In this document: piece by piece, positions 1-64,000 of the stretch | How positions within the stretch are numbered: the stretch's first letter is position 1 | Layout: the number at the start of each line of letters is the position of its first letter | Position numbers and translations under genes: made by a program | NCBI GenBank assembly: GCA_024679065.1 | Contig: JAGIQG010000010.1 | Location: forward strand, 61,876,001-61,940,000 | Length of the DNA stretch: 64,000 bases | Reading direction: 5' to 3' | DNA from: Sphyrna mokarran | Taxonomy: Eukaryota | Notes under the pieces: generated by a model | The model's input: only the letters and a program-made list of their open reading frames with translations | Database searches by the model: none | What the model was told of the DNA's origin: nothing

Positions 1-619
1 TGTGAAATTGATCACTAGCTGTTGCATTTAAAAGGAGTCTCAAAGCTATCGAAGAACATCTGCATTTTGTAGAAGATTCATGAGTAAACAAAAGTGGACA
101 TAATAGTTTGTTTTGAACCTTCCTTTGGAAAAACCTCATCAGCGTGATGCTATTCCGGGAAGTCATGGCTTATATTTCCGATTAAAATGAAAGCAGTTTC
201 TCAGTTTGGATAATATTTTCTGGATTGAATGGTTAAGAATCTAAGGATTATTGCTAGAAAATAAAGTTTTATTAAGTGATCAGCATTTTGAGAGTCATTT
301 TATAAGACTTTTCTAACTATGCTACCTAGTGTGTTTTGAAATTTTATTTTTTTTAAATAGCCATTTTAATTCTTCAAATTTCAAAAGTTATCAATGAAGT
401 CCTATGCTTTTGTATTCAGTAGCTTTCCTTCCTCATTTCTACAATACAATAAACAATTACAATCAAATGATAGATTGTGATCTGAGATACAGCAGTCATA
501 ACACAGGAACAGGATATTCAGGACTGGAGAACTACTCACACCATACCCGAGAGCAGAAGCTACAATCATAGCAATTTGTGCACAGGGTACACGTGACTTA
601 TTGGGTTCTCCAGGAGGAA

Positions 620-1330
620 CTGCATCCAACCGTGGTGCCTATGTAAGAATGTCGCCTTCGTTACGACAATTTGCTGACTTGTTCCACTGTTACTATTACT
701 TTGTGACAAGTAAAGGGACACCATTCACAGCTTTTTTGGGAGGAATTTTCTGGTTCTCTCAACCCAAACCTGGAAAATCCCGTTCAAGGTCAACAGACCT
801 CTGCACGGTCCACCCCCTACGATTCCCGTGGCGGTCGGGATGGTAAAATTCCAGCCGATGTCTCAAATTTCAGACTGCCTCAGGGAATCAGTGCAGTATC
901 AGCTAAGGAAGTTTTCAGGACATGTTTTTTGTGGAACTCTTTTAGAAAGCAGCTGAAGTCATCTACTTTGGTCCAGCTTCAGACAGCAGAGGCACAGAGC
1001 CAGGGACGTCTCCAGGATAATTGGATCCCCCAGTGTGCAGGGTGCCACAATGACCTGAACATGACACTGAAAGTGCCAAATGAGCAGCCACTGACATATG
1101 TGAATAAGCAGGGGCTCCATTCTCAGGGCTTTCAGCTTGTCTGTGATGCAAACCAGGCCATGTCTTCACTCACCACTACAAGGGCACCTAATCTAATTAA
1201 GGACAAATTTTGCATGACATCTTCGTTGTGACAGTTCCTCCTACACAGCCTACCATTTGACACTGAGTCAAATCGCTTCATCCTAGCAGCACCTGACGAG
1301 GAATTTTTACCTGTGTGGAGAAGCGTGAAT
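620..1330 (+). pseudogene. Degraded PIF/Harbinger (HARBI1-like, DDE_Tnp_4) transposase relic
   Basis: ORF 929-1231 contains TLKVPNEQPLTYVNKQGLHSQGFQLVCDANQ, matching the Harbinger transposase motif (DCTH..I.AP....Y.NRKG.HS.N.Q.VCD); CCCAGTGTGCAGGGTGCC (PSVQGA) just upstream in another frame; frameshifted. Confidence 0.7.
739..856. mobile_element. Short MITE (about 120 bp) inserted in the Harbinger relic
   Basis: Imperfect TIRs GGAGGAATTTT...GGTAAAATTCCAGCC; related copies at 16796-16918, 44193-44281 and 49989-50123. Confidence 0.6.
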
Positions 1331-2550
1331 CTATTTCCCAACTTACTGTAATGTTCGTAAATAACAAATCACAAGGCCAGCATATTTCAAAGTACAAATT
1401 TCTTTTTATGCAAGCTAAGGGAACATAGGAACAAGAATAGAGCATTCAGCCCTTGAACCTGTTCTGCCATTCAGTCAGATCTTGGCTGATCTGTACGTCA
1501 ACTCCATTTACTTATCTTTGATCCATATCCTTTGATGTCCATACCTAACAAAAATCTATCGATCTTGGTCTTCAACTGATCTAGCTTTCTGGGAAGGTGA
1601 GTTTCAAGTACTGTGGAGTTAGTGTTTGTGAAAATTATAAAACAATTGTAAAAATGCGAAGAGCATGGTCTGTTTTAAAAGGTGGTTTGGTGCTTATGAG
1701 TTTAAAAAAAAATCCAGTACACAGTCTGAAATAATGTATCAGAGGCAAAACAACAAGGTTGCTTTGGTAACAGCATTAGGATTTGAACCAGAACATGTTT
1801 TTGAATTTTAACCAATCAGTTTGGAATAGGTATTTGAATAGCCGCAGCCTATCAAATTTGAATTTTATGTTTTGATAACCTGTAGACCAATCCTATTGTA
1901 CAAACTTTGATATGTCATCTGGAGACATATAACCAACTCCTAACTCCAAACAGCCAGACAGCTATTTGTCAGCTTCTGTCAGCAATTGCTACAGCTCACA
2001 GCTAGTGAGAGACAAACTGCTCTCAATCAGTGACAGTAAGTAGTTTCACAACACCAGATAAAAGTCCAACAGGTTTATTTGGTAGTATGAGTTTTTGGAG
2101 CATTGCCCCTTCATCAAATGAGTGAAGAGCTCAGTTCACAAGCAGGACATATGTAGACACAAACAAGATAATAGTTGGAATGTGAGTCTTAACAGGTAAT
2201 CAAGTCTTTATAGGTGCAGACAATATGAGTGGAAAGAAGGTTAAGCACAGGGTAAAGAGATATGAATTGTCTCTAGCCAGGACAATTACTGAGATTTTGC
2301 AAACCTAGGCAAGTCACAAGGGTGACAGATAGTGTTGACATGAACCAAAGATCCTGGTTGAGGCTGTCCACATGTGTGCGGAACTTGGCTATCAGTCTCA
2401 GCTCAGCGATTCTACATTGTCATATGTTGTGAAGGCTGTCTTGGAGAATGCTTACTTGAAGATCAGAGGCTGAATGCCATTGACTGCTGAAGCGTTCCCG
2501 GACAACCCTCGGTGTATACAGGATCTGCTCAGATGAGGAGGATCGCAACA

Positions 2551-3610
2551 GATTGACATCATTTACTTCCTTTGGACTCTCAGTGATCAATCACTGAAAC
2601 AACTATATGATGACATCAACAAGTTCCATCTCATCATCAGACCACCATGGGCTACTCTCCGGAATTGGTTGTATTCTTGGACACAAGCATCTCCATCAAG
2701 GACAGTCATTTCAGCACTTTACTATACCAGAAGCCCACAGATAACCTCACAATACTCCACTTCTCCAGCTTCCACCCTAAACACGTTAAAGAAGCCATCC
2801 CCTACGGACAAGCCTTCCGTATACATAAGATCTGCTCAAATGAAGAGAATTGTAACACACACCTACAGACACTGAAAGATGCCCTCATAAGAACAGGAAA
2901 ATGGCACTCAAATCATCGAATGACAGTTCTGATGTGCCACAGTGAAAACTGCACAGACCTTCTCAGTAGACAAACATGGGACACAGTAGAGAGAGTACCC
3001 TTCGTCGTCCATACTTCCCTGGAGTGAAGAAGCCAAGACATTTTCTCTGAAGCCTTCAGCATGTCATTGATGAAGACAAACATCTCACCACGGCCATCCC
3101 CCTACTTCCAGTACTTGCCTTCAAACAACTGCGCAACCTCAAATACACCATTGTATGCAGAAAACTACCCAGCCTTCAGGAGAACAGTGACCATGACACT
3201 ACACAACCCTACTACAGCAACCTCTGCAAGATGTGACGGATCATTGATACGGATGCCATCATCTCATGTGAGAACACCATTCACCAGACATACGGTACAT
3301 ACTCTTGCAACTTGGCCAATGTTGTCTACCTACATTGCAGGAAAGGATGTCCCGACATATGGTACATTGGGGAGACAATGCAGACTCTATGACAACGAGT
3401 GAATGAACATTGCTTGACAATCACCAGGCAGGAGCGTTCCTTTCTTGTCGGGGAACACCAGCAGTCTTAGGCATTCAGCTTCTGACCTTCGGGTAAGCAT
3501 TGTCCAAGGCGGCCTTCAACAAAGATCTCTGAGCAGAAACTGAGAGCCAAGTTCCACACACATGAGGACGGCCTCAACTGGGATCTTGGGTTCATGTCAC
3601 ACTATCTGTA
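2551..3610 (+). pseudogene. PLE reverse transcriptase C-terminus/thumb plus GIY-YIG endonuclease (frameshifted)
   Basis: FLDTSISIKDSHFSTLLYQKPTDNLTILHFSSFHPKHVKEAIPYGQAFRIHKICS (PLE RT thumb); 3300-3410 reads YSCNLANVVYL..CRKGCPDIWYIGETMQTL*QRVNEH (GIY-YIG motif). Confidence 0.85.
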
Positions 3611-3818
3611 ACCCCCACAACTTGCCTGGATTTGCAAAATCTCAGTAAATGTCCTGGCTGGAGCAATTCACACCCTTTAACCCGTGCTTAACCCTTTTCC
3701 ACTCACATTGTCTGTACCTGTAAAGACTTGATTACCTGTTAAGACTCACATTCCAAGCATTATCTTGTAATTGAGTTTCTGTCTATATATGCTCTACTTG
3801 TGAATTGAACTCTTCACT

Positions 3819-3853
3819 CGCCTGATGAAGGAGCAAAGCTCCGAAAGCTCGTG
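3819..3853 (+). ncRNA. Minimal type I hammerhead-ribozyme-like motif in the PLE terminal repeat
   Basis: CGC-CTGATGA-A-GGAGC(AAA)GCTCC-GAA-AGCT-C-GTG: core boxes CUGAUGA and GAAA, 5-bp stem II, palindromic AGCU stem III, 3-bp stem I; one extra A before stem II. Confidence 0.6.
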
Positions 3854-4685
3854 CTACCAAATAAACCTTTGGGACTTTAATCTGGTGTTGATGAGACTAC
3901 TTATTGTGCCTATCCAGTCCAACATCGACAACTCCACATCTCGGTCAGTCAAACAGTCATATTTTATAAAAGCCTCATCTCATCTCAGAAGAACAGACCA
4001 ACAGAGCATAAGAGAAATCAGCAAAGAAGAAAGAAGATTCTGGAAGCCTACAAACCCAATTGATATCTGAGAGTGACTAAAAATTCTATTTTGTTTGTTA
4101 ATAAGTGAGAATTGTAATGATCTAAACAGCATTCCATTAGACAAGTGTTTTATTTAGCTTGACAATAGTTTAGTTAACCTGTTCACTGTTAGTTAGATAA
4201 AATAAAGTGGTACTTGTTTCTTTTCCAAGAGAGAGTCTCAGGTAGTTATTTTGATTTAACCACTAAAAATTGTTGAAGGCAGATCGTACTTTTTCTCACA
4301 TTCTTTCATAGATTATGAAGGGAGGTACTTCTCTTTGAGTGGTTTAATGTTAGTTTTCTGAGAGGAGATCATCCTCAGCTTCATAACACAAATTTCCATT
4401 ACCCTTTGTGTGAAAAAGTAATCCATAGTTTCACATTTAAATTGCCAAGGTCTAATTTTAAATTTTTGCCCTCTTATCCTTCTTTAGCCCAACAGAGGAA
4501 TTTGTCCTATCAAATCCCTTTATCATTTTAAACACCTTGATCAGCTCATCCCTCAATCTTCCAAAATTAAGCAAGTGTAAATCATATTTATGCAACTTAT
4601 CCACATAATTAAGTTGTTTAAATTCTGATATCGTTCTGGTGAACGTGCACTGTATTATTCCTAAGATCAATATATCTTGCCTGAG

Positions 4686-4885
4686 CAAAAACAGAAAATG
4701 CTGGAAAATCTGAGCAAATCTGACAGCATCTATGGAGAGAGAGAACAGAGCTAATGTTTCGAGTCAAGAGATGAAGGGTCATCCAGATTCAAAATGTTAG
4801 CTTTATCCTCTCTCCGCAGATGATGAAATTTTCCAGCATTTTCTGTTTTTGTTTCAGATTCTAGCATTCACAGTATTTTACTTCT
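4686..4885. mobile_element. Short non-autonomous hairpin element, PLE-terminal-repeat type (second family)
   Basis: Perfect 24-bp inverted repeat CAAAAACAGAAAATGCTGGAAAAT (4686-4709 / 4828-4851) continuing imperfectly inward; one arm has a tail; decayed hammerhead-like core (GATGAAGGGTC...GATTCAAAATGTT; GACTCGAAAC on the other strand). Confidence 0.65.
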
Positions 4886-5164
4886 AGATTTTTCTTAAAG
4901 TTTGATGCCCAAAACCAAACACAGTTCTCCCGATGTGGTCTGGCCAACGCTGTACAGAACTGAAGCATAAATTCCTCACTTTAGTATTTCCAGCTCCTTG
5001 GTATAAAGGACAATACTCCATTCATCTTGTTTTCCTACTTGTGCACTGGTTTTTTAGGAGTTTGTTTACATGGTCATTTAAATACCTCTGTTCTTTCTCA
5101 GCTCTTACTTTTCCACCATTAACAAAATTAACAATTTATTTTGTTCTGGTACAGATTAGATGAA

Positions 5165-5820
5165 CTTGTGCATAAATCATAAAAGAAGTTAGTATACAGG
5201 TACAGCAAGTAGCTCAGTAGACAATGCAATGTTGGCATATATTGCGAAGGGGAATGGAATATAAAAGTAGAGAAGTCTTGTCGCAGCTCCACAGGCTCTT
5301 AATGAGATCATATCTGGAATATTGCACACAGTATTAGCCTCCTTATTTGAAAAAACATAATTGCATTAAAAATATTTCAGAGAAGGTTGGACATTTACAG
5401 ATTGTGGTTTACCAGAATGAGAGGTGATCTTAATGAAATATATAAAATTCTGAAGAGATTTGATAGGGTAGATATGAAGAGGACGTTTCCACTTGTGGGA
5501 GAGACTAGATGCAGGTGACACAGTTTAAGAATAAGAAGTCTATAGTATAAGATGGAGATGTGAAGAAATCTTTTCTCTTAAAGAGTAGTTAGTGTATGGA
5601 ATTTTCTTCCCCAGAAAACAGTAGTCTGCGGTCTTAAATTTATTCAAGACAGAGTTAGACACATTTTTGATAGCAAAGAAAGTCAAGGGTCATGGGATCA
5701 GATGGCAAAGTGGAGTTGAGAAATGCCCAGATCAGCCATGATCTTATTCAATAATAGAGCAAATTTGATGCACTATATAGTCTACTCTTGCTCATTTGTT
5801 TTTTGCTCCTAATTCGTATT
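5165..5820 (+). mobile_element. Old CR1 LINE 3' fragment
   Basis: Degenerate ORF2 C-terminus (ggaatggaatataaaagtagagaagtc; agaatgagaggtgatcttaatgaaatatataaaattctg) and 3' UTR (atcagccatgatcttatt). Confidence 0.75.
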
Positions 5821-6714
5821 TGACAGTAATTTGGAAGCTGTGTTCATTGGATGAAGTTAACTGCTATGGATGGCTGGAATGAAAGATGTGTGGGTATAAG
5901 GATGTTAGGATGGAGGGTGCCATTTTGGAGTCCTGGATGGCATTTGGTGAGTTATTGGAGTTGTGGATATTGTTTGTCAGCATGTAAAGTGAGGATTTAG
6001 CTCTATGGATGTTCTTTGAAGACGGTACTTAAGGAGTGGGCTAGTACCCAGAACGGGCAGGCAGTGAAGGGCAAATGTGGTGACATGTGACCTTTGCCTG
6101 TGAACGTGAAGTGGTTTCTCTTTTTCCTGCACAGTTGATCAATCCTGATTGTGAGGAGTCAGGAATGAGTGCCAGTGTTGGCTTCCGGCAGATGTTGATG
6201 CTGGCACTTGATTTGCTAAAGGGAAGACTCAGGAGTGTCAGGTTCTAGTCTTGCATTTCTTGGAGACGAGCTTGAAGATCTTCATCAGAGAAATGGATTG
6301 TGCTTTCTATGCCTGCCGTCCTGGCTTGGTGCCCAGTGGGCACAGCTGGCAGTTAAGTAGGCAGGATGATGCCAATCTGGACTGTGTTGTGGGTGAGAGA
6401 TGCCATCAAATAATTGGATGGAAATTGCCAACGAAACCACTTGTGCAGTCCTTACCTTGCTACTGCTGGGTGTCTGCAGAGGACTTTAAAAGAGTTATAT
6501 TTCTGTTGTCCTGGAGGAGGTCAGGTAATATTCGCAGGGTTTCATTAACCTTAGGTTCACATGGAGAAAATCAGGGGAGTTGTAATATAGGCTGCTGACT
6601 TGCAATGAAAGTTGTAAAACAAGTGCTAATTCACTATATGGAGCATCAAAATGGCTGTGAATGGAGGTTGGGGAGTGTGGGTTTAGGTTCAGAAATGCAC
6701 CAATGGAAACAACA

Positions 6715-6880
6715 GGCAGAATTTTATGCCCCTCTCCCCCCATGATGAGTTTTACAGCAGCCGGAGAAATCTTTTGCTCCTGCTGCTGTCAATGGAGTTT
6801 CTCATTGTTTGCATCCTCCAGCAATGGGGAGCTTGTGGCAGGGGTTTGCTATTGGCAGAAATAGCCAGAAAATGCCAGCC
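6715..6880. mobile_element. MITE-like element with GGCAGAATTTT...AAAATGCCAGCC termini
   Basis: Terminal inverted similarity; same terminus type as the other short TIR elements in the window. Confidence 0.45.
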
Positions 6881-7044
6881 AACATTTAATTATACCACAT
6901 CTTCAAAGCAGTGAAACATCCCAAAGCAGTTTACAGAAAAGTTAATAAAATTTTATAGTAAGCCATTTAAAAGCTGATGAAAAAGTTTGGTTAAAAAGAA
7001 GTAGGTTTTAAGGAATGAAGTAAAGAAGGTAAAAAGCCATGAAT

Positions 7045-7850
7045 GCAAATGGCGACGGATGCAAAATCTCATGAGAATTGGAAAACAAAACTCAGTGGCA
7101 AGATCTTGTTTTCTGATTTCGCCTGCTCCTCGATGGTGATATGCTGAGGTTCCTGTCCAAAAAGGGAGGAAGTGCATTTGAATACATAAATATATTTTAA
7201 TATAATTAGCAGGCTTCCCCACCATGTCCCTCCCCAAACATTTAGAATTCTCCTCGTATTGATATGCCGTGAAACCGGTGAGGTTTACAATGACTTTCCA
7301 AAAACCTGAAGCAGTTGAGGGAAATCCACTGGTTGTAAACAGTTAAGGATAGCCCATTAAGGAGAAAGGACATGCCCAGCCAGACCCTGGCACTGCAATG
7401 ATGGCATGCCAGGTTGGTACAAGGAGCTCTAACAGGGGGTTTACCGTATGTGTGAGATAGTTTGCCATGGTACTTTGGGGTAAGGGGGTTCATCTTATCC
7501 ATAGGGTTAGGGCAGGGAGGGTGTTGCCTGGTAAGTTGTGTGGAAATTTCTCCTTGTCTGTGGGTAGTTGGCTTTGCCTTGGTGCGTGTGGGGGAGAGGA
7601 GGGGTTCTGTGGGGATGGGTAGAGGATTGCCCCAGTACATGTGGGGAGGTGGGTTCCTCATATCCTTGGTTGGGAGTAGGAATGTTTTTTTTAGGGCTGA
7701 GGGCTGTTCTCTGTGAAGCTGATGCTTCTGGTTCTATCAAGCTCTGTCCCATCAATGTGCAGTGTAGACCATGCATCTACATTTTTTTGTACTGAGTGCC
7801 ATAAAAGCTGTGGAGAAAACTCAGCTTTACAGCTGGGAAGCACTCTGCAT
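7045..7850. mobile_element. Probable non-autonomous DNA transposon (Harbinger-type) relic
   Basis: GC/G-rich interior; 7060-7210 resembles the reverse complement of 61830-62000. Family assignment is inference. Confidence 0.35.
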
Positions 7851-7953
7851 GGGAACTCCATGATTCATTTTCTTCATTGAAACTACCAATGAATCCTAGC
7901 TAACCCACCATTTCTCTTGCAGGCTCTGCAACTCAAAGCTGCTCAGTATATTT

Positions 7954-8278
7954 CATATAGAATCATAAAAGAAATAGGCCATTCAACCCATCAAGTCTGC
8001 ACTGACAACAATCCCACTCAGGGCCTATTCCCTTAATCCTACATATTCATCCTACTAATTCTTCTAACTTACGCATCCCGAGACACTAAGGGCAATTTAG
8101 CATGGCCAATTTACCCAACCTGCACATCTCTGAACTGTGGGAGGAAACCAGAGCACCCAGACGAAATCCACACAGACATGGGGAGCATGTGCAAATTCCA
8201 CACAATGACCCAGGTGGAACTGAACCCAGGTATCTGGAGTTGTGAGGCAGCAGTACTAATCACTGTGCCATCATGCCC
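7954..8278 (-). mobile_element. Full-length tRNA-derived SINE (HE1-type) with CR1-like 3' tail
   Basis: Minus strand starts GGGCATGATGGCACAGTGATTAG (box A), GGTTCAGTTCC (box B), core TCTGGTTTCCTCCCACAG...GGCCATGCTAAATTGCCCTTAGTG, tail ending (ATTCTAT)-like. Confidence 0.85.
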
Positions 8279-8879
8279 ACCCTGGATAATGCCTGGAAAC
8301 TCACCCTGCTCTTCCTGAAAAAACAGAGTTTTTTTCTTCCTTGTCTTTCTGCAATAGCACTTCAGTTTTTAGTCCTGTTATTGCTCCTCCCTAATCTTCT
8401 AATATTCAAAGTATGATAACCCACAATATCATCATTCCTCAAATTAGGATCTGTTTTCAATGTTCTCAATAAAACAAAATCCTATCCATATTGCCAACAT
8501 TTTTCCAGTATAATGTCCTAATTATGTTGGGGGTAGTGTGTTTAAACAAAATGAAAAGATATGGTTTGCACACAGGTTCAAACTAACACACAATAAGTTT
8601 TATTGAAAAAGGTATTTTCTATACTGCACAAAATACAAACTGAATGTAAAACAGCAGTCTGTGGCAACACACTAATGACATCACCAGCAAATCATGTGAT
8701 CAGCTCTTGAAACATTCATGCAATCCTTTTAATGATGTTACAGGACCCAGGCAGCTGAAGGCATAGCTGCCATTGCTGCAACATTGATAAAATTAGGGAT
8801 GCTCAAGAAATCAGAGGAAGCATAGATATTTCAAAGGGTTATAGGACTGGACAAAATAACAGAAATAAGCTCTGCTGAC

Positions 8880-10420
8880 TCCATTTGCTCACCCCACTAC
8901 ACCTCCACAGCATTCAGCATACATGCACAATGTATGATAGACACACTATAGGTTGTATTCCTGAACCTGTCTATCCAATGTGAACAGGCTAATTGCTGCC
9001 CTTGATGTCTCCAGTGGAATTCTGGTTGTATCTCTATGTTGCAAGCAAGCACAACTTATAAACAGGAGCCATGTGCACAAATAGCTTAAACTCAAGCTGG
9101 TGTGCTAAATATGGTTAGGTAGCGAGGGGAGCTGGACATGGATGTTCCTGATTTGACAGTGACCAGGAAATCAGGCACAGGCTTGTATGACTTGTTGGCA
9201 ATTGTCATTCATCAGTTGAGCATTGTTGGAGTGATGGCTTTTCCTTCTCATGAAGGCTGCAGGATGATTGGGATGTGCCCTCACAGCTATATGTGCACAG
9301 TTATTGACAGACCATAATGCAAGCCTATCGTGGTAACAAACTCCACAGCTCTTTGCTGCTGATTGCTGCTGTCTGCAAAACATAACAGTTCAAACAAGTA
9401 CTTGATGCAAAGGTTGGAAATACAACGTGACTGACAATTCTGAAGCAAAATAACTAAGTGACCATTGTCATCTTGGCTTAGACTAGCAAGCTAACTTAGA
9501 ATCATAGAATCCCTACAGTGCAGAAAGAGGCCATTTAGCCCATAGAGTCTGCATCAACCAAAATCCCACCCAGGCCTTAACCCCATGTCCTTATATATTT
9601 TACCAGCTAATCCCTCCAATCTACGCATCACAGGACACTAAGGGGCAATTTTAGCATGGCCAATTAACCTAACTTGCATTGCTTGGAGCAGGCTTTGTTA
9701 TAAGATGCAGCACAGGACTGAGGCAGCCTTTAGAGAAGCATAGACTCATGTTGAACTGCTCTTTAGAAAAGTGAAGATAGAATCTGTGCCAATGGATCCA
9801 TTGGCAGAGTAAGGATACTTGTGAACAGTTCTTGTCAGATATCAGTCCTGACTGCAGTTCCTTAAGGTTTCTCCAGCCTGTTCCTGTTACTCCTCTTCCC
9901 TTTCCTCCTCCAATTGTGTGTGTCCAGCTGACTTAGATCAGGAGCCATAAGCTTCTTGAGAATACAAAAGCAGAATAATAGTGAAAAATAGAAAATTCTA
10001 ATGACAAAATTTGTAAAATAATCGAATCATTCGAAATGCAAACAAATACTAATAATCTGAATGGTTGCTGATGAGTGCCCCCTTTAAGTATCAATTCTGC
10101 ATCAAGCCTGTACAGTTCAGTAGTACTGGCCTTGTCCAGCATTTCAAGATACTGAAAAGGTTATCAATGTCCTAATGATATCATAAAATTCTGATTTATA
10201 TACTTTAGCGAGGCTGCTGCCTGCTTCAAACAGGCACATGGTCCATATATGCGAAAGTCTCAAATAAAATAGCAGTGAGCAGGATCGGGTGAGGGGATGG
10301 AGTGGTGTGCAGTAATCTGAATTCAGGATTTCTGCCAAGTGAAGTGAGCTTAGCTTGACCGTGCCATCTGGGAGTTTGGCAAATCTTGCTTTCACTGAGA
10401 ACAGTCCATCATCTGAGACC
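8880..10420 (-). pseudogene. Degraded PIF/Harbinger transposase relic, interrupted by a SINE
   Basis: ORF 9171-9383: NNCAHIAVRAHPNHPAAFMRRKSHHSNNAQLMND...IQACA*FPGHC matches the IDCTH...NRKG.HS.N.Q..CD...ARFPG motif. Outer limits approximate. Confidence 0.65.
9497..9680 (-). mobile_element. tRNA-derived SINE, 3' half
   Basis: agaatcatagaatccctacagtgcagaaagaggccatt tail and ggacactaaggggcaattttagcatggccaat core, as at 7954-8278. Confidence 0.8.
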
Positions 10421-10511
10421 ACCTAACTCTTCCAAAACCTTGATAGTCTTAAAATCAATCAAACAAAATTCAATGGTGTTATGCAGGGCTCCTTCTGTTG
10501 ATAAGGCCAAA

Positions 10512-10705
10512 ATCATAGAATCCCTACAGTGCAGAAGGAGGCCATTTGTCCCATTCACACTCAACCCCTATCCCTGTAACACCACGCTAATCCTCCTGAC
10601 ACTGTGGGGTAATTTGGCATGGGCAATCAACCTAACCTGCACCCCTTTGGAGTGTGGGAGAAAACCGGGCATCCGGAGGAAACCCATGCAGATACAATGA
10701 GAATG
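10512..10705 (-). mobile_element. tRNA-derived SINE, partial
   Basis: Same tail (atcatagaatccctacagtgcagaaggaggccatt) and core (tgtgggagaaaaccgg...ggaggaaacccatgcaga). Confidence 0.8.
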
Positions 10706-10862
10706 TCCTGGGGATGTTTCCAGTTACTTCCAATTATCACTCAAAAGATAATAACTTACGAATTTTCAGAAAGACAAAGATGGAATATGTAACAAAATAA
10801 GTCAAGAACCGTCTTTGGAACAGAAGTTTCACAATTCCAGGTTTTTTGATTTTCCTTTGTAG

Positions 10863-10979
10863 AGTTTCTTAGCCAGGACTGTTAGCTGGATTCCGAATTG
10901 AATTAAGTAGCGCAGAAGTTGACGTAGCAGACATAAGACCATATCCTATCTTTGTTTCTGCTTTTAAAATAACAGCAAG
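10863..10979 (+). other. Candidate non-coding (5' UTR or lncRNA) exon, 117 nt
   Basis: Acceptor ttttttgattttcctttgtAG (ends 10862) and consensus donor AAG|GTAAGT (10980); unique non-repeat sequence; stop codons in all three frames. Confidence 0.55.
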
Positions 10980-11922
10980 GTAAGTTTCCTGAATCAGTCA
11001 CAGACCCTGCAGTGCAGAGGAAGACAGCAGCTCATATATTCTAGTTATGTTCATTATTGTTCTTAAAAAAGTTAATCAGCTCTCAAGGAATGAGAGTCAA
11101 CATTTCCTTGTATATATTTAAGAATAAGAGTTGATTTGGTTCAGGAACTGGACACCGTTGGATACCAACATCAGACACCATGTGTATTTACAATTTTGTT
11201 TGAATATCGAGCAAAACTTAGAATTCAGAAAACTGCAGATAACTAGCTTAGTGAACGTTTATTATATTCTTGCAGAGCTGCCCCTCCCAAAGAAAAGATG
11301 AACAGGTTTGCCACTTACGGTAATAAACAATTACTTCATAAATTGTGGATAGACTTGTTGCAAGACTATCCAAATGACTGATATAATTGGATGGGTTTTC
11401 AATGAATTTGCAAATTGAGATGACATCAAGTTTACTAGCCTTAATGTATTTCTTCTCAGTACCTGACTTCATTTTGATTAAAAGAGTAAAGAATCCAATG
11501 TCTAACCTGTGCTAGTTGAAAGGCTATGGACTCTAATTTGAGGTCAAATTCAGAGGGATGGAAAATTTAGTCATTTACAATTTATGAATGATTATTTTCG
11601 ATTGCATAACAACATTCCTAAGGAGTGAAATTCAATGAGTAAACAAAGATTGGAACAATATGTCAAGAGAGTGAAGGCTGGTTGTTAATGTGGAATTTAA
11701 TCACCTCTTTTTAATGATAATAGCCTTTTTTCTTAATGATAGATCCCATTTAATGTGCTAAATTCTGAAGTTAAGTTGTTCTTAAATTGTTCTGTTTGTT
11801 TAAATTCAGATTGCAAAGATATAGGCATGGCTATTTTCATAAAAAGGAAACAATAGAGTGCAGAATGTAGTGTTATAGTCATAGCTATAACACTATGTGT
11901 TATGAATTGATTGGGGATAATC

Positions 11923-13219
11923 AAATGAATTGATTGGGGATAGTCAGCATGGTTTCGTGAAGGGTAGGTCATGCCTTACTAACCTCATTGAGTTTTTTGA
12001 GAAAGTGACCAGAGAGGTGGATGGGGGTAAGGCGGTTGATGTAGTATATATGGACTTTAGTAAGGCTTTTGATAAGGTGGCCCATGGAAGACTTCTACAG
12101 AAAATGCAGATGTGTGGAATAGAGGGTGATTTAGCTAATTGGATTAGAAATTGGCTGGCAGATAGAAGACAGAGGGTGGTGGTTGATGGGAGATATTCAT
12201 CGTGGAGTTCGGTGACGAGTGGTGTGCCTCAGGGGTCTGTTTTGGGGCCCCTGCTGTTTGTAATTTTTATAAATGATCTGGATGAGGGTATTGAGGGATG
12301 GATCAGTAAATTTGCAGATGATACTAAAGTTGGTGGTGTGGTAGATAGTGAAGAGGGGTGTTTTAGTTTACAGAGTGACTTGGACAAGTTGCAGAGCTGG
12401 GCCGAGAGGTGGCAAATGGAGTTTAATGTGGAAAAGTGTGAGGTAATGCACTTTGGCAGGAACAATAAATGTGTAGAGTATAGGGCTAATGGTAGGGCTC
12501 TTAATAGTGTTGAGGAACAGAAGGATCTTGGTGTATGTGTCAATAGATCCCTGAAAGTAGGCAGTCAAGTGGATAAAGTTGTTAAGAAGGCATATGGAGT
12601 CTTAGCTTTTATTGGTAGGGGGATTGAATTTAGGAGCCGCAGCATCATGTTGCAGCTGTACAAAACTCTAGTGCGGCCGCACTTGGAGTATTGTGTGCAG
12701 TTCTGGTCGCCACATTATAAGAAAGATGTGGAGGCATTGGAGAGGGTACAGAGGAGGTTTACCAGGATGTTGCCTGGTATGGAGGGCAGGTCCTATGAAG
12801 AGAGGTTGAAGGATTTGAGGTTGTTTTCGTTAGAAAGGAGGCGGCTAAGGGGGGATCTTATTGAAACATATAAGATAATTAGAGGTTTGGATAGGGTGGA
12901 CAGTGATAGCCTTTTTCCTAGGATGGAAAAAGCTAGCACGAGGGGACACAACTTTAAATTAAGGGGTATGAGTTATAGGACGGATATCAGAGGTAGGTTC
13001 TTTACTCAAAGAGTGATTAGGGAGTGGAATGCCCTGCCTGCAGCTGTTGTAGATGCGCCAAGTTTGGTGGCGTTTAAGAGGTTAGTTGATAAGTATATGG
13101 ATGAGAAGGGAATGGTTTAGTTAGGAGGGGCATTGCTTTTTATTTTGGTCGACACAACATCGAAGGCCGAAGGGCCTGTTCTGTGCTGTATTGTTCTATG
13201 TTCTATGTTCTATGTTCTA
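11923..13219 (+). mobile_element. Young 5'-truncated CR1 LINE
   Basis: Uninterrupted RT C-terminal ORF, short 3' UTR, (GTTCTAT)n tail at 13193-13219, TSD TAGCTA (11882-11887 / 13218-13223). Confidence 0.95.
11930..13120 (+). CDS. CR1 ORF2 reverse transcriptase, C-terminal 396 aa (truncated, no endonuclease)
   Basis: QHGF, DFSKAFD, GVPQGSVLGP, FADDTK, RPHLEYCVQFWSP, LFSLERRRLRGDL motifs. The start is a truncation, not a real start codon. Confidence 0.9.
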   Translation: MIGDSQHGFVKGRSCLTNLIEFFEKVTREVDGGKAVDVVYMDFSKAFDKVAHGRLLQKMQMCGIEGDLANWIRNWLADRRQRVVVDGRYSSWSSVTSGVPQGSVLGPLLFVIFINDLDEGIEGWISKFADDTKVGGVVDSEEGCFSLQSDLDKLQSWAERWQMEFNVEKCEVMHFGRNNKCVEYRANGRALNSVEEQKDLGVCVNRSLKVGSQVDKVVKKAYGVLAFIGRGIEFRSRSIMLQLYKTLVRPHLEYCVQFWSPHYKKDVEALERVQRRFTRMLPGMEGRSYEERLKDLRLFSLERRRLRGDLIETYKIIRGLDRVDSDSLFPRMEKASTRGHNFKLRGMSYRTDIRGRFFTQRVIREWNALPAAVVDAPSLVAFKRLVDKYMDEKGMV

Positions 13220-13499
13220 GCTAGGGTGTAGGGTGATTCAACTTAATGCAAGGCAAGTCCATTCAAAAGTCTGACAGCAGCAGGGAAGAAGCTGCTCTTG
13301 AATTGGTTGGAAATGACCTCAGACTTTTGTATCTTTCTCCCGACAGAAGGTGAAGGGAGAATGTTCGGGATGCATGGGATCCTTAATTATGTTGGCTGCT
13401 TTGCTGAGACAGCGGGAAGTGTAGACAGAGTCAATGAGTAGGAGGCTGGTTTGCATGATGAATTGAGCTATGTTCACAATTTTTTGTAATTCCTGGTTG

Positions 13500-15690
13500 A
13501 CAAACCAAAAAGATACAGCTTCAGAAAGCTACAGAAGGATGAATATAAGTATGAAGTGATCCTCTTGGGTTGACAATGCTTACAGATGCTAAGCACAACC
13601 ACAATCGTTGACACAATCATTGGAACATCTAAACCCAGCAAGACTTATGAAAGGTGTGACTTTCTGCATGCACTAAGGAACTGCCTAGCTTTCCAGCATT
13701 CTGTAAGGCATATGGTAGGAAAGACCATTGGCAGCAACAGTGCACTAAAACAATGGTTGATGTAGATACAAAGAGCTGTGGACTGGTCCAAACAGAAACA
13801 ATGGATACCCTAAACAATAAGAGTGGCCATCTATTATCTCTTAAGGAACATATGCATGTGGCTATTGACAAATCAAAACATGACAAAGATGTGCCATTGA
13901 GAAAAAGAGCTCTGAACACATATTTCATGTTGACAATCTCTTGGAAAACAGAGACGTCATGTCACTGTCCAAAGTGTTTGCCCAGGCTCAAATGATTTGA
14001 CCTCAGAAAGCTGATGACTACTTGTTATTGACCAAGATTGATGCAGATGCAAATGTCAATATGCCACCCCTGCAAACTTAAAAAAAATTAAAAATTTTTT
14101 GGTATTGGAAGGCCAGGACAAAATCAACTAAAATACATTTGACTGATTCCATATACAGGATCCATAATGCTGGAGTGAAAGTACACTCAATCTTGCTGGA
14201 TGTCACAAATGTTCACATTATGGTGACTAAAGGCTTAGCAATCACAGGTTTATCAACATGCTGTGACCACACACTAGTGACAATTCATGAAATTAATTGC
14301 ACATCAACCTCAACAATGACACGTATCATCTCAGTTCACAACCTAACATTGTTATATCCAGAATGTTTTGACAAAGTGGCAGTTTCAAACTTGCTGAATC
14401 ATTACACTTGCTGGAGAATGCAAGCCCATCAATTAAAATGGTACATTTTGCACAGTCCAAATGCCACCAGCTGTGCAAAAAAACAACAAAAGATTCAACA
14501 CCACATAAACAATGAAAAACCATCATTGAAGGTTGGTTTGATTCAATTCAATGTGTCCATGATTGCCCGAGACATTTAGCCTAACTGAGAAGAGTTAGAA
14601 ATCTTCCAGTGCATCATCTTTAAATTCAGGCTGATCACAATTTTGTAATCTTTGTGATTTGATATTCTTCAACAACTTCATCTCTCATCCATGGGCATAA
14701 AGTGGATGGAAAGACTTGCAATACAGACATTGGCTAAGTATGAACAATCACAATGAAGCTGTTATCAAGAAGTATGAGGCATGTCAAGAGCATATACCAA
14801 GTAAGCACAAAGCATCATTGATTCTGCACGACATTCCTACCCAGCCTTGGTTCAAAATCTCACCTGGCCTCTTCCATGGTAAAGATTCCATTGTCATTTC
14901 AACTACTTTACCAAATATCCCATTATTTAACAATTGCACAATAATCAAGGATAACAATCACACACTGGAATTGCGATTATCATTTTATTTGGTGAGATTA
15001 TTAACATAATGTATTGGTAAACCATTTATTGGTAAGCCATAAGGTATTTGTGAAAAATGGAATATCAAATCGCACTACTTCTCTTCATTACCTAGGTCTA
15101 ACAGCCAAGTTGAAAAATGATTCAGAGGGTGATATCCTAATTCTCAAATGTAGACAAACCAAGATCTACACATTTCAATATTATATCTGAGAGTAACACC
15201 TTTATAAATGCAACTATTCTATCACTGGCAGAGCTTGTGTTTGGCAGATAGCTGCATACCAATCTATCTACTCTTATCCATTCCACTCTTTCAGGAATTA
15301 GAGAGAAACTCTTAAAACTACAAGTGAAGGTAACCAACTTGCATGATAAAAATGCAGTACAAAATTTCCTAATTCATAGTTAGGACAGGTTTGTATCCAA
15401 GATCCCACAGCAGGTTCATGGCAGCCAACTGATGTGACAAAAATTTGTTCAGAAACAAGTTCTTATGAAGTCATTCCACACAAAGTCATAATAGTAAGGC
15501 ATAACCAAGGACAAATCAGATCCTTTCTAGTTCTTCAACCAATATACAGTTCAATTGCATCTCAGACAAGATTCCAAATAAAACCAGGAATAACATCCAA
15601 GAATGAGCAATTGAAATTTCCAGATAATGTTGCCTTTGAAAGATTTGGGCATGTTAGCAGATTGCCTCGATATCTGAGACTCGTAAGGAC
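13500..15690 (+). mobile_element. Degraded, internally deleted Gypsy LTR retrotransposon (protease and integrase remnants)
   Basis: KIDADANVN protease-like motif near 14033; integrase zinc-finger/core remnant WLSMNNHNEAVIKKYEACQEH...HDIPTQPWFKI (14716-14880); HY-PRSNSQVEK-like motif near 15085-15120. Confidence 0.75.
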
Positions 15691-16523
15691 CATTTTCAGT
15701 GTGAGAACTTGGTAAAGCTGGGCGTGAGGCGAGTAGCGTGATCGACAACCGCCTTCCATGTCCATTTCCCCTTTACCAAGCATCTAAAAAGGCCGCAATC
15801 GGGACTGTGCCTGAAAGGGCATGCATTTAAATTGATTTAATAGCTGACAGCCAAATTTACCGTCATTTTCCCCTTTACCATCGTGTTCGCCTGTTCAGAT
15901 TCGGCACGAAATACATGTGGTCTGCAAAGGTCCGATTCGGGTGCTCCAGCAAGTGAGGTGGTAAGTTCAAAACTTCCAGCAGTTCCCTGAGTCAAATTGG
16001 TGTTAGTGGGGGAGGAGCAATGGGGTCAGATGGCTTTCTGGTGGGGTGAGAAAGGAGGCAGGATATATGGGTCTCTGAGCGGGGGGAGGAGGGAAGCAGA
16101 TCAGATGGCTCTCTAGTGGGGATTAAGAGGGTCTGCTGCCACTCTGCATGTGATCAGTGGGATGGAAGGAGGGGGCAGGCTGCTGCAATCCGCCTGAATT
16201 GTTGGGGGTGGGGGGGGGAGTGGGGATATAATGGGGTCAGTTATGTTTGGGATGGGGTAATGTCTGTAGGTGCTGTGGGGAGGTACTATCCATTCTGGGA
16301 GCAATATGGCAAGGGTGTGCTTTTTCTTACTGCACATGCGCAGTTGAAGACTCTGATCGGAGCTGCAGTGTTTTGGGCATGATAAGCCCAATTGCAGTCT
16401 TCTGCAGTGCAATTCAGAATCACTGCTTTTTTTTAGGCGGTTTGTGTATGGGAGTGCCTAAAAAATCAGATTTGAAACACTCGCAGATTCATCACTTAGA
16501 GGCAAAATGGTAAAATTGAGCCT
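15688..16523. mobile_element. Probable non-autonomous DNA transposon
   Basis: CpG-rich and G-rich block ending GGTAAAATTGAGCC, the same terminus type as the Harbinger-type MITEs; left TIR degraded. Confidence 0.45.
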
Positions 16524-16795
16524 ATTGATTAATGAATTCAATATATTAGTGCAATGATAATGTGCATGTATTGTAAATAGTTAAACTTCTTTGGAAGGGG
16601 AGAACATATCTTGAAAAAGGAAGTGAATGTTGTAATATGCCTTTCAGGTGTTGTAGCATGATATCACTAGAAGGGAAGTGTGTCATGCAATCCAGTTTTA
16701 GATTTGCTTTTGCATTTAAAAAAACACACACACATGCACATGCACACACACATGTAACTCTCAGAAGTTTTATGCTTCTGTATAAATATTTCCAT

Positions 16796-16918
16796 GGATG
16801 GGATTTTACAATCACACGTCCCAAAACTGGGAAATCCCACCACGGATCCACGACCTTTCCATGGTCTATCCCACGTCCTTTCCAATCCCCATGACAGATG
16901 GGACAGGAAAATTTCCCC
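16796..16918. mobile_element. MITE, same family as 739-856
   Basis: GGATGGGATTTTAC...GGAAAATTTCCCC termini; internal aaatccc...gacctttccatggtc shared with 739-856. Confidence 0.6.
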
Positions 16919-18324
16919 ATGTGTCTAGTCACAATATCTTTACACAATTGCCAATTTTTACATAATCATAAAAAAAGGATACCTAAATGCTGCCTGATCT
17001 TCTGAGTGTTTCCATCATATTCTCTGTTCGGTATTTCAGATATTTACGCTGCTAGTGCAGGATGACACAAAGATGTTTTGCATACCAAAATTGAACCCAA
17101 ATTTACTAACCTGTTATTGGTTTATAATGACAGCTTAGTGGAGATATTTTTCATTAACTTTACATAGAGAGAAATAAGTGTCCCAATAAATAACAACAGC
17201 AAATGCATTATGAGCCGAATGGAACTTTCAATATATCAATATGTAACAATTAACATTGCAAATTGGGCTATTAGTGTAACTACCCATGTAACTTTGCACT
17301 CTCAGACTATCATAGCTAATTATGCAGCATTGCATCCGGGACTGTTACTCATGAATATATTGTGAAAATATGAAAAGAAGATTTCATAAAAATTACAGTA
17401 GGAAGAACAATGGCCTTACAATTCACTTGTATTTTGTTTTAAGTAGCTGTAAATACAAAGTAGGTTTGCCAAAGAACCCAAAAAATTAAGAACGAGTTTG
17501 GTACCATTACTTCAGTTAGTTCAGCCATAACCTTAAGACCGTTCACACTGGCAGGATTTTCATCCTGCTGTAACAAATGGAGATTTGGCTGGCCACCAAA
17601 TTCTCCAAAGTCGCTGCAGCAGGAGCAGGGCATGAACAGCAAGTTAGATCAAGTGAGTTTCAAGTGGGGCAGCACTTATGACAGAACGTAGAAATTTATT
17701 TTACAACAAACAGTCTACTTACTCAGCAGGACTCACTTAAAGAATCTCTATAAAAAACAGCAGACAGATTTTAAGAAACATTTCCCAATGAAAACTTCTT
17801 CAGCAGTGAGTGGAGGGTATTACATAGCATAAATTGTAATGCATTATTGTATCCCAGTCACTTGTAATGTAATCTTTAGATGCAATTGATGGGGGAATTA
17901 GCAAATCAGTTTCATTCTGTCATCTCGGAAAACTGATATCATGATATGCAGCCAATAAAGAAAGGTTAACATTGCACACATCACCTGTCATTCGAACTTC
18001 ATTCTAGTTTTGTCCTTTGATGGGAGAGATAATATAAACTTTCAGAATGAAGGAATTAAACGAGAAGTTCCCATTTTCTAGTTCAAATGGCAAATCCTGT
18101 CTGGGAAAATAGAAGCATCCTTAAGAAGAACCTTAAACAGAATCTTCCATTCTGGAACACAGAGATGGGAAGAAGAAGCAGAAATGAGAGTGATTTCTGC
18201 ATGGGGACAGGGTGACTAACCACATGTGATCTTGCTCTGGTCAACTCATTAGAAATGCATATTTGAGGGGCTTGGTGAATCTTGCAGAGAGACAGGCAGG
18301 GAGTCATCACACTGGCCCTTACCA

Positions 18325-19860
18325 CAGGGGCTTGAAAATCAGGGTGTTTTATTTAAAGAGCACCAGACAGCTATTTACTACTGCAAGTCATTGGGCATCG
18401 CAGGACTTCCTGTTCTCTTGTGATGGCAGCAGGAGGCATTCCCGTCGGACCCCAATAGCCTGAATGGAGGTAGCAGAAGAAGACAACCCTAGTGGATCCC
18501 AGAGCGAACTTGGATGAAATGTCAAAAAAGGATCTTTTGTGCTATGCAAGTGGCGCCATCCAATCACTGCAAAGTGACACTTGTAGGAGCATCAGGCAGT
18601 ATAAATGTGCAGAATGGATGTGAGCTTTGAAGATCTCAGCAGCAGATGAAATGTGTGACCTGAGTGTGCAGCAGCCACTTGAACGTTGTACCATTTGTAG
18701 GACAGTGTGCTTGTCAATCACTGACTGGGGAGAGCTGGCATAGTTATATATGTTCATGCACCAATAGGGATGACACTCAATCTTTCTGTTTGCAGGAGAA
18801 AAATGCTCTCAACACGAGGAGTGCTCTGAGGCAGTAGTGATGTGCTGGATATTGGTATCCTCAGCTCATCTGAAGAGGAGGCTGTAGAACCAGCTAGAGG
18901 ATTGGGACTATGCCTCTACGGATGGCAATAAAGGACTTTTGCAGAAAACTAGTGAGAATGCCTCTAGGCCATATTGGCTAACGAAGGAAGGCATTAGATA
19001 AGGGGATTTGCAGCATCATCAGATAATGATTTCTCTTCTCTACCAAGTGCAAGCAAGCAGGTCGAGCAAAAGCAAAAATACCAACCCAAGCCCAGTTCCA
19101 CCTCCAACCCCACTATCAAAGATGATCACTTCTTAGTGGGTGCAGTATTAAGGTGTTTTGCTGCACCCTCAACCAGAGACACTCACCTTGGTAGGGACAT
19201 GTTGTAGAGTAGGCTCTGGGTCACAATCTGCTGAGCACATCACTGACACACCTCCACAGCTGGAAGAGAAAATGACAGCTGAGGAGGTTAGCTGGGGAGC
19301 AGAGTCCTGCTCAGTCTCATGCTGATGATAAGTGCCTGGACCTGGCATTAAGCAACATGCTGGAGGTGCAGAGATGGGAAAGGAAACATTAGACTGTGAT
19401 GTGAGAGGCTATGCACAGACTGGGCTGAAAGCTGGAGGAGTCCATCCATGTCTTGTCTGCTGTTGTGGCTCTGGTATTCGAGCGCTTGGCTGTCTTCATG
19501 TAAAGTGTAGTAGCCCAGATCACGTAGTGGCTGCCAATGATGTGCTCGGTCTGCTTTCCATCACTCTCACCATGGTTGCAGTACAATATTGGTTGGGTGA
19601 GAATAGGATGAAGCACCTCAACCTCCCTGTGCAGGTACTCCTTCTCCTCAAGGAGGCAGAGAGATGCCATCAACCCACCATAGAAAGGAGCAGAATTGAC
19701 CAGACATCTTGGGATCATCAATTCCATCAGTGCCCTGTTGCTTCACTTCCTCTCTATTAGTGACTGCATCCTGTCCCACAAGGTTGAGGAGGGTGCGCCT
19801 GAACCTGTGCAGGAGCCTTCTGAAATTTAGAATGCTAGAGTTCACCTGGCAAGTTCATTA
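18325..19860 (+). mobile_element. Degraded Harbinger-type element, possible Myb/SANT accessory-gene remnant
   Basis: Acceptor-like tctgtttgcAG followed by EKNALNTR.. and ILSSSEEEAVE-like remnants resembling the second exon of Harbinger Myb/SANT genes; no open frame. Weak recognition. Confidence 0.35.
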
Positions 19861-20189
19861 CAGTCAATGAAGCAAATTTCCTGTACTTTGGCTGGCGAAG
19901 TTGGGACCACACATTGACATATCAATAAAAGGAAGATGAAGACAGTTTGAAGGCGGACAGGTAATATAGGCATCCAATCACTGTACCTATGATTCACAAT
20001 TCTAAATAACTGTTTCTTGCAGCCATTTTAGGTTTTTTGCATTTGGATTCTGCTACTAGTTGCTCAAAGATTGAGGGGATTTAAGGTATTGCACATTATT
20101 CTCCATTAGATACCAAATATATGGTTCTGCTGATACACTATTTATTGTCTCACACTTCCAGGAATTTCATCATAGAGTATTCTGACATG

Positions 20190-21346
20190 ATCATTTTTAA
20201 GCCTTGGATCAAACATGGGCAAAAGGACTGAAATTCAGATTTGAAGTGAAAGGGATTGTCATTGACATCAAGAAGCACTGGCACTGGAGTCAATGTGAAT
20301 CTGGGAACGCTGGTTGGAGTCATACGTAGCACAAAGGAAGATGGTTTGGTTGTTGGAGGTCAGTGATCTCAGTCCTAGAATACTATTGCAGGAGTTCTTT
20401 AAGATAGCACCGTAGGCCCATCCATCTTCAGCTGCTTCATTAATGGCCTTTTCTCAATCACAAGGTCAGAGTGGGGATGTTCTCTGATTGCACAAAGTTC
20501 AGTGCCATTTGTGACTCCTCAGATACGAAAACAGCCCACGCCAAATGCAGCAAGAATTAAATAGTATCCAGCCTTGTGTTGACAAGTGAAAGTAACATTT
20601 GTGCCAGACAAATGCCATGCAATGGCCATTTCCAACAAGAGAGAATCTAACCATTGATCTTTGGCAATCAATGGCATCACCATTGCTGAATTCCCCACTA
20701 TCAACATCCTGAGGGCTTCCATTGACCAGAAACTAAACAGGATATAGATTTAAATTCCCTGGCAACAAGAGCAGGTCAGAAGTTAAGAATCCTGTGATGA
20801 GTAACTTACCTCCTTACAGTCCAAAGCCTATCCATCATCTACAAAGTAACAGTGTATTGGAATATTTTCCACTTTCCTGGATGAATGCATCTTCAATAAT
20901 ATTCAAGAAGTTCAACACCATTCAGAACAAAAAAGCCCACTTGATTGGCACCCCATCCATACATATACACTCCTTCCAACAACGAAGCAAGCAGTAACAA
21001 CGTGTACTATCTACAAAGCGCACAACAGAAATTCACCTGGCCTCCTCCGACAGCACCTTCCACACCCAAAACCACTGCCATCCAGAAGGATAAGGGCAGC
21101 AAGTACCTGAGAATACCACTACCTGGAAATTCCCCTCTTAGCAACTTACCATCCTGATTTGGAACTACATCGCCATTCCTTCAATGTTGTCCAAACAAAA
21201 TACTGGAACTCCCTCTCTAATGGCACAGTGTACTGACACCAGAGGGACTGCAACAATTCAAGAAAGCAGCTCACTACCACATTTCAACAGCAATTAGAGA
21301 TGGGAAATGAATGCTGGCCTATCCCAGGAATGAACTAACAAAAAAA
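20190..21346 (+). mobile_element. CR1-group LINE 3' fragment (family of 52455-55274)
   Basis: Degenerate RT C-terminus (gtaggcccatccatcttcagctgcttcattaat; WQVTFVPDKC-like), 3' end caattagagatgggaaatgaatgctggcc plus A-rich tail. Confidence 0.8.
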
Positions 21347-21429
21347 TAGTTGTGAACATGCAGCCTAGGCATGCATCAGGCACCCCAGCAACTCTTGCTC
21401 ATCCAGTTTTTGAACCCTCTGTGAATTAT

Positions 21430-21530
21430 CTTGAAACATTGGCTCTATTCTCTCTCTAGAGATACTATCAGATCTGCTGAGATTTTCCAGCTTTTTCTGT
21501 TTTTGTTCCAACATCCACAATATTTTGCTT
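21430..21530 (+). mobile_element. Single arm of the PLE-type hairpin repeat (family of 4686 and 31548)
   Basis: cttgaaacattggctctattctctctc...gatctgctgagattttccagc...tgtttttgtt; other single arms near 16985-17040 and 30775-30885. Confidence 0.6.
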
Positions 21531-22714
21531 TAATATTATGTTAAAATGTAGGTGGCATACAATTGACATGTAATCGTGCCATGACTTGCCTAAATTCATA
21601 GGGTTGCCCCTTACTTTACATGGATACTTCAGTCACCCCTCAGTCTCTTCAGGTTATGATTGCAAACGATGGGAAATGGTCCAGATTCAAATAAGTAACA
21701 AAGTCCACCACATTTTAACTGACCATTCAGGTGAGTAGGGTTAATATTTAACTTTGTGTTTTTGCATAAACTGTCCAGCATCCACTCAAGGTTAACCCAG
21801 TCCTGGTTTTATTTTCCCACACAGAAGTATCCCAACAACAGTCTAGCTGAGAACTGATTAAATTTATCAAAGGTTTGGCAGATAGACTGAAAAACTGATG
21901 GTGTCAAGAATAAATGTAGTAACAATCAAGCGGTCAAACATTTTGCTGCCTATTGCCAGGCAATCCAAGGCAAAGCTTAAACATATTCATGGGTTTTCAC
22001 ACTGGTCTACGATTCACTACCTCTGTCAGCCTGACAATGAAAGCAATCCAGTAGGTTGTTCATAAGGTTTCTATTTGTCAATGTATAATACCGTAACAGG
22101 CTGAATTAACCTTTACATGTGAGGTGCAATGTTTCTTTAAATGACTGGATAGTCACAGAACATTTATTTAGAGGGTGCACAGCCCAGGAGCTCAATAAGG
22201 AGTCCTCTTCTGTAAGTAACTTGCATTGGAGGTATACTTTACAGTTATAAAGAGTCTGGGCTTTGATATTCTGCTTTAACAGAATTGGTGTGCATCTTTG
22301 GAGGGAGAGACGTCTGCCTGTCAGAAAAGTTCTCTGGACTCTAGTCATTCAAACATCTTTTTGGAATCACTGCTTCTGCCAGCTAGTCTGCCAGAAATAA
22401 GGAAGGAGATTGTGTTCAACAGGCCTCAGGTGATGTGACCAGCACTAGTAGCTTGTCCAATTATATGTATGAGGCACAAGAATTAATTTCCAAAGATCCT
22501 TGGGCCTTTTGATTCAGATACATAATGCTGAATCTAGGCCCCAAAGTGTGCCAGATTAATGTGCACCTTGTAATTTTTTTTGATAGTGAGGATAGGTAAC
22601 TAAAACTGCCAGAAAAAACCGATAGCATCTCTTGTTTTATAAATAAAGCCAAGGAATACAAATCCAATTAGATAATGGAAAATTTGGATGAAACACTGGG
22701 TGGATGTTCAGTCA

Positions 22715-23350
22715 ACATCTTTGGTGTTACCACTGAACAGAAACTCAACTGGATTTGCCACATAAACACAGTAGCTACAAAAGCAGAGCAGGTCTGAGGC
22801 TAGGAATACTGTGGCGACTAACTCATCTCCAGACTCACGAAAGCCTATCTACCATCTACAAGGCACAAGTCAGGAGGGTGATGGAATACTCCCCGCTTGC
22901 TTGGATGGATGTAGATCCAACAACACAAGAACAAAGCAGCTCTCTTAATTAGCACCACATCTACAAATATTCAATTCCTCCACCACTGATGTTCAGTAAC
23001 AGCAGTGTCTACTATCTAAAAGATTTACTGAAGCAATTCACCAAAGATCCTTAGTCAGCGTCTTCCGAACCCATGACCACCAAGGACAAGGACAGCAAAT
23101 AAATGGGACACCACCACTTACAAGTTCCCCTCCAAGCCATTCACCATCCTGATTTGGAAATATATTACCATTCCCTTATTAGTCGCTGAGTTAAAATCCT
23201 GGCATTTGCTCCCTAATAGCATTGTGGATCAACTCACAGAACATGGACTGCAGCGATTCAAGAAAGCAGTTCATCACCACCTTCTCAAGGGCAATTAGGG
23301 ATGGGCAATAAATGCTGGCCAGCCAGCAACACCCATGAATGAATAAAAAA
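22715..23350 (+). mobile_element. CR1-group LINE 3' fragment (family of 52455-55274)
   Basis: ORF 22755-22952 RAGLRLGILWRLTHL...TIYKAQVRRVMEYSPLAWM; 3' end ctcaagggcaattagggatgggcaataaatgctggcc...atgaatgaataaaaaa. Confidence 0.85.
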
Positions 23351-25728
23351 TTAGAATAGAGGGTGCAATTTTGTGTATCCATTTATAAAAAGCCTTAAAG
23401 TCATCGAAAGCATTCACATTAGATTCACCACAACGATGTCAAGGAGTGTAAACTAGTTTAGGTAAAACTTTTGAGGCATCAAAATAATTTCCATGATGAC
23501 AGGAAATGCAAGGAAGAGATGAAGTAAAGATGTTAAAATTAGACAAAATGGAGAAGGTGTATTCCCTCTGGTTTGGGAATCAAAGGTGAATATCCCATGT
23601 CAGTTTAGAATTGACAAAAAGGGAATGAGAGCTGTAATGCTGAAAATACTGAAACAAAAATAGAGAAGTAACAGATTTATGCAATTAGAAGGCTGGAAGG
23701 GGAGGATAGAAGAACAAACAGATTGTCTATGATAGAATGGACGACAGGAAAGATATTGAGTGCCAATCTTATCTGCTGTTCATGCCATGCTACGCTGTAG
23801 TGAAGTTGGAGAATTTGGCGGCCAGCACAAACCCTCCACCATTGCCAATTTCCCTTCCCCAGTGGTCCTGCAGGGAAGCATTGTATTCCCCAGATTTTTG
23901 AAGTATCTCAGGCTATACAAGTTGTTATAGCTTCCCGTTTGTTTGCAAACACATTTATCTACCCAGAGGGAATTAATTAACATAGAATGAACTGCTTTTG
24001 TTAGGGCTCTGATGTACAAACTGACCACTCCAGAGAGGAAGAATTTCTCTAATTTGTACTGTTTCTCAAGGTTTATTTATTTTGAACCTTTCCTGATTCA
24101 CAGTAAAAATTCAAGTCAGAAAGCTTGTTTATATCTACATCATCTCTGCCTCTAGCACTTTGGCTTCATGAACTCCCAAACTGCAAAGGCTTTGAACTTG
24201 AAACCTGAAACAAGCAAGAGATTCCAGAAGCAACAGATCACTGTGAGCCAAGGAGCCTTCGACATCATTGAACAAATTTTAGGCAACAGTTCAAAATGCT
24301 ATTCCAAACCGCCCCAGGCAGCTGTCCACTGATATTTCAACTCACTGTATCACAGCGGGTAAATGATCATACCTGTAATTCTCAAGCAATGAGCTTCTAA
24401 CTTCGACTCTACACCATGTCGAGATAGCTGGGAAAAAGGAACTGCTTTATTATTATTCATTTGTGGGACATGGCAACGCTGGCTGATTAGAATTTATTGC
24501 CCATCTCTGGTTGTGCTGGTGGTGGTGGTGAGCTGCCTTGAAATACCGCAGTCCACACTTCCCAACAGAGATAGAGAAAGCCTGTCCAGAGTTCACCGTA
24601 AACCTATCTGTGAGTCTCTTTGTAGATTAGCTTAGTTCAGCCCAAACTTCAGTTAATATTTGTAGCTCTTTACAGTTGGGGAAGCTGTATAATGCATTAA
24701 ACCTTGATGAGAAAAAGGCCAAACTACAATGAATTCACTTTTAAATTTTCTGGTCTAATTTATTAGGGAGAAAGTATGCTGGAAAGAGTAGTCAGGCATA
24801 TACTACCCACTTTAATTTAGAAAGTTGTCACCATGTGGGGAATGTGCTATAGTGTGGGAGAAACTCCCAATCAGTTTTTCCTTAAGGGTTTATAAATACC
24901 TTCACAGTCTGTCTCCACCTCCACACTTGTGCCTTGTCATCATTTTGAGTTTTGTTCTGTAACTTTCCATTGTTTGGCAGGGAAGTGTACATTTTCTATG
25001 TGTGATCCACCCACAAACTACAAATGATGTTTCCTGCAGCTTCATGGGACTAAGGCAAATTAAACTTGGGATATTTATCAGCAGACAAACAGATTGTAGA
25101 GCTGGTAGAATTTACTTACAGAATTGGCCCTAACTTGTCTCCTGGAATTTAATTTCAGAACTTGAAAGCACCACATCCCAGAATCCTTTTCAGAACAGCA
25201 ACATGAAAGTGGTGACATCTTTAAATATGGATGTGTCTAAATATAGCTGAGAAACAATACATTCCTTCAATTTTCAAAAGACACATTTTGAGCTCAACAA
25301 AAAATCAATAAAGAGCGAAAATTCTTAACATTTATCTACAAGACTATATACTCTTTAATGTCACAGTAAACTCAGCTTTGAAGGAAAGCTCAAAGGATTG
25401 CACATTTCCAGATCGGAATCGACTTGATATCTACTGAAATCTTTACTTTGGCACTTGATTTGAATCATTTAAACTCTAAAATCTTGAAGTATATTTAAGT
25501 CTTTGACTAATACTTTAAATCCAGTGTTGTTGAAAAGGCTTGTGTAAGAACTGAAGTTGACATATTGGACTTCAGAAATTAGAATTTCTCTTAGGGCCAA
25601 GTAATCTATTCTCCCCAACAGAAATCTTGGAAATGACAATATATTTTGAATCCAATTTTGAATGTCATCATTCATCCCACGTTTTTAACCAATTGCTCGC
25701 AAAAATGAACAAATGTTACCATAAGCAG

Positions 25729-25810
25729 GATGTGGAGATGCCGACGTTGGACTGGAGTAAACACAGCAAGAAATCTTGCAATACCAGCTTAAAGCCCAAT
25801 AGATTTATTT
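25729..25810 (-). mobile_element. PLE terminal tail fragment
   Basis: Reverse complement of 3860-3940 (gatgtggagatgccgacgttggactgg...). Confidence 0.7.
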
Positions 25811-26789
25811 AGCTTCAAGTCCCAATCCATGATGTTGCAATTTTTAAGGTTTTGGGAGTATAAAGATCAATGCGGGACTTGGAAAATAGTACGGTCCACA
25901 TTATGACGTAGAGAGCCATTTGAAAGTTGTTAAGTACAGTAGTGAGTCTCATAGGAGTTGACAAGAAGGTAACACCAAATCATGACCATATTTTATCTGT
26001 ATGTAGTTATGTGTTATTGATTAACAGTTATTATTCAGCCATAGAAATTCTAGACCTTTTCCTAGGACAACAGGTAACATTACAACATTGTGAAAACAGG
26101 TGAAGGACCCCAAATCCCCTAAGAATGAAGAAGTAAAGAAATAACAGTCTGATTTGAGAGAAGCCTAACTTGAAAACCTCACATATATAACTTGTGATTG
26201 CCTAAGAAACTCTATTAAAATGTGGAAGCTGAAGAGCATAAGAAAGATCTACAATTTAGTGCAAAAGGGTTCCATTGAAGCATACGGAGGTCCTCTGTGA
26301 GACCCAATTGAAAGCAGAGTCAAAGGACCAAACCAGATTGCAAATGGGTGAGCAAACTCCAAAACAAATGTTGAAATAAGCTTTTCAGTTTGATGTAAGA
26401 ATCAAGCAGCATTGCAAAACTAATTGTTTTAACAAGCATGGCTTGAAGAATGCTATAGCCTGGATTTGGACTCAGCAATATAACGCATGGGAACAATGTG
26501 CAAACAGAGAAAAAAAATTAAAGAGAATTAAAGAAGAAAAATTGACTTCCATTCGATTCTTTAAGTTTAGGAAAGCAATTAGCTGACAAAATCAATTTAT
26601 TCAAAAGATTTTCTGCAGAATTGCTGAAGTTTAAAATGAGTCTATAACTATGACAGGCCCCTGCCAAATCCTGAAAAGCGTGGGAAGAGAAGAAAGAAAA
26701 GATTATTGCGATGACATTTAAAATCAATTGAAGCCAAATTTCCCTCTGCTGATGGGTGGTAAATCAACATTGCCAGACTAATTAAGGCA

Positions 26790-27250
26790 AATGGAAGGGC
26801 CATGTCAGGCACATAACTGGACATTATGGAGAAGAAAATTCTTAAGATATATGATAACATTAGGCTTGAATAAGAACAGGAAAGATGAACTTGTGCATAT
26901 ATATTATATTCAAGAGGTCCAATAGTAGATGACATAATTGCCAGACAAGAAATAAATGAATCTTCCAATAATTTGATGTCATCAGTCCTCTGAAACCTAC
27001 TTTAACAGGAGAAGCATTAAAATCTTGGAGTGAGCAAAATTTAGCAAGAGTCCAAAAGTCCAGACAACCCATAGATTTTTGTAAATGAATTATACATATT
27101 GGTCAATGTCAATCTTAAGTTGGAGCTCATAATAGTAGCAGGAGTAGCAAATGTTACAAATAAAGTACATCTTTATGATATACTCCAATCTAAAGAAGAC
27201 CCGACTTTGCAAAAAGCCATCCAAATTGTAAGACAATCGAAGATCCACTA
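26790..27250 (+). pseudogene. Gypsy gag relic
   Basis: NWTLWRRKFLRY...GPIVDDIIARQ and DILQSKEDPTLQKAIQIVRQS remnants typical of Gypsy gag; stops and frameshifts. Confidence 0.6.
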
Positions 27251-27574
27251 GCAAAACTAATCCAGTGTTTAGCTCCTGAGGTGGTTATGCAGAGTTGGGA
27301 ATTTTCCTGATTTTGCACTCCCATCTTGGGAGAAACAAGCCTAAATGGACAGGTTTTCATTCTGAGGAGGAGGAGGGATAGAGTGATGTACCAGAATCAA
27401 GCCTGCTGCTCCAGAACCAATGTGCTGAGTGCAGTGGTGGGCTGTTCAAAAGGCCCATCTCAGTGCTCTGGGACTTGTCATGATTATGTGATTGTGTATG
27501 AGTAATCAATCTATAATGTCACAGGGTGACCAAAATGAAAAGAGAATAAGTTTGTTGGGATTATTTTCATTGAA

Positions 27575-27920
27575 GTTTAGAAGTGTGAGGGGGGAAATCT
27601 CAGAAACAGGATTAGACAGGATAGATTCAGGAAGAGTGATGGGAGTAAAGCTTTTAGAACAGAGGTGAGGAGAAATTTCTTCATCCAGAGGGTGGTAAAC
27701 ATGTAGAATTCACTACCACAGAATGTAGTTGAAGCCAAAACATTGTGCAATTTCAAGGAGAAATTAGATATTGCCCTAAGGGCTAAAGGAATCAAAGGAT
27801 ATGAGGGGAAGTGGGAAAAAGAATATTGAATTTGATGATCAACCATGATCAAAATAATTGACAGAGCAGGCTCAAAGTGCTGAATGGCCTCCTCCTGTTT
27901 CTAGTTTCTATGTTTCTATA
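27575..27920 (+). mobile_element. CR1 LINE 3' fragment
   Basis: agaacagaggtgaggagaaatttcttcatccagagggtggt; 3' UTR gaatggcctcctcctg; tail tttctatgtttctat. Confidence 0.85.
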
Positions 27921-27924
27921 TACT

Positions 27925-28822
27925 AAAGTGTTTAAAAATGACTAATGACCAGAGAACTGACTATAGATGGCTGTCATAAGTAACCTCACGTCTGATATTG
28001 TCAGTTGACCGGCTTCTGGAAAGTTCCAAAGCGGAATTACAATTCAAACTTTGCAATTTGAAGTGAGACAGTGCAAACTGCTTTAAAATGCCAGGCTGAA
28101 TAGATGAAGGTGAAAAAAACAAACATACCTTCAGAGCCATCAAAGATCATAGCTTCTAACAAAGAAATATTAGAATGCAAAGTACTGGGTATTGAAACAA
28201 CTGCTGTCACAAACAGACCCAGCCAAAACCCATTGGAAATACACAGTGGGTAAAATATAACAGGCTAGGCTGCTAGTCACCACAGAAAGATTGCAAGTGG
28301 TGCAGGGAGTGTGAAGAATGTTTTCAGCAGAGGAAACAGGCTAACGGGTTGTGCTCTATCCCTCTCCTCTTTTGAAAAAAGTGTCCTTCAGTAGTTGAAG
28401 AGTCAAATATCAGAAATCTACCAGCAAACTGTGATCTTGCTATAATTATAATATCTTCTCCATCTGATTGCATTTAAGAAAACAACTAACCTAAATTGGC
28501 CTTAATTAACAATTTAACAACCTATCCTTCAAAATCAAAGGATATTTAACACCATCCTTTTCTTTTGGATGTCCTTCATTTTTGATATGTGTGTGTGACA
28601 TCATGTTTTTATTATACTTCCTCTTAGTTTTCTGGTCAATAAATTTGTTTTTTCCTTCACTCAAGAATTTGATTGGCCCCAGTTTGATATTACATAAATA
28701 GCATTACAATTTGAAAAAGGCATTTCCTCACAAGAAATAAACAGAAAAATTTTGTTGTGATCAACTGAAGAGCTTGAATAAAGAGGGGTCAGTTCACTCC
28801 TCATTTGGTCATATTTATAACA
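27925..28822 (+). mobile_element. Possible LTR fragment
   Basis: AATAAA near 28638 and end ...tataaca similar in style to 1612-4388; no TSD or partner found. Confidence 0.25.
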
Positions 28823-29759
28823 TCCATTGTAATTCAAGTAGTTAGTCACTTTAGCCCTCGATTCTTATAATTTCCATGCGGCATCCATGACAACACATGC
28901 ACACAAGGACCCCAATGGCTACGCTAAACGCATGACACCCTAAATCCCACCATCCACTCTGTGATTTTTCATATGTTCCAAGGCAACCTATGCCCCTCTA
29001 TTCAATCCCCATGCCCTTTTATAGCCCCTATGCTAACATAGTGCCAGCACATATCAACCCAGGACCTCCAATATGTCACGCTTTGCTCTTAATCCTCCAT
29101 GCCAACTCACATACCCAATGGTAGACTGCAGAGACCATGCTGAGGTGAAATACAATAAAAGTTTAAAATACCCTTTACAAATTTCATTATATAAAAATGT
29201 CATTGATTAAAACCGATTTAATACACTTAAATCTGTTCAAATACCAAACCCATTACAAAAAACAAACATTTGTACTCATAGCCCCATCTCAAAGTTAGCT
29301 AGCTAGCCCCTTAGTAACTTGAAACTGTCAATGAAATGGTGAATGTGTGTGCTCTTCCTATGATAATATATTGTGGAAGCAGTCAAGCAGTAATAATACT
29401 ATATTGATATACCACAGGCTTATGTTGAAAAACAAATGGGATTTAACTAACTTGACAGCTTGAAAGCTCCACTAACCATGATCATGGTACACAATCATGT
29501 CTCAGCTTAAAAATCATAAGTGAGAAATGTTCTTTCCTCTAGTGACAAGTCAGTACTAAAGTTCAAGTCACCTTCCTAGATTTGGGAGAGAACCAGGCAA
29601 CATGTAACTAACAGAGCCAGGGATCAGTGCTGGAGCCATAATTATTTACAATACATATTAAATTGGATGAGGAAGTAAATGTGCTATTGTCAAGTTTGTG
29701 GATGACACAAAAATTGATGGGAAGGCAAGTGATGTAGACGACACAAAGCAGGTGATCTT

Positions 29760-30270
29760 CCTTCTCATTATGGATCTCCCATATGTATGTATCACATTCA
29801 AACTCTTTTTAATTTCCCAGTGAAAGTAAGGTCTTGGAAATAGAGGCAGGACATCCAGATCCTGGATCCAGGCACCATTTTGGATAATCCAAGAGTTTTC
29901 ATGGCTCAGTGAAAGTCCAGGATCCTCTCTCTTTGTGTACACAACATCATTCATCTAAATCCTTTGTACAATAATGGAGAACACACCACAGGGCGTTAGC
30001 AATATCCCTGCTTCTGCCTGGATTGAACCTGTTGAGAGGACGTTCATGGCTACAATGATCCTTACTACCATTGAAATACTCCACTTATCTTGCTTTGAGG
30101 CAGCAGGTCTGCCTCTAATCTGGGGTGGATTTCAATCAGAATCTGCTTCATGAAACAGAGACATATTTTCCCAGCTAGGTTGAAGTAGAAGAATTGCTCT
30201 TCATAGACTTATGGTAGATCTGGACACTTCTGCGGGCCCTGCTCATCCACCATCTTCCAGCAGTTTATTT
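29760..30270 (-). pseudogene. PIF/Harbinger transposase N-terminal relic
   Basis: Minus strand gives VYEEQFFYFNL..CLCFMKQILIEI and MVVRIIVAMNVLSTGSIQAEAG, resembling the HARBI1-like RVYREQFSYL...VAVKVTVALNFYASGSFQ region. Confidence 0.6.
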
Positions 30271-31547
30271 TCCATTGTGTTACCTCCTCTCATTCTCTCT
30301 GTCATGCTCTAAGTTAAGGGAGGCTAAAAACTATAACATGTTTGATAGAAGCAAACAATTTGCAAGAGTCTTTGAAGTGAGAAGCAAGATCTTCCCACAA
30401 ACCACTCACTTTACCAACTTTAGCTAGCAGCACACACCAGGAAATACTTCTACTAACTCAACAAGAGCAGTTATTGGAAATCAATCAGCAATTTGACTGA
30501 AAGTGGTTGATGATCCTTTTAAGTAGCATTGGTGTGAGGTGGATCCTCTAGTGAATGCATGTTCAGCTGTGCCTGGTTAAGAGCATTGAGGTTGAAAATG
30601 GTACTAATAGACTCAAATTAGTATTGAACTCTAACTGACATCACAGTCTACTGACTTTGCATTCTTCCAACTAGTGCTTTCAGTGCCTGCGCTAATAGAC
30701 CACTTAAAATGGCAACAGGACTGGGAGATTCTGTGAAGAGGGAAATGCAATTAATAGTAGAAGAAGCACATGGACTTGATGCATTTAACTGTGTTTCTCT
30801 CTACAGATGCTATTAGACCTACTGTGTTCATCCAAAGTTTTCTGTTTTTATTTCTGATTTCCAGCATCTGCAGTATTTTGCTTTTTATGCTTCCTTTTAA
30901 AATGGCACCTGGAGTGACTCACACCAGAAGATTGCACACACAGTGTAGTAATGCTTTTAGGCCTCCCATTGCACTGTAGCACCAAACTAAGGGTGTTAGG
31001 CATCCACATTTTGTGGTATGTATCTTTAAGACATTGTTTTGGTCAATCCAAAATTTTGAAGACCTATGAACTGTTTCACGTGGGGACAACGGGCCTTAAC
31101 TGAAGTGCTGTTCCTGTGTTCATTCTTGCTTGATTCTACTTTAAGTAAATCAGTCACTATCAATAATTAGAAACCTTCTTCAAACTCAATAAGTAGTTAA
31201 TATATTTCATTAGTGTATCAAAAGAAAGAGTAAAATGGCCCAGGGCAACATCTTCAGATGAGATCAAGATCAGGAAACAATTGTCAAGCCTGTGCTTCTT
31301 TCAAATATTAGTGAATATTTAAGATAAATAGCTACAACCTTGTGTTATAGATTTTTCCAGGAATATTCTCCTTCATTACAAATACTCTTTAAAAAAAAAC
31401 AAAGTGCCAGAGGGATAAGGTTAGAGCACTGAAAGGAAAATGTTGGAAAAAGCCATAAACAAGGCAGAATTATGCAATAATTAACTCTTTCCATTATTGG
31501 CTTGGTCTTCCATTATTAACTCTCGTACAGATCCTACTTATTGTCAA

Positions 31548-31769
31548 ACAGCAAATTACTGCACGTGCTGGAATCTGAAACCAAAAGAGAAAATGCTGGA
31601 AAATCTCAGCAGGTCTGGCAGCATCAGTAAGGAAACAAAAAAGCTGATGTTTTGAGTCTAGGTCAGAGCTTTGGCAAAGGGTCGTCTGAACTCAAAATGT
31701 CAGCTTTTTTTCTCTCCTTACAGATGCTGCCAGACTTGCTGAGATTTTCCAGCATTTTCTCTTTTGTTT
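31548..31769. mobile_element. PLE-type hairpin element (about 220 bp) with TSD
   Basis: Inverted arms 31577-31658 / 31690-31770; extra tail on the left arm; TSD CCTACTTATTGTCAA (31533-31547) / CCTGCTTGTTGTCAA (31770-31784). Confidence 0.75.
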
Positions 31770-32559
31770 CCTGCTTGTTGTCAATGTTCTGCAACAACTT
31801 TGATTCCTGTAGACCTCCATTGTAATAAAATATCCCAACACACTTCACAGGAGCAATATCAAACAAAATTTGACGCCAAGCCAAACAGATATAGACCTGG
31901 ATTTTAATAGTGAAAAGTTCAGTTTTTGTTGCCTTTATTGCTCTGAAACTGACAATGTCTTCTGGGCTGGAATTTTTAAGATTTAGTCTGTACCAAATCA
32001 ATAATGGACCAGCAATCCAAATCGTGAAGGACAGGGCTTTCGTATCCTGCTTGGCTGACCAAGTTGGCTTGACTGGGTTCAGTCAGTGAATTTGCCTAAG
32101 GTAGGATTTCTAATTAAATAAATCTTGGCATAGATTAGAAGGCTAAACTCTGCATTGATTCCTGATACTGTCGCCCTATAGGAATGCAAAAAACATAGAC
32201 TAAGTCGCATTTTTGGCAGAGTCATTGCTGAGGCCATAACTAGCAATAGATCTGAATGAGATGAATGTGATGTTATCCTTATACCTGATTCTCTTTTTCA
32301 CATCCTACCATTCACCTGATCCCACAATCTCATTTAACCTGCAAGCCAAAGATAGTGTAAGTATGCATTTCTTACTGATCCTTCCTTTCACCACAATTTT
32401 ACCCCCTGTCCTTTTCTCTTCACATACACAGAAAATTCAGCCTGCTCAGGCAGTGGAGAAAAAACAAAGAAAAATCATCAAAAAGAAACATATTTACTAT
32501 ATTTCACATTCACAGCTTGTACTGATATATGACTGATAGGAGAGGTTAAATATGGGATC

Positions 32560-35030
32560 TGCTTGTTCACAGGTATATTGTGGCCAGTACAGCATGCAGG
32601 GGTAAAACAGTCACCAATTCATTGGAGAGCTGCTGATGACTTGGATGGGCCAGGCTACAAGAGAAGGCTGATGGATGTACGCAATAGCTGATAGCATTCT
32701 TTTCTATTTAAGCATAGCCAGAGTTGACCTTTCCTCCTGCTCATGAACCATTCGCTCTGGGTGTTCCCCAAAAGATGTACTGTCACTCCTTCAGCCACAT
32801 CCTCTGAAAGCACCTGCTGCATTGGGAAGCTTGCCAGAAAGCTTATATTCAATGGCAACAGGCTGGGAAGAGTTTGGAACTGAATTTGAATGAGTTTGTA
32901 CCCCATTTTTTCAAACATGGAAATGATGGTCAACTCCATCAATCTAGTTGTGAACATAGCTGTGATATCTGAACTTCCATTGCAGGTACTAGCAACTTCC
33001 ATCAAAAGCCTGAATGTTGTAAAAGAAGTTCAGACTGCTGTTATTCAGGGTCAGTTCCCTGGCCAGACTACTGCCGTCAAGATTGCGAAGATCATTGTAC
33101 AAGGGGACTTGCAGAACGTCACAGCCATCCGGCAATTTGTCTTTCAACAGATTACTAGAATTGTTGATCTCCCAGAGGCGTGGCTATGTTTCCATAGAGC
33201 ACTAAGCTGAACAACAACATTTATACTCCCATTCCTATCACTCAACAACATTGCTTGTCAGCCAGCCAGCCCGAACTGCTGCTGTCTATGCTGAGACAGT
33301 ACAGTCATAAGTCAGGGCCAAAACTGCCCGAGGCTGTGCTGCAAGGCTAACTATAGTCTCCTCCAATGAAGGCCTGCAACCTCTATCAGCCACACAGCAG
33401 TCACACTGGAGCAATGCTGCATAGAAGCAATAGGACAGGCAAAAATTCACAGAAGATAGGCACTAAACCAGTGCCAGTTTGAATGCAAAATGGCTTACTT
33501 CCACTTATAAACTTAGTTTGGAATGATTATTTTGTGGTTTTATTTTTCTATTGTGACCAAGAGGACAATGCATTAATCCCTGCCAGAGGGAGGGTGAGGG
33601 GTATGGGATTGTAGGCAGATAGGAAATTGGATTCTCCTCTTCATGCTCTTGCTTCTCAGCTTCTCCCCCAATAGTTGAATGCAAGGGCTGTGACTTCATG
33701 GAGGTCATGATGCCAGCATTGGACTCGGGTAAACACAGTAAGGAGTCTCACAATACCAGATTAGAGTCCAACCATGATAATGACAATCATACAAGCAAAA
33801 TTCCTATCAAATAAACTGGTTGGACTCTAACCTGGTATTGTGAGATTTCTTACTTCATGAAGGTGCAGCATGCAGCAGTGCAGCATGCAGCAGACCACCA
33901 CAAATCTTGCTACTCAGTCAGTCGAATACTGCAGAGCTCCTCCTGAGCTGTCCAGGCAGTAGAATCATTTCTTCAGTTTGTGCATGGCCTGCTTTATCAC
34001 ATACCTTGTGATAACATGGCTGTTAGTGTATTTGCATACTGTGTACTTTGCATGGGTTGAGAACTGAAAGTATGAACCATGTTGAAACCAAATAGTTTCT
34101 GATGTCCAATACCTATTCTCTGGTTTACTATGGTGTTGAAATGTAGTTGGCACAGCAGACTGGCTCAGAATGAAAGCATCCTGGCCACTCTGAAGATCCT
34201 AGACTTGAGCAGCATGATGCACTGCCCATTGTTATATACCAGTTGGGCATCAAGAAAATTGAATCCTTTTCAATTTTGGTACATTGCAGAGATGATGTGC
34301 AGTGTCCACAAAAATGTGCTTGCAGGCAATCTGACCCAGTACAATGGGACAGCTGGCAAATATTGCAAATGCTTTTGTCCATTTGTCTGCCTGTCTCCCA
34401 CAGAAGAAAATGAAGTAGTTAACTGTCTCTCACCAAAGAGCCTCAGTAATTTCCAGTACAGAACAATCAAATGGCAGTCTTTGAGATCCTACTTATACCC
34501 TGCACTAATCTAGAAGGAACCAGGCATATAAAAATCCATTGCTATGTCACCTTCACAGCCACTGACAATGTGATCCTCTGCTCTGAGTTCCAATTATAGT
34601 TGCAGAGCGAGAACCTTCTTGATGGAGTAAAGATCTCTCACATATTATTTATTGCTGAGGCATTGGTAGGAAAAATAAACTCTGAGCACCCTGATTAAAT
34701 ATGGCCTTCTCCCCCATTTCCTCCTTCCAGCAGCTTGTCCAGCTCTGCACGGCCATTACTCATTCTCCCAATTATATCTATTTTAAGAGGAGGATGTGCT
34801 TGTCCTCTCATGTCTGGCAGCAACTGATTTGTGTAGAACCCTAGAGATCATTAAAAAATCTTTTAGGGCACCTACACACCCCTCCATGCAGAATTTTGAA
34901 ACTTGAATCAACCAAAAATGTGTACAATTGAAGAAATAGTTAAAAAAAAACATGATCAGGAACTAACCTGCAAGCTGATCCCTTTGAATAATGTTGGTGG
35001 GGGTCCTTCCTTTTGTCTAACACACATTCA
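32560..35030 (-). mobile_element. Degraded PIF/Harbinger element; transposase relic on minus strand at about 33870-34720
   Basis: Minus strand reads KGFNFLDAQLVYNNGQCIML...DAFILSQSAVP and TLSVAVKV..AMDFYMPGSF. 32560-33450 may be the convergent accessory gene (inference). Confidence 0.6.
33706..33851. mobile_element. 146-bp mini hairpin derived from the PLE terminus
   Basis: 37-bp inverted arms 33737-33773 / 33818-33854 homologous to 2035-2072 and 3868-3903; tail on left; TSD ACTTCATGGAGGT (33693-33705) / ACTTCATGAAGGT (33852-33864). Confidence 0.8.
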
Positions 35031-36282
35031 GCTGTGCAAGGTTAAAAGAGGGCATTGGCTGGAGCATTGAGTTCCAAAATAGTAGTGCTAGTGTCAAATC
35101 AACATTGCACATAGATTATGATGTTAATCTTTCTTTTATGCATTCTTCTAGCAGATATTAACTGTGCTGAGGTAATGCCATTATAAAATAGCACCTAGCC
35201 TATTTTGTGCAAGAAACCTATGATTGCTGTTGAGGCTGCTTTGGGATGCTTTGGACGGCATGCGTGGTGCCAAAAAATGGTACGATTGAGCCCAGAAGTG
35301 AACATTATAGCATTGAATCATTTTAGTATATTGATCACTATCTTTGATCATCTTCTGCTATGATTGGCAATTCTGATTGAGAGATCCAGTGTTTATTGTG
35401 ATGCAGTCTAGATTGACAAAGTAATATTAGTAACCCTATTGAGCAAAAATTAATTAACTAATGCAAAATGACATTTTATGTAAGTTTATTTAAGTTCTGA
35501 CCCAATAGTATTTCTTTTCTTGGCCAAATTAATATTACCATGTAGCCTTTTATCTGTGAGAGATCAAATATGTGTTGATGATTGACATCATGAATCTGTC
35601 ATTCTGTAATCTTTATAATGAGCTTGAAATCCTGGAAGATCTTATATCACCTGGACTTCATCTGACTATTTTTTATCTGCTCACTTAGCCTGCCTATGTC
35701 CCTTTTTGAGCTCTCTAGCTCCTCTTGACAATTTACTTTCCTACCTACCTTGATGCTATTGACAAATTTACCATTACAGTATGGTGTAATTACTTGAACA
35801 TCTTCAGACATATTCACTTTATTTGAAGATATTCAATTAATTACATTGTATTGTAACATGATACATATTTTAGTGGATGTCTTTTATTAAAATCACAATT
35901 GTGGTATTATTCTTTTACAAAAAGTTATTATCAAAATCCATTACATCTCATGAAGATGGGCACAGCTTTCATAAAGAACTTTGAGCTCATCTATCAGATT
36001 TAGTAGTGGTCAATAGAAAATGGCTATAATATCAAAAGTTTTGTAATCTCAATTGATTGTGGTGAGATTTCATACATGCACTGTGTCACAACAGCGTAGG
36101 ACTTAAAATCAGGAGTAGGTCATTCAGTATCTCAAACCTCCTCTCCCATTCACTAAAATCAAGGCTACTCATTGCATCTCAATGCCATTTTGCTCTCCAC
36201 ACCCCTCCACCCCCTCACCGCCCAATAATACTCAGCTTCCATGTCCATCAAAAATGTCTAATTCTGCTTGAATAAACTCAGT

Positions 36283-36410
36283 GATCAAAATTCTCTAATG
36301 TCATGTGCCCCGCCATTGATGCCAGGGAGAATGGAGAATTTGGCGCTCTGCTAAATTTCCATGCACTTCACCGGGCCCGATGAATCCCAGCTGCGGCCGA
36401 GGTCAGAGAA
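36283..36410. mobile_element. MITE (family also at 17550-17640 and 23780-23875)
   Basis: Shared core ggagaatttggc; aattctct...agagaa inverted termini. Confidence 0.5.
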
Positions 36411-36490
36411 CATAGAACAATACAGCACAGAACAGGCCCTTCGGCCCTCGATGTTGTGCCGACCAAAATAAAAAGCAATGCCCCTCCTAA

Positions 36491-39360
36491 CTAAACCATT
36501 CCCTTCTCATCCATATACTTATCAACTAACCTCTTAACCGCCACCAAACTTGGCGCATCTACAACAGCTGCAGGCAGGGCATTCCACTCCCTAATCACTC
36601 TTTGAGTAAGAACCTACCTCTGATATCCGTCCTATAACTCATACCCCTTAATTTAAAGTTGTGTCCCCTCGTGCTAGCTTTCTCCATCCTAGAAAAAGGC
36701 TATCACTGTCCACCCTATCCAAACCTCTAATTATCTTATATGTTTCAATAAGATCCCCCCTTAGCCGCCTCCTTCTAACGAAAACAACCTCAAATCCTTC
36801 AACCTCTCTTCATAGGACCTGCCCTCCATACCAGGCAACATCCTAGTAAACCTCCTCTGTACCCTCTCCAATGCCTCCACATCTTTCTTATAATGTGGCG
36901 ACCAGAAATGCACACAATACTCCAAGTGCGGCCGCACTAGAGTTTTGTACAGCTGCAACATGATGCTGCGGCTCCTAAATTCAATCCCCCTACCAATAAA
37001 AAGCTAAGACTCCATAAGCCTTCTTAACAACTTTATCCACTTGACTGCCTACTTTCAGGGATCTATTGACACATACACCAAGATCCTTCTGTTCCTCAAC
37101 ACTATTAAGAGCCCTACCATTAGCCCTATACTCTACACATTTATTGTTCCTGCCAAAGGTCATTACCTCACACTTTTCCACATTAAACTCCATTTGCCAC
37201 CTCTCGGCCCAGCTCTGCAACTTGTCCAAGTCACTCTGTAAACTAAAACACCCATCTTCACTATCTACCACACCACCAACTTTAGTATCATCTGCAAATT
37301 TACTGATCCATCCCTCAATACCCTCATCCAGATCATTTATAAAAATTACAAACAGCAGGGGCCCCAAACAGACCCCTGAGGCACACCACTTGTCACCGAA
37401 CTCCACGATGAATATCTCCCATCAACCACCACCCTCTGTCTTCTATCTGCCAGCCAATTCCTAATCCAATAGCTAAATCACCCTCTATTCCACACATCTG
37501 CATTTTCTGTAGAAGTCTTCCATGGGCCACCTTATCAAAAGCCTTACTAAAATCCATATATACTACATCAACCGCCTTACCCCCATCCACCTCTCTGGTC
37601 ACTTTCTCAAAAAAACTCAATGAGGTTAGTAAGGCATGACCTACCCTTCACAAAACCATGCTGACTATCCCCAATCAATTCATTTCTCTCTAAATAACTA
37701 TAAATCCTATCCTAATAATTCTCTCCAATACTTTGCCCACAACAGAAGTAAGACTCACTGGCCTATAATTCCCTGGAAGGTCTCTCTTCCCCTTCTTGAA
37801 CAATGGGACCACATTCGCTATCCTCCAGTCCTCAGGAACCACACCCGTAACCAACGACGACCTGAAGATCAGAGCCAGAGGCTCTGCAATCTCCTCTCTT
37901 GCCTCCCAGAGAATCCTAGGGTAAATCCCGTCCGGCACAGGGGACTTATCCAACTTCAAACCCTCGAGAATTTCTAACACATCCTCCCTATCTACTACAA
38001 TACTCCCCAATTTGCAACCCTGTACCTCAGTGCTCTCCACAGCTACATTTCCAGCACTCTGCGTGAATACCGAAGAGAAATATTTATTCATTGCCTCACC
38101 AATCTCTTCAGGCTCCACGCACAACTTCCCACTGCTGTCTATGACTGGCCCTAATCTTGCCCTAACCAATCTTCTATTATTAACATATCGAAAGAAAGCT
38201 TTAGGATTCTCCTTAATCCTATCAGCCAACATCTTCTCGTGTCCCCTCTTAGCTTTCCTCAATTCACTTTTTACCTCCTTCCTAGCTAATCTATAGCTAT
38301 CCATTGCACTACCTGAGCCTTCAAGCCTCATCCTGACATAAGCCTCCTTTTTCTTCTTAACCAGCAAATAAACTCTTTTCGTACACCAAGGCTCTCTTAC
38401 TCGTCCATTTCCTCCCTGCCTGACAGGGACATACTTATCAAGGACTCTCAGCAGCTGCTCCTTGAATAAGCTCCACATTCCAGATGTTCCCAGTCCCTGT
38501 AGTTTCCTAGTCCAATCTATGCACCCTAATTCTCTCCTGATGCCTCATAATTACCCTTCCCCCAGCTATAACTACTGCCCCCAGCTTCATGCCTATCCCT
38601 ATCCATCACTAAGGTGAACATAACCGAATTATGGTCACTATCACCAAAATGTTCACTAACTTCCAAGCCTAACACCTGGTCTGGCTCATTGCCAGCACCA
38701 AATCCAATGTAGCCTCACCTCTAGTTGGCCTATCTACATACTGAGTCAAAAAACCTTCCTGCACACTCTGTACGAAAACTGACCCCTCTAACGAGCTAGA
38801 GCTATAGCTATTCCAATCAATATTAGCAAAGTTAAAGTCACCCATCACAATTACCCTACTACTTTCACTCCTAATCAGAATTGACTTGGCAATCCTTTCC
38901 TCAACCTCTCTAGAACTATTAGGAGGTCTGTAAAAGACTCCCAACAGGGTGACCTCTCCTCTCCTGTTTCTAATCTCAGCCCATACTACCTCAACAGACA
39001 AGTCCTCATCAAACTTCTTTTCGATCAACGTGATACAGTCTTTGACCAGTAACGCCACTCCTCCCCCCCTTCTACCCCCTTCTCTACTCCGACTAAAGCA
39101 TTTGTACCCCGGAACCTGCAGCATCCATTCCTGTCCCTGCTCTACCCAAGTCTCTGAAATGGCCACAACATCGAAGTTCCAGGTACTGGTCCAAGCTGCA
39201 AGTTCCTCCTCCTTATTGCGAATACTCCTTGCATTAAAGTATACGCATCTCAAACCATGCCCCACCCCACCCGTACGCCGCTGTGTTTTACAACTCTCCT
39301 CTATAACCCCCTTACTCTCATCCCTATCAGCACCCCAACTACTTAGGATCCCACCCCCCC
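36491..39360 (-). pseudogene. CR1 ORF2 (APE endonuclease + RT), broken by single-base frameshifts
   Basis: YFNARSI, DVVAISETW, GGGVALLVK, GVFYRPP, MGDFN, LDLVL (APE); WRIANVVPLFKKG..NYRPVSLTS, DFSKAFD, FADDTK (RT) across consecutive ORFs. Confidence 0.9.
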
Positions 39361-39366
39361 CCCGAA

Positions 39367-40226
39367 TCAGTTTAACGCCCCCATCATAGCCTTAGCAAAT
39401 TTTCCCCCTAAGATATTAGTCCCCCTCTGGTTCAGGTGTAGACCATCTCTCTTGAAGAGGTCCCACCTATCCCAGAATGAGTCCCAATTGTTAAGGAACC
39501 TGAACCCCGCCCTCCTGCACCATCCACGCAGCCATGAGTTCAAACTATCCCTTTCTCTGTTCATCTCTAAACTATCCCTTGGCACAGGCAAGAGTCCAGA
39601 GATAACCACTCTGCCTGTTATGGACCTAAGCTTCCACCCTAACTCCATAAATTTCTGTTTAATATCCCCCTCCCTTGTCCTACCTACATCATGTGTCCCC
39701 ACATGAACAATGCCTTGGGGCTGACTCCCCTCACCCTTAAGAATCCTAAAAACCCGATCTGCGACATCCTGGACCCCAGCCCCTGGGAGGCAACACACCA
39801 GCCCTGAGTCCTGTTTATTACTATTTACCCGCCTATCTGTCCCTCTAACTATGGAGTCTCCTATAACTAGGCCTAATCTCTTATTCCCCCCACCCACCTG
39901 AGCATTCTCAGCAGGCTCACCCCCAGAGACCTGCTCCCTTTGGTCAGCTCCAGTTGATCCTTCCTCAACTGTAGCCTCCAAGACAGAAAATTTATTTTGG
40001 AGGGGAACAGCCCCAGGGGATTGTCTCCCCGATTGCTTCTTACCCTCCTCCTAATAGTTACCCAATTATCACTTATAGGAGTTACAATCTCTTTGTTACT
40101 CCTGCCTATATCCTCCTCAACCTCTCGAATTACTCTGAGCTCCTCTAATTCCAGCTCCAGCTCCTTAACACGATCCTCAAGGAGCTGCAAGTGTGCACAC
40201 TTCCTGCAGGTATAATCAGCAGGAAA
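39367..40226 (-). pseudogene. CR1 ORF1 (zinc finger remnant, coiled coil, SGNH esterase domain), one frameshift
   Basis: PADYTCRKC, LEDRVKELELELEELRVIRE, VIGDSIVRG (GDS), CCLPGA, HVGTHD, DGLHLN. Confidence 0.9.
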
Positions 40227-42404
40227 GAAGCCTTCACTGTCTTCTGGGAAGAGAATTCTATATACCAATAAACTTTGGGAGAAAAGAATCGTCCTCATCT
40301 CTCTCTTAATTCATCAACCACTTATGCTTTTACTGTGTCCCCTGGTTCTTTTCTCTCCCACACGTGGAAACATATATCCATGCAATCAAAACTCCTCAAT
40401 CTTACATGTTCCAATAAAATCACTTCTCACTCTTCTAAAATCCAATAAATACAGACCTAAACTGTCCAACCTTCCCTCATAAGATAATCCTAATATCCAA
40501 GGAATGAGTCCCATGAGCCTTCTCTGAACTACTACTAATGCAATATTATCTTCTTTCAAATAAAGAACCTAAAATGATACACAGTATTTCAGATGTGGGC
40601 TTACCAAGACCCTGTCTAACTGCAGTGAAATCTCCTTACTTTTGCATTCCATGCATCTTGCAATAAATGCTAATATTTTATTTGCCTTCCTGATCACATG
40701 TTGTACATGCATATTAACTATGTGTGATCCATGTACCAGGAAACTTAGATCATCTTGTACCACTGAGTCTACAAATTCCTTCTATTTAAATAATATGCTG
40801 CTTTTCTATTCTTCCTGCCAAAGTGGACAAGTTCACATTTTCCCACATTTCACTTCATCTGACTATTTTTTGCCTGCTCACTTAGCTTGCCCATATCCCT
40901 TTTTGGGCTCTCTAGCTCCTCTTGACAACTTACTTTCCTATCTATCTTAATGTTATTGATAAATTTAGTCCCCCACACATTCAATCTCTTCGTCCAAATC
41001 ATTGATGTAGATTGTAAATGGTTGAGGTCCTAGCAGTAATCCTTGTGGCACTCCACTTGTTGCAGTTTGCCAACCTGAAATAGACACACCAAGTCCTACT
41101 TTCTGCTTCCTATTAGCCAACCAATCCTTTATCCTGTTACGCCCAATACCACGTAACTATTTTTTTGCGTACAGATATGGCACATTTTCAAATGTCTTCT
41201 GGAAATCCAACTACACCAGATCTATAAATATTTCCTATATCTATCTTGTTTGTTACTTCTTCAAAAATTCTCATAAATTAATTAAAAATGATTTCTCTTT
41301 CACAAACCAATGTTTGAACAAATTATGATTTTATAAACATCTTAATAATGAATTCTAACAATTTCCCTTATTAGGCTAACTGGCCTGTAGTTTCCTGCTT
41401 TCTGTCCCTTCTTTTATTGAATAGTGTTGCATTAACTATTTTCCAAATCACTGAGACCATTTCAAATTTAAAGAATTTTGGAAGATTATAACTGCCTTTG
41501 CAGCCACTCCTAAGACCCTAGGAAGGGGGCCTTTTGGTCCTGTCAAGGGACTTAAGGTCTAATAGTTTGCCCAGAACCTTTCTCCTAGTGATGGTGATTG
41601 TTCTGAGTATCTTTCAACTATATTTGGAAAGCTTTCTAAGTCTTCAACAGTGAAGATAGACACAAAATACCTGTTCAATGCCTGTTATTTCTTTGTTTCC
41701 TTTAGTATTTCCCATAACTCATTTTATAAAGATCAAACACTAGCCTTAATTACTCTTTTCCTATTTAAATATTTGTGGAAACTCTTACTTTTTGCTTTTA
41801 TATTACGAGCTAACTTCCTCTCAGTTTTCTTTTTCCTTCTTTATTATTGTTTAGTCATTGTTTGCTGATTCTTAACATTTGTCAAATATCCTGGTTTACC
41901 ACATATCTTTGCAGATTTGAACAGTGTTTATTTCAATGATATTATCCTTAACTTGCTTGATCAGCCATGGATAATGTACTTCTGTCAAGAATAAAAATCA
42001 AAGAAAATTACAGCACAGGAACAAGCCATTTAGTTCTCTAAGCCTGCACCAACCATGCTGCCTATGGGAGCTAAAATCCCCTTCTGGGGACCATATCCTT
42101 CTATCCCCATCCTATTCATGTATTTGTCAAGATACCCCTTAAAAGTCACTATCGTATCTGCTTCCACTACCTCTCAATGTGTCTCAAAGGTTCTTTCCTT
42201 CTCACTGGAATAAATCTTTGCTAAGAGTTATTAACTGTCTCCTTAAATGTCTGCCACTACATCTCTACTGTTCTACCTTTTAAACTAGTTTTTCAGTTCA
42301 CTTTGGCTAGATTTGTTTTCATACCCTTTGTTCTAGTGTCAGAGAATACTTGCACATGGGAGCCTGCTCATACTTCCCTATGTATTTTAAGTTCTTGTCT
42401 GTGC

Positions 42405-45400
42405 ATCAAGTGGAGACTATATTGGATGCAAGGGGCATTTCAAAAAAGGATTAAACAACAATATCTTGGTAGATCAGCAGTCTGATGTTAAAGAACATAG
42501 AAAATTACAGTGCAGTACAGGCCCTTCAGCCCTCGATGTTACGCCAACCTGTGAAACCAATCTAAAGCCCATCTAACCTACACTATTCCTATATCATCAA
42601 TATGTTTATTTAATGACCATTTAAATGCCCTTAACGTTGGCGATTCCACTGCTGATCAGTGGTGAAGAAATCAGAAAGAGATGATATTGTACAGTTAATG
42701 CTTTACTCCAGCCGTCTGTTGCATGGCCTTAAATGTCCAATTTATGAAAGTGCTGACTGACATTTTCAATGGCTGGCATCAAAATATCATACCTGCTTAC
42801 TCTGCTCTCAGAAATATTCCTGATGCAGTGTCCTAACATTGGCTTTGAGCAGGGTAGGAGAAGGAAATAAATGCAGACTAAGATTGCCAACCATGCCTTG
42901 ATTTTGTCATTAAACTGCTTCAAAACCATACAGGCTTATTGCAACCACTTGAATATTATTTCACCATCTTTAACTGGTCTGTATTTTCACATGATGTTTG
43001 GTAGATGACTAATATATTATAGGACTTGATTTATACTTCAGATTTTTCAGATCTGGCTGTCATTCCTCAATCAGTTGCAGAGATTTATTGACTTTGTAAC
43101 CTATTCTGATGTGCCTCGCTCTGAAACATAAATGTAGCTCCAAATCCTTTATGGTCAATTAAGTTTTCTATAGCTGGAATTTGGAATTCTAGGCATCATT
43201 CTCATTAAAATTTATATGCAAAATTCCAGTTATCACAAAGCCTATTACCGATCTAATATGATAATAACTTCCTTAACTCTTTATTTTTAATAGTTGTCCT
43301 CCATGTAGCCATGAAGTATGTGGGGGGAGGGGGGGTGGAACAAGGAAGACTATACCATACTTTTTTTGTAATTGCCCATGCACATTGATTAACAAGAAGA
43401 TATCATAGAATGTGGAGAAAAAAATGGGAAAATAGAGTTCAGGTGCACACCTACTATGATTTGATTGAATGGTGGAACAGACTTGAGGGGCTGAATGGCC
43501 TACATTTGTTTTCAAAGGAAAACTTTACAGAGAATGTGATAAGTCTATACTGTTGTTTCTTTCCTCCCTTTTTGCCTTAATTGCCACCAGGATGTTTGGA
43601 TAAAGTCTGCTGTGATCCTAGGCTTTACCCTTAGGTTTTTGGTATGACATGGTTAGGGATGTTTAGAGTAAGAAAGTTTTCCAGTTGAAGACACTTGTTA
43701 AGAGAATAAAGCCAAGGGTTTTGAACTAAATAAACTTCACTGACCAAGTCAGAAATGTAAAACAATTTACAATATGTATCAAGTGGAGACTATAATGGAT
43801 GCAAGGTGCATTTCAAAAAGGATTAAACAACAATATCTTGGTAGATCAGCAGTCTGATGTCAAATAACATAGAATATTACAGTGCAGTACAGGCCCTTCA
43901 ATGTTACTCCAACCTGCGAAACCAATCTAAAGCCCATCTAACCTATACTATTCCAATATCATCCATATGTTTATTCAATGACCATTTAAATGCTCTTAAA
44001 GTTGGCGATTCCATTGCAGATCTACCAACATGAGGTACATGTGACTTAACAGAAAAACAATGGTCAAACACACTACAATGCACAATCAATGGCAATTATG
44101 ACAAAGATAGATCTCTCAGATTTCTCAACAACTGACCCAGATATCAGTAAACACTAAAGAAGGAATTTTACATCTTTGCTTGACCCAAGACCATAAAATC
44201 CCACCCGAGGTCAACAGACCTTACTATTGTCTATCCCTCGCCTGCTCCGATTCCATGGTGGGCGAGGCTGTAGAATTCCAGTGTGTGAGGGAACCAATCT
44301 CATTGAAACTCTGGGCAGAATCATACTGGCTCACCTGCAGTGGGAAACTTGGGAGGTGGGGAAATTAAAGTTGGCAGGGGGCCAAAAATCAGTTTCCTGA
44401 TGGTGGGATGGATTTTTTTCAATTATGTTCTTGGGACTTTAAAAGCAGTTTGAGCTTCCTGACTATCAATTCAAGAAGCCTTATTGCACACATTAGCAAA
44501 TCATGGATGCTCAGTAAAAAGCCACCTCACCAAATGTAAGTACCCTCCTCCAAATTAAGTTCCTTGCTAGTCTTAAATTAAGATGTTCACATATACAATT
44601 ACATGAACCTGGTGAGGTTGACTTCTTCCATCATTTTGAAGCATACAGCAGTTGCACTGGCTTTCGTGGGGACCGCTCACAAATCTCAGCCTTGTGATTG
44701 AGATAGGATGTCAGCAGGCCAAGCAGTGAGGGGCTGAATGGCTGGATAAGGGAGGCAAAATTAGTTGCAAAAAAAATGGAATGAAGACTGAACACAAGAG
44801 AGGCAGACGAAAGGTGGAAGGTTGGAAAGCTGTCAAGGGAAGAAAGACAGAATTTCCAATACTGAGAATGAGGCTGGCCAGGGAAGGAAGACAGAATTTC
44901 TGGTTCAGGGAGGGAATATAAGGGTCTGAGGAAGCAGAATGGAGGAAAGTGTCTTTTTTTTTGGTTCTTGTGGTTTGGTCAGAGGTGGAGTTTCTGGGCA
45001 GCGATGCTGGCAGAGAGATGATCTTAGAAGTTGGTGTCAGTTCTGCCTAAAGTGGGGTGCTGGGAATTGAACTGAGAGTACTGGGCACCAGAAGGAACAG
45101 TTACAATAAGAGGAGAGAATAGGATGTGGTAGGTTTGCAGGTCCAGGCTGATAGTAAGGTAACTGGAGGTTTCATGGTGGTTAGTTCAGGAAATGGTTGA
45201 AGTAGGTGACTTGGATGACAGGAGGGTTAGGGTCAGGGTGGCATGTGGACGATAACAAAGGGGAAATAAAGCATGTGGAAGGTGCTGGTTATAAGTGAAA
45301 GACAAATAGAGAGAGGTTCAATAATTGTTCAAATCCCAGGTTTTCAATCTCATCATCCAAGACTCTATTCTCTGGATTGCTGACTCTGCCCTCTAGCACC

Positions 45401-45857
45401 AGCTTACATACACCATTTCAGCTCTTCAGCCATGCTCGGAAGAAGGTCATTGACCCAAATGATTATCTTTAGCCCAATAGCCTGCAGCATGTAATCGCCA
45501 CTGGCCTGCTGACTTCTGAGATTTTCAGAGTTCTCCCAAGTCCTTGAAGGCTTCCAACCATAGCTTTTTTACTGCTTAGAGTCTCTTTCCTTGCTTGTCT
45601 CCCTGGTTATTCCCTCTGGAGATATCTCCCCGATTCTCTCTCCTAGACTTGAAATATTGGCTCTGTTCTCTTTCTACAATGGAATCGCCAACTTTAAGAG
45701 CATTTAAGTGGTCATTGAATAAACATATGGATGATATTGGAATAGTGTAGGTTAGATGAGCTTTAGATTGGTTTCGCAGGTTGGAGTAACATTGAAGGGC
45801 CTGTACTGCACTGTAATATTCTATGTTATTTGACACCAGACTGCTGATCTACCAAGA
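42405..45857. repeat. Locally triplicated unit (flank + CR1 3' fragment): 42405-42657, 43778-44022 (direct), 45677-45857 (inverted)
   Basis: All three share non-CR1 flank tcttggtagatcagcagtctg and the same CR1 truncation point gttggcgattcca. Confidence 0.9.
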
Positions 45858-46249
45858 ATTCAGAAATTCTTGCTGAGATTTTCCAAGAAATTTTAAGATC
45901 TGGTTGGATGAAATCAAATGGGTCGAGTTGTCTTTCTTATCCACAATTATCTTCTGTTAAGAATGCAAGTTCTGCCACAGTTTATGTCAAATAATCTTTG
46001 AAGAAAGCAGATAACAAGGCTGTTTACATTTCTAATTGTGAAATTTTCTTCCAGACAGAACTGTTGTCTGGAATTCAATCTTTCTGTACAAAATTGCAAA
46101 AGCAATGTTAACCATCACTTCCTGAATCAGTATTGTTGAATTATGACTCATTAGTACATGGGAAATTAAACTTACTTGTTGGCTTGTCATTTATATCATG
46201 TCAATGTTGATCCTAGCAACTACCAACAGGATCAATTTTGTAAGATATC

Positions 46250-46548
46250 TAAAGTAAAGTTTATTCATTAGTGCCACAAGTAAGCTTACATTAACATTGA
46301 AATGAAATGACTGAAAACCCCCTAGTTGCCACACTCCAGCACCTGTTTGGTTACACTGAGGAAGAACTTAATCAATGCACCTAACCAATACATCTTTCAA
46401 ACTGTGGGAGGAAATCAGAGCAGCCAAAATAAAACCACACAGACACAGGGAGAACATGCAGACTCCACACAATTACCCAAGCTGGGAATCAAACCCAGAT
46501 CCCTAACGCTGTGAGGTACAGTGCTAACCATTGTGCCACCATGCCGCC
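46250..46548 (-). mobile_element. tRNA-derived SINE with alternative (non-CR1-like) 3' tail
   Basis: Minus-strand head GGCGGCATGGTGGCACAATGGTTAGCACTG and box B-like GGTTTGATTCCC; tail matches 51163-51260, ending AATAAACTTTACTTTA. Confidence 0.85.
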
Positions 46549-48249
46549 GAAACCCTTGTTTCATTATCCAGCTATCTGTTATACTGCCCAATATACATCA
46601 AACATTCAATTCATTTTCATCCACCCAAAAAGAACACAGCTATTGATATTTAAATTTGTTCTTTGCTTTTCAAAAATTAAATTAAGTACCAACTAGGATT
46701 AACAGTTTTGCAAGTCTTTGGATCTGGAATCCTTTCATAATGAGTCAACAATCTACATTTGGGAATTCCAGAGGAACTGGTACTCCCAGTTAAATGCAAG
46801 GAAAAACTGTCTGATTGGCCAACAATTGACTTCTTAATAAGGGTGTTTGTATTTCAATAGGCCAACCTTAGTGGCTTGATTGAAGTCATTACAATAGTTA
46901 ATAAAAAGTTTAAGTTAGTAAGTCAATGTTTACCAATGAGAAAGGCAGCTCACAGGTTACATCCCTTCTCAGGACAATGGGGTTGATTTTTAACTTGTCT
47001 TCCAAGTGTAAAACTGGCATTATGATCAGCCTCCCAAACCAGAAACCACTGAAGCAAAGCCCAGATTGTGTCTATCACAAAAAGGGCTGATGTACCTTGG
47101 TGGCAAACTGAAAATCACGTCACTTTATGCACTTTGGCTGCTTTCGGGAAATGGAAAGGCCTGTCAGATTTCAGTAAACAGCCACACTGTTATTTTACAG
47201 CAAATAAATCATCGTTTGGAGAACAGAAATTAATATTTAAAAACAGTTACTTGTGGGCGGAATCTCAATGGAGTTTTCAAATAGCAAGTTGGCCAACATG
47301 CCAGAGCTGTAAAATTATTGTAAATCACACACTCCACATTCATACTGTTTGAAAAATTAATGGTGTGTGGGACAAGCAGATTAGAATATTGCTCAACCAG
47401 CCTAGAAATTAGACTGCTTAAAGAAAGCAGGAGGCTGGGAATTCCTATGTGTTGCCTGTCTACTGATAGCATCATATGGTGCTGGTTTACATTTGCCTGA
47501 TGTTAAGATAGTTGACACAAATTTTTGAAGTTTTTTTCAAAACAAAAAGGCTTAATTTTGAAGTGCGTTTTAAAAATATCACTATAATTCTTAACAGTCC
47601 ATTCCAGCTCTATGTGATGAAGTTTTCTTTTTAGAAATGTTTGACAGGTCAGTTTTGTCTTCTGGTGACATTTTGGTAGATGTGCACCTCATTGTGTCAT
47701 TTTGTGAGTGGAAAACAGACCACAAGAATCACACCCTATGCCCCAAGGATTCATGATATAGACCTAGCCCTGTAGATTAAGCAGGAGTGTAACGTCTGTT
47801 TCAGGCCTATTTCAGATATGTATCAGCTCTGCAATTCAGGATTAGATGGTCGATATGAATCATTCCAGAGGTTCTTAAAGGACTTGAGACTGTCAACAAC
47901 AGTAATTTTTCCATTATAAGGCAGCCTTTACCAGAGATATATCTATAACAGCTCCAGATGCATGTCATCCAAATTATGGGTGGAATTTTACGAGATATTT
48001 TTCTAAATGTCCAGCTAGCATGAAAACGGAACAGTTGCTGATCCACTTCTATCTTTTCATCCATTCTTTTGTGGACAGGATGATGACAGACCAGCACATC
48101 TGTATGAACCCAACTAAAAAAAAGAGTGAATATGAATTCTTGGTTGAATATTTTGAAAATTCGTGAGGTTTGGATGAAATAAGCATGCAAAATAAAAGTG
48201 ATTTGGGAAATCAACCCAAGTTCATGATAAGAGATAAGGATTTCATAAT

Positions 48250-48650
48250 TCTGTGTTTGGAAGGCAATGGTATAATCAGACAAAGTCAGCATGGACATAC
48301 AAATTTATTGGAATTTTTTGAGGATGTAACTAGTAGAGTTGACCAAGGAGAACCAGTGGATGTGATTTATTTAGACCTTCAGAAATTTTTTGACAGGGTA
48401 TCCCAGAATAGATGACTATGTCAAGTTAAAGCACATGGGATTGCAGGTAATATCTTCAGATGGATACAAAGCTGGCTAGCAGACAGGATGCAAAGAGTTG
48501 GCATAAATTGATCTTTTTCAATTGGCAGTCAATGATTAGTGAGATTCTGCAGAGATCTTTGCTTGGATTCCAATTGTTCACATTGTATATTAATGATTTG
48601 GAAGAGGAAACTGAATGTATTATCTTCAAATTTGAGGATGATACAAAGAG
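48250..48650 (+). mobile_element. CR1 RT internal fragment
   Basis: IIRQSQHG..NLLEFFEDVTSRVDQGEPVDVIYLDLQKFFD; LFTLYINDL...KFEDDTK. Confidence 0.85.
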
Positions 48651-49699
48651 ATGCTGGTCTGCAGGTGCACCTCAAGAATCAGTACATGATGCAAGACTTT
48701 TATCTGCACTGCAAGGTCACACATTGGCCTAGTTGTAGGCATTGCAGCTCCAGAGGCCATGTTTAGAGCAAGTAATGTTGCTCGTCTAATGCGCCAATTG
48801 CATTGGTTTCACTTGTATTCTAGGTGTCACAGAATTTGCTTTATGAGGTAAGCAGAGGTATACAGAAGCCAGGAATGTTGCATGTGATACACAGATTGGA
48901 AATAAGGTTGTTGGCCAGAATGGATGGTCCTCATTCTTCCAAGGAACTGATGCTGCACTGTTCAGGGCTCCTTGTGCACATGTACCTGATCTGCATGGAT
49001 GCTACAATATACAATCCTTTCAACATGTATAGGGCTTGAAGTCTGATACCCTCACCTTATTAGAGTTGTGAGCATGGTTTGATCATGGATAATTTAGTGA
49101 CATGGGCCCCTCATTTACTATTGTGCCATTCATGTGAGGGATCAGGTTGTGAAGAACTTATTGCCATCTCTGTTTGCAATGTGATGAAGTCCATGGTTAT
49201 CATGGTGAGTACTCCAGACATATAAATGTGACTGAATCAAACTCAGTGATTTTTATCCTTTGCCTTGTTGAGGATGGGCAGTTCCAAGTGTACTTTTTAT
49301 GTACATTTATGCTTACTTCCAGCAATTCCAAAGGGCATCTGACCTATCCTATAGAATGAATGACCCTCACCATAGTCTACTTTAGTAGCTTAAAAGGACA
49401 TATCCAAAGGGGTTCCTTACCTCTCCAAAGGGATATCCAGACTATTCAAATGAATCCATAGAGTTCAAACCTGCTCTTATCTGGCTTTGGACATTTTGTG
49501 TTTCACACGACTCAGCTACTAAAATACCACTTCAGTCGAGGCAGCTGATGAATTAAATTGCTGCCCCTATAAACAATATATGTTTTAAATGGACCTCATC
49601 CTCCAATCTGGCTCCCCTCATTTAAAAATGGGAATTGCCATGTTTATAGTTCATAATTTCCAGCCATTGCTTCTACTCTCGCCATGATACTGAACCGCT

Positions 49700-50290
49700 A
49701 TGTTTTCGGATAACATCGCTGTAGGGCATGTTGTGGGTGAAAAATAGTTAAGGAGCAGCAGTTCTTGGTTGATGGTAGAGAGGCACTGGGGGAGGATGAT
49801 GGGGTCAACCTGTATACAGACAGGTCAAGAAAAACAAAATGAGGCATTTTACAGCTGTCTCAGGTCACATGTCGAGTTTTGACTTTGGTAAGAGTTATTT
49901 GCATACTGTGACAAGGTTGGAAACCTGACTGGAGGAGTTCAAACATGGAGTTTCTGCAAAGTCAGCACAGATTTGAGAGAAGACAATGACTGGAAATTTG
50001 CTGACATCCCTCCCCCCCAACCATGGGAATTGGAACAGGCAAGAGATGGACCATCAGAAGGTCCATTGACCTTGGGGAGGAATTTTCCACTTTTGGGGTG
50101 AGCGAGTGTGGAAAATTTTGCCCAATAACTTCCAGGATTTTGGATAGGAAAGAGAGGTTGGAGATGAGGTGGTTATTTGCAAGGATAGGTTCATCTTTTT
50201 GAGGAAGGAGTTGATGACAGCAGATTTGAAGAAAAGGGGAATGGATAAAGAGGAGAGAGAATCTTCAATAATATCACTTGAAAGGATATG
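49700..50290 (-). mobile_element. L2-like LINE fragment with MITE insertion (49989-50123)
   Basis: ORF 50054-50296 FKSAVINSFLKKMNLSLQITTSSPTSLSYPK resembles the frameshifted L2 RT pre-domain (FK.A.I.PLLKK..L...NYRPISNLPFLSK). Confidence 0.5.
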
Positions 50291-51162
50291 AGGCAATTAG
50301 GAGAAAAACTAGAAAAGGAAGCAACTTCAGGCTTGAGATTAAGGAGAAAGTTTGGCTAGATCCTTGAGATAAATAAATGCAATTGTGTCAGATATATGGC
50401 CATCTGTAAGAATTGATTTTCCAAAAGTTGTCTTCCCATTTCATAATTTCTTATGAATATTAGAGTTTCCACAGCAAGTGTTTGTGGCATTAGAAATAAA
50501 TAACATAATAAGATTTTAATTACCATGCACAGTTGTAATGGCAAAAACGCTGAGGCTTCCAAGTTAATGGGTATATTGTTTTTGGTTTAGCTTCTTCACT
50601 CACTGTTAAAAAAAGAATTTTCGCAACTTCTTGGTAGCAGTTAAAACACAAAAAAAATCATGATAATTACTTACAAATTATTATTTAAAGAGGATGTCAA
50701 TGGTGAGATTTCCTCCTAAATTACTTTGATATATTAAGTAATTGGAACAGACTATTTGCACTAATGTGCCTCTTTGAAAGTGTAAATATTCACTTGTATT
50801 TATGTATTGCCTTTAACATAGCAAAATGCCTCAAGGCACTTCACAGAAATGTTCTCAGGTAAACTTTGACACTGAGGCACATAAAAAGATATTCAAACAG
50901 GTTGCCAAAATCTTGATCAAAGAGGTTGGTTCTATTTATGATACTACTTTGCTTTTGTGTCATTGATTTCTCTACTGGGAACGACTGCCTTGGAGGAATT
51001 CTACTCTTCTCGCTGACAGGATATCCGTTTGTCTCTTTTATTTTTATATCTTCTTTGCTTCTCATGTTCGATTAGGTATCCACCAAAACTCATTTTCACA
51101 GTCACGTCTCTTCCATCAGCAACATTCCCCAACTCATTCCATGGAAATTCCAACTTCATGGT

Positions 51163-51425
51163 ATTTATTTATTTCACTTATTATATTACAAGTAGGCTTA
51201 CATTAACATTATAATAAAATTACAGTGAAAATCTTCTGGTCGCCACACTCTGGTGCCTATTTGAATCAATACATCTAACCAGCATGTCTTTCAGACTGTG
51301 GGAGGAAACCAAAGCATCCGGAGGAAACCCATGCAGACACTGGGAGAATATGCAAACTCCGTACAGACAGTAACTCAAACTGAGAACTGAACCCAGTCCC
51401 TCGCACTGTGAGGCAGCTGTGCTAG
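51163..51425 (-). mobile_element. tRNA-derived SINE, same subfamily as 46250-46548
   Basis: acaagtaggcttacattaac tail, tgtgggaggaaacc core, actgaacccagtccctcgcactgtgaggcag head. Confidence 0.85.
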
Positions 51426-51439
51426 CTAAAAGCAAATGG

Positions 51440-52440
51440 TAATCATGTCTCTCTTTGGAAAGTAGAAGTTTTCAACATTGCTACAGAAGACTGGATATAG
51501 TATGTGGAGCATACTGGAGCAGGGACCCAGATGTATAATTTGATCCCAAGTTTAGTGTTCCCAAAGGCAACCGACATGAAAATATTTGCAGAGCTTGTTG
51601 AGCTAGCAAAGGGACATACTATGCCCTCAGTAATATTACAAAGATACAATTTTAATTCAACGGGGTAAGTCCCAGGGAGATCATTGCAGCCTTTTATAGC
51701 AAGATTAAAACAAATCATGGAGCACTGTGATTTTGGGTTAGAGCATTAAATTAAATTTGTATGCGATGTACAAAATGCAACAATAAGAAGAGAATTGTTA
51801 GCTGAATCAGAGATAATGCAAAAATAAAATGTTGCAGATGTGGGAGTTTGCGCATTCTCCCTGTGCTTGCATGGGTTTTCTCCAGGAGCTCTGGTTTCCT
51901 CCCACACCCCAAAGATGTGCTCTTGGGCTAATTGGCAGAACAAATTCTCCCTAAATTGTCTCAAATTTGGTTTCAATCCATAGATCTATAAACATTGACA
52001 GGGATCACGGGTAGAAGTGGGAACATCGAGGTGGCAGCGTGGGCTCGTTGGGCCGAAGGACCTGTTTCCCGTGCTGTTTTGTTCTTTGTTCTTTGTTCAG
52101 ATGGCTTCAGTGATGGAGAGCGGAAAGAAGAATGATCAGGAGATAAAAAGTGCTCAGAGTGATTTGGTCCACCTGTGAGGGTGATAGGTTTCAAGCAGTA
52201 GTGACACAAGGAGTGAAATTGTTGTTGGTTTAAGGAGAGAGATGAATTCAGAAGCCAGAAGAGATTCACAAATTATAGAAGATTTAACAACAGTCTGAAT
52301 AATGCAGAGTGCTATTGGTGCAGAGGAAGTCTCTCTCCAGAAACGTGCAGATTTAGAGAAACAGAGTGCTTCATGTGTGGAAGGAAAGGACATTTGAGGC
52401 ACAAGTGTAAAAAGAAACAGGTCTGCCCAATACCAACAGA
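51440..52440 (+). pseudogene. Gypsy gag relic with CCHC zinc knuckle; SINE inserted at about 51838-52098
   Basis: MSLFGK..FNIATEDW..YVE, PSVILQRYNFN, FIARLKQIMEHCDFG; 52367-52408 encodes CFMCGRKGHLRHKC (CX2CX4HX4C). The two parts may derive from different copies. Confidence 0.7.
51838..52098 (+). mobile_element. SINE 3' part with CR1-type tail
   Basis: Core ggagtttgcgcattctccc...ggtttcctcccaca; 3' end gggccgaaggacctgtttcccgtgctgt + (TTGTTCT)n, similar to the young CR1 3' end. Confidence 0.75.
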
Positions 52441-55096
52441 GTAAATAATCCAGCCCTAGTGCATAGTATGGATGATTGGACTGTATGTGAATGGAACAGA
52501 TCAGAAGATGAGTTACTCACTGTAATATTCATAGCTTCTGACCTGTTCCTGTATCCACTGTGTTTATGTAATGAGTCTAGTTGAGTTTCTGGTCAATGTT
52601 ATCCCCAAGAATGTTGACAGTGGGAGATTCAATGATGGTTACACCATTGAATGTTAAGGGGTGGTGGTTAGAGTGCCTCTTATTAGAGTGCTTGGCATTT
52701 GTGGGGCACAAATGTTACTTGCCACTTGTCAGTCAAAGCCTAGATGTTGTCCAGATCTTGTTGCATTTGAACATGGACTGCTTCAATATCTGAGGAATCA
52801 CGAATGGTGCTGAACATTGTGCAATCATCAGCGAACATCCCCGCTTCTGACTTTATGAAGAGAGAAGGTCATTGATGAAGTAGCTGAAGATTGTTGGACA
52901 CAGGGCACTACCCTGAGGGACTCCTGCAGAGATGTCCTGGAATGGAGATGAATGACTTTTCACAACCACAACCGTCTTCTGATATAGCAGGTATGACTCC
53001 AACCAGCAGAAAGTTTGCTCCTGAAACCCACTGATTCCAGTTTTCTAGGGCTTCTTGATGCCACACTCCATTGAATGTGGCCTTGATGTCAAGGGTTGTC
53101 AGTCTCACCCCACCTCTGGAATTCAGCTGTTTTGTCCCTGTTTGAACCAAGGCTGTAATGAGGTCAGGAACTGAGTGACCCTGGCAAAACCCAAACTGGG
53201 CATCACTGAGTAGGTTATTGCTGAGCAGATCCTGCTTGATAGCACTGTTGATGATCCCTTCTATCACTTTACTGATAATTGAGAATAGACTGATTGGCCA
53301 GTAATTGGATGGGTTGGATTTGTCCTGCTTTTTGTGTACAGGACATACTTGGGCAATTTTCCACATTGTTGGGTGGATGTCAGTGTTGTAACTGTACTGG
53401 TAGAGCTTGGCTCGGGAAACGGCAAGTTCTGGAACACAAATCTTCAGTAATTTTGCCGGAACGTTATCAGAGCCCGTTGCCTTTGCCGAATCCATTGTTT
53501 CCAATTGTTTCTTGCTATCACATAGAGTGGATTGATTTGGCTGAAGACTGGCATCTGACATGCTGGGAACAACTGAAGGAGACCGAGATAAATCATCCAC
53601 TCGGCATTTCTAGCTGATGATTGTTTCAAATACTTCAGCCTTATCTTTTGCACTGATGTGCGGGGTTCCTCCATCATTTAGGTGGGGATATTTGTGGAGC
53701 CTCCTCCTCCAGTGATTTGTTTAATTGTCTACCATTATACAGATTGGATAGGGAAGGACTGCAAAGCTTAGATCTGATCTGTTGGTTGTGGGATTGTCTA
53801 TCACTTTTTTTTTTGCCGTTTGAAATGCAAGTAGTCCCATTTTGTAGCTTCACTAGGTTGACACCTCATTTTTAGATAAGCGTGGTGCTGTTCCTGGCAT
53901 GCTCTCCTGCACTCTCCATTGAACCAGGGTTGATCCTCTCGCTTGATGATAATGATTGAATGGGGGATATGCTGTTGCGGATTGTGCTGGGGTACAATTC
54001 TGCTGCTATTGGTGGTCCACTGTGCCTCATGGTTGCCCAGTCCTGAGTTGCTAGATTGGTTTGAAGTCTGTCCCATTTAGCACAGTGACAGTGTGAAGAT
54101 TATTCTCAATGTGAAGATGGAACTTTGTCTCCACAAGGACTGTGCAGTTGTCACTCTTTCCGTTACTAACATGGAAGGCTGCATCTGCAGCTGGCAGATT
54201 GGTAAAGATGAGGTAAAGTATTTTACTTCCTCTTGTTGTTCCCTCACTACCTGTTGTGGATCTAGTCTAGCAGTTATATCCTGTAGGACCCAATCCCCTC
54301 AATCAGTAGTGCTACTGCCCAATCACTCTTAGTGACGGACATTGAAACCTCCTGTCCAGAGTACATTTTGTGCCCTGCCACCCTCAGTGCTTTCTCCAAT
54401 GTTGTTCAACATGGAGGAACACTGATTCATCAGCCGAAGGAGGATGGTACGTGGTAAATAGTAAGAGGTTTCCTTGCCCATGTTTAACCTGAAGCTATGA
54501 GACTTATGGGGTTCAGAGTCAATGTTAAGGACTCCCAGGGCAACTCATTTCTGACTATATACTACTCTGCCACCACTTCTGTCCTGCTGATGGGACAGGA
54601 CATATCCAGGGATGATAATAGTGATGTCTGGGGTACTATCTGTAAGGTATGGTTCTGTGAGAATGACTATGTCAGGTTGTTGCTTGACTGGCCTGTGAGA
54701 CGGCTCTCCTAATTTTGGCACTAGCGCCCAGAAATTAGTAAGGAGGACTTTGCAGGATTGACATGGCTATTTGTCTGTTTGTTTTGCCATTATCTTTTCC
54801 GGTGCCTATAACAATGCCACGTGGTCTGTCCTATTTCATTCTTTTGTTGAGACTTTGTTCCAATGAGTAGCCAATTTCAGAGGGTAGTCGAGAGTCGACC
54901 ATATCACTATGGCTCTGGAGTCACATATAGGCCAGACCATGTAAAGACGGCAAATTTCCTCCCCTAAAGGACATTAGTGTATCACATGGATTTTTCCGAC
55001 AATCAACAATGGTTTCATGGTCATCAGTAGATTCTTAATTCCAGATATTTTTTATTGAATTCAAATTCCGTCTGCTATGATGAACCTCATGATGAA

Positions 55097-55196
55097 CACC
55101 TCATTCGCCTGACGAAGGCACAAAGGCCGAAAGCTAGCAGGTTTACTATCAAATAAATCGGTTGGATTTAAAATTGGTGTTGTCAGATCTCTTACT
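55097..55196 (+). mobile_element. PLE terminal-repeat fragment inserted in the LINE head
   Basis: aaataaatcggttggatttaaaattggtgttgtcagatctcttact is homologous to 3859-3903 and 33809-33854. Confidence 0.75.
55106..55139 (+). ncRNA. Second minimal hammerhead-ribozyme-like motif
   Basis: CGC-CTGACGA-A-GGC(ACAAAG)GCC-GAA-AGCT-A-GCA: intact core, 3-bp stem II, palindromic AGCU. Confidence 0.55.
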
Positions 55197-58100
55197 GATT
55201 TGAACCCAGTTTCCCAGGACATCATCTGGGTTTCTGGATTAATAAATGAGCAATAATACCACTAGGCCATCGCCGTTTGGCCGCTGAGATAGGTACAATT
55301 ATGTGAAGATATTGTAGGGCCCCTGCCACTGCTGTATCTTCCTCTTATTCGAGAAATCAGTCCTGTTGACTCATAAAAATGTACAAAGAAAGTCTGTACG
55401 TCTGATACAAATACTTACACATCGGCTTCAACTTTCCTACATTTTTCAGATAACAGTAAGAATGAAGATTGCATTTCATAACCAATCAGTACATTGCCTC
55501 ATATTTATCCAGGCTTTGAAAGCGTAAGGAAACACTTGCATAAATTATATCCATCTTTTCTGCTCTTTAACATTAAACTGATGCATCCATTATGACCTAA
55601 GCACATTCAATAAATTGGAGGTGAAACAGCATACGGTAGAAAATGAAGATTATTATTAAACAATCACTTGATCAAAATGAATTTGATTTTAGTATCATGT
55701 TTGTTCATAATCTGACACCGAACATAAATGGAGCTCAATACCACAGTGGTGCTTCATTAGCAAATCACCAAACACCCAGGGCAAACTATTTTTATTCTGA
55801 CACAATCCACTGAAGAAATGAATAGTATTATATACAATCTGTTTAGGAGACATTATTAATGAATTGTCCTAGTCTCACTAGAGTTGGAAGTGGGTAGCTT
55901 ATTAGGCTATTCAAGCGCATATTGTGAAAAGATAAATATTATTTGCTGGCAATTAATTTGTACTGGCTATTGTCCAGGGATAATCAGTATCCACAGTCAA
56001 GTCTGTAATTCATTGGTTTGAAGTCCTAGTACACAAAACTAGAACTATCAGAAATAAAATAGACATTCAAATTGAGTGCAGTTTTCACAGAAATTGCTAC
56101 AAAAAATATATCTATATAACAATTTGTTTTATGCCAAATCATTTCAGTTTCCCAGAAAGTTAATACCTATAGTTGCTTAAAATAGACCCTTAACAATTTG
56201 AGAGAGCAAGCACTATTCAGAGTAAGTATTCTCCATTGCCTACTTAGTGAAGCTGTGTCATTCAGAGAGAATTTAAAACAGGATGGGTGCACAGATTTAT
56301 TTTGTGCATTTAGACCTTTATAATCCTGGCTGTTTTGAAACCTGTTCCAAAAATGTGATGTTCCACAAAACTGAGAGGCCCTAGATGTCAAGTCGTACAG
56401 ATCACAGTTAACCTAAAGAGATGTCCAGATACTGGCTGCTTATCACAGCAATCGAGCCATCAGGATACTCTGGAGCTTTGGCCTGTACACAAACAAGGGA
56501 AATCAAGCTTCTGTTACACTTTGTTGCTTATCCTTTTGTGCTAACAGCGCAATCCATGTAAGATATTGTTGTCCTTCTAAAGATTATGTGCCAAGACATG
56601 AAACAAAAGCATTAACGCTCAGAGAGCTTCCACTCCCTGAGTGTCAGCACTCAGCAGGGGTAGTGACTGCTTGAATAAATGAATATTATAGTAATATCAC
56701 CATTTTTAATCTCTAAATGTCATCCACTGTGGTGTCTATAGATGGCATTTGCAAAACTGAATTATTTTTGGGGAATCATTGTTTTAATTAGCCGTGACCG
56801 CTATAGAAAGGGAAGTTTAACAAAACAAGTTTGTCAGGTGAATTGTTCTCTACCAAGATGCAGTAATGAACATATTCTATTTGCAGAGCAAATGAAATAC
56901 CTTTTCAGTCTCTGGTAGTGAAAGTGATTATTTGCTGTTTGCTGCAATGAGGTGATGCCCACATGGAGAAGTGTGTATTACATTATCCTGAGGTAAAACT
57001 ACTGCAGCATTTGAATCATTGATGAAAACAGGTGTACTCATTCCTTGCCTTTGCGATCAACAAATTGCTGCATTTACCAAATGTTCATTTGAAGTGTCAA
57101 CACATCTTCAAAGAACATTAAATTTCTTATTGTATTCAAAGCATTTCTGTGCTTAAAACAAGATTCCTAATCAATCCCACTCAGACTACACAAACATTAA
57201 ACTCTTATTGTTTGATACTCCCACTTTGTGAACAGTTCTGAATAACTTATTCTTTGAAAAATTACTTTGAGAAAAAAAAAGATAGTTGTGATTACAAGAT
57301 TAATGAATGAATCTACCTTTTTGGGAAGCCTTTCTTTCCTCTATTCCTAGCCTGAAGTAACATAATTGTAAGAGAATCAGAAGAGACATAATGGTATGAT
57401 TGATTAACCAGTAATTAGAATATTGTGTTCAGCTTTGAACACTTTTATTTTTGGAGGAGAACAAGGACCATCAAGAGGGTGAAGAAGAGATTCATGTTAC
57501 CAGTGATGAGTGGTTTTAGTTATGAGGAGAGACTCGAGAAATTAGCACTCTTTAGCAGAGACTTTTTTTTAAGGATTTGATAGATGTGTACAAAAATCCA
57601 GAGATGTTTTGATGAGGTAAATGTGGAAAATGTACTTCAACTGATAAGTGAGTGGGTAACTAAAACAGGTACATTTAAAATCATTGCCAGTGGATAGAAA
57701 GGGATGGATGAAGAGAAGGATATTTTGAGAGCAGTTATTAGGACTTTAAATCTCCTACCAGGAACTTTGGTGACTATTTCTGTAAAGATAATGAGGATAA
57801 ATATTATGTGCTGGTCTCGGTGCCAGTAAGAGGATTGGGTCCCATTGCCACAGGAGTGAATGCAGCAGCTGACTGTGATTATGCAGCAGCTGGCCAATTA
57901 GTGGTGCAGGATTCTTCTGGTGGACTAGCGGAGGTAGGCCATGAGATGTCAATCTTGATTTCACCTAGTGGGAAAGACATTCAAAGGGTTGACATGGGAT
58001 ATCCCTGCAGTTTAGCAATGTCTCCCAGCAAGTTCTCCTCCATGTTGTAAGGAAAAGTCAGGTGCTTCTTGACTGAGAATATAAGAAGATACCCATCTCC

Positions 58101-58744
58101 CAAACTGAGTAACCCTGGCCAGATGTTATGGAGGAGATCAGCAGTCATGGGGTTATCCACTAATTTGGGATGGAGCGTCGTAACAGGTCAACGGCTTCCT
58201 TTTCTGTGGTAGGATCATTTGACTCTATTCTCTGAAGTTTACATGTGGTAATATGTGACAGTGTATTATAAAAGGAGGGACTGGGAAAGAGAAATGGCAG
58301 CCTCAGATCCTTCTGATGCATAGCTGCTTCTCAACAACAGTCAGCCATTTCTTTGCTGACTCCTAGCGGATCCCTGGAGAGTGGACATTTAGAGGAGGGC
58401 CACCCTCAAAAGCGTTAGGCAGCTACTTGCCTGAGTCCTGCACTAGTCTTCACAGAAAACAAACAGTATCCATCCTTTTACTTTCAGGAAAAAGTAGGCC
58501 CACAACATCAAGTTGAGACAGGTAGAGGAAGTCCCAATATTCCTTTTTTGATGTTGGATGCAGAGGATGCCCTGGAAGAGGCTGGTTGTGCAATTGCAGA
58601 TGGGAAGACAAGAAAATCAGTACAAGAGAGTGCGGGGACAGTGGCACATGTGGATATATGGAATTCACATTGGGCATGGACGCAATCTGATGATGTAAAG
58701 CCTTGAAGCCCTAATAGATTGCATTCTCTCATGAATTTCTTGCT

Positions 58745-59676
58745 GACTGATGTGATGACAATAATATCTCAAAGTCAACAAAATAAAGGAGATAGTCATT
58801 GAGTTCAGGAAGCATAATGGAAGACATGCCCATGTCTCCATCAACAGGCATGAAGTGGAAATGGTGAAGGGCTTCAGGTTTCTAGATGTCCAGGTCACCA
58901 AAAATCTGTCCTTGTTACCGACACTATAGTTAAGAAAGCCTACCAACACCTTTACTTTCTCAGAACAAAATTTGGTATGTTTGCTTTGATTCTCATAAAC
59001 TTTTACAGATGCACCATAGAAAGCATTCTTTCTGGTTCTATCATAACTTGGTAAGACTTCTGCACTGTCCAAGACTGCAAACACATACAAAGAATTGTGA
59101 TCGAAGCCCAGTCCGCCACTCAAACCATTGACTCTACACTTCCTGCAGCCTCGGAAAGGCAGCCAGCATAATCAAGGACCCACACATCCACGTACTAGAA
59201 TAGAATTCTTAGCATCCCTACAGTGCAGAAGGAGTCCATTTGGCCCATTGAGTCTGCACTGACCATAATCCCACCCAAGCCCTATTCCTGTAACCCCATG
59301 CATTTACCCTAGCTGGTCCCCCTGACACTAAGGGGTAATTTAACATGGCCAATTCACCTAACTCACACATCTTTGGACTGTACTCTCTTCCATCTTCTTC
59401 TGTCAGGAAAAAGATACAGAAGTCTGAGATCATGTCTGAAATCACATACTAACTGACTCAAGAACAGCTTTTTCCCTGCTATTATCAGACTTTTGAGTGG
59501 GCCTATCTCATATTGAGTTGATCTTTCTCTACAACGTAGCTACAATTATAACACTACATTCTGCATTCTCTCCTTTCCTTCTCTATGTACGATATGTTGT
59601 CTGTATTGTATGCAATAAGCAACACTTTTCACTATATACTAATACATGTGACAATAATAAATCAAATCAAATCAAA
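58745..59676 (+). mobile_element. Rex1/Babar-like LINE 3' fragment with SINE inserted at 59197-59379
   Basis: KIKEIVIEFRKHNGRHAHVSINRHEVEMVKGFRFLDV and NFYRCTIESILSG remnants; tail AATAATA(AATCA)n at 59653-59676; SINE flanked by GTACT (59192-59196 / 59380-59384). Confidence 0.75.
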
Positions 59677-60718
59677 AGGATGGTCCACCACTGAAACTGG
59701 GAGCCTGCAGTCTGTCTCTAAGGAGGAGGAGTCTCAGATAGGGCACTGTCACATTATTCCCCAGCACCCTCCCAAGCATGGGTACTGGGATACTGGCCAG
59801 AAGTCTCTGGCCATTCATGCCCTGCTGCTGTTGCCAGTGAGAATAGAGAACTGTCACTCAGCCAAATCTCTATCCACTGTAATGTTACCAGAGAATCCCA
59901 GCTGCAGGTAAAGTCGGAGGATCTGTCCCACTGATATATTGCTGGATCTGCATTATTGATTAAATTCAGGTCACAAGCTGGTGACTATATCACAGGAGTA
60001 CCTCAGCAGCTGTTGGAGGCTGTGAAAGTTGAGGCCATGAACAGTCAGAATCAGGCCCGTGCTAAGTCCCTGGTTGTTGACGTGCTTCTGGATTCATCGG
60101 CAGCAAGGAATCTGCTGGAGTTGCCAGAGGTCATGCACAGCTATGCATGGATGATGGAAAGCCTAACCAGGCTATAAGTGCTGCCTGTCACTTGAATTCT
60201 AATGAGTCGGGGGGGTGGGAGAGGTGGGGCGGGGGGGGGGGGGGGGGGTGATTGGTAGCGGCAGATCATGTAAAAGTACATTGAAGTGAGGTGAGATTCT
60301 CTGGTTTTCAGGCCAGCGCAGCTGGAGAATTCCACCACACACATAAGCTGCTCATTCATAGAGTGCAATCTTTGCTATTGATGAATATAGCTGGCTGTTG
60401 TGAGGAAGCTCTTAAGGCCCCATGTGTGGGGCCTTAGTATGATCCCATAGTATGATATATGTTTCAATTAGGTTGTCTCTTACTTTTCTAAACTCCAGCA
60501 AAAACAAGTCTGTCAAACCTTTTCTCATAAGACAATCAGCCCATTCTTGTACTGTCTTTTCTCATAAAACAATCAGCCCATTCCTGTACTATCATTTCAC
60601 TTTGGATCTTCCCCCATTACCTTAGACTTGATAACCATTACTCTCCATATATCTTCTCGCCTCTGAACCAACACCCATTACCTTATCCTTGCCCACTCTG
60701 ATACTGACCCCTCTCATT

Positions 60719-61405
60719 AGACCTCTGAAGATGGAAAAGCAGGTTAATAGGGTGTGAAAAAGGCATATGGCACACTCGCCTTTATGAATCAGGGTATAGA
60801 TTACAAAAGCAGTGAAATCATATGGGGTTGTGTAGAACTTTGGTGAGACCACAGCTGGAGTATTGTGTGCAGTTCTGTTTACCAGAAGGAAAGATGTGAA
60901 CATACTGTAGGGGAAGCAGAGGAGATTTACCAAGATGCTGCCTGGGATGGAACATTTCAGTTATAAAGAGAGGTTGGATAGGCTTGAGTTGTTTTCTCTG
61001 GAGCAGAGAAGACTTGAAGGGGCAACTTGATTGAAGTGTTCAAGATTATGAGAGACATGGATATGGTGTATAGGGGGCAGCTGTTTCCCTTAGTTGAAGG
61101 GTCAGTTACGAGGGGCCACATGTTAAAAGTGATGGGTGGGAAGTTTAGGGGCGATTTGAGGAAAAAGCTTTTTTACCCAGGGGGTGGTGACAATCTAGAA
61201 TGCACTGCCTGGGAGGGTGGAAGAGGCGGGATTCCTTGTATCCTTTAAAAAACACCTAGATGAGTACCTGACTCGCCATAACATTCAGGACAATGGGCCA
61301 AGTGCTGACAAGTGGGATTAGGTGGACAGCTCAGGGCCTTTCATGCATCAGTGCAGTCTCGATTGGCCAAAGAGACTCTTCTGCGCTGTAGTTTTCTGTG
61401 ATTTT
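60719..61405 (+). mobile_element. CR1 LINE 3' fragment
   Basis: KKAYGTLAF, LVRPQLEYCVQF, LFSLEQRRL, IEVFKIMRDMD..TRGH motifs with frameshifts; 3' UTR and (TTCTGTGA)-like tail. Confidence 0.85.
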
Positions 61406-63843
61406 GTGTTTATCCTAGTCATCATATGGTCTGCCTCCAAAACCGTCCATTAAAATTTCATCTATCTATCATCCTGGGCCTGCCACCCTGCTTAATCCCA
61501 TTCCATTCCTCCTGTGACTGTCCAACTCCCAGGACCTCACCATCAACAGCATTGCTGCTGGCCTCTAGGAATACCTTTCGCTGGTGAGATCATAATCTCG
61601 GATCTTCCTCATCCCTTGTCAGCAATGTCATCAAGTTCACACCCATGGCAGGCGTGATCCTACTTTATGTGAATTTCAATACATGCCTCCGCGCTGTATC
61701 TTGATGCCACTCCCACCCCCATGCACCCACCATATACCGATACTACACTGGCATGACATCAAGTTGGCATCAACTGAATATTCAGTGCAGGCTCAATGTC
61801 CAGAGGTTGTGCTCGCTAATGATATGCTGATACATTTAAATTAGCCTCACATCTTTATTTGGCATGTTCCACACCATTCCGCTGGTGAGATCAGGTCAAA
61901 ATCAGAAAACACAATCTCACCAGTGAGCATCATGCTGTTTCGATATCTCCACATTTTAAGCCTGGGCTTCCATTCCTGCAGATGGAGAACACAGTCTCAA
62001 GATCCTGCCCAATATCTTTCTGTTTGCCGATGTTGCTGTAAATTTCCGGTTTGCTTTATATCTTCCTGTATCTATAAAACAAAGATGGCTGAACTAATGA
62101 AATGAACAAGTTACCTGCACTTAAATGTTTCTGAAATTTACAGAATGAAATTCACACCATTAATTAGTTACAATCAAATGTTTATCTCCTGCTAACACTA
62201 CACAATCCTTAATATTACACCCACAATTAACCCAAAAGAAATGTCATGAACATTCTGAAGACTTAGCGACTCTATAACTCCTTACGTAGATAGCACTATT
62301 ACTTTCAAGAGAATGCCTGTCTTCCAAGATATTCAAAGTCAAGTGACTGCCTTTGATTCTGGATAGGCCCAAAGCCCGGGATTTACTGTAATCGTTAATG
62401 TTCAAAACACTGACAAGATTTAGTTTCTTTTTTTATCAGTATCACAATCCATCGATTGAAGTTGCTGTGTGAATTCATGCTTCACATTTAGTCCAAATGT
62501 TAGAGACCAAAAAAATCACTAGCTTGAAGATTTTGGTGTTCTTTTTCAATTTTACTTTTCTTGATAAATCTGTTGAATAATAATATTTCTTATGACAGTG
62601 ATAATGCTGTGATGAAACATAGTTATTGAGATAAAATTTTAGTCCTTATGTAAGATATCCAGGTAATAAGTTTATCACTGTAAAAAGATGCACTAGTATT
62701 GTGTTAAAAATTCATCAAGCTTTCTTCTGATTTAAAGGGCAATTGGTAGATATTCTGTGGAGGGAAAGGATCCAAGTATCATTGGACATATGCAAGGAAT
62801 GTACTGAGGACTTTTAATGTGACTAGTATAATTGCAACAAATCAAAAAATACTTTTGCCAAAACAGGTCCTTTAATTATATGCTGCTCTACAAACCCTTT
62901 AGTTCGAACATTGCCTCCGTTACAAGGCTGCTGGATCATGCCTGTTGAATTTTTCATAATAGATTTTAATTTACTGTTATAGGACATTCACTGCAACAAC
63001 TATCTGATTATAACATGCACGATTCTTGGCTCTTGAGGGCTGTGCTATAATGAAGAGTCACATGTGTAAAATGTTATTGTTAGAAATAATGCCAGGGCAT
63101 ATGGTGGCTAGACTTGAATATTAAAATATCCGGCCAAACTTGCAAGCTATAAGAGAACAGTATAAATTCTAATGGCCAAATGCAGAAGAGGACCATAGAG
63201 AAACCAAACCAAATTTATTAATTGGCAGCAAGATAATGTCTAATTAGCGTCCCTGCACACAATTCTGTTCGTTGAACATTATTTGTTCTCCCATTGGTTT
63301 CGTTTCAGGCAAAAGTTTCTTGTGAAGTTTCTTTTTAACAATTAGAGCCAGACCTTCAAGTTTTGTGGGCTGTCTTCCTTCAGGCTGTCTGTGCTCCTGT
63401 CAATTTAGTACTTCCAGGGAATTATTCCTCTTTGAAATGCATATTGCAGGCTTGAAATGCTGTGTATGTACACTGTAGAGTAATTGTGTGGGCTAAATGT
63501 TTAATTACACATGACAGCTGGAGCTACAGGAGTTCGAGGCAAGCATGAAAACAACTCATGCCCTGTGCAATAATAATAAAGTCAACAGATACTCTGTACT
63601 TAGTGGGTGGACCACACTTTTTTGCAATGCCACCACACTGCCAGAATTAAGACAGAAATGAATGTTTCTGTGAAAAAAAGGATTTCCTATCAGTATCAAT
63701 TCTGATTAGAAAATTTGTACTCTGCTTTAATTATAATGAATTACACTTGTACAGACATAACTTTGTTTAATTTAAACGTTTGTTTTATTGGCTATAAAAA
63801 TGCTTTAAATGTGATTTTGAACTGGCTGTTTTGTGCCTTCCAG

Positions 63844-63890
63844 CATAAGGAGAATGCATCATTTTTACAAACAGAACAGATAGCTCCAAG
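63844..63890 (+). other. Candidate exon, 47 nt
   Basis: Acceptor ctgttttgtgccttcCAG (ends 63843), donor AAG|GTAAGC (63891); one open frame HKENASFLQTEQIAP(R/S); lies in unique sequence. Gene not recognised. Confidence 0.6.
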
Positions 63891-64000
63891 GTAAGCTTTG
63901 AACACTGTGGGATATATGCCACTGGCTACTTGCCAGTTTCCAGATCAACTTTGAAGCATTTTTCAGCTGGCAGTAGCAATGTCTGCACTGTCATTTGCAT

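Follow-up and report, generated by a model that had tools for sequence, protein, structure and literature searches.

The stretch of Sphyrna mokarran DNA analysed here (64,000 nt, the window) carries an intact minimal hammerhead ribozyme motif in the terminal repeat of a Penelope-like retrotransposon (PLE), and the locus raises the question of whether such a motif cuts RNA and whether its cutting makes the ends of the element. PMC8557442 describes what PLE hammerheads do as unclear, and the thousands of copies within one genome offer an inexpensive way to ask, from their junctions, which form of the RNA, cut or uncut, served as the template; this is the one point of wider use here. The earlier note on this DNA had described the motif by its parts (CUGAUGA, an extra A, stem II, GAA, AGCU, C3850, and GUG pairing with CGC), all of which were found in place:

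3819-3853, plus strand: minimal type I hammerhead motif, from the sequence and the minimal-hammerhead consensus in supplement file 2 of PMC4209133
3819-3821, plus strand: helix I 5' strand CGC, opposite GTG at 3851-3853 (C-G, G-U, C-G)
3822-3828, plus strand: core CTGATGA
3829, plus strand: extra A, between positions 9 and 10.1
3830-3842, plus strand: helix II, a 5-bp stem of GGAGC (3830-3834), an AAA loop, and GCTCC (3838-3842)
3843-3845, plus strand: GAA, read as GAAA over 3843-3846
3846-3849, plus strand: palindrome AGCT (helix III), without loop 3
3851-3853, plus strand: helix I 3' strand GTG, following the predicted cut after C3850

The motif agrees at every position with the minimal-hammerhead consensus of PLEs (Cervera and De la Pena 2014, PMC4209133): the core CUGANGA...GAAA...UH, the extra nucleotide A3829 with the pair G3830-C3842 (G10.1-C11.1), the palindromic 15.2-16.2 positions (AGCT) without loop 3, and a location in a PLE pLTR are all present. 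The class described there for metazoan PLE pLTRs shares the CUGANGAH core with its extra nucleotide, the 5-bp helix II, the 3-bp helix I, U-rich upstream and AU-rich downstream sequence, and thousands of copies per genome, mostly single; in a turtle motif of supplement file 2, an AATAAA-type stretch likewise comes after a G-C helix III. The earlier note had called for a search with minimal-hammerhead models. The descriptor found the 3819-3853 motif as its sole match on both strands of the window, compared with 0.08 matches per 64 kb in 100 dinucleotide shuffles and none there with both a palindromic helix III and a 5-bp stem II, whereas an Rfam scan of 1-10000 up to E 10 gave eight matches and none to a hammerhead family, so that the identification rests on the descriptor and not on a curated model. 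Helix I of the window motif holds only 3 bp, one of them G-U; the CGC strand is real in this copy, whereas the family has CAC (A at 3820 in 51 of 54 copies). The motif is a genuine copy of the known PLE minimal type I hammerhead class, as had been claimed, and adds one more genome to an already described class. The PMC4209133 supplement files searched contain no term for cartilaginous fish, and a title and abstract search, with thin coverage of the subscription literature, found no paper that relates the 5' junctions of PLEs to their hammerhead or deals with PLE hammerheads of sharks.

The host element (2033-3940) is a dead, 5'-truncated Neptune-type PLE with the motif in its 3' pLTR. Its parts and immediate surroundings are as follows:

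2023-2032, plus strand: candidate target-site duplication, left; weak, 7 of 10 bases match 3941-3950
2033-2505, minus strand: 3' end of the element repeated in inverted orientation, 5'-truncated and tail-less; 81% identity to 3445-3907
2086-2120, minus strand: decayed hammerhead in the inverted copy (descriptor, folding)
2499-2552, plus strand: short internal piece resembling 2806-2857, at the inversion junction (repeat comparison)
2553-3940, plus strand: 5'-truncated PLE copy with RT end, Cys linker, GIY-YIG endonuclease, 3' pLTR, and tail (sister-ORF similarity; family extent)
3784-3791, plus strand: TATA-box consensus match, 32 nt upstream of A3816
3813-3818, plus strand: initiator-like TTCACT, with a putative RNA start around A3816-3820 (5' junction cluster)
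3860-3865, plus strand: AATAAA, then a GT-rich stretch; possible poly(A) signal (conserved in family copies)
3907-3940, plus strand: PLE 'tail', an optional extension of ~34 nt (family copies)
3941-3950, plus strand: candidate target-site duplication, right; weak

Stops and frameshifts break the RT and GIY-YIG frames of 2553-3940, whose coding remnant is ~64-73% identical in amino acids to the ORF of a sister family. That ORF matches RVT_1 and GIY-YIG in Pfam; Pfam gave nothing significant for two short peptides from the window, and a PDB sequence search gave no match. In a near full-length copy of the young sister family (locus L241, 3700-4800, minus strand; about 3.2 kb, with an inverted pLTR), the ATG of the ORF adjoins the end of the tail and thus lies ~90 nt downstream of the cut. 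The linker majority in family copies is C-x4-C-x2-C (C in 24, 26, and 23 rows), which fits CX2-5CxxC, and the window copy has lost two of the three linker cysteines; the nuclease residues C/C/H/H are present in family copies, in the order RT and then C-terminal GIY-YIG with CCHH. In PMC8557442 the Cys linker and CCHH are given for Neptune and Nematis and not for Penelope/Poseidon, and the assignment to the Neptune type is read from these features, which Nematis shares. The same linker and nuclease characterize EN+ PLE/Neptune elements (Craig et al. 2021, PMC8557442; Arkhipova et al. 2013, PMC3846280), as do an inverted 5'-truncated copy adjoining the main copy and a 30-40-bp tail on one end. 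This inverted layout was seen again at several other family loci; unlike the described PLE arrangements, however, the window locus has no direct tandem pLTR. The 2499-2552 piece at the inversion junction is likely a template jump. Non-LTR retrozymes, whose type I hammerheads are related to PLE pLTRs, are known from one chondrichthyan genome (Li et al., bioRxiv 10.64898/2026.07.22.740005). They consist of non-coding units in tandem, every unit bearing a hammerhead, whereas the window locus has one sense copy joined to coding remnants, one decayed inverted copy, and no tandem hammerhead units.

The intact state of the motif is not exceptional. Across the 2.77 Gb searched, the exact intact pattern occurs in 852 copies (control, 0), and the downstream 32-mer of the family has 9422 exact matches. 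Fifty-four copies were taken from 58 loci picked by upstream or RT sequence, the motif not being a criterion; the core is intact in 22 of them and the whole motif in 2. Identity at non-CpG positions is 91.7% in the core (495/540) vs 91.0% in the downstream flank (1961/2156), and 88.4% for both flanks together. G12 has changed to A by CpG decay in 21 of the 54 copies, the G and C of helix III are each kept in 50, and the window copy differs from the family majority at 17 of 130 positions. Selection on the window copy was rejected, the core decaying at the rate of its flank. A view of this copy as special or active is not supported by these counts and the dead element around it: the window copy is a chance survivor of neutral decay, ordinary among its family, and its motif is likely inert.

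The architecture itself demands two copies, as the earlier note had held and as published (PMC4209133), but pairing through AGCU alone is insufficient. With no loop 3, the topology of the hammerhead requires that the cleaved strand come from a second copy, and therefore helix I as well as helix III must form in trans. Nearest-neighbour folding, which ignores the tertiary core, gave -16.1 kcal/mol for the active dimer vs -24.9 for the best dimer fold, with a helix III probability of about 0; by the same secondary-structure energies, the active dimer of a family-type copy is also disfavoured. An intramolecular dimer at the window locus was rejected because there is no second sense copy within the element. 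The inverted hammerhead has lost C3, G12, G15.2, and both helix I ends, which bears out the decayed core noted there earlier (about 2085-2122). In the predicted read-through fold, 31 of the 35 motif bases pair with the inverted arm. The inverted copy would pair with the motif instead of acting as its partner, and read-through RNA at this locus would bury the motif in a long duplex.

Conservation of the core and stem pairing across the family, on which the earlier note had staked its reading, does appear between families. A looser search added 4901 cores (control, 45), which belong to several families whose stems differ. The 146 distinct matches include eight stem II types with at least three copies; in these types, 29 of 32 cells are paired vs 19.5 +/- 2.3 with partners shuffled, and 1 of 5000 shuffles was as high; the types share ancestry and are partly preselected, so that this covariation counts as support and not as independent events or a probability. 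Helix I alternates between CAC/GTG and TGC/GCA from family to family, and the extra nucleotide is A in 143 of the 146 matches. Helix III is GC or CG in 140 of the 146, but its SS pattern, like the G10.1/C11.1 pair, was imposed in the searches, and the fair covariation test is that of the other pairs. The motif was likely under selection in active ancestors and not at the window locus.

Whether cleavage made inserted ends was judged from the junctions of the copies. Family copies have their 3' ends near 3906 or near 3940, which is 55 or 90 nt downstream of the cut. The tail is present in 35 of 90 young sister copies. For the 5' junctions, the old-family sample was the first 90 among 9422 copies listed via the downstream 32-mer, on one contig. 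Thirty-three of these start at -29 to -43 from the cut, an interval chosen post hoc after inspection of the data (a rate of 4.2% per nt where each flank shows about 0.5%; P 2e-13), and the rate within the motif is at background (0.4-0.5% per nt); in a separate sample, 9 of 30 copies start at -32 to -43. At 0 to +7, 14 of the 90 alignments end (1.2% per nt), of which about 5 could start at the cut by eye, the others being deletions, subfamily indels, or downstream starts. In the young sister family (the first 90 among 3077 copies listed, one contig), 24 copies start at -33 to -58 and none at -6 to +1. Genome-wide, foreign bases stand just before the cut in 75/4788 copies vs 42/2904 at a control point 7 nt upstream (P 0.70); the denominator of 4788 includes longer subfamilies, which dilutes the rate but would leave a spike of a few percent visible. 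Of 30 inspected at each point, 12-14 proved to be true junctions at the cut and 12-15 at the control point, about 0.6-0.7% each. Neither the sampled junctions of the two families nor the genome-wide count against its control showed a cleavage footprint at 3851. An end of the element RNA made by cleavage after C3850 is therefore not supported, given these 3' ends and 5' junctions not enriched at the cut. Since the junctions lie upstream of the cut, uncut RNA was likely the copied template. This junction map agrees with the single in vitro study (PMC11167929), whereas PMC4209133 proposes cleavage of the precursor RNA.

Several junction details stand apart. L352, L353, L356, L360, L374, and L378 have lost GAAA and the cut site through an internal deletion that recurs among them and is bounded by two short direct repeats of the hammerhead. 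Two head-to-head young copies at L244 (250-500) both start 8 nt before the core, and their joint holds about 50 nt of short repeated antisense hammerhead pieces, suggesting repeated template jumps. On the minus strand, 3816-3824 is a perfect splice-donor consensus in the family majority; the window copy has it in broken form, and the young family does not have it. An antisense splice donor was rejected as the cause of the 5' cluster: the peak is at -31 to -35 vs a splice point at -29/-30, and the young family has no GT.

The 5' cluster instead predicts a transcription start. It peaks at A3816-3820, in TTCACT, 32 nt downstream of TATATATG, and the peak on a CA dinucleotide is kept across families; 3784-3791 matches the TATA-box consensus, and 3813-3818 resembles the initiator (Inr) consensus. 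A TATA-like sequence was found in 12 of 41 matches in family copies. The young sister family has none, and despite this its start cluster persists, although broader. The Pen2a pLTR of the rotifer Adineta has a putative TATA and an Inr-like TCACT (PMC3846280), and the promoter of Drosophila Penelope is internal and lacks a TATA box, with an intron (PMC2377424). A search of sequencing runs found no RNA dataset among the listed holders of the sequence. The cluster might alternatively mark a hotspot of stalling or template switching, where RT drops off just past a folded or protein-bound hammerhead. The cluster does follow the motif in two families whose upstream sequences differ, and it is still there when TATA is missing; many of its junctions are head-to-head inversions. 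A stall, however, would be expected before or within the hairpin and not 2-25 nt after it, the junction rate inside the motif is that of the background, some junctions of the cluster lead into flanking DNA that is unrelated, in part with target-site duplications, and the CA peak is common to the families. We regard the stalling account as unlikely.

A further possibility is that the hammerhead-like fold is a structural or protein-binding element, or a passenger, that never cut at a meaningful rate. Low in vitro activity, and this option itself, are stated in PMC4209133, where dimer and trimer constructs of a Schistosoma motif cut weakly and the monomer showed no activity; Naiad PLEs proliferate without a hammerhead (PMC8557442), and the junctions hold no cut footprint. 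The sequence variation, however, argues for cutting: position 17 is C, U, or A and rarely G (2/54), and position 7 varies while the catalytic positions are fixed across families, the pattern expected from selection on cleavage. In addition, the anole motif showed C3-G8 rescue (PMC11167929). Cut RNA that is destroyed would leave no genomic trace, so that cleavage in vivo is compatible with the junction record. We consider a fold that never cut to be distinctly improbable.

The anole system, PAc, a Poseidon of Anolis carolinensis (Frangieh et al. 2024, PMC11167929), is the only vertebrate case tested. Like the window family, it has a hammerhead in the pLTR and, downstream of this, two sites of RT initiation, to which the tail is due. 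The PAc ribozyme needs its protein in order to cut, and insertion proceeds without cutting; the main substrate is unprocessed RNA, and no RNA reads end at the cut. The PAc ORF starts inside the hammerhead, whereas the ATG of the sister copy follows the tail, about 90 nt after the cut, and Poseidon lacks the Cys linker that the window family has. The earlier proposal that two transcripts of this locus pair via AGCU, are cut after C3850, and so process the element RNA end has in its favour a complete set of core residues and pairs, the weak cutting of Schistosoma dimers and trimers, and an intact TATA that could drive outward transcription from the window repeat, but it is very improbable given element ends away from the cut, the disfavoured active dimer (computed without tertiary contacts), a 3-bp helix I with a G-U pair, a dead ORF, and the protein-dependent, dispensable anole ribozyme.

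Overall, the best explanation, in which we have considerable confidence, is a minimal hammerhead left intact by chance in a dead Neptune-type PLE, descended from a two-copy ribozyme in the 5' leader of the ancestral element, with uncut RNA as the template and cleavage not making the inserted ends. The ancestral RNA would have started just downstream of the putative TATA and initiator, placing the hammerhead in its first ~40 nt and ~90 nt before the ORF start. The two-copy ribozyme would most plausibly have formed within a tandem transcript, its 5' repeat meeting its 3' repeat, and with the help of protein (both suggested by PMC4209133 and PMC11167929). The junctions suggest that reverse transcription from the two tail ends copied mainly uncut RNA to its 5' end, and short cDNAs from the start site to the tail would have left swarms of 90-125-nt copies. 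Cleavage was likely a low-level, late, or regulatory event, which would have removed the capped leader and disabled the RNA. A wider form of this model, in which we have somewhat less than even confidence, is that Neptune-type PLE transcripts start 2-25 nt before the hammerhead, that the solitary minimal hammerheads swarming in animal genomes are uncut 5'-leader cDNAs (90-125 nt), and that the ribozyme is a leader switch by which the meeting of two copies decaps or inactivates the RNA, and not the maker of transposition ends.

Other mobile sequences occur in the window. Short copies of the same pLTR family lie at 25729-25810 (minus strand) and at 33719-33852, the latter a head-to-head pair starting downstream of the hammerhead. 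Another hammerhead-bearing family, with stem II of the GGGTC/GACTC type and an ACGT helix III, has a head-to-head pair of short copies at 4686-4851, with the core decayed around 4770-4800, and more copies at 21430-21505 and, as a pair, at 31583-31765. Open frames of 227-399 aa at 11921-13117, 37693-40050, and 52911-53609 presumably resemble remnants of LINE-type retrotransposons.
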